The position numbers and the translations under genes were made by a program. From contig MU053379.1 in NCBI GenBank assembly GCA_013239625.1, forward strand, positions 4,545,229 through 4,609,228: a stretch of 64,000 nucleotides of DNA, read 5' to 3'. Origin of the DNA: Lama guanicoe (Eukaryota). The notes beneath the pieces are model-generated. The model did no database searches. It saw only the letters and a list, made by a program, of their open reading frames with translations, and was not told the DNA's origin. Shown here in pieces: positions 1 through 64,000 of this stretch (position 1 is the stretch's first letter; each line of letters opens with the position of its first letter).

Positions 1-194
1 CCTAACTGGGCACCCCACCACCCCAGAGCTGTGCCCCTTAGAGCCAGGAGTGACTCTAATCTCTCAAACCCAAAGACCACAGTGGCGGTGGGGGGAGAAG
101 TAAAAACGAGGCTTGCTCCTAAGTAGGGGCCTAACTGTCAGGGAGGAGGCAGCACAACTAGAATGCTGCGGAGCAGCTGTGAACCCAAGGCCAT

Positions 195-262
195 CTGTTC
201 ATTCAAACGGTGTTTACTGAGCCCTTGCTGTGGCTCACACACAGTGTTAGATGCTGGAGACA
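195..262 (-). mobile_element. L2 LINE 3' end remnant
   Basis: TTCATTCAAACGGTGTTTACTGAGCCCTTGCTGTG...GTGTTAGATGCTGGAGACAC resembles the reverse-strand L2 3' terminus (from memory). Confidence 0.55.
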
Positions 263-1749
263 CACCTGAAGGCTCCCCGCCCTCCCGCCTTCCTGCTGCT
301 GCTCTGCTACCTCTCCGGGTTCAAGCCTTGTGTCTTCAACAGAACTTGAAGCTGAATAATGTCCTCTTAACCAGCCCTTCTGGGGCCGAAGAGGCTGTGG
401 CTCTAGGCTGTCATTTAGTTCTGTCTCTCAGCCTCCTTCTCTGTAAGTAAAATCAGGAACACCTCCCCTAGAGTCACGAGAACGAAATGAAAAGCGATTA
501 TATAGGAAACAAGGAAACTTCAGAGCAGCAAGACACCCACCCCTGCAGGCATGCAGGTCAACCCTCGTTCTCACTGAGTGCTGCTGGGACTCGGAGTTCT
601 GTACATTAAACCCAACGTCACCGTCTGGGGCTTTGTAAAGACACTGCAGTGTCACTACCGACCCAGAGATGCTAGTTCACCGTTTCCACTTAGCCGGCAG
701 CTAATTTTTTTTAATATTCCACACATTTCTCCCACTTAAGAGGAGGGTCGCCTACACTGAAGCGCCCACCCAGCTTCTAAATGCGTCCTGACACCGGAGC
801 GCCCGGATTCTCAGGAAGGCAGGCAAAGGCGAGCCCCGGGGAGCCAGAAGGCGGGGGGACGCAGCACACCGCGGGGACGCGCAGCACCGGCAGACCTCAC
901 CTGCGCACGGGTCCCGCCGCTCCGCAAGGAGGCAGTCAGTCCCCCAGCCAGCGCTCTGAACTGTAAACTCTGTCCCCGAGTCCCCCGCCGGCGGGTCCCG
1001 TTCTGGTGAGCCTGCTGCTTTAAACAAGAACCCTGCAGAAAGTCGGCCCAGGTTCCGTGAGCTGACACGCTCACGCGCGGGAGGAACCACAACCGCACCC
1101 AGCGGGTACCCGGCACGCGGGGCGCAGCCCGGCCCCACCGCGCCTCCCCGCCAGCCGAGCGGCCCCTTCACCGGAACCGGCTTCCTGGGTCCCCGGGCGT
1201 CACCTCCAAGGGGCCGCACTGCAAACTGTACGGGAGGGAGGACCCGGTACCGGGTCCGGTGCGGCTCGACGGGCTCGACCCGCTCCGCCCTGGCGCCACC
1301 TGCCGTGCGGACTCGCGGCCTCCGCCGGCCACTCGTCCCGGTGACCGGGCTTCCGCGGCCGCCTGCCGGCTGGAATCGGCGGATCGCAGGAGAACCGGGA
1401 ACGCGAAGCAGGAGCCCACGCCCACACGGTCTTCTCCGGCCCAGGGGCTTCCGCGCAGCCGCGAGGCAGCCGCGCCCCCCAGCGCCGGGGGCGGGACCTA
1501 CGAGGCTTTGCCCAATCAGAAGCCCCCTAGCCTCGGGCCGGCGTCTGTGACGCGGCTGGACCAATGAAGACTCGAGCGCGGGTTTGCTGTGGTCTTCTGG
1601 GAACGCGCCTCTCCCGGAAGCCACCTCCCAAGAGCCACACCTGGGCGACGCTAGCTTGTGATCTGCCGTCCCACCGGCTGTCAAAGCTGCCCGTCTGGGG
1701 CGGGGGCGGGACCAAGCGCTCGCGTCTGCGCGGAGCTGGCGGGCCGCGC

Positions 1750-2126
1750 GCGGGAACCCCCGGAGGAGCCGGCGAGACTCGCTCTGTCCCGGGAGGAGGG
1801 GGCGCGGCGGCGGGTGGCTCTCCCCAGGCCGCCTCGGGCGAGCGACGAGGGGCGCGGAGCCTCCGCGGGCCCGGCCCAACCGTCAGGGTTCTCCGTGGAT
1901 CCGCGGCCCGCGTGACTGGAGCCGCCCACACGACCCGGGTCATTTTCCCTAGGCGGACCGACCTGAGGCCCCCGCTGACCCGGATCATCTTCTCCTCGCC
2001 GACCCGTGGCCACTGGAACCGCCCACACTGACCCGGGACTTCACGCCGACCTGGGGTCGGCCCGTTGACCGGAGTCATTACCCTCACGCTGACCAAGGCC
2101 GCGGCCCCGCCGTCATTCCCGCGCAG
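1750..2126 (+). other. NXT1: NXT1 non-coding exon 1 (start approximate), donor CAG|GTAGGT at 2126/2127
   Basis: First strong donor downstream of the promoter elements. NXT1 has a 5' UTR exon plus one coding exon. Confidence 0.6.
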
Positions 2127-2667
2127 GTAGGTGAACCGCACAGGTAGGTGCCCCCGCGCAGGTTAGGTGCCCCGCGCAGGTAGGTGCCCCGCGCAGGTTA
2201 GGTGCCCCGCGCAGGTAGGTGCCCCGCGCAGGTTAGGTGCCCCCGCGCAGGTTAGGTGCCTCCGCGCAGGTTAGGTGCCCCGCGCAGGTAGGTGCCCCGC
2301 GCAGGTTAGGTGCCNNNNNNNNNNNNNNNNNNNNNNNNNNNNNNNNNNNNNNNNNNNNNNNNNNNNNNNNNNNNNNNNNNNNNNNNNNNNNNNNNNNNNN
2401 NNNNNNNNNNNNNNNNNNNNNNNNNNNNNNNNNNNNNNNNNNNNNNNNNNNNNNNNNNCCCCGCGCAGGTTAGGTGCCTCCGCGCAGGTTAGGTGCCCCC
2501 ATGCAGGTAGGTGTCCCGCGCAGGTTAGCTGCCCCAGCGCAGGTTAGGTGCCCCGCGCAGGGTAGGTGCCGCCCCCGCGCAGGGTAGGTGCCACCCCCGC
2601 GCAGGTAGGTGCTCCCGCGCAGGTTAGGTGCCCCTTGAAGGTTAGATGCCCCCGTGCAGGTAGGTGC
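2118..2667 (+). repeat. GC-rich minisatellite, 17-19 bp unit CCCCGCGCAGGT(T)AGGTG
   Basis: About 11 units before and about 11 after an N gap. Units degenerate toward the 3' end. Confidence 0.95.
2315..2458. other. Assembly gap (144 N) inside the minisatellite
   Basis: Run of N. Confidence 1.
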
Positions 2668-4349
2668 AGGCCCCCTGACCGCGGCCGCCCGCGCAGTGAG
2701 ACGTCTCCTGGCCTCGAGGCAGGTCTTGGGCGGGTCGAAGCGCCGCAGGAACGGCCCCCTCCCTGCCGACTCCCAGACGGCGGCTGGTTGAGCTGCGTGG
2801 GTGGAGGCGGAGGACCGAGGTGCTGGGAAACCGCGCGGACGCCGGGTGGTGGGGAGCTCCAGTGAGGGAGACAGGGCCGCAGGGGGAAATTACAGACTAG
2901 TGGTCCGGACCGTGCGCGCACGGACTTGACCTCGGAAGAGCAGGAGCCAGTGAGAGGGTCACTCTGTTTTTGTAGACGGCAGATCCGGGCGGAGCCGACC
3001 CTGGACCCTCATCCACACTGCGTTTTCACTTCTCATTAGTGAAGTTGTTACGGTAACATCCCCTCTCGGTGACCATTGAAGGACGCGGTGCCTGTAAATC
3101 GCTAGGAAAGTCGAGATCGGAGTGAGAGTGTGCAGGAGTTGGACTTGAGGTCCGCTGAGGAGCTGGCAGGGCCGGGTCCTCACCTGGCCCCGACCCCACA
3201 CTCCTTTCTAGGACTCAGCTCCTGCCCAGCCTCTCCAGTTCTCCCCTAGAGGCACTGGCCTCCTAGTTCCTCAGCTCGTAGGAGAGCCCAACTCCTTCCC
3301 AGCCCTGCCTGCGATCCTTCATCCTTCCCATAAGCCGATTTTTTTTTAAAGCAAAGGTTTTTGAAATGAAAAAAAATTCAGTATTTAAGTCTGTAAATCT
3401 AAGCACATCCAGTATTTTAGTAATGTTGCCCTTTGTTGGATTTTTGTTTAGTGAAGTTTTAATCACACAAAAAGAATACAGCTATGACGGTTGTACCATA
3501 TGCTGAAGAAAAACAAATAATAATATTTCTGTATGCTTCAGGACTTTTTTTTAAGGAAATGTGATATTTGAGCTACAATTGAAATTCTTTTTTGCTGCCA
3601 TCACCTCTTCACTCCCCACCCCATAGGACGTCTTCCATCTGACCTGTCTTCCATGGGCTCAGGGGACATCCCTGTGCTCCCAGAAGCTGCGCATCCTCCC
3701 TTCTCATCCCAGCCCGCTGCCAGCTTTGCTTCCTAGAGCCCCTCGTGGGGGTTGTGGCTCCACCTTGGTCCTGTCCTGCCCCTGTGGCATTTGTTTTCTT
3801 AAGCCGGCCTTCTCTTCACCCTCCCAGTGCCTGTGGGTGCCCTCCCAGCAGGCCGTCACCAGATGATGAGCTGTGCCGTCTGATTGGCCTGGATTGGGCC
3901 ACTGTTCCTGCCCCGTGCTGCACTGTCTTTACCCGGGATAAACTGCTTCCCTGCTTCTCAGGGGCAGTCACACCTGTCCCAGGCCTACAGGAGAAAGTGG
4001 CATTCCATACTGTAGCTTATGAGATGAGATTGTGGAAATTCACAGTGACAGCTTCCATCTCTGGGCGTCAGGCTCTTTAACCGCGTGCGCGGCATGCAGT
4101 CTTGTGCCGCCTGCGCGGTGGTGCCCAAGTTGGGGTGGCCCGTGTAGCAGGAGCGACTGAGGCTGGGTGGGGCCTCGCATTGGCATCGGCACACACCTGG
4201 GTGGTCTCCCCACAGAGCAGCAGGATGTCCTTTGCAGGGCAGCATGCACGGTGACATTCACACAGGCCTCTTCACCCTTCCTGCCCTGCAGCCCAGCGCC
4301 CTCGGGTGCAGGGAGCATCTGGGCGGAGGCCTCCTCCTGTGGACCAGAG

Positions 4350-4772
4350 ATGGCGTCCGTGGACTTCAAGACCTACGTGGACCAGGCCTGCCGCGCGGCG
4401 GAGGAGTTCGTGAACGTGTACTACAGCACTATGGACAAGCGGCGGCGCCTGCTGTCCCGCCTGTACTTGGGCACGGCCACCCTGGTGTGGAACGGGAACG
4501 CCGTCTCTGGACAGGAGTCCTTGAGTGAGTTTTTTGAGATGCTGCCTTCCAGCGAGTTCCAGATCAACGTGGTGGACTGCCAGCCCGTTCACGACGAAGC
4601 CACCCCGAGCCAGACCACCGTCCTTGTGGTGATCTGTGGGACGGTGAAATTCGAGGGCAACAAACAGCGGGACTTCAACCAGAACTTCATTCTGACCGCC
4701 CAGGCCTCGCCAGGCAACACGGTGTGGAAGATCGCCAGTGACTGCTTCCGCTTCCAGGACTGGGCGTGCTAG
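4350..4772 (+). CDS. NXT1: NTF2-related export protein 1 (p15), 140 aa
   Basis: [25 protein letters not shown]...[13 protein letters not shown]. Kozak GAGATGG. Acceptor CCCTGCAG| at 4291 upstream. Confidence 0.98.
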
Positions 4773-4933
4773 TGGGGGCAGGGCGACACCCCCAGCCTGC
4801 ACTCTGCCCTCGCCCGAGTCCAGGGGCCCCTTTCTGGGCACGTGCGTGTTTGTCATAGATGCCTTTTCAAAATAGTAAGATTCTCTATTTTTCTACTTGC
4901 CCAGTAGAGACCCTGGTTCTGGAAATTCTGATG

Positions 4934-4939
4934 AATAAA
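4934..4939 (+). terminator. NXT1: NXT1 polyadenylation signal AATAAA
   Basis: AATAAA about 160 nt after the stop, followed by GT/T-rich sequence. Confidence 0.8.
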
Positions 4940-7900
4940 ACAGTGAGTGTTGCTTCTTCCTCTCTCCTGGTGTGTCCGGGAGGTTGTGGGCGGGAGGAGG
5001 AGGTGCGCAGGCAGCAGTCCCAGCAGAAGGCATTGCAGACCGAGGCTGAGATCCAGGGTGGAGCACCTCGCGGAGGCCCAGGGGCGCCCCCGGGGGCACA
5101 GAGCCGGCTCACGGCCCCTCACACTGGAATCCCTCGAGGCACTCTGAAACACCAGGCCCCTACACCGACTGGCATGAGGGTGCCTGCCCCCTCCCCCCAG
5201 GCCAGAGCCACTCCATCTGGTGCGTTATTAAAGGGAAACACCTGTGCCCGTGGTGATGGTTGACTGCAGGGCTGTGTGGGGCGGGCCCCGGCCGCCAGTT
5301 TCCCTGGTAACTGATGAGCCAACCTGATGTCAGTTCTCCTGTAAATGGGCGCCGCCTCCCCCCGCCGGCTGCGGCACACAGTGGAGTGTCCCTCTAGGAC
5401 CTCGCGTCAGACATGTAAGCACCCCTGTCCACTAAGCCCCTGACATCGCAGTCACTGCCTCCGGCCCCTGTGGTCCCTTGGCTGGGCATCCACAGGGCTT
5501 GCCGGCCTGCGGGGCACTGCCCAGCAGAGGCTGATTCGGCAGGAGCTGCTGCTGGACTTCAGGCTCAGAAGCCCCCTGTGAGGGGTGGGGTGGGATGCCC
5601 CCTTCTCATCTCGGGCCTGGGTGGGAGGCAAGTCCCACCAGGACTCGGCTCAGAGCGAAGTCCCTGGGGCCTGAAGGGCTGCCTGAGAAGCTTCAGGCCA
5701 GCAGCTGTGGGCGTCCCTGAGGGCAGGAGGGAAGTCAGAGTGCAGACCTCCAGGGGCTCCTCGTGTCCACCAGGCCCTCCTTCCGGACTAGAAGGAGGGT
5801 TTGCAGTCGGGAGAGCTGTCAGATGAAAGACCGCCTCCCCCAGACCACCGAGCTAGCCTGGCTCTGCGACTCCGACGGAGGAGGACAGGCTGGGCAGGGG
5901 AAAGACTTGGGGGAGCCAGCCTCTCTGTGCTCCTTGTCTTCTGTTATTTGGAAAGCAGGTGAGAGGGTAGATGTTCTGGCAGCCCTTTTGGGCTGTGAGC
6001 CCCATTGGGCCACATGAAAGGGACGGAGGAAAGGAAAGCAGGTCAACCTCAGGGAGTCCCCACCAGCCTTTGGTGACCACCCTCACCCCCAGCTTCTCTC
6101 AGGGGAGTAAGAAGCACGTCCACCTGACTGAAGCCGCTACTGTCTGGGGGCCTGTTTACAATCAGTGCCAAGATGGAGGAAAGAGTGTGAAACAGGACAG
6201 GACTCTCTCCTTCCTGTGTAAGGCGCCCTTACACACCAGTGGGAGAAATCAGACAAAAAGGGCAACAGAACAAGAAAATGGGAAACCACAAAAATATGCA
6301 TGGAGGTGGAGCGGGAGAAAGGGAGGCGATGCGGCACTAGCGAGTCACGGTAGTGGAAGCAGGCGCGGTGTTAGCCGTGGACACGGGCCTCCAGCTGTTA
6401 CCCACCAGGGTCCTTGGACTCCTTAGTCAATAGAAGTTGACAAGAGGCCGGGCGAGGGATTCAGGCGAGGCTTTCCTGGGGCCCGTGCCGCAGCAGACGG
6501 AGCGAGAACAAGTGACAGGCGCCCCTGCTCGCTCCCCGGGGTCAGGGGCAAGTGAGCTGGTCCTTAAATGGGGGCGGGTGGGGACAGGTCCAGGGCTCGT
6601 GCGGGAGGGGTGGCTCAGGTGGTCGGCACCACCAAGGGGTGCGCAGGGATCACGCCCAGCACCACAGAAGTGGCAGTTGGGTTCTTGGTCTTCCTGTATC
6701 TTGTTCACAGTGGGCCCCAGCTGCACATGCACGCAGTTATTTTTAGTCCCTTGTAGTTCCTTTGTGTTCTGTTTCTCCAGGGGAGTCTGTCCAGGTGCGG
6801 GCCCTGCAGCCAGGGGTCCCGGGTCCCAGCCTGTCTCACATCCAGTCCTCCCCGGTGGGTATCATCTAACTGATGGCAGAAGGTACCATCGCCCAGCAGA
6901 CTGGCCAAGGCCAGGAAACCCCAATCTCCCCAGCAGATTGGGACCTCGGGGGCAACTGGTCTGCACGATGGGAGATGGTGGGAAGTGGGGTCGGGCATTT
7001 GGGGGAGCAATTTCCTGGGAGAAAGCGGGGAAGGGGTGAGGTGCCCCCAGCAGGGGAGGGGGTGAGATGCCGCGTCCCTGCCTCTAGCCCAGAGAGAAGG
7101 GGCGTTAACAGGATCTGCTGAGCCTGACGGGCCCCCACTGGACACAGCCTGCAGGGACCACTGTCCCCGGGCTGTGCGTCCCCGGGGCAGGCTGGGCAGG
7201 GTGGGTCCTGCTGCCGTGTCGGGAGGGCTCCCACTCCCTATGACAGAGCAGAGGGGCCTGACCCCAGGGACCAGATGGAGAGTTGCGGGACAGAGGACTG
7301 CTGTACCGGGGCAGCTTGTGCTTAGGGGAAGCCCGGGTTGGTTTCCTGGGCTGAGACGCAGGCCTGAGTGAGGAGCCTGGCCTGAGGGGTCTCTTGGGTG
7401 CTGGGTGACTGGGCCCCTGGGAGAGGCTGAGAAGCAGGTGGACAGATTCTCAAGGGCTCCTGGAGCTGCTCAGGGAGCGAGAGCCCCCCAGAGCAAGAGG
7501 TCTTGTTCTAAAGCCGGAAGATCTCAGCAGTGTTGGGGCCTCAGAAAGCCCACTCAGGTGGCCCAGGAGAGAAGGCCCCAGGTTGAGGGACAGCCAACTC
7601 CTCCCCTCCAAAGGCTCACGGCTAAGAAACTCGGGTGACAGAGGGCGCAGGGGCCAGGAGGGTGCCGGCCCGGCTGAGGGGTCCAGGCATTCAGCCTCCC
7701 CTCGGCGTGCGGGGCTCTGGGGGATGTGGGTGAATGCAGGCCTTTCCCGTCTGCCAGTGAGCGCCAGGCGTCAGCAGGGCACCCTCGAAGAGCTCATCAG
7801 ACAGCACTTGATCTGTGGGTCGCTGCCTGGCGGACCGACCGCCCTGGTCTGCCCAGGGCTGGGGGTTCCTGGATGGGTTTTTAAAGCTAAGATCGAGAAA

Positions 7901-10394
7901 GGCCCAGGAAAACTGGGCGGTCACCCTACTTCAGCCGAGTTTATGCTGCACACCAGTCGACTCTCAACAGCATGGTGGCCTCTGGAAACAGGGAAGGAGG
8001 GGCGTGTGGCAGGACCACTAGTGCTGGGAGCAGGCGCAGCAGGCTGTCCCACTGGGCCCGGTGGGCGGACGTGCCCCCAGCCACACGGGACCCGCTGAGC
8101 ACTTGAAATGTGGCTCCTGTGACTAGGTGCTGGGCTTATACGTCGTCGTTCTAGTTAACTGAAGTCAGAACAGCCACAGGGGGCATTGGTTCCTACTGTC
8201 GCGGTGCAGAGATGAAGGAGGATGCTGGTCCGGAGCCTGGCAGTCACAGGGGACACCAGCGCCTTTTCAGCTGGAATGTGTCTCTGAAGCGACCAGGTTG
8301 ATGTGAAGTGCAGACCCCGACGCCCGTTGGGCTCCACAAAGGCGAGGCCGGAAAGACCCTGGTCCTCGACGCCCCCGATAGCGTCAGGGCCTCCCCTGCT
8401 TCTTCCCTGAAATGAGGCACCGCGTGGGCTTGCGGCTGCCCTGAAGCAAACGCGGGGGAGCTCAGACCCAGGCGTGAAGAGCGCCCCGGCCAGGCCACCA
8501 AGGCCACTCTCTCTTGCTGGTGAGCTGCCACCTCCCGCTTCCAGGCGGAAGGTGAGCCAGGTGGCCCCCAGTCTCGTTCTCCCTGACTTGGCGCGAGCAC
8601 TGTCCTCCAGCAGGCCCGGTGGGGGCGGAAAGGGTGAGGCTTCCCCTGCACCTCCCGCTTGAGCCTGAAGACAAACTGTTTCAGTTTCCCTAAGGAATGG
8701 TGTGCAGGTGAGTGTGTGCGCCTGCGTGTGCGCTCCCATGCCACTGTGGCCCCTGGGGTCCCCCCAGGTGTGCCCTACCCCAAACACTCCTCCATCACCC
8801 CCAACCAAATGCACAAGCCTGCACAAGTGGTGTTTTTATTCAGGATTTCAGAACCAGGGCCTTCTACATGGCAAAGCAAACAGGTGGGTCAGGGGGACCG
8901 ATCGTGATGTCAGCAGTCCTGCTGCCAGGATTCAGGTGGCCCAGCAGCCCCACCCGCTGTCAGGAAAACCTGCAGACCACATGGAAAGCGCTCCCGCAAC
9001 CCCACCGCCACCCTGCAACCTAGAGCGACCCTGCCAAACCTCCCGTCCACACGGTCAGACCAAGGAGCCTTCAGAGTGAAGGTATGCTGGGCGGCCTCCC
9101 GCTTCTGGGTGCTTGGAGGCTGGCAGTGGACTGCACTGACATGGAATGAGCTGGAAGGCAGGCAGCGGGAAACCTGGTTCAGGGCCTTCTGCCCCACATC
9201 AGCGGGGGCTCCTCCACACAGCAGGGTGGCTTCTCATCCGTGCTGGGCAGTACACACTGGCCAGCTCGGCAGCCCTGCACGCCGGCTCATGGCATTTCCT
9301 GAAACACAACAAAATGTCACACTCTTGGCCTGGATGAAGTGGCGGAAAAGCTTCCATCTCAGGACCCGGGGAGCTGCAAGCTCAGAGGGGAGCAGAACTG
9401 CAGGCCCCGGAGACTCACCCCGGTTCCAGACGCGCCCCAGGGACCCGCTAGAGCAGGACAACCACCTGGGCACTGGTAAGGGATGCAGGCTCTCAAACCA
9501 ACTGTCCACGCGGTCCTGATTCCTAGTAAGGCTGGAGGGCCACCGCTTTAGAGGAACAGCCTCCTCTTCTGTCGCTGGAAGACTGTGACGTCGGAGGAGC
9601 ATGCAGGTCAACCCCTGGGCGTTGCGGAGGCAGGAACTGGGCTGAGATTTCAGCCACTGCTCAGTGTCTGCAAGCCTCACGTTCCTCGTCTGCACAGTGG
9701 GAGAAGTATCACACCTGGGAAGCCTGAGTGCAGGGTCAGGCCAGAGCCTGCTGCGTGGATCATGATCAACTCAAGACAGGAGGATCAATGTGCACCTTTC
9801 AAGCTTGGAATAGACCACATTCAGAAGCTTCTGCACACAGGACAAAGATAACTTCTGAACCAGATAAGAGTCTATAGGTCAGTAAGGCTTAGCAAAGTGG
9901 AGACTCGGGAAAGGATCCTAGCACACACACCGCAGAGGTGCACGTGGCCTCGCTACCGGACAGGGTGCTCACCCAACCTCAGTTTTTAAAGGCATGTTAC
10001 AAAGGACAACCACAGTAGATGTGGCAGTTTCCCTGAAGCCCCCCTTTGTTAACACATTTTCAAAGGACTGAACCCCTGCTCATCTCTGGGTAGACCTCCT
10101 AGTGGGTCTCGGGTAATCCTACTGCCCTTGCGAGAGCGAAGGTTCCAGGCTCGGGCACAGCAAACAGAACTGAAGAGCAGAGGGGAGAGGGAAGTTGGGT
10201 TCCAGGCAGTTCTGATGCACTGTTGGACTAATCCCACCCCAAAGCCCAAACCCCACCTCCAGTCTCGAGTCAGCAACGCCCAGTAACAACAGTTTGATGG
10301 GCCTTTCTGCAAACTGCAGTCAAAGTCGCCTAACAGGTAGGAACCGCCACTTTGCATCATTCATAGTGATAGCGGACGAGAACATACTGCTGTA

Positions 10395-10700
10395 CCCCAC
10401 GCTGGCCAGGGTCCAGGAGAAGGAGCATTCCTGCTCAGCTGTTCGGGGCGGTGACTGCACAAGCTCTTCTGAGAGCAAGTGACACAATTCAGGCCCTTAT
10501 TGCTGTGGTTCCGTTTCTAGGGATACATACTTTGCAAGTGCAACTGCTTGTACGTAACCTTTATACAAAATGATTCATCACAGGGTCTTTGTGGTAATAG
10601 TCAAAGCACCCTAAACGTCCATCAATGAGATTAAACAAGTTGTAATGTTTCTACAGAGTGGCTTACTGTGCAGCCTTGAAAATGCCATATGATTGTGAAA
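10395..10700 (+). mobile_element. Old L1M 3' region fragment
   Basis: ...ATGATTCATCACAGGGTCTTTGTGGTAATAGTCAAAGCACCCTAAACGTCCATCAATG resembles the L1 ORF2 end / 3' UTR. Confidence 0.55.
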
Positions 10701-11299
10701 CAGTCTTCCAGATTCTTTGGTAGTCAGAAGAGTTCAAACTCTTTGTAGAATATCAACAATAGTTGTCCCAAGCATCGAGAAAAACGTCCCAAGAACTGCT
10801 CAAGGTACTTTGCACTATTTCCAACCTCATTTTAGAGATGAGAAATTAATTAGTGCTTTAAAAAAAGAAGGATTCCATACAGGCTTGGCTCTGTATGCAC
10901 GACCTTCTGGAAGGACTGGCAAAAACGTAAGGATGGCTGTCCTTAGAGATTAGGTTCTCGATTTTCACTGAGGAGACAAGGCATTTGCTGCAACCATTTG
11001 CTCGTAAACTTCATTTAAAAAAAAAAAAGACACAGTGCACAGATTTAAGTCTTACTGTAGAATCAGAAATGCGTTTCTGTAGCCAGAAATAAAGGGCTTT
11101 CAGGGTGCGGGCATGGCGAGGAGTGGCCTTTCTCCCCACAGTCTCCAAGTAGATGCTTCTCTGAAACATACTGGAGCCTCCTCAAAACGGGTACGTTTTA
11201 AATATTGGAAGAACCACCAGCTACCCTTGTGGGAAGTTCAACCCGGGCAGTTTGCCCAGACTCCGGCAGGTGAGGCCTGTGCCAGGCGCAAAGTCGTGG

Positions 11300-11600
11300 C
11301 TGGGCCCCAGCTGCCCTCAGACGCTGGTCTGACGGCCGGGGGCGCGAGCGGCGGCACCGCGCAGCCCCGGGCCCCGACCAGCCCGAACCGGCCCCGCGGC
11401 CACCAGCCCGAGGTCCGCACGCCGAAGTGCCCGCGCTTCCGACCCGCAAGCAGGGCGGCGGCATCACCATCCCGCGACCGCGCAGGACCAATCGGAGGAC
11501 GGCGTGACCGCCAGTGGGCGTGAGCGCCTGAGGAGCCGGGAGGGGCGGGGCTGGGGGCGGGGCTGGGGCTGCGCGGGCAGCTTCTGCGCTCCTGCCCCTG
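11300..11600. promoter_or_regulatory. Small orphan CpG island with CCAAT and GC boxes
   Basis: CpG-dense. GGACCAATCGG at about 11486, tandem GGGGCGGGGC at 11542-11570. No adjacent coding exon. Confidence 0.65.
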
Positions 11601-11971
11601 CGGTTTAGAACTTGCCGAAGGGTGGTCCTTCAGGTGTGCGTCCATACGTTTGCTTGTAAATGCGATCGTCTCCTGAGTACAAAGCATACCTTCTTTACTC
11701 ACTATCACATGGTGAGCATTTCCCCAGGAAATTCCACATTTTCCCAGCTTCACTGAAGTATAGTCGAGTCTGTACTTGATGACTTGATAACTGTATATAT
11801 TCTGAAGTGATCAAAAGTTTCATTAGACATTTTTGAAAACATCATTTTAATGACTGCACAGTAAACCAGTGCATTGGCATATTATAATTATTCGGTCATC
11901 TCCTTGTGGGCGAGTAGGTTTTCTTCAGTTTTTCACCAATGTATTACCTGAAAATTCCTCATTCTCACTTC

Positions 11972-12420
11972 TGTTACCGAAACTCACGTCTGGCTGCTCC
12001 CTGCTCAGAGCCAATACAAAGAGAGGCGCCTGTAAGTAGAAAGGAAAATTTGCTGTATTTCGGAGGCCGGCAGGGGGGTGGGGGTGGGCTTCTGCCAAAA
12101 GCCCACTCCCCGCTGCCAATCAGTTGGCGAGAGTTTCAAAGGGGAGTTTCGGGGTGCACAGGTGGAGGGAGGGGGCTGCTTGCCGAACAGGACAGTCAGC
12201 GCCAACAGTCCTGCTGAGACTGGTCGTGCGGTGTCTGACCAGCGTCATCTTGATTAAGTACAGTTAATCTTCAGTTCCAGGGTCGGTTTGTTCCCACTTC
12301 TTTGAGGCCAATTCTCCGAACTGCAGCAGCTGATGTCATGGCTACAGCCTGGTCATCATGTAGTTAGCTTTTCCCACCCGGTGGGGGTTTCAGTACCCAC
12401 AGTGCCCAGGAGGGTGTGGA
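11972..12420 (-). mobile_element. ERV1-type LTR remnant
   Basis: Starts TGTTACCGAAAC. Contains AGTACAGTTAATCTTCAGTTCCAGGGTCGGTTTGTTCCC and GTCATGGCTACAGCCTGGTCATCATGTAGTTA, typical of laurasiatherian ERV1 LTRs. End approximate. Confidence 0.6.
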
Positions 12421-12679
12421 GGTGAGGTGGTCAGGCAGTAAAGGCTAGATCCCTGGGCTTCTGCAAGAGGCTGCCCCATCTGCCCCCAATACCTTAGGAA
12501 CCACACTTCTCAGGGTTCACTTCTGGATTCGTACAAACCAGACATGGAACTTTTAGGATGTTATTTAATCGCACCTTCTCTGGTTCTTTTCTGATGTTTA
12601 TTTACCTGGTCTGACAGGAGATAGCGCCTCTGTTCTGTAGCTAGGAAGGCGTGTGGTCTGGGTAGAGGTCTCCTGTGGA

Positions 12680-12812
12680 GGTTCGAAGCTGGCTCTATCT
12701 TGCACTGTGTGACCTTGGGTAAGTAGGCTAAACTTCCCGTGCCTCAGTTTCCTCATCTGTATAATGGGAGGGGGTGATAATACCACTTCAGATTTTGTGA
12801 GAAGTGACTAAC
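12680..12812 (+). mobile_element. MIR SINE
   Basis: Core CTGTGTGACCTTGGGTAAGT...GTGCCTCAGTTTCCTCATCTGTATAATGGG. Confidence 0.85.
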
Positions 12813-13699
12813 ACCAGTGACAGAGGGTGGTGGCTCACCCTCTGTAACCATGAAGCACATTCTGTTCTTATTGAGACTTGGAACCAGAATGGGAAAGTTT
12901 GCAGGGAGGAGATGCGTTTGCAGGAGGAGGTTGGGGACCTGGATGGAGGGCAAGAGCCGTCCTTATACTGCAGAAAGAGTAAACTGTCAGCCCGTGCACC
13001 TGGGCATGAGCCCCGGTCTCCAGCAACTCAGATGGATTCTGGAAATCCTCCCGAGAAGGAGCATGACTGCAGGACCTACATCCAGGGAAAGCCGGAGGGA
13101 GAAAGGGCCAACAGGTGTGTGAGGAGGGCGGGGCTGTTCAGGAACCATCAGAACTCATATTTTTTAGATGCAGCAGAAAGTAGAGATTATGTGTAGGCTT
13201 GTACAAATCAGAAGCTAGAAAGTAGAGTGGGAAAGGTGGTGGAACTGCTTTGTCCTGTTTGGGCTTCACTGAAACCAGTGCTGACTCACTTCCCTGAGGC
13301 CACTGGCTTCTGTGCTGACCGCACCCAGAAAGGGCAGGTGGGCGCAGTGCCAGGTTCACTGGAGGTGGCAGGAAGGGCCCCTAGAACGTGCCCTACCTGG
13401 AGGAGGAGCAGGGCCTGGGCCAGCTGCCCTCTGCCACATGGCCTGCAGGCTCGCTGGCCCTAGGCTCCTTCCACCAGTGACATCGTGTGTGTCAGGGCGA
13501 GGCCTTCTATTCTGTGATGGACTTGAGAACTTAACAGCCCGAAACACATAAGCTGATGGATGGTTAACTACAGTTATTTCCAATCACTCCGTTCTGGCTA
13601 CTCCCTTCCCCTACTGCCCTGACCCAAGGGAAAAGAGGCTGCCCGAGGCCTCCTCGCTAGACCCTCACCCAGGCCCTGCTCCCCGGGACCAGGGCGTCG

Positions 13700-15200
13700 T
13701 TGGTTCACACAGCATCCCAGCCGTTTCCGGCGGATGCTTTACGGACCGTGTCAGAGACAGTAAGGAGGGTTGTTTAATACGACGACTGAGCAGAGGATCT
13801 GCCTCGTTTCTGGACCGGAAGATACGGGGTGGGATACGCGAGTGACAGGTCCGCGAACCGCGAGTGTGCCTGGGTCTGCTGGACATCTGGGAGAAATGGG
13901 GACAAACGGACGCTCCGAGCTGCGATGTCAACCCTCCAGGCTGCGACGACGCGTTCCCAACTCGGACGCGAGGCCTCCGCCGGTGCCCGGCGGTCACCGA
14001 CGGCGCGCACACACCCGGAAGCGGCGGCTCCAGCCCGAAGCTCGCAGGATCTCTGAGCACATACGGCTCCGGCTCCGCTCTTAACTGCCCGCTTGCCGCG
14101 TACCGACACCGCACCGCGCCGCTCCAGCTCAGCCCACCGCTGCCTGCGGCACGTGGCAGCGCCCCGCCCACCTCCGGGGCCGCCCCCCACTTCCGGGGAC
14201 CCGCCTGCCCACTTCTGCCCCGCCCGCTCACTTCCGGGTGCCCGCCCCGCCCTCTCCCAGGGGCCGCCCACCCGCTGTCCTGCCCTCGGGTAGAGGCTGG
14301 GGAGGAGCCAGTACGTGACCGCGCGCCCGGTAGGTCGCGCGCCTTCCTTGGGGGGCGCCCACCCTGCCCCCTCCGCGTTGCGAGAGGCGCCGAGTCGGAG
14401 TCGCAGTTTCCCACGCAGGCGCAGACTTGGCTCGCTATGGGTGACGCAATTTGCGCAGTCGGTCCAACGCACGGCCGCAGCGTGCGACGGATCACGTAAC
14501 TTCCCTGCCTCCGCAGTCGGACGTGCGCGCGCAGGACAGCCCACCGACAGGGGGCGGGGCCAGGCTCGCAGCAACCAATCAGCGTCCCCCTCTCCGCGCC
14601 GCCCCGCCCCTGTCCGTCCGTCGGTCCCAGGGCCTGGTCCTCGGAAGCGCGGTGGCGGCGGCCGGGTGGTGGGTGCGCGGCCCGCGGGGCGGGGGGCGCG
14701 GAGGGCCGGCGGCGGGCGCTGCCTGGGCTCCGATTCGGCCGGGAGGCCTCCGGGGAGTCGGGACTGGGCCGGGCCGGCCGGCGGGCGTGGGGAGAGGAGG
14801 CCACCTGCGGCCATTTCCCCGCCGGCCGCGGGCGCTGTCCTCCGGCCGGCGGCCTCTGAGGGGCTGGCCGCGCAGGTGAGGCCGGCCTCCGGGCCGCGGG
14901 CCGCGCGGAGGCGGGGCGGGGGCGGGGCCGGCGGGCCTGGAGGAGGGGCAGGTGCGAGAGCGCCGCGGGGAGCGTCTGCGCCGGGTCCGGACCGGGCGGC
15001 GGGAGGGCGGCGCGGTGCGCGGGGACCCGGCCGCTCCCGTGACCTTGTCAGCGCGCCCGTGAAGCGGCGGGGCAGCCCCAGGACGGCCTGTCAGCCGCCC
15101 GCACGGAGCCGCCTGCCGTTCGGAGGGGCCCAGGTCTCCGCTCGGGGGACACGGGCCGCAGCGCGGCCCGGGGAACGGTGACCCCGGGTAGGAGGGGTTT
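13700..15200 (+). promoter_or_regulatory. GZF1: CpG island / GZF1 promoter
   Basis: Very CpG-rich. SP/ETS array at 14161-14250, TGACGCAAT at 14442, GC box at 14551, CCAAT at 14575. Confidence 0.88.
14600..14875 (+). other. GZF1: GZF1 non-coding exon 1 (start approximate), donor CAG|GTGAGG
   Basis: Strong donor at 14875/14876. Matching acceptor TTTTGTTTTCAAAG| at 15719, upstream of the ATG. Confidence 0.65.
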
Positions 15201-15740
15201 CGGGGTTGGAAGTGGCCATGGATCCTGGGCTACTTTTCCAAGAAGTTTTGTTCATGGAAAGAGCTATCTATTTAGTTGGCTGTTTCAGACGCTGACGGCA
15301 TCCTCTAAGGGTTGCTCTCAGACGGTGGCTGCCAATGTATTTTGATTATTTGGTTTTCTGGTCAAAGTAGACATTTATTGTTGCTATAAATCCTGTTAGT
15401 TTGGGGGCTTTGGGGCTATGAGCAAACTAGAAAATGATTCAGATAAACAAATGACTCCTTTAATGTATTTCATTAATTTTAACTTTATTGCTGGTGGAAA
15501 TGTCAGACTACGTTTTCATGCTCCTATCTTAGGAAAGTGCACCAGGGCTTCAGAAACGTGCTTAGTGGCATGTGATTTGAATCTGTGTATGAGAAAAGTT
15601 AGATTTAGGTTATTAATCAGTGTAAATCCTCTGAAGAACTGAAGTAATCCTCAGAGTTTCTAATCCTTTTACTTCCATGGTTGCTCATGCACGAATAATT
15701 CTTGCTTTTGTTTTCAAAGCTATTTCTGGGAAGAAGAAAC

Positions 15741-17110
15741 ATGGAAAGTGGTGCGGTTCTGCTGGAATCCAAGTCCTCACCCTTTAACCTTCTGCGTGAG
15801 ATGCACCAGCTCCGCCTTCTGGGTCACCTGTGCGACGTGACTGTCAGCGTGGAGTACCAGGGTGTCCGTGAGGAATTCATGGCCCACAAGGCAGTGCTGG
15901 CTGCCACCAGCAAGTTTTTTAAGGAAGTGTTCCTTAACGAGAAGACTGTGGATGGTGCCAGGACTAATGTCTACTTAGACGAAGTGCAGGTTGCTGACTT
16001 TGCTTCTTTTCTTGAGTTTGTCTACACCGCAAAGGTGCAGGTGGAGGAAGACCGGGTGCCGCGAATGCTGGAGATGGCCGACAGGCTGAAGTGCTTGGAC
16101 TTGTCCGAAACTTGCTTTCAGTTGAAGAAACAAATGTTAGAGTCTGTACTTCTGGAGTTGCAGAATTTCTCGGAGTCTCAGGAGGCAGAAGGGAGCGGTG
16201 GCTCCCTGGTCACTGCTGCCACCGTCCCCGACCCTCGGGAAGGGGTGGCTGTGGATGGCCCTCTCGCCAACGGCCTGGCAGGCTCCCCAGATCCCCCGAG
16301 CGAGAGGGTGAGCAGTGGCGTGCCGCCAGGCGCGTGCCCGAGGAAACCCAAGGACAAGCCGGACAAGAGAAGAGAGGCCGCCAAGCCTCCCTACCCTAAG
16401 GTCAGGAGGGCGAGCGGGAGGCTGGCTGGGAGAAAGGTGTTTGTGGAAATCCCTAAAAAGAAGTATACCCGGAGGCTCCGCGAGCAGCAGAAGGGAGTGG
16501 AGGAGGCCGGGGAGGACCCCGGGTGCCCCCGAGACCCCAGCCCGGACACCGTGGCGACAGAGAAGGAGCTGGTGACCAAAGACGAGGACGGCAGTGCTGG
16601 GGCGGAGGCTGAGGGAGAGCTGCCGAGGGCGGGGCCCGGGGAGGAGGAAGAGGAGGAGGAGGACGGGGCCGCGGTGGGGGCGAGGAGGAGCGGCTTCCAG
16701 TGCACCGTCTGCGAGAAGGCCTTCCTGTACGAGAAGAGCTTCCTGAAGCACGTGCGGCACCACCACGGCGTGGCCACCGAGGTGGTCCACCGCTGCGACA
16801 CCTGCGGCCAGACCTTCGCCAACCGCTGCAACCTGCGGGGCCACCAGCGCCACGTGCACAGCAGTGAGCGCCACTTCCCCTGCGAGCTGTGCGGGAAGAA
16901 GTTCAAGCGGAAGAAGGACGTGAAGCGGCACGTGGTGCAGGTGCACGAGGGCGGCGGCGAGCGGCACCAGTGCCAGCAGTGCGGGAAGGGCCTGAGCTCC
17001 AAGACGGCACTGCGGCTGCACGAGCGCACGCACACGGGCCACAAGCCCTACGGCTGCACCGAGTGCCAGGCCAGGTTCTCGCAGCCCTCGGCTCTGAAGA
17101 CCCACATGAG
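15741..17110 (+). CDS. GZF1: GZF1 coding exon 1: BTB domain, linker, ZF1-5
   Basis: MESGAVLLESKSSPFNLL...LCDVTVSV...AHKAVLAATSKFF. C2H2 fingers. Donor AG|GTAGGG. Confidence 0.97.
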
Positions 17111-18069
17111 GTAGGGCGGCCCGCGGCCCTGGAACAGGCTGGCGGGCCCGGCCAGTGTGGCCGCACTGCTCAGGGGCCCTCACTAGTCTGTTCGCGCTCC
17201 CAGTCGGGAGGCTGCTTTCAGACCCCTGGATTCTCTTTCCCGGCAGAGATGCCAGGAGGTGGCTCCCTGGGCACAGGAAGTGTCGCCAGGCCCCACTGCT
17301 GGCCTCCTGCTGCCCCCTTGTCCCAACCACCTCAGTCAGGTGACACTTTTCTGGGCTTGGAGAGTACCTGCTGCCATTTAGTCTAAACTCCAGAGTTAGG
17401 ACAGTGATCTCTGGTCCCTGATTTTTGAACATCCAGTTTTTAAATAAGTTCCCTTATGGTGCTCAGTGTTTATGCCTGAAATGCAGACAGAACAGGTTTC
17501 TGCTCCCGACCTACCCTCAAACCTGGGCCAAGGCTGGTGGCGGGGTGGTCACCGTCCCATTAGTGCCATTGAACTGCCTGGTCCAGGAAGGGCTCAGTGA
17601 ACTGTGGTGGCGGCCACTGCACTCACCTTGCCGTGAAGTGAGGTGCTGACGCAGGCGCCCTGGGGACCAGCACAGCCAGCACGTTGGGAGCAGTTCTTTC
17701 TAGACGGCTTATGTCACTTGGGAGAGGATGGTAAACATTTTGATCACATGGTGGTTTGTCAGCAATGGTCCCTACGGGGTTTGTGGGAGATCAGTTTCAA
17801 TGGGGAAGCTTTACAGACCTTAGTGTCTTAAACAGCGTGCAGAGGCGTGGTCCCTGTCCACATGTGTCTGGCGACAGCCCGAACCGTGAGGCCGGCGTGG
17901 GTGGAGGCTCTGCGTCTGGTGGGGACATGGCGGTGTCGGCCTTGTGCAGAAGCAGACTCGGGGTGGCAGTCCTGGGCCTCTCACTTCCGGTCCTTCTCAC
18001 TGGGGTGCCCGGGGTAAACCGGCTTCACGAGTGAGGGTGGAAAGTGTGTTATTACAAAGTGAGCTTTGA

Positions 18070-18264
<195 letters not shown>

Positions 18265-19220
18265 TGATCTCGCAGCTGGCATCGGCCCAGCGGTCTGGTC
18301 AGAGCAGCGATGTCGCCCTCCCACCTCGTGAGTGAGCACGAGTGAGCCAGCGCACGGGCCCGCCGCCACGGCCTTGCACACGGAGGCGCTGGGGTGCAGG
18401 GGTGCCGACGGGCCTGACTGACGGAGCCCACGTCCCCGCGGGCCTTTCTCAGAGACGTTGCTCAGAATGTGGGGGAAGCTCTGTGCTGTTACCCTCTCCT
18501 TGCTGTCTCTGGGAACAGCCGGACTGTCCAGCCCCAAGGAAGAGGGTCAGTAAGTGGGTAGGTGCCCCTGCCGTCCCGTCCACGACCAGGCCGTCGGAGG
18601 AAGGTCTCCGAACGCGAACGGCACCTGGGCTCGGATGGCGAGTTGGAGGCGCACGACTAAGCACACGGTTAACCCCAGCCTTACTGAACACCTGCACGTG
18701 AAAGACGAAAAGAAAGTAACTCGCTGCACGATGCGTTAGGGAGGTGGAATCACCTGCTTTTCCCGAATCTCTGTGGTAGAGTTGTGTCCCGTGAGGGAGG
18801 CCACGCGGGCTGTCTTCTGATTCCGCGCAGGGCTCCTGAGGCTCAGAGCCCTGTGCGCGAGAGCGGGAGTGCACACAGCCTAGCTGCCCTGTGCTGTGGC
18901 TGTCACACTAAGCCAGGTCCTCACCCCCTGCACGGAGGAGTTCTTCCTTCTAATTCTAAGCACTGTCACCTGAGCCTCGAGTTCCAACTCGGGCGAGGCG
19001 GACGAGCCACTGACGTGAACTGAATGATCAGAGTGAGCAGACCCGGGCTCCTGTGGGAGACGAGCAGCCTGAGGCCACCACACTGAAGGGATAAGTTAGA
19101 GTCAGTTGTTTGATGGAAATGAAAATATACTTGGGTTTTATTACCGCTAGTGTGTTTGGACGACTGTGCAGTCGGGCCCCCTGACAGGAGTCTGACTGTG
19201 GGGCTCAGGGCCCAGACCGC

Positions 19221-19260
19221 GCGCCCTGGAAGGCGGGTGTGCGCCCTGGAAGGCGAGTGT
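19221..19260. repeat. 20-bp tandem duplication GCGCCCTGGAAGGCGRGTGT x2
   Basis: Two copies, one mismatch. Confidence 0.85.
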
Positions 19261-19546
19261 CCCCCCTGGGCACCCCCCCCCCGGCGGGCTGGGAGCTGCT
19301 ACTCAGGGCAGCCGGGCTTGTCCAGCATGACCCCCACCCCTCTGGGAGGAGCACCGTGAGGAGTCCAGCTCCTCCACCAGGCAGGCTGGAAAACCGGCTC
19401 TTGTCTGGAAGGGCTGAATTTCTGGCGTGAGCTGGGCGAAGGCTCTGACCTGTGGCGCCGTCCTTGGGCTCTCCGCGGACGCGCCGCAGCAACTTTCAGC
19501 AAGCAGCAGGGGCTGGGCGTGAACAAGTGTTTGTGCTTTATAATAG

Positions 19547-19625
19547 TTTATTTATTTTAATGGAGGGACCTGGGATCAAACCAGACCTCGTGCACGCTAA
19601 GCATGTGCTCTGCAACCTCCCCCTT
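19547..19625 (-). mobile_element. tRNA-Ala-derived SINE (vic-1-like), partial
   Basis: Reverse strand reads GCAGAGCACATGCTTAGCGTGCACGAGGTCTGGTTTGATCCCAGGTCCCTCCATTAAAATAAATAAA. Confidence 0.75.
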
Positions 19626-19769
19626 TTGATACTTTCAACTAGAAAATGTAGCCTGCTGCCCGCCAAGACACCTCGTGGGGGCTCCCGTGGGGCTGGAGGT
19701 GAACCCGGTCTCCCTGCGTGCTCCAGCGCCTGCATCATTGCTGACGGTGTGTTTCCTCTCTTCCTGCAG

Positions 19770-19937
19770 GTGAAAGACCTTTTATGTGTGAGACGTGTGG
19801 CAAGAGTTTCGCTTCCAAGGAGTATTTAAAACACCACAATAGAATCCATACTGGGTCCAAACCCTTTAAATGTGAAGTTTGTTTCAGGACTTTTGCGCAG
19901 CGGAACTCACTTTACCAACACATTAAAGTCCATACAG
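19770..19937 (+). CDS. GZF1: GZF1 coding exon 3 (ZF7-8)
   Basis: CCTGCAG|(G)ERPFMCETCGKSFASKEYLKHHNRIHTGSKPFKCEVC...HIKVHT G|GTGAGG. Confidence 0.96.
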
Positions 19938-20333
19938 GTGAGGCTGGCAGTCGCAGAGGGGGCTGCGGGGCAGGAAGACACCCTGGAGGCGTTAGGTTTG
20001 CTAGAAAAGCACCCGGAGTTCACCTCTGTGTATCCTGATGGCATTTACAATTCCTGGGTTTCTGGTTCCTGGCTCTGACAAACTGAAAGGATATGAAGGT
20101 TGGAAGGTGGATGTGGGTGTGTGGCCATTCGGGGTGGTGGTCTGTCTGGATCAGCGGACATGCACGTGCACATCAGGGACTTGGGGCTTTACGTCCGGTC
20201 TGTGGAAGCCGGGCGCCGCCCGGAGCCGCCCCGCCGCGGTCGGCAGAGGCTGTGACCTCCCCGGCCAGCCTCGCCCTCCTCCGGGCCGGGTCCAGGCCGC
20301 AAGGCAGCCGGTCGCTGTGTCTCTTCCGTCCAG

Positions 20334-20491
20334 GGGAGCGTCCCTACTGCTGCGACCAGTGCGGGAAGCAGTTCACGCAGCTCAACGCCCTCCAGCGGCA
20401 CCACCGCATCCACACGGGGGAGAAGCCATTCATGTGCAACGCGTGCGGACGGACGTTCACCGACAAGTCCACGCTGCGGCGGCACACCTCG
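20334..20491 (+). CDS. GZF1: GZF1 coding exon 4 (ZF9-10)
   Basis: TCCAG|(G)ERPYCCDQCGKQF...CNACGRTFTDKSTLRRHTS|GTAAGC. Confidence 0.96.
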
Positions 20492-20605
20492 GTAAGCCGG
20501 GGGAGGCCGGTCCGCGACGAGGGCCTGGTGGCCGGGGGCCTGACGGGCGTCGGGACCCGAGTGGCGGCGCTGCGGTCGGTGACTTGTGCTCTGTTTGGCC
20601 CGTAG

Positions 20606-20956
20606 GTCCATGATAGGAATACCCCATGGAAGTCTTTCCTTGTCATTGTAGATGGCTCCCCCAAGCAGGACGAGGGGCACAAGGCCGAGCGGCCCGACGG
20701 AGAGCACGCGCCGCCCCCGCTCCCGGGCACGCTGCTGTCTTTCGCGGAAAATGGCCGCTTCCACAACCTGGCCGCCGTCCAGGGCAGCGCACCTGCCGTG
20801 GCCGAGGACGGGCCTGCGGAGCCGGCCTGCAAGTCGGACGCGGCCGTGGGCCCCCAGGCCGCACTGCTGGCCGCCGCCGTCGGCGGGCTCAGTGAGCTGA
20901 CGCCCCAGCCAGACGCGGGGCCCGCCCAGCTGCGCGCTCTGACCGACGGGGAGTAG
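20606..20956 (+). CDS. GZF1: GZF1 last coding exon (total CDS 2142 nt, 713 aa)
   Basis: CGTAG|VHDRNTPWKSFLVIVDGSPK...LLSFAENG...LSELTPQ...TDGE*. Not reported by the ORF track in this frame. Confidence 0.93.
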   Translation, partial: VHDRNTPWKSFLVIVDGSPKQDEGHKAERPDGEHAPPPLPGTLLSFAENGRFHNLAAVQGSAPAVAEDGPAEPACKSDAAVGPQAALLAAAVGGLSELTPQPDAGPAQLRALTDGE

Positions 20957-21347
20957 CGCTCGGCCTTGCCGGGCCTGAGGGCTGGACCCGCAGTGACGTC
21001 GTGGCCAAGGAAGGAGCCGCAGGCCAAGCGGTGGGCAGGGACGGCTTAGGCGACCCTCCCGAGTCGTGCTGACGCGCACGCCTGTCGCACCGTCTCTGAA
21101 GCTTCCCCTTAGACGTCCTCACTGTGTGGTCTCTGTGACTTTGTCAATGAGGTGGCCGACGCAGTGACTTCGCTCAGTCCTGCTGTCATCACCCTGCTGC
21201 CTGTTGTCCAGACGTCCACAACGCTCGCTGCTTGGCTTCACCGCAGACACCGCACCCACCCGCTCCTGAAGCTGCCGCCGCCCCCTGGCCTCTCCCTGCC
21301 GCAGGCTTCCGTGTGGCCTCACTTCGGGTGTGTTCCTACCACGCTGA

Positions 21348-21353
21348 AATAAA
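21348..21353 (+). terminator. GZF1: GZF1 candidate proximal poly(A) signal AATAAA
   Basis: AATAAA with a T-rich downstream tract. Confidence 0.5.
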
Positions 21354-22415
21354 ACTGGGGCCGCGTATTTTCAGCTGTTTCTTTCCTGTCGAATTGAAGC
21401 AAATCAGCTCTATTCGGGGGTCGGAGGGGATGACGTGCCCCTCCCCACGCCTGCTCTGCAGGCGCTGAGCTGCACCCTAGGCAGTGGCTGCTCACAGCAT
21501 CTGTGGCTACAAGTGTCAGAAAATGGTGTTCGAAATGAAATGTGGCTGTTGGGTATCATTCCTAAAAATCTGATTAGGTAAAAGCTCTACCAAAGATGGT
21601 AGCAGGAAACAGCCTAGTTTTTGCAGAGGGGTGCGAAAAATTACGCAAGGGGCTTGAGCACTTGAGTTACTTTGTTCCCAAGTAGCGCCGAGGTGGCTGC
21701 GGCAAATGTAAGGACACAGGATGCTGGAATCTTGCTAGGTTTCTCTGACTTACTCTCTGCAATTTTGAGAAACCCAGATTGTCTCATTTTCACATCCAGG
21801 GCCTGACAGGCAAGTCCCAGGCCCCCATCTGTCCCCCTGGGAGCACCTGCGGATCTGCAGAAGGGACCAAAGGCTCGGCACACACTCCCCTGGGATCGTG
21901 CCTTACGTAACTTGCCTTACACGCGCCCGTCGCCCCAGGCTGGCCGCCTGCGGCCTGGGTCTCAGTCCCCTGGGAGGGCCGGTCGTGTGTGCAAAGTGCT
22001 TTGACTCATAGGGGACCCGGGAAACACGCTCACTTAGAAAAAGAATCCTTCTGTGTTCACTAGTTGTCTTGTATTTTAATTTATTAAACTTGCTGTGAAA
22101 ACACTTCCATTTTCTGAGAGAAAGGTACTTTTGCGTGAGTCCAGGGCAGTGACAGCCACAGAAACGCTGGGAGTGCCCAGGTCATGCTCGGGCCAGGTCA
22201 CTGCACCTCCCAGGACAGCGCTCCCCAGTGGCGTCTGCAGAACAGAAAATAGTGACTCTCACGCTTTATTCTCGCAGAGCCAGCCTGCCTGGCTGACGTA
22301 CTGTTCCATTGGGTGGACTCATCTTAACAAGAAATTTAAATAGATTATTTTGTTACCTACTGAAGAATTGTCTTTGTTTCTTTAGGAAGTCTACAAAAAT
22401 TTAGTTTAATGTGTT

Positions 22416-22421
22416 AATAAA
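22416..22421 (+). terminator. GZF1: GZF1 candidate distal poly(A) signal AATAAA
   Basis: AATAAA in an AT-rich block, followed by GT/T-rich sequence. Confidence 0.7.
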
Positions 22422-22928
22422 TGTTTGTTTTGTAAAAAGTTTGTAAGTATTTCCATTATTACAATGTAGGTTTTGTAGAAAGATTCCTGATTGAAACCAC
22501 TGCGGCCCCTGAGTCTCAGAGCCCAAGGACAGCCATCCCTCTGCAGACGGGCCGGTCCTCCAAGGCCATGGTCAGTCTGCAGCGCCGGGCTCCTCCAGCC
22601 ACGTTCACGGCTCGGTCCGCTTCCTGGGAGCAGAGGGCAGGGCTGCCCCCGAGAACAGGGAAATCCTGAAACCCTGTGGAGGACGCATCCTGGGTGTCTC
22701 CTGTGTCTCCCCGTCCAGGTGCCGTGTTGCTGGTGATGGTCGCCCTGATCCTGGAGGCGGGGAAGCGCTCAGTGCCGCCCGGGGCCTCAGGACAGGTGAT
22801 GTCACACCTTCCCGCCATCGCGAGGGTGACGCATTCAGCCTAGACGCCCAAGCTCTGCTGCCTTTGCTTGTAACCAAAACTGTACAGTTTGGGGGAAGAA
22901 AGGCCACGGGGTGGGGGGAAGCAGCACT

Positions 22929-22934
22929 TTTATT
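22929..22934 (-). terminator. NAPB: NAPB candidate distal poly(A) signal
   Basis: TTTATT on the + strand, giving a 3' UTR of about 2.8 kb. Confidence 0.65.
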
Positions 22935-23681
22935 GGTTCTGCTGCAGCTGATGAACTCAACCAACAAATGTGATCCATCTGTTACATTTTATTCTCACCT
23001 GTTAGACTGTATACTTTGCTACATGGGTACGTTTCTGAGACCAAACGGGTGTCTGTCTCCAAAACGTGATACTGTTCCTGTCACTTAAAGTAACATTATT
23101 TCAGGCAAAAGGCCTTTTGTCCACAGGCACAAAGACAGGCCTGTAGAGGCAGGCTGGTAGGGACAGACGGACGCGGGCACAGGCCACCCGTGTGCCCCTC
23201 CCCCAGCCGGCCTTGGGAACCAGCGCGTCCTCCACGGGTCCGCACAGGACTGGACTGGCGTGAGGCCTGCAGGCCCGGGTTTTAACTAGCCCACAGTGGG
23301 AGACTCTGAGGAGAGACGTTTGAATGAGAGAGACCTGGAACCCCCACCACTTGGCTGAATTCCTAGACGGGGTGGCCTCTTAGTCCACTTTGACTTTGCT
23401 CTGAATTGTCAGCGGGGCGTGAACAAGGCCCCGGGACGGGGCGGGTCCGCCCGGGGAGACACCAGGTGTCCTCAGAGCCCCGCTCCCTCAGGTGCAGGCG
23501 AGGCTTCCGAGCCAGCGGCAGGCCTGCAGAGCTGGGGGCGGGCTGGGTGGGTGTTCCCGGGCCCGAGACCACCCCTGACCACTGCCCTCCACCCGGTGGG
23601 GACAACCTCCAGGACAGGAAGCCACCCCAACCTGTGCAGTCCAGCCAGGAAGGACTCCGACACACTGCTGGTAACTTCCAC

Positions 23682-23687
23682 TTTATT
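23682..23687 (-). terminator. NAPB: NAPB candidate proximal poly(A) signal
   Basis: TTTATT on the + strand. Confidence 0.45.
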
Positions 23688-24575
23688 TACTGCACAGGGT
23701 CACACAGACTCTCTGAGGAGGTGCAAGTTAGTCACAGGGTTAGTTTTCACAATACAGCCCTCCGCGATGGCATGAGGGGGCAGAGGCCGCGGCCGGGCCC
23801 CGACCCGGCTCCCCGTGGGCGGGCGGGCGGCCACGGGAGGCATGCTGGGCCGCCGCATCCCCCAGAGCGCCCTGGTGCTGGGGATCTAACGCGTGCTATC
23901 GGAGGAGACGACAGATGCACACACGGGTAGTGAGACCGTCACATGTGGTCACGACTGTGCAAAATACTGGTTTAAAAGCATTAAATGACAAAAGAGCTCA
24001 CACAAGGTATTAAAACGTTGCCACAAAAAGCTAAGCTTTCCTGTAAGAAATTTTAACTCACTTTATCAATTTGCTAAAACACAGAGACTGTAACATAAGC
24101 AGTCATCACACTTCATTCACGAACAACGGCCCACAAACCCTGGAACACTAACCCGGGCTCTGAGTCACAGCCACGCCTGCCACGAGCAGCGTCCGAGGAG
24201 GGAGGTCCGGGTCCCGCTCCCGCTCCCGGGCTGTTGCTCCTCGCTCTCCTTTGCTGTCTGGCAGGCCTGCTGTGGCCGCTGCAATTAGTTACTCTCTTCA
24301 TGTAAAACATTAAAAACAAAAAACCTCAACCCCGCCACTGATCCCAGTGTTCATCTCAATCCACATCACCCCGACTGACGTGACAGAATGCTGCCGAATC
24401 CGCGTCTCGGAACCACAGCCCTGCAGGGGGCGTCCGCAGGGGGCGGCGGAGACGCTAAGGGAGTAGCCGCAAAGACATCGCGAGGGGTTTGTTCTGCGCA
24501 GTCAGACCAGGAGCTCCTTCCAACAAGCGACACCGACGTCCAAGGTGAGCAATGGAGCAAGGCTGCACAGAAACG

Positions 24576-24635
24576 TGTGCAGTGCCACCTCCTGTGTCAC
24601 GTGGATGTGCAGTGCCACCTCCCGTGTCACGTGGC
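24576..24635. repeat. 30-bp tandem duplication in the NAPB 3' UTR
   Basis: TGTGCAGTGCCACCTCCYGTGTCACGTGGM x2. Confidence 0.9.
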
Positions 24636-25410
24636 AGGGAGTTTCACCTGTGTCAACACTGTCCTCCCAGGGCAATAAACACACATCAGACATAAAACAA
24701 GAGCACATCTAGGTACAGGGTCAACGTGTCACAGACGGGCAGGGCCCAGCATCCTAGGTCAACAGAGCACAGATATGAGCCAAATTAACAGGACAGAACC
24801 CAAGCCCACAGGCTGGACCAGTCTACCGGCACAGAGCAGGCTCTCCCGGAGGCGTGGGGCTCCTTCCTGGCTGGGCACACGGGAACCTCGGCACCGTGTT
24901 CACCCCACCGAGCCCGACACGCCCAGTAAGTGGACAATTCATGACACACTTTGCTATGCCTGACGTGAGTCCCCTGCAGCCCTGCTGAGCATGGACGTGA
25001 GGGGCGTGTGGGAAGGTGCAAGAGCACGAAGGGGGGGGACGAGCCACTGAGCCCCCCTGCGTCAGGGCGAGGACAAGCAGGACAGGAAGCCCCGACCTCA
25101 CGGAGCTGCGCGTGCGTGTGCGCGAGGGCAGCAGCCCCACCCACGCCTGTCCACACCTGGGCCGCCAGCAGACATGGCTGTTCCTGACACTCACGTGTGC
25201 GCTCAGTGTCCAGCACAACATAAAACCCACGGAAACTGGTCACTAGCACCATCAAAAGAATCACGAGAAAGCAAAGAGAAGAAATTTCCAACGAGGAAAG
25301 TCATCGATGATGCCTAACAGGTGTCCTGCGCTGCAAGCCACGTTCAGAGAACACATCCAGGCACAAGGTCACAGAGAAGCTGTAAAGCGTCTACAGAGCG
25401 GGGGGCTGGG

Positions 25411-25438
25411 GGCCAAGGCCAAGGCCAAGGCCAAGGCC
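25411..25438. repeat. (GGCCAA)4 microsatellite
   Basis: Direct reading. Confidence 0.9.
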
Positions 25439-25693
25439 GTCGGGTGAGGCAACATGAATCCACAGTGACACAGCGAGGCTCGGAAGCAGTTCTTAGAGCT
25501 CTGGGGACTCTGGCGGGTGGATGGTCCATCCCACCCGCCTGCCTCACAGGGACGCACGCAGCTGCTCACACACACGCACACACGCACAGCCGGGCTCGTG
25601 TGCAATGAAAACAAGCCATTGAGCGGGCACCCTGGCGTGGTCACGAGCCCAACACGGAACTCAGGAGGGCCGCAGCCGCCCAGGGCGCCAGCC

Positions 25694-25804
25694 TCACTTC
25701 AGGTCCCCGTCGCCCTCGCCGTCCCCCTGGATGGACTTCTTGATGCGAAGCAGCATGGTCGTGAGCCACTGGTCCAGGCGGGATATCGAGTCAAACTCCT
25801 TTAC
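25694..25804 (-). CDS. NAPB: NAPB exon 11 ([36 protein letters not shown]); total CDS 897 nt, 298 aa
   Basis: Beta-SNAP C-terminus. Acceptor AACCAG|. Confidence 0.97.
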
Positions 25805-26615
25805 CTGGTTCAAGGGCAGAGAACGGGGTGACTCCGTGGAAAACAACAGAAACTGCTGAATACTTCCACTGACGACCACTTTCACCTGCACTCCACTTTA
25901 TAACTTTCCCACCATCCCGCGACTGTTACGATGAAGTTAACGACACGCTCCCATAAGGACAGCAGACCCCGTCCAAGGCCGAGGCAGCGTGGAGGTCACC
26001 GCTGCGCCGATGCCTGCTGGACAGGGAGCGGGGACAGCAGACGCAGGGTGTGCGGGGGCACAAGCCCCCAGCCCCGCCCAGCCCCGCCCACCACCAAGGA
26101 CGGACGCACAGCCGCACAAAGGCCATTCCCACCGCTGCTCCCAAGCCAGGATGGATGAATGAATGAAGGACACTGAGAAATTCACTCAATTCTACACGTA
26201 AGATGGAAAAAGATGGGAAAACAGGAAATTGATGAATGTGAAAAAAAATTCCCATTTATTTTAGGCCAAGAATGTAACACACTCTCACTGCTTTGTTTTT
26301 ATGTTTGAAATTTAACTGATGAGATCTGACTGCTTTTACTTTACTGTTTAGGGATCCGATTATTTTCCAAAGGAAACACCCCAAGAAGTAACAGCCGCGT
26401 GTGACGTGCGTCTGTCTCACAGCTAACGCAGCGTGGCTCGCAGAAGGTCCGCCTGCGAGGTCCATGGGAGCTAAAAAGCACGCCTTTTGGAAAACACGCT
26501 TCGGTGAACCCCAGTGATGTCCAAAGGAATGCTCAGCATTTCCACAATGAAAAGAAAAAGGACCTTCTGTGACTTGAACCTTCAGGAAATGTGCTACTCC
26601 CAAAGGAGAACTTAC

Positions 26616-26666
26616 TGCTTCCGTGTAAGCCTCACTGTTCTGTTCTTCATGAGCTTCTAGGAGTTT
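26616..26666 (-). CDS. NAPB: NAPB exon 10 (KLLEAHEEQNSEAYTEA)
   Basis: CTCCAG| ... |GTAAGT. Confidence 0.96.
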
Positions 26667-26896
26667 CTGGAGCAAAAATATGGAAAAATCAGTTTGGCAG
26701 GTTAAAAAGGTCCACCCACGAGCACTTTACATACAGAAACAGCCTTGGTGTCGCCCTGACGCGCTGCCAGGTCCTCACGACGGGGACCGGCTCAGACACA
26801 GCCAAGGTGAGCCCGAGGAGGGGCGCGGCTCTGTGTGAGCACCCCCAGTGGCCGGCGAGAGCGCAGCGCCGGGACGGCCGGGCCCCACCCGCTCAC

Positions 26897-26965
26897 CTTC
26901 AGCAGTTTACATTCTCTTGAGTCAGTGAACGCTGGGAACATCTCCTCGTACTTCTCCAGAGCGAG
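26897..26965 (-). CDS. NAPB: NAPB exon 9 ([23 protein letters not shown])
   Basis: CCGCAG| ... |GTGAGC. Confidence 0.96.
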
Positions 26966-27433
26966 CTGCGGGGGAGACCACTCGTTAACCTCTGAGCCGC
27001 TGAGCCGGGAACCCGCGCTGACGTGCTGCGCACGCCGGTGCCGCTGACCGACGTGCTTCTCACGTGCACACGAGAACGCCGCCAGACGCTGCATCGGACC
27101 CACCCGTGTTCTTCCAACCACATATTCTGAACTTCCAGTTAAAAATAAACATCTAAACCAGTTCTTCTGAGTGAGGCTGCGCCAGAGAAGACAACATGCA
27201 CCAGACCTAATCTCAAGACCCCCAGACCAGGCGCCTGTTTCTCCCTGAGCAGACGCGTCTCCCCCACACCGCCCAGCCTCCCCGACGCCCGAGGGGCCTC
27301 CTCCTCCCAGGGGGAGCCCCGACACCGCCGACACTACGGCTGCACCGTCGCTGCGCCTCCCAGCCCTCAGCCTGCTTTTCATCTCTCCCCATCCTCACTC
27401 CAATTTCATCTCTGAGTTTGCAAAAAGATGTTA

Positions 27434-27597
27434 CGGGGAGAGGGGAGGCTGGCAGGGTAGAGCTCAGGAGTAGAGCACGTGCTTAATTAGCATGCACGAG
27501 GTCCTGGGTTCGATTCCCAGTACCTCTATCTAATTAGGCATTAGTAACCCTAATTACCCCCCCAAAACCCCCCAATTTTAAAAATAAAAATAAAAAA
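27434..27597 (+). mobile_element. tRNA-Ala(AGC)-derived SINE (camelid vic-1-like) with A-tail and probable TSD
   Basis: AGCTCAGGAGTAGAGCACGTGCTTAATTAGCATGCACGAGGTCCTGGGTTCGATTCCCAGTACCTC. Flanked by AAAAAGATGTTA and AAAAGGATGTTA. Confidence 0.85.
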
Positions 27598-27856
27598 GGA
27601 TGTTATTTTAGTTTTACTGCCTCCCCTCAGGCCTGGAATTTCTTTAAATCAAAACTATGAAGGGAGCGTGGTCCGGGGGCCTTAGTTTAAGGACAGGGCT
27701 GCGGCAGCTGCTGTGGGGACATCGCAGTTGGGACAGGGTCACAGCACCAGCGCTTAGGTCATGCTCCACGTGCCGGTTTGGTCTTGCTGTTGGCAAGGCC
27801 GCCCGAGGCCACACTCCCGGGTGACGCCGCCAACACCAGCACCGGCGGGCTCTCAC

Positions 27857-27961
27857 CTTGGCGTTCAGCTCGTCTACAATGAAGTGGCAGAGGGCGGCCT
27901 TGAAGAAGTAGTCCTTCGCACTGTACTTCAGCAACGGGTTGTCCATGGTGCTGGCCCCGAC
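27857..27961 (-). CDS. NAPB: NAPB exon 8 ([35 protein letters not shown])
   Basis: GCCTAG| ... |GTGAGA. Confidence 0.97.
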
Positions 27962-28899
27962 CTAGGCAGAGAGCAGGGTCAGCCTGGCCAGGGCCGCCTG
28001 CCGACCAAGGGCAGGCTGACATGCCTCTGCTCCTCGGGAAGCGCCCTGTGTCTCACGTGAAGTAAGCGAGGAAGTACATTCTTATGGCCGAATGTCATAA
28101 ACTGGAAACTGTTCTTAGACCAGAAGCAATATTTAACACATAAAGTGCTGACCTGATGAAAAATGACTTGGGCGACTTCCACATCCAGGCCGGAACAGAC
28201 ACGCCTTCCTGTCCCTCCTGTGAAAGGCAACTAAAGGCCCTGCTTCTGTCACGTGAGCTAGTGTCAGGGCTGGAAGGTGGGGGCAGAGCAGCCAGGGACA
28301 CACGGAGGACAGTGCCCTGGGCTGCCTTTTTCTTGCGTGATCTCTGACGTGGGACAGAACAAGCCAGCGACCCATAAACGGCAGTGGGTGGAGTGAGTCT
28401 GCCCCTCTGGCCAGAGGGCCAGGTGAGCAGGACAGAAAGCATCCACGCCGATGGCAAGCACTCCCCTCCAGCCACATTCCCGACAGCAACGCCCAAGAGA
28501 GACGAGACACCCCTCCCTGGGCCTCCCACTCAGGGACTCCAGGGCGGGAGCAGGAGCCCGCTGGCACCCCCTGCACCCCGCAGAGGCAGTGCAGACCACA
28601 CGGGGGCTGGGCTCCCTCCTCCCAGCAGGGCCGAGGCGCCCTCGCCTCCCAGCTGCGTGGCCCCAGGAGAGCCCAGTGCAGGGTGAACTCTACTGCCACC
28701 CGACAGTAAGGAGGCGGCAGGAGGGGAGCCTGAAGTGCTCCCCTAACCTGGCAGAAGCACGGAGACACCCCTTCCCAGCCAGAGTTGCGTCCAGGGAGCC
28801 CGCTGAGAGCAGAAGCCTAACAAAGCCCAGTCCCCTAACGCATCGTGAGAACACCCAGCGCTCAGCTGGAACTCCAAACACCAAAAGGGGAAGATCTCA

Positions 28900-31344
28900 A
28901 GCTGAATGAAAGAAAGACAACTAACAGATGACAGTTCTCAGTTAATAGAAACCCTGGAATTTTCTAATGAGGATTTCAAAGGAACCCTCCTAAAAATGCT
29001 TCAGCGAACCATCAGCCAAGTGCTTGAGACTAGAGTTCAAGCCACAGCATCAAGGAAGGAAGATTCTCAGCAGAAAACCCTAGAAGATACAAAGACGAAG
29101 CGAACAGGGACCTCAGAACTGAAAGGCACAATTAATGACCTAACAAGGGGATGACTTCAACAGCAGAACAGAGGGAACCGAGGAAGGAATCGACGACCTG
29201 ATGCGAGAACATTAAATCACAGTCCAAACAACAGAAAGAAGACAGAGGGAGAGAAAGGGCCCAGGGCCTCACAGCCTCCGTGATGATGAAACAAGGCTCA
29301 TCTGGGCTGAGTCCCGGGGGAGGCGGGCAGAGCGGCTAGGATACACTTGTAGAAATGATGGCTGAAAATTTCCTAAATTTGGCAAGAAACATAAACCCGT
29401 AGATTCTGGAAGTTCAGTGAAATACAAACGGCACAAAAGCAAAGACACCCATGCCACGTACACTTCTGGAAACTGAAGACAAAGAAGAGCATCTTGAAAG
29501 TGGCCGAGAGAAACATCAGCTCACTGAGCAGGAGGACAACCTGAGTGACAGCACACTTCTCATCGGAAACCACGCAGTCGTATGGGGCACATTCCTCCAA
29601 GCACTGAAAGGAGAGAGCTGTCAGCCCAGGGCCACACACCCAGGGGAAACACGCTTCAGGAACGAAGGGGAGGTCAAAACTCCCCCAGACGCAGGAGCAC
29701 CAGCAGACCTGCCCCAAACAGGAGGCAGAAGGCCGTTCTCCAAGCAGAAAGGAAACCCAGGAAGGAACCTGGGACGCCAGGAGTAAAGGGCCCAGTGAGC
29801 CAAAGACGGGAAACAAAACACACTTCTCTTCTCCTCCTGCACTTCCTAGATGCTGCTGAGACAGACACCACAAGGCTGACTGGGGGGGGCATGTGGAGGA
29901 AATATTCACAACATCGTATACTGAACATGGGAGGAAAAGGGATGGAAAGTAAGGTAAGATATCTGTATTTCCCTGGACTGAAAAAATGACACCACCATTA
30001 GCCTGGGACACGTTATGTAAATGCAGCATCTAACGCACTCACTCAAAACCTATTGGGTGATACACCCCAAACACTGCAGGTAATCCAGCACTAACTCCCT
30101 CGAAGGCAGGAAAAGGAAGCAGAAAAACAAAAAACAGAGCAAAAACAGAAAACAAAGAAACACAATGGCCAACTCCAACTCTAACACATCAATAATTACA
30201 TTAAGTGTGAATGATCTAAACATACCAATTAAAAGACAGAGATTGGCAAAGCAGATTAAAAATATGGCCTAACTCTATGCCGTCCACAACAAACTCACTT
30301 CAATTATAACAACACAGACAGACTGAAAGGAAAAGGACGCAAAAATACACATGATACAAACATTCACCAAAGGAAAGCAGGAGAGGCTGGATTACTGTCA
30401 CACAGACAGACTTCAGAGCAAGAAAATCACCAGAGACAGAAGGGAACACTGCATCATGACCGGCAGCTCACCAAGGAGACAGCAATCCTAAAACCTATGC
30501 AGCAGACAGAGCCGCGAAACACATGAAGCCCAGACCGACCGAGACAAGCGGCGGACAGATCCGCGGCTGCGGTCACAGACAGCACCCACCCCAACCGGAG
30601 AGGCAGACGGAGACTAGCAAGCACATGCGAGACCGCAACCCCGCCTCGGCCAGCGCCTGCAGAGCGTGCCGCCCAGCAGCAGCGAGGCCACAGGACGCGG
30701 GCCCAGACAGACTGGCTCTGCGCCGTAAGAGGAACCTCGACAAACGTGTGAGAACTGCAGTCAGAGTGTTCTCCCGCTACAACGGAATCAACCGGAGGTC
30801 AACACGAGAAAGACAGGAGGAACCTCTTCAAACACTTGGCAATCCAACAAGATGCTTATAAATAATCCATGAAAATCAACAAACATAATTTAATAAGTAA
30901 AAAAAAAGTAACAGAATTGTAAGACAGTCAAAGCAGCGCTCAGCAGGTAACTGACAGCACGAAAAATGCACACACGACAGAGGAAAATCTGTAAGCTAAG
31001 CTCCCACCCGCAACTCCCTAAAACAGAGCAAAATAAACCTGAAGAAAGTAGGATAGAAATCAGGGTAAGAGTAGGGATCAATGAAACTGAAAAATAGAGA
31101 AGACCACTGAATTCTACCAAATGTCTACAGAACGAACACCAGCCCTTCACAAGCTCTTCCAAGACACAGAAGAGGAGGGGATACTCGCCAACTCACCTGC
31201 AAGGCCAGCATCACCGTCTACCAAGCCAGACGAGGGCGTCACGAGAGAAAACTAAACACCCCTGTGAGTACAGACGCAGAATCCCTAACGAACACCAGAC
31301 AAGCAACTCCAGCTACTCACAGAGGGGGCTACACACCGTGGCTC
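28900..31344 (+). mobile_element. Decayed L1M (ORF1 and ORF2 endonuclease region)
   Basis: AATGATGGCTGAAAATTTCCTAAATTTGGCAAG (ORF1). ATAATTACATTAAGTGTGAATGATCTAAACATACCAATTAAAAGACAGAGATTGGCA (ORF2 start). No intact frame. Confidence 0.85.
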
Positions 31345-31800
31345 TGTGTTGTCCAAAGAGAGTCTTGCCTTTGCCCGGGATTCCTGGTAGGTGATCTCGA
31401 AGCCCTCAGAGCGTCCTGCCTGAGTGTTCCGTTTACCTGGGGGTCTTGGACAGTGTGGTTCGGCTCCACCCACGGAGGGGCTGGAGAACAAGGCCAGCCC
31501 CGTCCAGGTGCCTGGGCCCCAGGAAACCCTGGACACCAGGTCTGGGTGCCTCTTCCACGGCGACAACACTGCGTGCTCCACCCGCGGCCGCCCGCACAGC
31601 TGCAGTCGGGGAGGACACCAGGAAGCTCGCACTCAGGACTCCCCCAATCTGGCCCTCAGCACCTCTTCCTGGGGCTGATGTTACTCTGCAACCTTCTGCT
31701 ACAATAAACCGTGACTGTGGCCAGGCAGCTTTCACTGAGTTGAGTCCTTCCAGAGACTTGGAACCTGACAGTGCTCGGAGGAACCCCCAGCTGCTCAGCA
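31345..31800 (+). mobile_element. MER77/MER21-like ERVL solo LTR nested in L1
   Basis: TG...CA ends, AATAAA near 31703. L1 ORF2 sequence resumes colinearly after it (CCCAGGGACGCAAGGCTGG). Confidence 0.7.
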
Positions 31801-33620
31801 CTCGAGCAGGGCGCCTCCCAGGGACGCAAGGCTGGGCTGACACATGGAAACCAACCAACAAAGACGTGTTACTAGAACAAAGGACAAGCCCCACAGGATC
31901 ATCTCCCAGGATGCAGAAAAGCACTGACAAGACCCAACACGCTTGATGATGAGAACAGCACACCAGAAGAAGGTGAAGGGCAGCTGAACACCCCCAGCGG
32001 ACACTGCCCTCCACGGGGAGGCAGGAGCTCTCCAAGACAAGGACGTCTGCTCTCCCCACCTCACCCATCACTGTCCGGGGTCTCGTCAGGGCAAAGGACA
32101 AGAAGACGAAGTGAAAGGTGTCCAGACTGCAGATGAAAAGCTACTGCTGTGTGCAGGTGACGTGATTTTTCTATAAAGAAAAGCTTAAAAAAATTTTTTA
32201 AAAAAAAGCCCACCTCACTAGAGCTACTAAACAAGTTCAGCAAAGTTGCCGTATATGAATTAGTCCTTAAAATCTGAAAAGGAAGTTGAGAAAACAATTC
32301 CATCTAAACAGCATCAAAAAGAATAAAACACCTAGAGGAGCACAGCCCCCCGAGAAGGAGCGCCCGGCCTGCACGCCCCGGGGCCCCGAGACGCTGCTGA
32401 AGGGAATGAGGCGCCCGAAGCACAGACTGTCCACTCAATGGCAGTGAGGAGGAAACACTCTCCAAACTGGTCTGCAGAGTCCGTGTAACCCTCATCAAAC
32501 CCCAGCTTCTCAGCAGACTGACCAGCTGACCCCAACATTCACATGGAAACACAAGGAACCTCGAATAAGCAAAACAATCTTGAAAAAGAACAAAGTCGGA
32601 GGACTCACACTGGTTCCAAAGCCTACCACCCAGAGCTACAGTCATCGCACCAGCATGGTTCCGGCATAAAGACACACCACCGACCAGGGAACAGAGCAGA
32701 CAGCCCAGAAGTAAACCCTCACAGATGTGGTCGAGGAATTTCCAACAGGACCGTTCAACGGCCACAGGACAGTGTGTTCACCAAACGGCGCTGGGAGAAG
32801 TGGGCTGCCCACGCGGAATGCGGCTGGGCCCTTACCTCCACCGCACACACACATCAACTCATAACGGATGAAAGATTTAACCTAAGAGCTAAACTGTGAA
32901 ACTCTTACAATGAAACACAGGGTAAAAGCTTTGTGACCTCAGATTGGCAACGGTTTCTTGGGTATGTCATGAAAAACAAGCTACAAAAGAAAAAGTAGAC
33001 AGACTGAACTTCATCAAAATGTAAAACTTTACACATCAAGAAACACTAATACACTAATAACAGAGTCAAGAGGCAGCCCACAGAATGGGAGAAAACATTT
33101 GCAAATCACGTATCTGATAAGGGGCTAATACACAGAGCTGCTACAGCTCACACCAGGAGCAGCCCAACTCAAAGGCCAGCAGCGGACCTCAGCAGACCTT
33201 CCACCAGCCAAGGTGCACAGCGGCCAACAAGCTCAAGCAAAGAGTCTCAACGCTGCTAATCACCAGGGGAACAAATCTCAAAAGCGCAAGGAGGAGTCAC
33301 TTCCCACATCAGGGCAGCTATTATTGAAAAATAAACCAACCGGGAAACAGCAACTGTTGTGAAGTGTGGAGAGCTGGGACCTTGTATGCTGCTGCTGGGA
33401 ACGAAAAATGGTGCAACCTGCAATTTGCCAGGAAGTTACAGATGGACTTTCCACATGCCCAGCACCCCCAGTCCTCGGGACATAACCAAGAGCTGCAAAC
33501 GCCACCCCCAAAACCTGAGCGCAAATACTCACAGCAGCATTATTCCTAAGAGACCCAAAGTGAAAACAGCCCAAATCTCCCCTGGCTGATAAACGGTTAA
33601 ACTGTGGAGTATCAGTCGCC
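31801..33620 (+). mobile_element. Decayed L1M ORF2 3' half
   Basis: AAAACAATCTTGAAAAAGAACAAAGTCGGAGGACTCACAC and CAGCCCACAGAATGGGAGAAAACATTTGCAAATCACGTATCTGATAAGGG. Confidence 0.88.
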
Positions 33621-33933
33621 CCATGGTACCCTGGGGACTAGCTCCAGGACCGCCGGGTACAACATCTTCGGGGGCTCGAGCCCACCAGGCCTCCCCCCAC
33701 ACCTGAGGTTCCACGCCTGCGGTTCTCCCACCATGAGGAGGGGAGAGCGGTGTCTCTCCGCGACGAAGGAAAGGCTTTAGAATGAGGCAGTGGTGCCGGC
33801 TGCAGAGCTGCGAGCGGGCTACAACTCACTGACCTGCACTCCGAGGATGGAGGACACGACATGCGAATCACACTTCAACAAAAGTCAAAATTAAACACAA
33901 CGTTCAGGCACAGAGAGGACCGCAGCCGCCCAC

Positions 33934-34018
33934 CTGCTCGTAGATCTCGATGGCTCTCTGGTACTGCTCCAGCTGTGCGGCGTAGGCCGCCACCTTCAGC
34001 AGACACTTGTTCGCCGAG
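33934..34018 (-). CDS. NAPB: NAPB exon 7 ([28 protein letters not shown])
   Basis: TTGCAG| ... |GTGGGC. Confidence 0.96.
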
Positions 34019-34155
34019 CTGCAACCAAGACCAGGCAGGTTACGGCTCCAACACAGAGACGCCAAGAACGGAGAAGTCCGTCCACCACCCCAACCGTCCA
34101 GCCCAGCGCGCTCACACGCCAAAGCCACGCGACGACTCCGGGGAGTGGCACTTGC

Positions 34156-34211
34156 CTGTTGGACTCCTCCCCTTTGTAGTAATCAGCCGACTGCTCGTAA
34201 TGGGCGATTGC
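34156..34211 (-). CDS. NAPB: NAPB exon 6 ([18 protein letters not shown]), GC donor
   Basis: TTGCAG| ... AG|GCAAGT. The frame with exon 7 requires the GC donor. Confidence 0.94.
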
Positions 34212-36642
34212 CTGCAAACACACACGTGTTTTACTCAGACTGCGTGCTTGAAGAGCTGCGCTTAAAAACTGCAGTTGAACAGGGACTTTTCCTATAAACA
34301 AACCTGTCCAAACAGCAAACCTTCCACAACCCGGCCTCCTTTATTTTGGGAACGCAAGAAAGCACGCACTTCCAGGCGGCCAGTGGCCGACAGCTGCCCC
34401 ACGGCAAACGCCCAGCCTGCCGCTCCCCTCCCCGACGCTCCTCACCAAAGGATGTAAGCAGACCCGTAGACCTGCCGGGAGCCATCTCCAGACATGGCCC
34501 ATACACCGGAGTCCGCACCCTCCCCCAGGCCTCTTCCCTTCCCAGGAGGTGGAAGCCACAAACTGAAGGCGGCAGACCTTCTGTCCCGGTTCCCAGTAGC
34601 CACACAGGGCAGAACGTATTCAACCCAGTGTCCACACCACCATCCAACCCAGAGCAGCCACGGTGGGTCGTTCCTTTGGACCCACGGCTGCTACTGCTGC
34701 ACAGACGCCCCTCACGGACACTCTAATGTCGTCCAGAATCGGGGTGCCGCCTCCCACCCAACACGGCCGGGCAGGAGTGACGGTTGTGGGGGTGCAGAGG
34801 CTGCAGGCTGGGGAGCCAGAAGCCGCTCTGGCTGGGGTGTAGGGTTCAGCAAAAGAAAGCATCTGTCAAGTCGGAAAGCGGAACACGTGGCTGCCGGGGC
34901 AGAAACTCGGGAAAAGGCGCTAAGGGGCAGGTGACGGGCGTGTGGTTTTTAGTAAGGCTGGCAAGAGAACTCCGCAGAGCCAGCTGGTTTGCAGGCAACG
35001 ATGAAACGCAGGGCCTTGCAGGTGGGAAAGGCCCGTGGCGCCTGTCCCCACATGGGAGGGACAAGCCCAAACAGCGTTTAATCCGGGGTCCATGGACCTG
35101 TATGCAGAGGCCCGGGACTGCCCTCGACCTGCCGCCCCACTGGGCTCCCAGCGACAACACATGCGGGGACGGGCGCAGCTGTGCCCAGAGATTCAACCTA
35201 CGGACAGTGGACTTTCAACGCCGTATAGCTTTCCTGTGTCGTGAAATGCTTTTTCCCACCAGCAATTAAAAGTGTAAAGACTGTTCTCAGCTTGCGGGCC
35301 CAGGTGCCCTGGGGAGAGTGGCCCTACCTGCTCCACGGACCACAGGCCAGCTCCCCATTCAAGCCAGGACAGGGCACGGGGACGCTAGGAGCTGCACCAA
35401 GAGACCCCTCGGCTGGGTGGACGAGGTGCAGGGCCACCTCCGCAGCCACAGAGCCCGCCCGCCGTCTGGACCACAGGCACTGGGGCCAGTTTGTGAAGAA
35501 CAGACGCTTCCATGCTGAGCAGTGATGTCTGGGGCCTGCTGGGCAGCCGTGGAGCCCACTCTGATGAACTATCAGGCCCCACACGAGTTCTCTCGGTATT
35601 ACGTACAAGAGGAGAAAAACTGAAACCAATTTAGGTGGTTCCCTGTAATGGGCCACTGGACTAAGCTGAGAAGAATGATGGAAAGTACCAATACAGAAGG
35701 TTCTCGAAATGTCAAATAAAAAACAGCCATAAAAAGACACATACAAACACAGACACGTGGAGGAGACAGCTGGAGCCTGTCCCTCTGGAGCAGTCGGAGC
35801 TGCCACACACACAGACACAGAGACACACACACACACGGGACCCTGGCTGACACGCACACACCCACCAGCATGCAACACTAGCTCTGCACCAGCCAACACA
35901 GCCGCCTGCAAGGTTGTAAGCAGCGGGGACACACTGCTGACGAGGACCGCGAGGTGCAGACACACACAGGACACTTCGAGCCACCAGGACCAGGGAGCGC
36001 ACGGTGAGAGGGGGCAGACCCAGCCCCAGGCACCCGCACCATGGCGGGGAGGAGAGAAGGGACCAGCCAAGGGGGGTACATGCGGGGGCAAGGGTGGGCA
36101 GAGACCAGGTGGGCACAGTGCTCTGGGAGCCGAGGGAAAAGGTGCCACCGCAGAGGAGAAGTGAGGTGGGGTGGAGGTTGGGCTCTGAGCTCAGCGTCCC
36201 CACTGCCCACACACACCCTTCCTGACTCACACCTGCCGTCCACAGCAAACACTGTCCCAGGCTGAGCCAAGGCCAAAGTCTGGGCGACAGTGGCTCAGCA
36301 AAGTCCCCTCCCTCCTCTCCTGCTGCTCCTGTGAACCTCAGCTCAGGCAGTGACTTGAGGGACATGCAGAGTGAACCACCCCACCCAGGTCAGGGCCTGA
36401 TCTAAGGCATGTAATGCCCATCTGCCGTCCTCAGCCTCCCACAGGGCCATGCGGACGGGGCAGACGAGGGCCCTCGGAGGTAGGTTCTGACAGACACCAG
36501 CCAGAGCAGAGCACAGGTGGGCCTGGTCAGTCCGAACCAGCTCTCCTGCTTGGACACGCGCTCCAGGACAAGAGCCTCCCCACCCCAGGCCGAGGTCTCC
36601 CCGCAGCCCCACGAGGACGGCAGCCCTCTGGCCCGCACACAC

Positions 36643-36720
36643 CTTCTCGATGTCCACCAGCTCTGTCTCGTAGATCTCGGCGATGGTGATGTGGTGCTTG
36701 GCCGCGATGGTGAACCTGCC
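36643..36720 (-). CDS. NAPB: NAPB exon 5 ([26 protein letters not shown])
   Basis: CCCCAG| ... |GTGTGT. Confidence 0.96.
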
Positions 36721-36824
36721 CTGGGGAGGGACACAGGACGGTCACACCGGTCACGCCGGCCTACATGGCCGGAGCCATCTCCAGGGCTCCACCCCACAGC
36801 CGCTCAAGCAGGGCGCGCTCTTAC

Positions 36825-36871
36825 CATGTCTGTGTAAATGTCGATGGCTGCGTTTAAGCAGTTGATAGCCT
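36825..36871 (-). CDS. NAPB: NAPB exon 4 (EAINCLNAAIDIYTDM)
   Basis: CTTCAG| ... |GTAAGA. Confidence 0.96.
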
Positions 36872-38341
36872 CTGAAGCGAAGGCATTTAAGGGAAACAAT
36901 GAAAAGTCCGTTCAGTCAGAGGGTTTGCTGAGCCTGCCTTCCTGGCTGTCACTAGAACCCTAGGAGGCCCCGTGCGGGGCGGAGGACGTGGCGCGCACGT
37001 CCACCCCTCCGGTGTGCCACGTGCGGCCCTGGACCGGCGGGGGTTGGTGCGGCGACCCCCTGCCCCGACGGTGAGGGCGATGGGGGGGCGGGGCTCCTCA
37101 GCTGCTCAGCAGAGCCAACACTCCACACGGAGTTAAGCCGCGCTGACCGTCAGGCTGCTAACCGCCGACAGGAGGAAAACCTCCATGGAACCGGAGCGCC
37201 AACGAGCGACACTGACCTCCCAGACCAGCGGGCCAGCAGCTCCCGCCACAGGCACGGTGTTCATGACACCGGCATGTGGCCGGAGGCTCCGAAATTACTG
37301 CCTTTGCTTTAAAGAGGCCTCAGTGCACGATGAGAAAGGCAAGGAGATTAACCAAAATAAGAGCCACTTCCCCCTAAGCTGCGTAAGAAGTGTGGATGGT
37401 CACCCCTTGAGAACTCAGAAAAGGAGACACACCAGCTGCCCACGGACCCTCTGCAGCCCGGCCGGGATTCTGCGGCACGTTTCCTGCCCACGTGCTCAGG
37501 GCCGTTCCTACAAGCACGCGTCCTGTGACCGCGGTCTCAGCTCCCGTGCGCTGCTTCTGCTGTCGGGTGAGCACTTCCCAGCTCACTGAAGACCCCCGAA
37601 GCCCTCCGGGGGGCTGTGGTCCTGCCTCGCACTCTGGTGTGGGCAGGGGGTGACCCTCTCCGTCCGCTCTGACTGTGTGCAGACAGTGCCCAGCTGTTCA
37701 CTTCTGCACGTAAACCGTGATGAGCCTGACACAACAGCCCCTGAAATATCTTATTTCTGTGTGATATATTCGTAAGAGTCAGGACTTCTGAGTTAAAAGG
37801 TCGCCCAAAACAAAGGGAGATTCCACAGCCACCAGCACACGTGCAGAGGGAAGAAGTCAGGCTTCTCACCCCTAAGTGAACACGCCTCTAACTAAAAAGG
37901 AAAGGACGTGTGCAACACTTCCCTAAATACCCAAGATCATTCTTTCCTCCAAACCAATACTTTGAGAAAAACACTTTTAAAAAGCAAGACGACTTCTGCG
38001 TGCGTAAGCTGTCTGTAACTATTAGATTTTATGACCTCCTGAAACTGGATCTCCACACACAGCAGGAGTTCAGGAGAACCGCCCGTGTCCTTTAGTGAGC
38101 GACGCACACGTTCATCAGATTAAGGCAACAGGAAGACTGGTCAAATTAAAGCTAATTTCCAGGTCTGCACACGCAGCAGAGAGGGAGTTTAAGAAAACCC
38201 AACTGCCCACAGAACAGTCGGGATACATTTGACCCACCTTCTCCCTGTAAGAGCTTCCAGTGACACAGAAAGATCCCATCACCACGTCCCCACCGCCCCC
38301 TGGCAGCTCGGTGGGCAGCAGGCCGGGCGGGCGGGGCTCAC

Positions 38342-38458
38342 CTTGGGGGTCTGCCTTCTTGTAGGCGTTCCCGGCGTCCACGAAGCTGGTGGCAGAATCG
38401 TGTTTGCTCTGCAGCTGCATGTGGAGCTTGGCTGCCTGACAGAATGCATTCCCTGCAG
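38342..38458 (-). CDS. NAPB: NAPB exon 3 ([39 protein letters not shown])
   Basis: CTCCAG| ... |GTGAGC. Confidence 0.97.
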
Positions 38459-41400
38459 CTGGAGAAGATAGTTTCTGAGTTAAAGAAGGTGCACGTGTCC
38501 CCACAGGGTGGCCCGAGTTCCAGGTCCACCCAGCCTCCCCGGCTGCACACAGGGGCTGGAGAAACGGCCAGGACCAGGGAAAAAGGCTTCCATCCATCCT
38601 AAGCGCCCAGTGGCGGGTGTCCAGCTCTGACCCCACACAGACCCCACACCATCGGGGAGTCCTGCCGGGACACCTGGGGCCAGGGGACACCGTGGGCCAG
38701 GACACGCCCACCACCCTGTCTGCATCCACTGGTTTAGCCATCATCCTGAAGAAATGACTCTGGAGGCCCCTGGACAAGCAGTTTCTCAGACAGTGAAAAC
38801 CAGGCCCACAATTCCAAAGTCGAAGTTTTTTCTTAAGTTAACGACCGAATCTGACCGAGACCCCTGAGGTTTCGACCGTGTCCCACCTGGTATGAAAGTG
38901 GTGCCCGGCCCAGGCCAGGGCCACCCAGGTCTCTGCGGGGACACAGCCGGTGGGAGAGGGAGGTTCTGGATCAGGAACCGTGGATTCCAGAGGGGCTGCA
39001 AGTGGAGACCAGAGGTGGCCGGCTGCCGGCAGGAGCGAGCGGGCTGGGCCACGGGAACCAGGCCCGGGGAGGTGGAGCGCATGGCCTCGGCCGCAGCCAC
39101 TGGGTCCCGAGGGCTGCAGCACCGGGCGCGCCAGGACCAGCGCAGCGCGGGGGCCTGAGCAGGAAGGTCGGGACTCACAGAAGTGGACCCAAGAGCCGCC
39201 CCGTTAGGAAGAACGTGACCGAGAGAACCCAAACCTCTCAGAACTTAGAACATGTTGTCATGAACGCTTCAAAAACATTCAGAAAAGCACAGAGAACAGC
39301 GACAGACGCCTCCGAGCCCTGCTGGTTCAGGGCATCCACGCTGAACGCCTTTCTAGGAAACAAAAATCTGTACCCACAACGAGAAAGAGCAGGAAAAGAG
39401 GTCCAAGCGTGTGTGCGTATGACTGAGACACGATGCTGCGCACCAGAGACCGACACGCTGTGACCGACTGTACTTCAGTTAGAAAGGAAAAAACAAAGAC
39501 ACCCGAATCCTCCGCCACCCGAGCGCAGCCCCGTCTGGAGCCCTCCGCAGACGTGAGCCTCCTGGGGCTCCGGGCCTCTCCGGGGGGAGGAGAGGCGGGA
39601 CAAGCCCGAACCCTGCTCCGCGCAGCTCTGAAAGCCCTGACCGACCATGCGGCCCGGGGACGGCTGGTCTGAGTGGACGCTGGCCCACGGCCAGTGCTGC
39701 GCTGGAGAAGCCACAACCCTTACGTCGGTGGACGTGAACCTGTGAACCAGAGGAGGGCTGCGCGGCAGCCAGAGTGCGAGCCGGCACGCAGCCCCCGGGG
39801 CGCGGCTCTGACAGGCTCGGCCTCAGACGTGGGTGGTGATCGCTTGGACCTTCCACGTGAAGCGCTTCCAACAGCCTGGCTCCAGCCACATGGTGGCCAC
39901 TTCCACCATCACGTGTAAATCCATCCTGAGACCGTACCTGTGCTCTGTGCGTTTAAATACCAGCATTTCATTGACAACCAAGTCCTCCCTTCCCACCAGC
40001 AATGTCACTTCTGGCAGCTCACCTGTGCTGGCCGTCGCAGAACCACCACAGCCGCCACTTCGGCCATGCGGTCCGACCATGGCTGGCGGAGAGAGCACGG
40101 CGCCCAGGCCCTCCTGGGCCAGCTCCATGTCCCCAGACAGCCTTAAGGGCGTTGGTCTCACAAGCTCACACTCTCACCTTCCAAAACGAGCTGCTGGCTT
40201 GCTTCCTCAGTCTGAGCACTCATTCCAGCCCAATCTCTCCACACCTGGAGGTGTCTTTAGAGGAGCGTGTGCTCAACCAGAGTCACCTCCTTCCTAGACC
40301 CAACTTCTTCAACTGTAAAGCATCTGACACCTGCCAAGATGATCTCTCAAAAGCTGAGTGTCAAACGAATCAGCTAAAGAGGTGCAGTGGTGTCATGATC
40401 AGCATCCCTGCAACATGGACGTCATTTCAGAGAACTGGCAGTTACTTATTCACGACACAGATGTCCTGAGCATCCGCTGTGCAGCAGGTGCTGGTCCAGC
40501 AGAGAGCACACACCCTGGCCCCCCAAGGCCTCCGTTCCGAGTGAGGGACGGCACACAGCAGAGCACAGACAATACAGATGAGTAAAGGGACTTCAGGAGC
40601 ATGGAGACAGCGCCCCAGACACGAGGCGCCCAGGAGGGAAACACAAGCCCCCTTAGGTGGTGATGCCCCTCGAAAGGGATATCCAAAGCTTAGAGCAGCT
40701 GGTCTCCAGATTAAAGATATCAAGGTCCTTTTAGATAAGATTGCTCTTTACCTATGATGACAGGACCTGAACCACACAGGAGCTGTGAATGAATGCTGAG
40801 CGAATACTCCTCCCCTCCGTTGAAAAAGCACATTGTAATTCAGGTGTCAGTGCATTCTGGAAACAGAACACACCCTTTCAACCCAAAACTAAACCCACAG
40901 AGGAATTTTACAGCCAGAAAGGCCCTCTGAGAGCCATCCAGTTCACCAGCATCGTCTCCACTGAAACGGTTTCAGCGTCAGCCTCAAAAGCAAGTGGGGA
41001 GGTCGAGACACAGCACCCCCCAGGTTACACAGTGTGACGGGCCGGCCATCTCCACCACGCTGGGAAAAGCACTCGAGGAGGGCAGGCCCCCCCCCCAGGT
41101 CACCTGCAGGTACGAGGGCCGGGGACCCACATGCTGCAGGGCAGCAGCCGTCCGGCCTTCACCACAGAGACGCGCACCACAGAACTCGTTTCCGGGCGCA
41201 GGGGATGGATCTGCTCCTCAGATCAGTGTTGGAAAGAGCCACCCCCTCTCAGAACAACGAAAAGAACCCTGCTGATTTCATTTCGCGTCATTCCCCTGAG
41301 CAGGAAGCCTGATGCTGGGAAGGGCCAAGTCCGGTGGGGTTTACAGCCATCACACCCCATGGCTGCGTCTCTCGTGGACCACAGCACACAGGTTATCACA

Positions 41401-41774
41401 GACTGAGGAGCGGTCGGAAGTTCTCCGCAGGGTCCAGGTAAAGGAAAGCAGGCATTTCTGTCCAGCCCACTGGTTTTCAGCAAGTTTTAGTGCAGCTTTC
41501 TTCCCTGTGGGCTTACTGGAGTACATCAGCAAGAAGCCAAGGCTCCCCTTCTTAACGCCACGTAAGTTCAGGTCTTTCTACTAAGTGGTTCCCAGACACT
41601 GAAGCAGACCCGGTCTCCAGGCTTTAGTCAGGGCGCCTGGGCCCTGCCCTGGTCCATGGAGCTGACACCTGCTCCCGGCCGGCCGTCTCTACGGGGAGGC
41701 AGACAGGGACTTCCTCCCTCAGAGAGATTTTAAAGTTATTCAGCTGAAAAGCAAACAAAGTTCTGTCTACGTAC

Positions 41775-41854
41775 CACTCCAGTTCTTGGCCATCTTGAAC
41801 ATATTTGCAGCTCTGGTATACATTTCACAGGCCTCTTCAATTCTTGTGTTTCCT
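41775..41854 (-). CDS. NAPB: NAPB exon 2 ([26 protein letters not shown])
   Basis: TTTCAG| ... |GTACGT. Confidence 0.97.
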
Positions 41855-41964
41855 CTGAAAAATATTTAAAAATGAGGTTCAGTTTTACTGGAATGACCAT
41901 CCACATCCCCCCCCAACAAGGAACACTTAACGAGCACTTGCTGCTTGCCAGAGCAGCATGACAG

Positions 41965-42130
41965 AATCTTAGCAGCTGCTCAGAGGGGGTGCTCTAATCA
42001 CCCCGTATTCCAGATGAGGAAACCGAGGCCCACGACAGCGACCAGGGAAAGCTCACACAGCAAGGACGCCGCGAATGGACACTCAGACGCAGATCTGGCC
42101 GGCCCCAGAGCCTGCGCCCTCAGCCAGAGT
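41965..42130 (-). mobile_element. MIR SINE
   Basis: ATCACCCCGTATTCCAGATGAGGAAACCGAGGC core. Confidence 0.7.
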
Positions 42131-42879
42131 CCGTTCCACACATCAAAAGTGAGGTTTTATTCATTCTGGGAAATGAGACGTCCATTTTCCAAAGGAGATT
42201 AAATTTTGAAAGACATTGTGATTCTATCAACATCCACGAGTGCAGCACTGTGTTCACTCAGACTTAAAAGTAAATATAAAACCCAAAGCCAGAGCAGGAA
42301 GGCGCCAGGCTGTCGCAGGGGCGCAGGGGCCCAGGGGCCAGCCCGCCGGGCAGGAGTCTGCTCAGGACTTCCTCCCAGGCAGCCAATCCCGCTGACAGAC
42401 AGCCTTAGCTGCTTAGAAATTTCTTCTCACATAAAGACAGACAACCCTCTGCAACGTCACCCTCGTTCTCAGCACACAGAGGCCGGGCACAGTGTCCCTT
42501 CACCTGTCTGTCCACACCGTGAGCATGCCAGAACCAGTGGACCCAGACCAGGCAGGCTCTGTGCAGCCCACGTCAGGAAGGGCTCGGAGGGGAGGACGGA
42601 CGTAAGGACAGAGACAGGAGCAGCCAAGCTGACCCCGGAAGCAGGCAGCAGGGTGAGTGTGCGGGCAGGCGGAGGGCGGGGGAGGGCACAGCCAGCTCTT
42701 TCACTCCTGTGACCCCCACTGTGCACCAGCAAATGGCGGGTCATACACCTACACCTCCAGGTCGTTACAAAGATCAAAGGAAGTAGTCCGGGTGTAGCTG
42801 CCACTGCAGGGCCAGACCCAGGGGAAGTGCCGATCCTGGTGACCATTATAGTTAGACCCACCCACTGAAGGTGTACGAA

Positions 42880-43780
42880 CTTTTGGGAGTATGTCTGTCT
42901 GATAAGGGACTTGTATCTGGAAGATATAAAGAACTCTAACAACTCAATAATAAAACGACCAATAAGCCAATTAAAAATGGGCAGAAGATCTGAATAGACA
43001 CTGCCCCAAAGAAGATACAACACCACCTCCCCCCAGAAGATACAGCCCATCAGCCCCTGAGGAGAGGCTCAACACCGCCAGCCAGCTGAGAGACGCACGT
43101 CAAAGCCACACACGAGACGACACTTCCTTCCCACGAGGCTGGCTGCAACCAAAAGACAGACCTAACGGAGGACATACACAAACAGGGACCTCGTGCCCCT
43201 CGTGCAGGCGGCCAGCGGTGCAGCCTCGCTGGACAGCAGTTCGGCAGCCACTCAAAAGGTCAAACACGGTCACTACGTGACCCAGAAGCTCTACCCCAAG
43301 GTACCTCCCAAGAGAAATGGAAACATCAGTCCACACAAGAACGTGCCTACAAACGTCCACAGCAGCACTGTCCATGACAGACAAAAGTGGAACCGATCCA
43401 AGAGTTCATCAACCGACGAGCGACAGGTAAAAGGTGGCACACAGACGGCGTGTGCTGTCGCACAGTAAAAAGGAGTGAATGCCAATCATGCCCCGACACA
43501 CAGGCCTTGGTAACGTCGTGTGAGCGGCAAGCAGCCCAGACGAGCGCGCCATGCACAGGAAAGGTCTCCAACAGGCAGACCCTGGAGACAGGAGACAGAA
43601 CACAGGCTGGAGGCTGCCTCGAGCTGGGAGTGCTGGAGAGTAAGGGGGTGGGTAGACTTTCTTTTCAGGGTGACGAAAATGTTCTACAATCAGCTGTCGT
43701 CACGGTCCCACAGCTTTGCGACTGCCAAGACTACTCAACTGGACACGTGAATGGGTGCCCTCCGGGGGCTACGTCGCTCG
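42880..43780 (+). mobile_element. L1MB-like 3' end
   Basis: TCTGATAAGGGACTTGTATCTGGAAGATATAAAGAACTCTAACAACTCAATAATAAAA...AATTAAAAATGGGCAGAAGATCTGAATAGACAC and TTCTTTTCAGGGTGACGAAAATGTTCTA. Confidence 0.85.
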
Positions 43781-45149
43781 GCCAGTGGCAGGACGGCAAG
43801 GAACCGCAGCAGAAATGAAGAGTCCGAACGAGCAGAGCCTTCTCTCACTTACACCTTCTTGTGCCTCTTTCTCCACCTCAGAGCTACATTTTAAAAAAAT
43901 TAGTTAATTATCCCAAAGGAAAATTCCTAATTGAGAAAGTTTTCCATCGCAGCCATAGCTCCTTGGAGCAAACTAAGGCCTGCCATTTTGTCTTATTTTT
44001 CTAAAGCGTACCAGGAGTCTTCAACTGTAATTATAGTGCACTCATTCTTATTAAAGGTTTCCAAATCAAACCAGCTTAATTAAAATGCACTTTATCCTAT
44101 TATTTTCAGAGACAGAGGCAGCTAGGAGCACCAGAACGCCTACATCACGTCCGTCTTCTGCTGCGGATCTTCACAAGCTCATGTCGGCTTCATTTTTACA
44201 ACAACTGTGAAAGCTGCTCTCTCCATGTTGCAGATGAGAAAACTGTACCTGGAGGTCAGGCTCGCCAAGGTCATCCCGTCAAGGTCTGTGGTGGAGCTGA
44301 TACCTGGCGTCAAGTTCAGTGATCTTTATAAAAGCAATGAATGAATCCTGCTAGACTCAAGACCCTCACCTCTCCAAAACAGAGTCACCAGAAGTATTCT
44401 CGTTTTTAAAAGCACCAGAAAACTCATTTGTCATAAACAGACACAACCTGAACAATTCATGAAAAATGTGCTTTTAAATCACTCCAAAGGCCTACTGGGT
44501 TCTGCACATGTGAAAGTCAATTTGTATTGTCCTTAAAATGTATTTAAGGACAAATATTCCAAATTCACCCTCAAATGCTTCCATTGTTATCCAGAGCCCT
44601 GTGAGGTTAAAAAACCCTTCAAAAGAGGAACAGGTTTCTGCCAGGGAACCTACCTTACAAAGTGACAATTTAGTAAATGGCACTGAACTGCCAGAAAAAC
44701 TAGGAAAAAAAGAGTTCTCACCAGGAGGAGGTCAGAATGCTCAGAGTAACATTCAACTTCAGGGCTGCAAAAGTCTCTGTCCAACACCCCCAGCCCCTGC
44801 TCCACGGAGGTCAGCGTGGAGCCGCAGCCCCACAAGGCCCTGCCTCTCTTCATACCCCATCCTGCCTGCCCCACTCAGATGCTCAGGGGGGAAAAGGTCA
44901 CAGTCAGTCAGTTATCTCAAAGAGCTCAGGTGGCATCAACACGCAGACAAGCCTGTTAATGCAGACTCCCCCGAAGTCTTGCATTTTCCTTGTCTTGGAT
45001 GAGAGCAACCTATCCAGAGCCCCGGGAATCACCCCGACCAGAACACATGCGTGGGCGGGAGGCACCCCAACACGGCCCCCGGGGACTGGGGGCACACAGC
45101 ACGAGGTGGGCCCCGAGGAAAGCGGGCACCTGCTGAGGCAGGACAGAGC

Positions 45150-45885
45150 TGCTCTGAAACCACAAGATGCAGAGCGGACGCATCACAGCTGCGACAGCGC
45201 CAACGCCCTGCCAATGCCAAAGCAGGGCTGGAGACAGAATTCAGCTCCCTCCCGCAACACCCCGAAGGGATGTCGCACTGTGTGGGAAGGCTGAAAACAG
45301 GGGTCTCCGGAGTGGTGCCAGGCCCGGGGGAACCACCGAGTCCGCTGGGAGAGCCGCCCCCCCAGCGCGCACAGACCGCCTCGGGCACCGGGCCCATCAC
45401 ACAGGCCTCGGCAACGATGTTGATGACGCAGGGTCCGCAGGGAAGAAGCGGCCCTGGCCCCAGACTGGTGCGGCCTCCCCGTGTCCCCGTGGGGCGGGTG
45501 CCCCTCCTGGCACCTCCACGCCTTCTCCATCCGGGAAGCACTCAGGAGCCCACTGTTTAGGGTTTTTACAGAGGCTCGTTACAGAGGCAAGACTGATCCA
45601 ATCCTCGACCGCGAGGGACTGGCTCAGTCCCCAGCCCCCTCTCCTCCCAGGAGGTCAGCGTGGGGCTGAAAGTTCCAGCCTTCTCATCACCGGCTGGTTC
45701 CACCGACAACCAGCCCCCTCTAGGGACCCCCAGGAGTCACCTCGTAGCACAAGCCAGGTGGGGGTGAAGGGGCTCACTGTGAACAAGAGAGGACCCCTTG
45801 CCCTCAGCACTCGGGGTCACAGAGGGCCTGCACGCATCTGTGCCAGGACCCAGATGAGAACAGACGCGGGGCTCAACTACATCCC
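45150..45885 (-). mobile_element. MER21-like LTR (reverse)
   Basis: CCCCAGCCCCCTCTCCTCCCAGGAGGTCAGCGTGGGGCTGAAAGTTCCAGCCTTCT and GGAGTCACCTCGTAGCACAA. Ends approximate. Confidence 0.65.
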
Positions 45886-46898
45886 GGCAGCGCAGCCGCG
45901 TGCGACTGTCTGCTCTGTGGTCATCCTTCCAGGAGCACTGCGTTTTCATCCGACCCTTCACATCTGTAATATCCACTGGTTCTAAAAGCCTGGAGACTTC
46001 CTAGTTTTCCTTGCAAGATGATTTCATTTCTGGGTTTAACCTATTTGTCTACAGTCCCACTCCCTCCACGTGAGGAGGAAGCAGAGACCCCGAAGGAGGG
46101 GAGACACAGAAGCCCCAGGGAGATTCTCTTCTTGGGCTCATCCGAATTCTGACACCAAATGCCTGTCACTGCTAGACTGAGGCCCTGCACTGTTTCACAA
46201 ACCAGCAGCAGGTGTAGGGGCCAGACCACCCAGTCAGTCATCCCAGCTGTGCCCCCGAGCAGCAGGCAGACCCTGCGCCCCAAGCGCGGCCTCAGTGCTC
46301 AGCCTCGGACCCCGGGGTTCCATCTTTTGAGAACTTGTCACTATGCCTGTTTATTGAGGAAAAAATAATCATAGATTCTCAGACACTGGAGACATTTAAG
46401 GAGTCTGGAAAAGCACCTGTGTTTAAGCATAATTCCCTGACATAAAGTGTGAGAAGCCAAGCAAGAAGGCCAGATGGCCTCACCCGGCGCCAGCCCAGCG
46501 CCTCAGCCTGGCGCGGGGCACCCGCCGCACACAGCGCAGAGGTCGGTAAGGGATCAAAGTCTAGAAGGAAAGGAGACCAATCGTCTCAGAAATGAGCCCT
46601 TAGCTCTACTACACGGAAGGGGAGAACAGACCCCCTGAAGCTGAGAAACATGAAAACTGCCAAGAGGATGAAAATGAAACAAAGGAGGGAGGGGGTCAGA
46701 GACAAGGGGACAGAGCACAGGCGGAGAGCCCACAGCCTGCAACTGGAGAATGGGCCGCGGAAGAGCACTGACACGGTATTTAAACTTCTGCTTTCACACA
46801 GACCTAAGATCTGGATCTAAACACTGACAGGCCTACCAGGTACTGGGAACGCAGACCCAGCTCTACTGTGAAGCACAGCCTGGTGAGACCATCAGATC

Positions 46899-47515
46899 TT
46901 TTTTTTTTAATTTTATTTCAATTAATTAATTAATTAAAATTGAAGTGCGGCTGATTGACAAGTGCTGTGTTAGTTTCAGGTGTATAGGAAAGTGAAACAG
47001 TTACCCACACACATATTCTTTTCCAGAGTCTTTTCCATTACAGGTTATTACAAGATATTGAATGTAGTTCCCTCTGCTGTACTGTAGGTCCTTGCTGTTC
47101 ATCTGTTTTATACATGGTAGTGTGTGTCTGTTAACCCCAAACTCCCAATTTATTCCCCCCCTTTCCCCCTGGTAACCACAGTTTGGTTTCTGTCTGTGAG
47201 TCTGTTTTGTAAATAAATTCATTTGTATCATTTTTTTAAGATTCCATATATAAGTGAAATCATATGCCATTCTCTGTCTGACTTACTTCATTTAATATAA
47301 TAATCTCTACGTCTATCCACGTTGCTGCAAATGGCCTTATCGCATTCTTATTATGGCTGAGTAGTATTCCATTGTACAAATATATCCCAGCTTCCCTATT
47401 CAGCCATCTGCCGATGGACACTTATGCTGCTTCCATGTCCTAGCTACTGTAAATAGTGCTGTGAATACTGGGGGTGCATGTGTCTTTTTGAATGAGAGTT
47501 TCCTCCAAATATATA
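46899..47515 (-). mobile_element. Cetartiodactyl-type L1 3' UTR with poly(A) tail (reverse)
   Basis: Poly-T, then GGTTATTACAAGATATTGAATGTAGTTCCCT...ATGGCTGAGTAGTATTCCATTGT. Confidence 0.9.
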
Positions 47516-47725
47516 TTTTTCATATCCATAAACTTTATTTTTTTAATGTTTTATGTTAAAAACCAACCATACAGGAATATTTATTAACATACTTAACACA
47601 TACTTTAAAAAGTAAGTCTGTTTCCCAGGTTGAAGGAAAACACATTAGACATTAAAGATCCAAGACCAAAAACAGGAGGAACAGAGGTAGACAAATAACA
47701 TGGAAACGTTTGTTCTGACAAAGTA

Positions 47726-48267
47726 CAGATGGCCCTGACTCATGATGGTCTGACTTACAAGTTTTCAACCTTACAACGGTGCAAAAGTGACACACATTCA
47801 GTAGAAAGCATACTCTGAGTCTGATTCTTTCCCAGGCTAGCGACTCGCAGTGCGACCCCCTCGTGATGCTGGGCAAGGTGCGCGCTGAGCTCACTGGCAG
47901 CCTGCAGTCCGGGTGTCAACATCTGCTTACAGCTGCTATCACAGGCAGCTCACCAGCGCCCCGCCCCCAGACACCGGCGCCCCGCCCCGACACCAGCGCT
48001 CCGCCCCCAGACACCCACTCTGCTGTTCACTTTCAGTACCATAGTCAATGAATTACATGAGATACTCAATGCTTTATTATTAAATATGCTTTGTGTTAGG
48101 TGGTTTTGCCCAACTGTAGGCTAACACAAGTTTAAGCAGGCCGGGCTAAGGCACGATGTACTGGTATCAGCAGGTTAGGTGCACTAAATGCGTTTTCAAC
48201 TGATGGCATTTTCAACTTACAGTGGGTTTACTGGGACGTAATCCCATGGTAAGTTGGGGAAGATCTG
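47726..48267. mobile_element. TcMar-Tigger DNA transposon (MER47/Tigger5-like)
   Basis: TA|CAGATG...GATCTG|TA termini with a TA target duplication. Internal TTTTCAACTTACAGTGGGTTTACTGGGACGTAATCCCATGGTAAGT. Confidence 0.75.
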
Positions 48268-48514
48268 TACAAAAACTGAACCTTTCCCCCAACACACACC
48301 CTGGATAAAGGGGTACGTAGGACATGCTCACTGACTGGCACATGGTGATGGGTGTTCTCAGAGCAGGCAAAATACTCAATGCCTAAGAAAGGAAACGGAG
48401 CTAACGTATTAAGAGAGATTCACAGTATAAAGGTAACCAGTAGAACAAAAGTACTAAGTTTCCTAAATAAAAAGCAAAGAAATCACATGAAGAAAAACTG
48501 CAAATAGAACAGAA

Positions 48515-48717
48515 CACTGACTCCTGAACAGCATGGGGGCTGGGCGCTGACCCTCGGCGCAGTGGAAAATCCACGTCTGACACGCGGCTCCGGAAACACA
48601 TAGTTCCCTGCGTCCTCGATTCTGCAGATCACGCAGCCCCGCAGGACTTACTGCGGAAAAATCTGCATGTGAGTGGACCTGCTCAGTTTAAACCCACGCT
48701 GCTCAAGGGTCTGCTGG
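48515..48717. mobile_element. MER8-like Tigger MITE
   Basis: CTGACTCCTGAACAGCATGGGGGC...GTGGACCTGCTCAGTTTAAACCCACGCTGCTCAAGGGTCTGCTG with inverted ends. Confidence 0.7.
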
Positions 48718-49229
48718 ACACAACAAAAATAACAGAGCAGGATGACACAATTAAAAATCATCAGCACACCCATCAGAGCAATAATGTAAACACGCTGAAG
48801 ATTTTACATTTGCTCACAAGACAAAACCCAACTCTGCCCAATAGGAGAGCCTTAAGATAAAGAGATGGTCAGAAGTTTACCAAGCACACTAACCAGCGCT
48901 TGTCAGGTCTGCTGCAGCAACAAACCCCCTAGTCTCTCCCCCTCGCCCCACCTCCTGCAGGCAGGTCGCGACTCCGCTGGCCCCTCCTCCGGGGGCATCT
49001 CTACCGAAGAGCGCAGCCCTACCTGGGGTGTTCCCTTCTCATGACAGAGAAACCACAGCAGAAGCATGGGACAACCCGGCAGCTTCCGCTCAGTTTCCCT
49101 CCCTCCCTCCACAACTCAGTAGGGAGGGGAGGTGCCCTCTCCTCAGCCAGGCAGCGCAGGTCACATGGCAACAGGCATCAGGAATAATCCTCTTACATCA
49201 CACAGCCCTGAAACAGGCAAACGCGAATA

Positions 49230-50600
49230 ACAAGAAAGGGGGGACTGCTACCCCGGCATCAGATAAGGTAGAATTTGGGCTCAAACGTATCATATGAAAT
49301 AAAGAAATGCACTTCATCATGCTAAAGATACAATTCATAATGAAATCATACTAGTTTTAAAAATCTAAGTACCACAGTACAGCAGCCACCTTTATAGCAG
49401 GAATTACACCCAATCCAAGAAGATAGAAATACACTTATAAAAGGAGACACTGATATAAATATACCCCCTTTAGGCCAAAACAGGTCAAGTGGACAAAAAA
49501 TTAACACATGAAAGACCTCGATGACAGTCAGCAGCTGACCTCGGGGATCTCATGCAGCCACCTGCTCTGTGGGAAAACACACCCCTCCTCAGGTGCACTG
49601 GACCACGCACGACCACCAACCACACACTAAAGGCAGAGAAAACCTGAGTAAGCCCTCCAATCACAATGAAGTAAAGCTGGAAATTACTAGTATACAAAAA
49701 AGGCCCTTCCACCTGAAACAAAACCCTCAAACAACTCTTGGGTCAAAGGGGAAGCAAATTAAAATAAAAACACTATGTATCAGGATCTATGAGATGTAAT
49801 TAAAGCAGTTACCCAGTTTTAAAGGAAAGTTCATCCATGAATACTTGGATCCAGATAAATAAAACAATAGAAATAATGAACTAAATACTGCCCCCAATTC
49901 CCAAAAAAAACCGAAGGGCAAAATCGAGAGAGAGCAATAAAGGCAGAAGCAGAAGTTGGCGAGGCAGAAGCAGCACAAGTCAGACACCAGCTGTTTGGGG
50001 AAAACAATCAACAGAATCAAGAATAAAAGAGAAGAAGCACAAACACGAAAGACGTAACAAGACAGAAATTACGCAGTAACATTTTTAAAAGTCATTAAAT
50101 AAAAGATCACTTTGCACAACTCTGCAAATAAATTGTAAATCTTGAATGAAATGAGTAACTTCCTAGGAAAATGCAACTTACCAAAACTGACTTCAGAAGA
50201 GAGTTTAAGCATTACAAATTCCACAGGGAAAAGAGAGAACGTTATCAAAGAAATACCCACCAGAAAGCCCGAGATCCTTTCACTATAAGAGGGTTCTATT
50301 TAAGTCTCCAAAGACCAGAGCGTGGGAGTAGAAAACCTAGATTCTTTCTGAGGCACCTGTGACATCAGCACTTCAACCTGAGAAAGACTACACAAAGGAA
50401 CAGTAAGTAAAAGAATTCGAAATAAAGTATTCAAAACCAGAATCCAATAGCCCATAAAAAATGATAACCCAGAGGGGTTATTCAAAACGCCAAGGACAAC
50501 TCGTTGTCAGGACGGTCACTAATTAGTACATAATTCAGGAGAAAAGTCACGTTCCTCTTACTGGCACTGAAGAGACCTCCAAAACAGAACGCTTCCTTCA
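49230..50600 (+). mobile_element. Old L1M ORF2 fragments
   Basis: ATCAGATAAGGTAGAATTT and AATCTTGAATGAAATGAGTAACTTCCTAGGAAAATGCAACTTACCAAAACTGAC. Confidence 0.7.
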
Positions 50601-53600
50601 ACCCCTAAGGAAAGCACCTACTGCAACTGGAATTGGCAGGTACTTCCTTATTGTGAAAAACAGAACATTTAATCCAAGAAAGTACTGACCTATTAATTTG
50701 TTAGATCTTAATTAAATTGCCATTGCTTATGATAAGCTCTATTCAAATACAGACACAACATTCTGAAATGCTACTTCCAAAGCTTTCTTACTGTGAACTC
50801 TAAGTACCACTCACAGTAAGTTCTTACAGCCCAGAAGCTTTACTGATTTCACCATCTAATCAAATAGATGCAAAGGGAGAGCCAAAAGACAGACCACAGG
50901 CCTCCTCTAGCTGGGTGGTCCTGCACGCTGGCTGCAGCCCACTCCCGGGTCATACCTGGCTTCTTGGCATCTCAAAAAATCCCAGTTTGGCTATTATATT
51001 CCCAGCCACTCTATAACTCACAGAAATAGAAAGACATTTGAAAAAATTTTTAAGTAGAATTACAAGTTTAAATTTTTTTAAACTTGTAGATAAAAGTTTA
51101 GAGATTGAAAATTAACCAAAATCAGGAGGTTAAGGAGAAAATGCACTGTTATATGGACCATGCAAAATTCTTCGTTTTTAGCAGAACTGATAGATGTTAT
51201 CTAAAATTAATACAGTAGGTAGTGTAACTACTCTAAGATTATTTTGAATTATGCCAGTAACCACCAGAGGAATCAAAAAACGCTAAGAACGGTTCCTTCT
51301 GCTGAGTAAGGCTTAGCAGAGTGAGGACTCCGGGAAAACTTCCCTTTTCAACTGAAACCCTCTGTACTCCGAGCATTTTCCTACCTATGTCGCTGCCACA
51401 TTGACTATAAACACGTATTTAAGAAAACACAGAGGAAAGCAATGTGAACCCCCGTCACTGTTACCTCCGCTCTTGAAACCAGACAAGAGGACAAGACAGT
51501 GTCTGCACCCGCCTGCACCCAGGTCTCTCCGGCAGGACCAACCAGCACCTGCGGCAGGTCACGCGCTGGGGGAGCTGCTGGACCCCCAAGAAAAAGGCGG
51601 GCTCCCCGGGGCTGACACTCCAGGGCCACGCGCCGCCCGTCCTCCCCACCCCTGAACAAACGTGCACCCTGCAGGCCCCCAAGAGTGAGAGTACGTGGCG
51701 AACACGGCAAAGAGCAAACAGGAAAAGGACAGCCTGCAACCGTTCATCATCTGATACACAAACCGTAACACCAAAGTCAGAACGCCCAAGGACGGCAGCT
51801 AACAGCAACACAGCTGGTGCCACTTGGGCGGCGGCACGCTGACGCCTGGCTCAGTCCTCTCAAGCCTGACAGCACTTTCCCTCCCTCTGCCCCTTCGAGC
51901 CGAGCAGAAGCTCTGAGTGTCATTTACCGGGCCAGGGCGCCCAACTAATCCACCACAACCTGTATCTGGTATTCCCGTGCGTAACAGCAAAGGCAACTGT
52001 AACTCATCCATAAGAGACGCCACGTAAAACACAATTACTCCATTCCTCATCACATAGGAAATACCTAATTCTCATACCGCACCACCTGTCTCTAAGCAAA
52101 TCTGAGCGTAGTCATTTCTAAGTCCACTCTGCCTTTGAATCTCTACTGTAACTGAGCAGACCCAAGCGCTTTATGAATGCTATCCCATGCCCCAGCATAT
52201 TTTGGCAAAATTTTAAACACAATCTTTGTCACAATAACGCCGAGTGAAGAAAACGCTGACAATTAATGGCCTGCTGTGCTTGAGAAACACCCCCAATTTT
52301 CACAAGCAGCTAAGAGATCATAAGCTCACAATTATCTCAAGACAACCCCAGAGTCTTTCTTTACCTTTACTTTGACACTGCCAGATTTCTGGCTTTTTCA
52401 CAAGCTTTGAGACTGGGGAACATTCACGAGCAAGAGAAGGCAGATTAACCACCCAGGACGTCTTCCCACCGTCGGTTTTAAGCCACTCTTCCATGTGCGC
52501 TGGGCAGTGCATCCTCAACGTGGCCTCCCACATCGAGATGGAGAGGGCAGTGAGGGGCCTTGGAAATGCAGTTACCTGCTGTCAGACCCCGGTCAGCTTA
52601 AGACTCTATTAGCAATCATGAGATGCTAAATTAGAATTTGAAACTAACTATAAAACTCAATAGCTCATCTCTGGAAACAAATGAAATTGAAACACAACTC
52701 TCATGGTGGTAGTTTTGCTGTACTACGCTAAGCCAGCAGAAAGAGTAAGTTTTAATTTAATTCCACAACTACAAAAACACACACAGCTTAACCGTCCTTC
52801 ATGCAGAAGGACAGCAACACACAACCTCGGTCCTTGTGACAGCTGGTCCCCGGGCGGCTCCTCTCCTGGGGGAAGGAGCACTGACATCTCGCAGACAGGC
52901 ATGGACTTGGACCTGTGTCTCACACACAGGAGGAAAACACAACTGACTTTTTCTCTGGAGCATACAAAGCACTTTTTCACCCAATTTTACTGAAAGCAAG
53001 AGGAAAGAGCTACAGAAGAGCAGTGAGAAAAGAACACAGCATTGCACCAAACTAGCGAGGGTGGGGGATCAACACTGAGTGCAGGGGATCAGCCCTAACA
53101 GGGCTCACCTGCAGCGGGAACGAGTCTGCAGTGGGAAGCGCCTGCAGCCGGCTGAGCACCCTGTCTCGGTGGCCTCTTTGGAGCACTGGCACCAGCTCTT
53201 AAACATGTGGGCTCAGTGACACTGCTGACCCTCCCGTGGTGGGTTTGGTTAAGTAAGGAGCCTGACACGAAGACGGACGACACCGCGGTTTAAAGGGCAA
53301 CAAGCAGATGGGACTCCAGAGCTGAGGGCGCAGGGGCGGGGTGGAGCTGACAGCGTCCCAGCCCGGAAGGCTCACAACGAAGATTCCAAACACCTGAAAT
53401 GCATACAGAACCTGCCCCCCCACTGTAACTGACAGAGAAACTAGGCCAGGTTTGGGGCTTCAAATAATTACGCAACGTTATTAAAGCTCCGAACTCTCAG
53501 TACCCTTCTTCTCCAGGCTGTTCTGGAGCCAAGCATTACTGAAAACACAGTCCTCCACGGTACGAATAACACACGGTGCAGAGCTCTTTCAAAAATTTTA

Positions 53601-55039
53601 TTTCAGTAAAAGACGAGTATCTAGTCCAAAAGGCCTTTAGCTCTGAAGTCCTGGCAAAGCCACTGGGTCTGTCTGGTTCTCCACTTCCCTGATAAACAGC
53701 TGGGGCTGACAGTTCTGATCAGTATACTCATTAACATGTCCTAGTCCCCATCTTCATCGACCCCACGCGTTTTACAAGCACGTACTAACGGAGCCCTCAC
53801 TCACTACGGGATATCCTACTGTTACCCCAATTTATAGCAGGGTCGGGGGGTGCAAAGGAGCTGCCCCAGATCCCAAAGCGAGGATAATAAACTGACCTGC
53901 TGGAGCCAGGTCAGACCCAGGATGCAACGACCTTCGTGCAAACTAAGTGTGACCGGAGAGGATGAAAGCCTTCCTCTGCGGCCGGACAGAGAAACAGGTA
54001 ATCAATAGTCAAGGAGGAAAAAACGTTTCTCTGAAGACAAAGTCTTTTCAAAATCCTTTGAGAATTACTGACTCAAGATTTGGCCCAGTTTCACAAAAAC
54101 AATAACGCAACACCTCTTCATAGAAAGGAATGCTCCCTGGACAAGCATCAGGTGCTGCAAGGCGCTTTCCTCTGCCAATCGCAGACTGTCCTCCAGGGAC
54201 GCACCTCCGGACTTGAAATACGCTGTGCTATTAAGATCACCTCCGGCAGGAGGTGCTATGACATTCGAGTTTATCTGAACACGTTTTAACTGTGTTGTTT
54301 ACCCAGAGCAAGGAGTTACTGTTTGCTGTAAGCCTCCAATACTAGGCAGCTCTCCTAAGGTACTGCCATACTTTATTTAAAAGGGGAAGAAATCTATGGT
54401 ACACGCTATAAGCCAAATCACACATCACATGAGAAATCTAGAAACCAGCTGGGAAAAGTGCTCTGCGAGGTTCTAGAGGACAGGGCCCCTTAACCCCTCC
54501 GCATCTTCGCATCCTGCACCATGCGCACCGCGTGAAACCTGCATTTGCGCACTGCCTGCAGCTGGTCAACGACGTGAAGTATTTCGAGCAAAAGAATGAA
54601 GGCGGCAAACAAGCTGGTAACAAACCGAACTTGTACAGAAATAAAACTCTGTTTAATGATGTAACAGTTAAGCACGGACCTCCGGTCCTTCTCAAAACAA
54701 ACACAGAGCTCTTGGTGTCGGCAGAGGACCTTGCACTTTCAAAAGGAAAAACAAAAAACCACCGCGAATTTTCTGCCTCTCGTCCTAAACAGCTGAATCA
54801 TTCGCACACTCCACCGCCCAGCATTCTTCCAACAACTGTCGGTGCAGGCTCTGCTCTGTGGGAAGCCCGAATTCAAGACCTTCCCTGGGAAATGAACGCG
54901 GTCCCCAAAGGCGCAGCCTTAAAGGGGAGCCGCGTTATCCCGAGACCAACAGGAGGCCTGGGTATCACGTCAAGCTCCAGCGAAGGAAACACGCTGATTG
55001 GGGAAAACCTGTCGTCGCTTCCACGGACACTACTAACGC

Positions 55040-55900
55040 GTACTTGGCGCACAGGGTGGCGGGATGCGGGCGCCGCGGCCCCACCGCCCGCCCGACTCCC
55101 CCAGACAGACGCGGGCGTTGGGGCGGGGGTCTCGGACGCCTCACGCCCACACGGGTCTCCCGAGCGTCGCGGTTCATTCGTGGCGAAATGAACAAACCGA
55201 TGTGGTCGCGGCGGGGAGGGTCAGGCACACCCGCGCTGCCGCGGACCCGCGAAGCCGTGGGACCCCCCGCCAGCGCGGGGCCCGAGGGGGGCGTCGGGGG
55301 TTCCACGGGCCCTAGGAGAGCCCTGGAGGGCGGGCGGGGCCTGAGGGCCCCTGGGGCGTTCCGTGTGGCGCGTGGGGGCTTCCGGGGCCCTAGGGGAGCC
55401 CTGGAGGGCGGGCGGGGGCTGAGGGCTCCTGGTTGTTCCGAGGGATCCAGAGGAGGCGTGGGGGGGAGGGGCGCCGGCCCGGGATGGAGACCCCCCTCAG
55501 GGCACGCGCGACCCGGCACTCACCCGAACAGCCCTCGAAGAAAGGAATGGGAGGCCTTGACTCGCTTCTCGGCCTCCGCCATCAGCTGCACCGCCTCTCG
55601 CTCCTTCCCCGCGGTGTCCATGTCGTCTGCGCGGCGGCCTCAACAACCTCCTCCCCCGCCGACGCGCGCCCAGCGCCTCCAGCGCCTCCCCGAACTCTCG
55701 CGGTGGCGGGACGCGCAGGCGCGGCGCGCAGCCTGTCGGGAGTTTCAGTCCCGGCCGCTCCCGGGAGCGCCTCTCGCGGCGGAAAGGTGCGCATGAGCGG
55801 CGCATAGCCTATCGGGAGTTGTAGTCCAGGCCGCGGCCGGGGGATGGGAGTGTACGAGGCGTCAGCTACAGCTGCCAGAACGCTGCAGAGCCGGGCTGGC
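55040..55900 (-). promoter_or_regulatory. NAPB: CpG island / NAPB promoter
   Basis: CpG-rich around exon 1. ZNF143/THAP11-type GACTACAACTCCCGA at 55812-55827 (reverse). NRF1-like TGCGCATG at 55788. Confidence 0.85.
55524..55621 (-). CDS. NAPB: NAPB exon 1 coding part ([33 protein letters not shown])
   Basis: ATG at 55621. Donor GG|GTGAGT. Confidence 0.97.
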
Positions 55901-56326
55901 TTCAGGGGCTTGGGGGCTGGGGTCCCGACCTTCTGTAGGGCCCTCGGCCTAGGAGAACGTTTATCGTTTTAAGGATGCGGGAAATGGAAAGGGGCCCGTG
56001 GCTTCCATGGAAGACGGCTTCAAACCCAAGCATCACGTTGGTTCAGGAGTCCCCGCCCAGCACGACTGAGCGTGGTCAGGGGACGGACGAGGACTCGGGG
56101 ACGCGGGGATAACGGGATGGAGGGCGCGGCAGGTGGCAGGATGGAATGCCCCACTGCGCGCGAATTCCCCGAGCGTGGTCTAAGGTGGCCCGGCCGTGGT
56201 AAGCAGCTGCACTGACCTTGCGATGCCCGGCTACCAACCCTCCAGCTGCAGCAGCAGGAGGGGCCACGTTTATCTCGAGCAAGGCCTTTAACGAGGAAGC
56301 ATTTGTACCAATATAAATTCAATATA

Positions 56327-56698
56327 AAAATACCATACGATATCACTTATATGTGGAATCTTAAAAAAATAACACAAATAACTCATCTGCAAAACAGAAA
56401 CAGACTCACAGACGTAGAAAATAAACTTGCGGTTACCAGGGGGAAAGAGGGGAAGGGATAAACTGGGAGTTTGGAATTTGCAGATACACACTACTATATA
56501 TAAAATAGGTAAACTACAAGGTCATACTGTAGAGCACAGGGAACTATATTCAATACCTTGTAATAGTGAAAAAGAATATGAGAAGGAGTGTATATGTGTA
56601 ACTGAACCACTATGCTGTACACAAGAAACTAACACAGTGCTGTAAATCGACTATACTTCAATTAAAAAATACTAACGTTAATCTAAAAAAAATAAAAT
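56327..56698 (+). mobile_element. 5'-truncated cetartiodactyl-type L1 3' end
   Basis: ATCACTTATATGTGGAATCTTAAAAAAA...AGCACAGGGAACTATATTCAATACCTTGTAAT...TGTAAATCGACTATACTTCAATTAAAAAA. Confidence 0.9.
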
Positions 56699-56739
56699 CA
56701 GAGTTGTTTTTCAGTGCCTGCACATTGCAACTTTGTCAG

Positions 56740-57372
56740 TCTTCACTGGTCATTGAAGACCTGCCTATGTGGGATGTAGGCACAATGGTCTTTTGTTGAC
56801 TGCATTCTTTTCAATGGATGCGAACCAGTGAGGTCCCTCTACATGATGCTGGCCATAGTGTGGAGTGGGTCTCCTGGAACACAGCTCTGCCTGCCAGCAA
56901 GACTTCTAATCTCCCACAAGTATCCATGGATAGATGCTATTGGGTGCCAACGATTTCCAGGCCTGTCCCAGAGGGCGTCATTTTTTAATATAAAGTCTAG
57001 ACCATTTACGTTTGGCAAGGCTAAAGCAGAAGTGGTGAAGCAAATATGAAAATCACTGCCAAGCAAGAACTTGTGACGATTTCAAACTAGTAATAAATGC
57101 ACCGTGGGCACTGGCACACAAAATATAGCTAAGAAGATGAGGCCTGTCTTCAGAGAGGAAGGAAGGAGTCCAGACTCCTAGGCAGAAAGGTAACCACAGC
57201 ATATGTCACAGAGCTCACCCAGTGCAGCCACTCTGGAGACCAAAGGAAACCTCAGCTCCTCTGGCAGAGCTGCTTTCTGTTACTGCAAGCATCACTCTAA
57301 CTCCGAGAAGCTGATCTGGAGCCATACTGGGGAAGAAGTCATTGCACTGAATTTCACCTGTCTCTTTCCCAT
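56740..57372 (-). pseudogene. Tentative highly decayed coding remnant (EXTL2-like?)
   Basis: Perfect Kozak GCCACCATGG and colinear short peptide resemblances across frameshifts and stops. Matched by eye, so it could be chance. Confidence 0.25.
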
Positions 57373-57554
57373 GGTGGCGTATTCGGGCTTCATCACGTCT
57401 CACTGTTTCAAAAATACTGAGGTCTGTCCCAGAATGCAGGGTGGGCTTTCCCAGGGGTGGTCACACAGATGCCGGCTTCTTGAGGGTGTGGAGCCAGCGT
57501 CTCCTGGCGCTCAGCACAGCCAGCAGCGAGGGACTGGACCTGGAAATGCCCATG

Positions 57555-58200
57555 GTGCTCGTTGCCTACGAGGTCTGTGTTTGCGCCTGCCTATTTGCTT
57601 GCATTTATGGGTGACTAGAATCAGTCCTAGGAGCACTTTCGAGGTCATCTGCAGACACGTGCAGGGCAGGAGACACTGGCATGCCCCATGCACACAGGGA
57701 CAAGGCGACCCTCTGCCCTCGTGTTGTAAATGAGTGTCCTTCTCGTTTTTCACATTTTTGTACGTTCTGTTGGTGACTTTGCTATTTAATTGGCCCCAAA
57801 CCCAGTGCTGAAGTGCTGTCTAGTCCCTGAGGCAAGAAGGCTGGGCCGTGCCCTCAGGAGGAAGCCTGGCTGTCAGATGAGCCTTGTGCAGCCTTGAGTT
57901 ACAGAGCTGTCACCAGTGAGTCAGCCAGTGAGTCAACTGTATGTCAAGTAAAACGATATGTGTCATATACAAGAAGGCACATATTGACACAGTGTAACTG
58001 ACTATACCTCAATTAAAAAGTAAAATTTAATTTAAAAAAAAGAAGGTACATATTGATGGGTTGACAAAATGTGAGCACTCAGGGGAAGCAAACCGCATTT
58101 CCAGATGGGGCGGGGGTAGGCAATGGTTCCGTTCTTGTTAATTCAGGGTCTGCACTGACTTTCTAGAACATTCCTGCCTTGGACAGTGAGCGCTGACGAC
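57555..58200 (+). mobile_element. MER82-like Tigger element
   Basis: AACCCAGTGCTGAAGTGCTGTCTAGT...GCAAGAAGGCTG and GCAATGGTTCCGTTCTTGTTAATTCAG. Confidence 0.7.
57988..58039 (+). mobile_element. About 52-bp L1 3' tail insertion with 17-bp TSD
   Basis: AAGAAGGCACATATTGA ... TGTAACTGACTATACCTCAATTAAAAAG...AAAA ... AAGAAGGTACATATTGA. Confidence 0.8.
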
Positions 58201-60049
58201 ACTCGGAGGCTGCCTGGACAAAGACAATGGAATGAATTCAGATCATAGTCTTTCCCAGTCCCTAAAAGTAGGCAAAAAAAAGGGAAAACCTAGCAACTCG
58301 TCCCCAGATTAAGACAGGGGAATCACCCTGTGTCAGGCCTCCCTCACCCCCTGTCCTCCTGGAGCTGTCTGCCCTGCGGTGCAGACCTGTGCGGACTCCA
58401 TCAGAGGGGCCACAGCCTCGAACTTCCTGTTGTGTTTGGCCAGTAAGGTGCGCGGTCTGAGGTGGAGGGCAGAAGGGAGAGGGGTGGTGCTGTTCCCCGG
58501 ACCCCACGGGGAGGCCGTCCTGCAGCAGATGACGGTCCTGTGCCCCGGCTCCCTAGCACCTGCAGCGTTGTGGGTGTCCGTAAATAAACCTTCCTGTTGC
58601 CAGTGTGTCCCGCTGACCGTGCTGCCCAGCTCCTTGTCTGAGGCTGGCATAACCTTGAAACCCAGACCAGAAAGTGCCAGCACGAGAAAGGGCAATCTGG
58701 GGCCAGTCTCACTTGTGAACACAGACACAAAAATTCTGAACAAAAATTAGCAAGCACACCATGCACAAAACTTGATAGTTACAGGCACAGAAGTGTTGTG
58801 CGAAACTTTAAGACTTCTAGAAGCTTTAAATGAAAATACAGGAAGGTAGCTTTATGGCCTTGGTTTCCTAAATAGACAGCAACCCTGCAAACCACAGGAG
58901 AGAAAATCGATAGAGCCACCCCTTTAAGACTAAAGCTTTGTTTTCACCAACTCAGCACAACGCAAGTGAAAGGACAAACACAATCCAGAAAAGGAGCGCA
59001 CACACCCCCAAAATAACTGTTTTAAGGACGAGGACGGTCTACAAATCAGCGGAAGACAAGCAGCCGCCCAGAAGACGCGGGCAGTGGGCTTGCACGCGAG
59101 GGCTTGAAGGTGACCCCAGAGTCTCGTCCCCTTCAGCTCTGGCCGCTCGCTGGCCCGGGAGGACGGCGTCTGTCTACGGGAACCCGGAAAGACAGCAGAG
59201 GAAGTAGAGGCAGGTTACTGTCAGCCTGAGGAGCCCGGTGCCTGCTGGGGCCTTCGGGGTGATGCCAGCGCCCAACCATCCGGGGCACCGGCCCGTTATG
59301 GCCGGCGCTGTGCTGCTGGCCTGCTCCCGGGACCGCAGGCGTCTCCAGCCAAGGCCAGCCCCGTCCTTCTGCGGCAGCCCAGGGACCCGGGCCGGGCAGT
59401 GCCCCCGCCAGACCCCGGCGTGAGGGACATGCGCGCCGTTCCTTGTTAGGCTCGTCAGGGCGGCTCTCAGATAGACTGGCGCCCTGCCCGGGTTAGGTCC
59501 AGGTCGGCAGTCAGTCTAGAGCCGGGCTGTTTACGGGACAGGGAAGAGCTTATCACGCACAGTGCCGCCCAAGCACACCCGCACACGGAATCCACACAGC
59601 AAGGCAGTGGAGAGAGGAGCCCAGAGGAGGCCAGGCCCGGCTGTCGGCATATTTGTTCTCCCAGAGTGAGGGGGAGAGGCTGGGAGGACGCAAGTCACAA
59701 AGAGGACGTCACAGTGACCGGCTCCCTGCCTGGGGGGAGCAGAGAGGGTGGAGGCCGCTGGAAGTGGCCCGGAGCCCCAGGGCATCCCACCTGCCCCCCT
59801 CCTGGTGCTGGAGGCCCCCCTCCTTACTGAGATAGCTGAGGCCTGCTTCCCCTCCCTGGCCCCGCCCTGAGCCCGCTCCTCCGTACCTTTTATAATCTAA
59901 TTTTCACAATCCTCCGAGGGGTTCACCACAGCCCAGTCTTACAGATGAAGAAGCAGACCCAGAAGGTGAAGCCACAGCCAAGCCACAGAGGACAGGCTGC
60001 CCCCGCCCCGCAGTGAGACCAGAGTGGCCAGCCTGGGTGTCCCGACACC

Positions 60050-60330
60050 GCTGTTTTGAGGTGTAACTGGCATACGTTCAGCTGCACAATCTGAAGAGCT
60101 TTGACACGTGGCTCAGGCCTGCAGTCATCACTACAACCCGTATAATGAGCACCTGTGTCACCCACAGCCCCTCGTGCCCCCTGCATTCCCTCGCTCCCGC
60201 CCTCACTCCGCGGGTGTACCCAGGCCCCGTGTTTCCTCTGGTTCCGTGTTGTGACCAGGCCCCGTCTCCCGTTCTTTTACTGACGAGAGCAGGGCCGTGT
60301 TTTTCACTGTCCCATGAACACCGCCAGTGG
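60050..60330 (-). mobile_element. L1M 3' UTR fragment (reverse)
   Basis: CTGTTTTGAGGTGTAACTGGCATACGTTCAGCTGCACAATCTGAAG. Confidence 0.6.
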
Positions 60331-60499
60331 CGCATCCTCACTCCACGGCAACACCGGGCTCCTACTCCCCCCACCCAGGCTGTGCCCGGCAGCACCTGTC
60401 CCCTGTTATCCCGCGGAAGTGAGTCGGCTCTGCTTCCCCTCGTCCCGTGGACGTGACTGGCCAGGGCCTCTGGTTCCGCGCTGCGCCACAGGCACGACC

Positions 60500-61247
60500 C
60501 AGCCCCTGCTGCGAGCTGGCAAGAAATAGCCCTCCTGGTCTTCGCACCCAATTCCAGGCACAGGGCTCCCAGAACCCGTGCAGCTTCCTGGGTGGCAGGA
60601 GTGTCTCCCGTTCTGGTCAGGTGACTCTCAGTGGCTTCTGGGCGGGGGCTGGCCACCCTCTTCTCTTGAGAAGGGCGAAGGGCTGAAAACGGGGTGACAG
60701 TCAATCATGTCCACGAGATGAAGCTGTCATAAAATTCCCCAAGTGTGGGTTCGGGGACCACGGGGCAGCTGGGAGAGTGTGCAGGGGGGCAGGCAGGCTC
60801 TGCGCCTCTTCCCACCTCTGCGCCACGCCCGTGTCCCTCTGGCCGGTCACCTGTGTCCTCTAACAGATCCTTTCGTCACAAACCAGTGGTGAACCTACAT
60901 GCTCCCCGAGTTCTGTGAGGCTCTAGCAGACGCAGTGACCCCACAGAGCCGGTGTGGGGACCTCCGATCTCCAGCGCGTCGGTCAGAGCACAGGTGACAA
61001 GCTGGACTTGCCATTGTCCTCGGAAGCGGGGGAGGCTGGTGGGACTGGGCCTTACCTGTGGGGTCTGACACCATCTCCAGGCAGAACTGAGTTGAATCGC
61101 AAGACATCTGGCTGGGGTCGCAGAGGGTCTCCTGTGGCGAGGACCCCCCCATTTGGTGACCAGAGTGTCCTAAATCGTGTCCAGTGGCAGCAGTAAAGGA
61201 GACCCAGGGGAGAGAGACCCGCAGGGCAGAGCTGGGTTTTCCCCACA
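60500..61247 (+). mobile_element. MER21-like LTR
   Basis: CCAATTCCAGGCACAGGGCTCCCAGAACCC, CCGAGTTCTGTGAGG and GGTCTGACACCATCTCCAGGCAGA...TGAGTTGAAT. Confidence 0.7.
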
Positions 61248-62106
61248 CGGGCAGAAAGCTGAGTTTTCATTTTCACCTGTGTCCCCCTTTCCAAGGAAAC
61301 GTCCAGAGACCTTTCTCCCTAATTCCGTGAACATGTCCAGGCTCCCCATTCGCCTGTCAAAGGGTGTGGTCAGTCCCCTCCTGCTCACTGCAGGGATTTA
61401 ACCAGGCATGTTCCCTCCTTCCCGGATGTGGCCGAGTCCTCACTCTTCTCACCGCGGGAGCCCGGGGGCTCCACTGTCCGCGACTCCACGAAGAAATCAG
61501 GCCTCATACCTTCCCTTCCTGTGGACTTTATCAGTCTCAGTATTCATCCCTTAATTCATGGACACAGGCCCCTATGTCCACCAAGTTTTGTGGACGTGGT
61601 GGCCTCAGTCCCCTCTTAGCTTATGGACATTGAATGGCCACCTGTCCCTGCAGCGTGTTCTGGACAACAGGCGGGTCATTTCCCTTATTCCATGACCTTC
61701 GTCACTGCCCACTTCCCTCCTTCCGCGGACCCATCCAGCCCCCACCCCATTTCCCCCTAAACTGTGGGAACGAGTCTTCCCACTCCGTCTCCCTCCGATG
61801 CAGGGACGGAGCACTGCTCCCGTGGACGTCACCGGCCCTGTTCCTCACCCTCCGTGGACAGGACCAGGATGCTCGGTTCCACCCTTACTCTTGCACAGAA
61901 ACAGCTGTTTTCCCCTTAGTCCATGGATATGGCCAGGACGCCTGCTCCTCCCTTAGCAATGGAGTTGATGAGGCCGCCCATTTCCTCCCGTTTCCTCTCG
62001 TTTCCACGGATGTGTTCGTTCCCCTTCTCGCTTTCCTAAGACGTGACCAGGGCCCTGCTCTCCCCTTGTCCTGTGGGAGTCAGCCCTCCGATTCCCCTAG
62101 TCACGG

Positions 62107-62330
62107 TGCGGCAGCCGAGACAATGCCCCCCAAGACACCCCAACCCCGACCCCGGGAACCTGCGAACAGCACCCTAAAAGCAAGGTGGTGAGGTGCGCAG
62201 ACCATCGTGGGTTTTCCAGACAGGCCCTGAGTGCTGTCCAACATCCGTGCAAGAGGGAGGCAGACAGAAAAGGAGGCCACATGACCACAGAGGCAGAGTC
62301 TGGCTGACGAGACCACGGGCCAAGGACGCC
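62107..62330 (+). mobile_element. MLT1-like MaLR LTR 5' fragment
   Basis: CAATGCCCCCCAAGACACC...CCCGGGAACCTGCGAA and AAGAGGGAGGCAG...GGCCACATGACCACAGAGGCAGAG. Confidence 0.65.
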
Positions 62331-62339
62331 CATCAAACC

Positions 62340-62712
62340 CTCGTCCCGCACCTGCTTTCATCATTAAAGGGAGGAGCGCGGCGGCCAGAAGTAAAGCACG
62401 TCTGTTTGAAGATACAGGTGACCGCCGCCCTCCCTGGGACGCAGAGCTTCCCTCCTTGGGCTCCGCTGTGAGCAGACTCCCTTCCCCGGCGCCTGGCCAC
62501 GCGGACCCGCCGTGTGCGGGCTCACGTCGTTTTGGAAACGGTGAAGGAGGCCACCCTGACTTGTTTGATGTGCTGTGTTCTGATAAGACGTGAAACTGCT
62601 GAAAACCAGGCTTCTCCAGAGCAGCTCCTCGGAGCTACAGTCCTCAGTGCGGCTCGAATAAAACTCTCTTCTATTCTGATTACAGGCTGGTTACTGACTG
62701 TTTGCACGGACA
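62340..62712 (+). mobile_element. ERV1-type LTR 3' part
   Basis: GCTACAGTCCTCAGTGCGGCTCGAATAAAACTCTCTTCTATTC...GACA end. Confidence 0.55.
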
Positions 62713-62860
62713 GTGTCATGCCATCAACTGATCTGCAACTTGATCCACAGTTGGTCAACTGCCCCACAACTGCCCTTTCTCTGGAGCAGAACCCGTTTAG
62801 GATCCCACCTTGCTGAGAGTTCTAAAAGTTGGGGGAGCTCTTATGGGCTTCCGGCACAAG

Positions 62861-63360
62861 TGATGAGGTTCAGGGCACGCTTCCCCCAAATACGGCACCT
62901 TGGCTTCTCCCGTGTCTTAAGGTGGGGGAGTTTGAGAAGACGGCAGAAGCAGGGACGTCCCTCTGACCTCCCCGCTCCCTTCTACCCTGAAGCAGGAGTC
63001 AAATGTCCCAAGTGAAGGGTGCCCTCTCTGGACCAGGAGGGCAGAGAAAGCCTGGTGAGCAGAGACGGCGATTCAGGGCCAAGAAGGCGGCGTAGACGCA
63101 CCTGCTGCCCCTTCACCCCAACCACGCCGAGCCCAGCCCTCTGCTCACTCTTCACAGGTTTGCTGTGTGTTTGCTGCAAGGTGTAAAAGCTCCCTGCTCT
63201 GGTCACTTCTTTGCGTCTTCATCCTCTTTGAAAGCTCTCACGTACATGTCCAAGGTCAGTAACTTTACATGGTTGCCTCCTATTAATCCACCTTACGTCA
63301 GGCTAATTCTTAGGCCGAGACAGAGACCCGAAGAAGGGAGAGGAAATTCCCCTCCCCTAC
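62861..63360 (+). mobile_element. MER39/MER34-like ERV1 solo LTR
   Basis: TGATGAGGTTCAGGGCACGCTTCCCCCAAATACGGCACCTTGGC ... GAGACCCGAAGAAGGGAGAGGAAATTCCCCTCCCCTAC. Confidence 0.75.
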
Positions 63361-64000
63361 TCAGTCTTCAGGGCTTCATTTCTGAGTGAGGCCCACAACT
63401 CAGTCCTCCCTCACGGAGAGGCCAGGGCTACTTCACAATGCTCTGCGGGGCCACACCTAGTTGGCAAGACCTGGCACAGGGGCCTGCAGGCACAGCGGGA
63501 CCCAGGAGACAGAGCTCAGCGGTGAGGGGGCAGAGAACCATTCTCTAGGAGAAGCACGGGGCGGGGTTGATGACGGGGCTGGACAGTTGAAACCCACTGT
63601 AGGTAAGCGGAACGTATCACTCCCTGTCCCGTGTCCCTGATGCCTCGCATCCCAGTTCAAACGTCACCTTCTCTGTAAGCCTTCCCTGAGGCCCACCAAC
63701 GGCACTTCTCTGTCCAGTCACCTGTGGGGTCTGTCCTGGGGGCCGTCCTCCTCACCAGGTGTAGCGGCAGGGAGAGGGTCTTGCCCGCTTGGCAGGTGTT
63801 TAGAAGTGACACCTGCTGGAATCACGGGAGAGCCCAGTGGGTGTGAAAGGAGGGTCGGGCCTCCACGCAGGGAGAGTCCCCCGGTGGGTCCTTCGGTCAG
63901 ATCATGGGGCCCCTGGAAGGAAGGGGTGTCAGCCTCTGTTTAACTGCAGGCAGAGTCTCCGGGGCAGCCGGTGTTGGCTGGCGAGGGCTGCGGGCTGGGA

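What the first reader, a model, noticed from the sequence alone, without database searches (positions are those of the whole stretch)
2118..2667. Minisatellite made of tandem copies of the NXT1 exon-1 splice donor
Seen: the first unit coincides with the predicted donor (GCGCAG|GTAGGT at 2126/2127), and the junction is reiterated in at least 22 visible 17-19 bp units, likely with more in the gap. About ten units keep GTAGGT, e.g. GT at 2127, 2144, 2180, 2215, 2288, 2507, 2605, 2660. Inference: this is a ladder of competing U1 sites. Copy number could tune NXT1 5' UTR length, splicing efficiency or U1 loading near the promoter without touching the CDS of an mRNA-export cofactor, i.e. a VNTR splice-site rheostat.
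Basis: partly seen in the sequence, partly recalled or inferred. Interest (0 to 1): 0.75.

Follow-up and report, generated by a model that had tools for sequence, protein, structure and literature searches.

The report
Repeated splice donor in NXT1 intron
A short GC-rich repeat at the start of the first intron of the mRNA-export gene NXT1 really does copy the exon's splice signal at least 22 times, but this layout is already known from other genes, where only the first one to three copies are used, so it is most likely harmless.

Summary
A same-strand array of 22 visible units of 17-22 bp (consensus CCCCGCGCAGGTTAGGTG) fills 2117-2314 and 2459-2671, on both sides of the N gap. Ten units carry CAG|GTAGGT or AGG|GTAGGT, and ten carry CAG|GTTAGGT. 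The gene is NXT1: its whole 140-aa CDS lies in one exon (4350-4772), behind a good acceptor at 4291/4292.

Every plus-strand GT with at least 7/9 consensus matches between 1007 and 4841 lies inside the array.

The "competing U1 ladder / VNTR rheostat" reading is not supported. Minisatellites whose first unit spans an exon-intron boundary are a described class: F7 IVS7, IFI6, CBS, LMNB2, PDGFA (PMC1557585). In those genes only the first one to three donors are used. Five to six RNA runs hold only 0.22-0.25 of the sampled words. That equals exon 2 plus at most about 180 nt; including the visible array would need at least 0.34.

Non-source DNA runs hold 0.95-0.97 of the words, so the array is real DNA. 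Copy number and polymorphism are unknown.

This scan has already noted about eight other donor-copying minisatellites on other DNA of this same genome. Verdict: a new member of a known kind, of modest interest.

The parts
751..3000 (.). CpG island around the NXT1 5' end (GC 0.68-0.78, CpG obs/exp 0.73-1.06); the array lies inside it
1914..2126 (+). Putative non-coding exon 1 region. The transcription start is unknown. The region has no ATG and contains an old ~97-bp duplication (1914-2005 vs 2011-2094)
   Evidence: inference, no transcript data
2124..2132 (+). First donor copy CAG|GTAGGT; predicted exon 1 / intron 1 boundary at 2126/2127
   Evidence: 8/9 consensus, U1 duplex -12.6 kcal/mol; no other site with at least 7/9 matches between 1007 and 4841 outside the array
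2141..2149 (+). Second donor copy CAG|GTAGGT, 17 nt downstream; the most likely minor alternative donor
   Evidence: by analogy with IFI6 and CBS in PMC1557585
2117..2314 (+). 5' half of the minisatellite: 11 units. It is homogeneous, partly alternates 17-bp GTAGGT units with 18-19-bp GTTAGGT units (35-bp higher-order period), and keeps all CpGs
2315..2458 (.). Assembly gap inside the array (144 N, length only estimated); not filled
2459..2671 (+). 3' half of the minisatellite: 11 more degenerate units (77% matches) with CpG-decay variants (CATG, CGTG, CTTGA), two GGTAGGT units and two ATGs (2501, 2646)
2127..4291 (+). Predicted intron 1; no AATAAA/ATTAAA on the sense strand
4270..4291 (+). 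Predicted acceptor: 17/20 pyrimidines followed by CAG; exon 2 starts at 4292
4350..4772 (+). Complete NXT1 (p15) coding sequence, 140 aa, in one exon. Poly(A) signal AATAAA at 4934
   Evidence: E 1.3e-90 to PDB 1jkg p15/NXT1, 134 of 139 aligned residues identical

Best explanation
This is a GC-rich minisatellite that arose by tandem duplication (replication slippage or unequal exchange) of a ~17-bp segment spanning the junction between the non-coding exon 1 and intron 1 of NXT1. Its first unit supplies the working splice donor (2126/2127). The other 21 or more visible units are donor look-alikes that lie in intron 1 and are removed with it.

By analogy with the described genes of the same layout, the splicing machinery takes the most upstream copy. 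For a first exon this choice is also favoured by the nearby cap. At most the next one or two copies (2143/2144, 2161/2162) would be used at a low level, lengthening the 5' UTR by 17 or 35 nt with no new AUG.

The protein is untouched because the whole CDS is in exon 2. The array itself is most likely neutral. The spare copies could serve as back-up donors if the first one is mutated, as happens in F7.

What is shown: the array, the donor quality of its units, the gene, and the absence of any other strong donor. What is inferred: the exon-1 end, which copy is used, and neutrality.
For: - Array and units.
- Gene identity and one-exon CDS.
- Every plus-strand GT with at least 7/9 matches to MAG|GTRAGT between 1007 and 4841 lies in the array.
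- Predicted U1 duplex is -12.6 to -13.7 kcal/mol for the eight CAG|GTAGGT sites (the two AGG|GTAGGT sites at 2562 and 2584 were not scored) and -8.8 with one bulged U for GTTAGGT units.
- The described class, with usage limited to the first one to three donors: PMC1557585.
- RNA runs X15-X20 (4 studies) hold 0.22-0.25 of the sampled words. Exon 2 alone gives 0.206-0.219. Exon 2 plus a 77-177-nt exon 1 gives 0.221-0.267. Including the visible array gives at least 0.337.
- There is no ATG in 1700-2314 or in 4292-4349.
- The array RNA folds no better than shuffles (z +1.33).
Against: - The exon-1 end and the acceptor are predictions.
- The word-share argument rests on rounded shares of 323 sampled words in assembled contigs, which drop rare isoforms.
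- The donors here are strong, unlike the weak F7 sites. For two strong sites, in-vitro work finds a marked preference for the intron-proximal (downstream) site (PMC3413131). The 'first copy wins' rule may therefore not transfer cleanly.
- In PMC1557585 a downstream site with perfect consensus did shift splicing.
Confidence: 0.6

Rival explanations
1. Many of the donor copies bind U1 and compete, so transcripts use several of them. The copy number of the array would then set 5' UTR length, splicing efficiency or U1 loading, and so tune NXT1 output.
For: - At least 20 units have 7-8/9 consensus matches and a stable predicted U1 duplex.
- Two strong neighbouring sites can both be occupied by U1 in complex E (PMC3413131).
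- IFI6 and CBS do use three copies.
Against: - In all five described genes, use is limited to the first one to three copies, even with 25 spare ones.
- The RNA word shares of 0.22-0.25 exclude most of the array from abundant mature RNA.
- Polymorphism is untested.
- Intron 1 has no poly(A) hexamer that U1 would need to suppress.
Confidence: 0.12
2. Coincidence of place. NXT1 exon 1 ends somewhere else, at a weaker donor or further upstream. The array would then be an ordinary GC-rich minisatellite in the promoter, in exon 1 or deeper in intron 1, whose unit merely resembles a donor.
For: - No transcript evidence fixes the exon end.
- The transcription start is unknown.
- From my own recollection, not tested: GC-rich minisatellite cores often contain GCAGG-like motifs.
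Against: - No other GT with at least 7/9 consensus matches exists on the sense strand between 1007 and 4841.
- The array starts exactly where the unique sequence ends in CAG|GT.
- The RNA word share fits a short exon 1 plus exon 2.
Confidence: 0.2
3. Assembly artefact. The array, or its size, was created by mis-assembly around the gap.
For: - A gap sits in the array.
- The 20 nt on either side of the gap are identical, so the two ends might overlap.
Against: - Non-source DNA runs from three studies hold 0.95-0.97 of the words, although the array makes up 11% of them and every word in it spans a unit junction.
- The two halves differ in unit variants, so they are not one piece copied twice.
Confidence: 0.03

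Closest known systems
Human F7 intron 7 minisatellite (37-bp VNTR, 5-9 units; Borensztajn et al. 2006, PMC1557585)
   Same: The first unit spans the exon-intron boundary, so the authentic donor is followed by copies of itself in the intron. The copies are functional but silent back-ups.
   Different: - F7 has an internal coding exon, a weak donor (UGG|gugggu), longer units and fewer copies.
- Here the exon is a first, non-coding exon in a CpG island, the donors are strong (CAG|GTAGGT), the units are 17-19 bp and at least 22 are visible.
- Donor usage was not measured here.
Human IFI6 (6-16) intron 2 minisatellite (Turri et al. 1995, as described in PMC1557585)
   Same: It has many short units (authentic donor plus 25 pseudo-sites) that provide multiple donors. 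This is the closest match in unit number and size.
   Different: - In IFI6 the first three donors are constitutively used and change the protein.
- Here any alternative use would change only the 5' UTR.
- The original paper could not be read.
CBS IVS13 31-bp VNTR, LMNB2 100-bp repeat, PDGFA intron 4 81-bp repeat (cited in PMC1557585)
   Same: All reiterate an exon/intron junction. Only the first donor (LMNB2, PDGFA) or the first three (CBS) are used.
   Different: Their units are longer and the exons are internal and coding.
Other donor-copying minisatellites noted by this scan in the same genome (DFFB exon 1, SCUBE1 exon 10, FAM20C exon 5, PRDM15 exon 7, TOP3A exon 5 and others)
   Same: They have the same layout in the same genome. 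Two follow-up reports reached the same 'known layout, first copy used' verdict.
   Different: - These are unchecked AI notes on other loci, and mostly concern in-frame coding cases.
- I did not inspect those sequences.
Tandem GYNGYN donors (PMC1779574; STAT3, PMC11162779)
   Same: Neighbouring alternative donors are chosen by U1/U6 register.
   Different: Those are two GT dinucleotides 3 nt apart within one site, not a minisatellite.

Membership tests
Minisatellite whose first monomer spans an exon-intron boundary (donor-reiterating minisatellite: F7, IFI6, CBS, LMNB2, PDGFA type) | Head-to-tail array of several or more units of 10-100 bp | tested here: met
   22 visible units of 17-22 bp; TRF scores 224-339; 13 matches against 0.01 expected
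Minisatellite whose first monomer spans an exon-intron boundary (donor-reiterating minisatellite: F7, IFI6, CBS, LMNB2, PDGFA type) | The first unit contains the last bases of an exon and the authentic donor | tested here: inconclusive
   The exon end at 2126 is predicted only. It is supported by the lack of any other donor with at least 7/9 matches between 1007 and 4841 and by the RNA word share. No junction read was available
Minisatellite whose first monomer spans an exon-intron boundary (donor-reiterating minisatellite: F7, IFI6, CBS, LMNB2, PDGFA type) | Downstream units keep a donor-like sequence on the sense strand of the gene | tested here: met
   All 22 units keep AGG(G)T; 10 have GTAGGT and 10 have GTTAGGT. 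They lie on the same strand as the NXT1 CDS
Minisatellite whose first monomer spans an exon-intron boundary (donor-reiterating minisatellite: F7, IFI6, CBS, LMNB2, PDGFA type) | Transcripts use only the first one to three copies | tested here: inconclusive
   This is indirect only. RNA runs hold 0.22-0.25 of the words, against at least 0.337 if the visible array were in mature RNA. Junctions were not seen
Minisatellite whose first monomer spans an exon-intron boundary (donor-reiterating minisatellite: F7, IFI6, CBS, LMNB2, PDGFA type) | Copy number varies between individuals (VNTR) | not tested
Short-read contigs could hardly have resolved this anyway
NXT1 / p15 (NTF2-related export protein 1) gene | Encodes a ~140-aa NTF2-like protein nearly identical to solved NXT1 | tested here: met
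   E 1.3e-90 and 134/139 identical to 1jkg_A. A BTB + C2H2 zinc-finger ORF of the GZF1 type lies 11 kb downstream on the same strand

The most novel reading that the evidence does not exclude
The array would be more than a by-product. It would be a promoter-proximal platform of 22 or more strong U1-binding sites inside the NXT1 CpG island, whose copy number changes U1 loading, transcription or donor choice of an essential mRNA-export cofactor.

Because its sites are strong, it would also be a natural test of 'first copy wins' against 'intron-proximal copy wins'.

The scan has noted about eight other such arrays in this genome. Together they would suggest that the donor motif itself seeds minisatellites in this lineage.
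Probability: 0.1. Interest if true: 0.6.

Novelty: new member of a known kind. Interest (0 to 1): 0.3.

Why it matters
If the best reading holds, this is one more example of a described curiosity and has no effect on the NXT1 protein.

Its modest value lies in what sets it apart from the studied cases. It sits at a first, non-coding exon in a CpG-island promoter, and it has many strong donors only 17-19 nt apart. F7, IFI6 and CBS have internal exons, and in F7 the sites are weak.

Two published rules give opposite predictions for such a locus. One is upstream-first scanning (PMC1557585). The other is intron-proximal preference when both sites are strongly bound (PMC3413131). Here the outcome would be harmless to the protein and easy to read from RNA-seq.

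The recurrence of donor-copying arrays in this genome also hints at a general mutational bias that may be worth counting genome-wide.

Tried and rejected
1. Read laying on window 1200-5200 with three RNA runs and one DNA run.
   - The Rfam scan was limited to 1-4600.
   - I did not use the NXT1 protein in the look-up of encoding contigs, protein searches or the atlas, although Logan RNA contigs found that way might have shown the junction.

2. Metagenome scan with the first 38 nt of exon 2: 0 hits.
A query made from the array or from the exon-1 end could only bring back host genomic copies, which would amount to looking up the gap's letters.

3. I did not search for a joined exon 1 + exon 2 sequence, because joined sequences are barred. 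Each exon was handled on its own.

4. MaxEntScan is not installed. I used consensus matches and ViennaRNA duplex energy with the U1 5' end instead.

5. RNA structure that might hide or expose donors: none (z +1.33).

6. Known RNA families in 1-4600: none at E up to 0.1.

7. Papers linking NXT1 to a tandem repeat or VNTR: none.

8. Turri et al. 1995 is not held in the library.

9. Telescripting need: rejected as a driver, because intron 1 has no AATAAA/ATTAAA.

10. Organism. It is not determined here. Other notes of the scan guess a llama/alpaca-type camelid or a pig relative, and I did not test this.

Full report
**What is there.** The sequence from 2117 to 2671 is a head-to-tail array on the plus strand, broken by the 144-N gap at 2315-2458.
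- Tandem Repeats Finder gives 2118-2314 (period 17, with a 35-bp higher order; 11 copies; 90-93% matches; score 311-339) and 2459-2667 (period 19; 11 copies; 77%; score 224).
- My parse yields 11 + 11 = 22 visible units of 17-22 bp, with consensus CCCCGCGCAGGTTAGGTG.
- The consensus 18-mer occurs 13 times with up to 2 mismatches, all within the array, against 0.01 expected from shuffles. It occurs nowhere else in the window.
GTAGGT starts at 2127, 2144, 2180, 2215, 2288, 2507, 2562, 2584, 2605 and 2660. GTTAGGT starts at ten other places.
- The 5' half is homogeneous and keeps both CpGs in every unit.
- The 3' half is degenerate and shows CpG-decay variants (CATG, CGTG, CTTGA).

**The gap.** Both flanks are the same array on the same strand.
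- The last 20 nt before the gap equal the first 20 nt after it.
- The scaffold join is therefore plausible, but the register and the hidden unit number cannot be known. The ends might even overlap by one unit.
- Reading frame is not an issue, because the region is non-coding.

**Is it real DNA?** DNA runs from samples not flagged as the source (X4-X9; studies P1-P3) hold 0.95-0.97 of the 323 sampled 31-mers of 1700-5000.
- The array accounts for 346 of the 3097 valid word positions, or 11%.
- A 31-mer is longer than a unit, so each word in the array spans a unit junction.
- These runs must therefore contain most of the tandem arrangement. An assembly artefact is very unlikely, although the total length remains open.

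**The gene.**
- The ORF 4350-4772 (+) encodes 140 aa that match solved NXT1/p15 (1jkg) at E 1.3e-90, with 134 of 139 aligned residues identical. This is NXT1 of a non-human mammal, with its whole CDS in one exon.
- A pyrimidine-rich acceptor (17/20 pyrimidines, then CAG) ends at 4291, 58 nt before the ATG.
- AATAAA lies at 4934.
- A BTB + C2H2 zinc-finger ORF of the GZF1 type lies at 15702-17114 on the same strand. From my own knowledge, this fits the usual NXT1-GZF1 neighbourhood.
- The array lies inside a 2.2-kb CpG island (751-3000).

**Is the array the exon-1 donor?**
- On the sense strand, every GT with at least 7 of 9 matches to MAG|GTRAGT between 1007 and 4841 lies in the array.
- The first unit starts 9 nt before CAG|GTAGGT at 2126/2127. 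This is the same geometry as F7, where the first unit holds the last 4 bp of the exon.
- The eight CAG|GTAGGT sites give predicted duplexes with the U1 5' end of -12.6 to -13.7 kcal/mol; the two AGG|GTAGGT sites (2562, 2584) were not scored. GTTAGGT units give -8.8 kcal/mol in a register with one bulged U. One-nucleotide bulge registers are a described class (PMC4856993, abstract seen).
- The donor of NXT1 exon 1 is therefore very probably a unit of the array, most simply the first. This remains inference.

**The decisive test failed.**
- The look-up of sequencing runs found five RNA runs and one probable one (X15-X20, four studies), and 14 DNA holders.
- I gave up the look-up of the NXT1 protein in assembled RNA contigs.
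- I limited the Rfam scan to 1-4600.
- A metagenome scan with the first 38 nt of exon 2 found nothing.
- I searched no joined exon-exon sequence.

**Indirect RNA evidence.** The RNA runs hold 0.22-0.25 of the sampled words. The expected shares are as follows.

| Content of the mature RNA | Expected share |
|---|---|
| Exon 2 alone | 0.206-0.219 |
| Exon 2 plus a 77-177-nt exon 1 ending at 2126 | 0.221-0.267 |
| Exon 1 running on through the visible array to 2659 | at least 0.337 |

- The bulk of the array is therefore not part of abundant mature RNA, which speaks against main use of far-downstream copies.
- The resolution does not separate the first donor from the second or third.
- Contigs drop rare isoforms, and the shares are rounded.

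[quoted passage not shown] 2006, PMC1557585).
- F7 IVS7: 37 bp, 5-9 units, only the first donor used. The copies are functional, and the next one is activated when the first is mutated.
- IFI6/6-16 intron 2: authentic donor plus 25 copies, first three used.
- CBS IVS13: first three used.
- LMNB2 and PDGFA: first only.

The precedents argue against a broad competition ladder.

One caveat is real. The F7 sites are weak, and in that study a perfect-consensus downstream copy did shift splicing. In-vitro work with two strong sites finds double U1 occupancy in complex E and a marked preference for the intron-proximal site (PMC3413131). The sites here are strong, so the rule cannot be transferred with certainty. 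The word-share result is what tips the balance toward upstream use.

**Other readings checked.**
- The array RNA is not unusually structured (z +1.33).
- No Rfam family matches 1-4600.
- Intron 1 has no poly(A) hexamer that U1 would need to suppress.
- Use of donors in the 5' half would add no AUG to the 5' UTR. The first AUGs appear at 2501 and 2646.
- No paper links NXT1 with a tandem repeat.

**The same thing elsewhere in this genome.** The scan's notebook lists about eight other minisatellites built from a splice donor on other pieces of this genome: DFFB exon 1, SCUBE1 exon 10, FAM20C exon 5, PRDM15 exon 7, TOP3A exon 5, and unnamed exons 3, 8 and 9.
- Two follow-up reports reached the same 'known layout, first copy used' verdict.
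- These are unchecked notes, and I found the F7 paper before reading them.
- They make this single case less special. They raise the separate question of whether donor motifs seed minisatellites in this lineage.

**Verdict.** The rheostat part is unsupported. This is a new member of a known kind, of modest interest.

Noticed in passing
window 1914-2005 vs 2011-2094: An old ~97-bp tandem duplication lies just upstream of the array, in the putative exon 1. Local alignment scores 74 against 27 +/- 4.7 for shuffles, and a GTCATT..CCC motif recurs. The region seems prone to duplication.
   Followed up: partly
window 265 and 900, minus strand: Two strong donors on the minus strand (CAG|GTGTGT and CAG|GTGAGG, both 8/9) sit at the upstream edge of the CpG island. 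They may belong to a divergent non-coding transcript from a bidirectional promoter.
   Followed up: no
window 2497-2671: The 3' half of the array shows CpG-decay variants (CATG, CGTG, CTTGA), while the 5' half keeps every CpG. This fits a polar array whose 5' end is younger or protected within the unmethylated island.
   Followed up: partly
window 13600-17114: A second GC-rich island lies at about 13.6-15.2 kb. It is followed by a 470-aa ORF with a BTB domain and C2H2 zinc fingers (GZF1-like) on the plus strand.
   Followed up: partly
window 3200-3600: An AT-rich patch (GC 0.39) sits in the middle of intron 1. It may be a transposon remnant.
   Followed up: no
other pieces of this genome (scan notes s1-860871, s1-863110, s1-858091, s1-860032, s1-862706, s1-858100, s1-858898, s1-864130): At least eight further minisatellites built from a splice donor have been noted in this genome.
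   Followed up: no
window 4291-4296: A second AG lies 5 nt after the predicted acceptor (CAGCCCAG|CG). It is a possible minor alternative acceptor in the 5' UTR.
   Followed up: no
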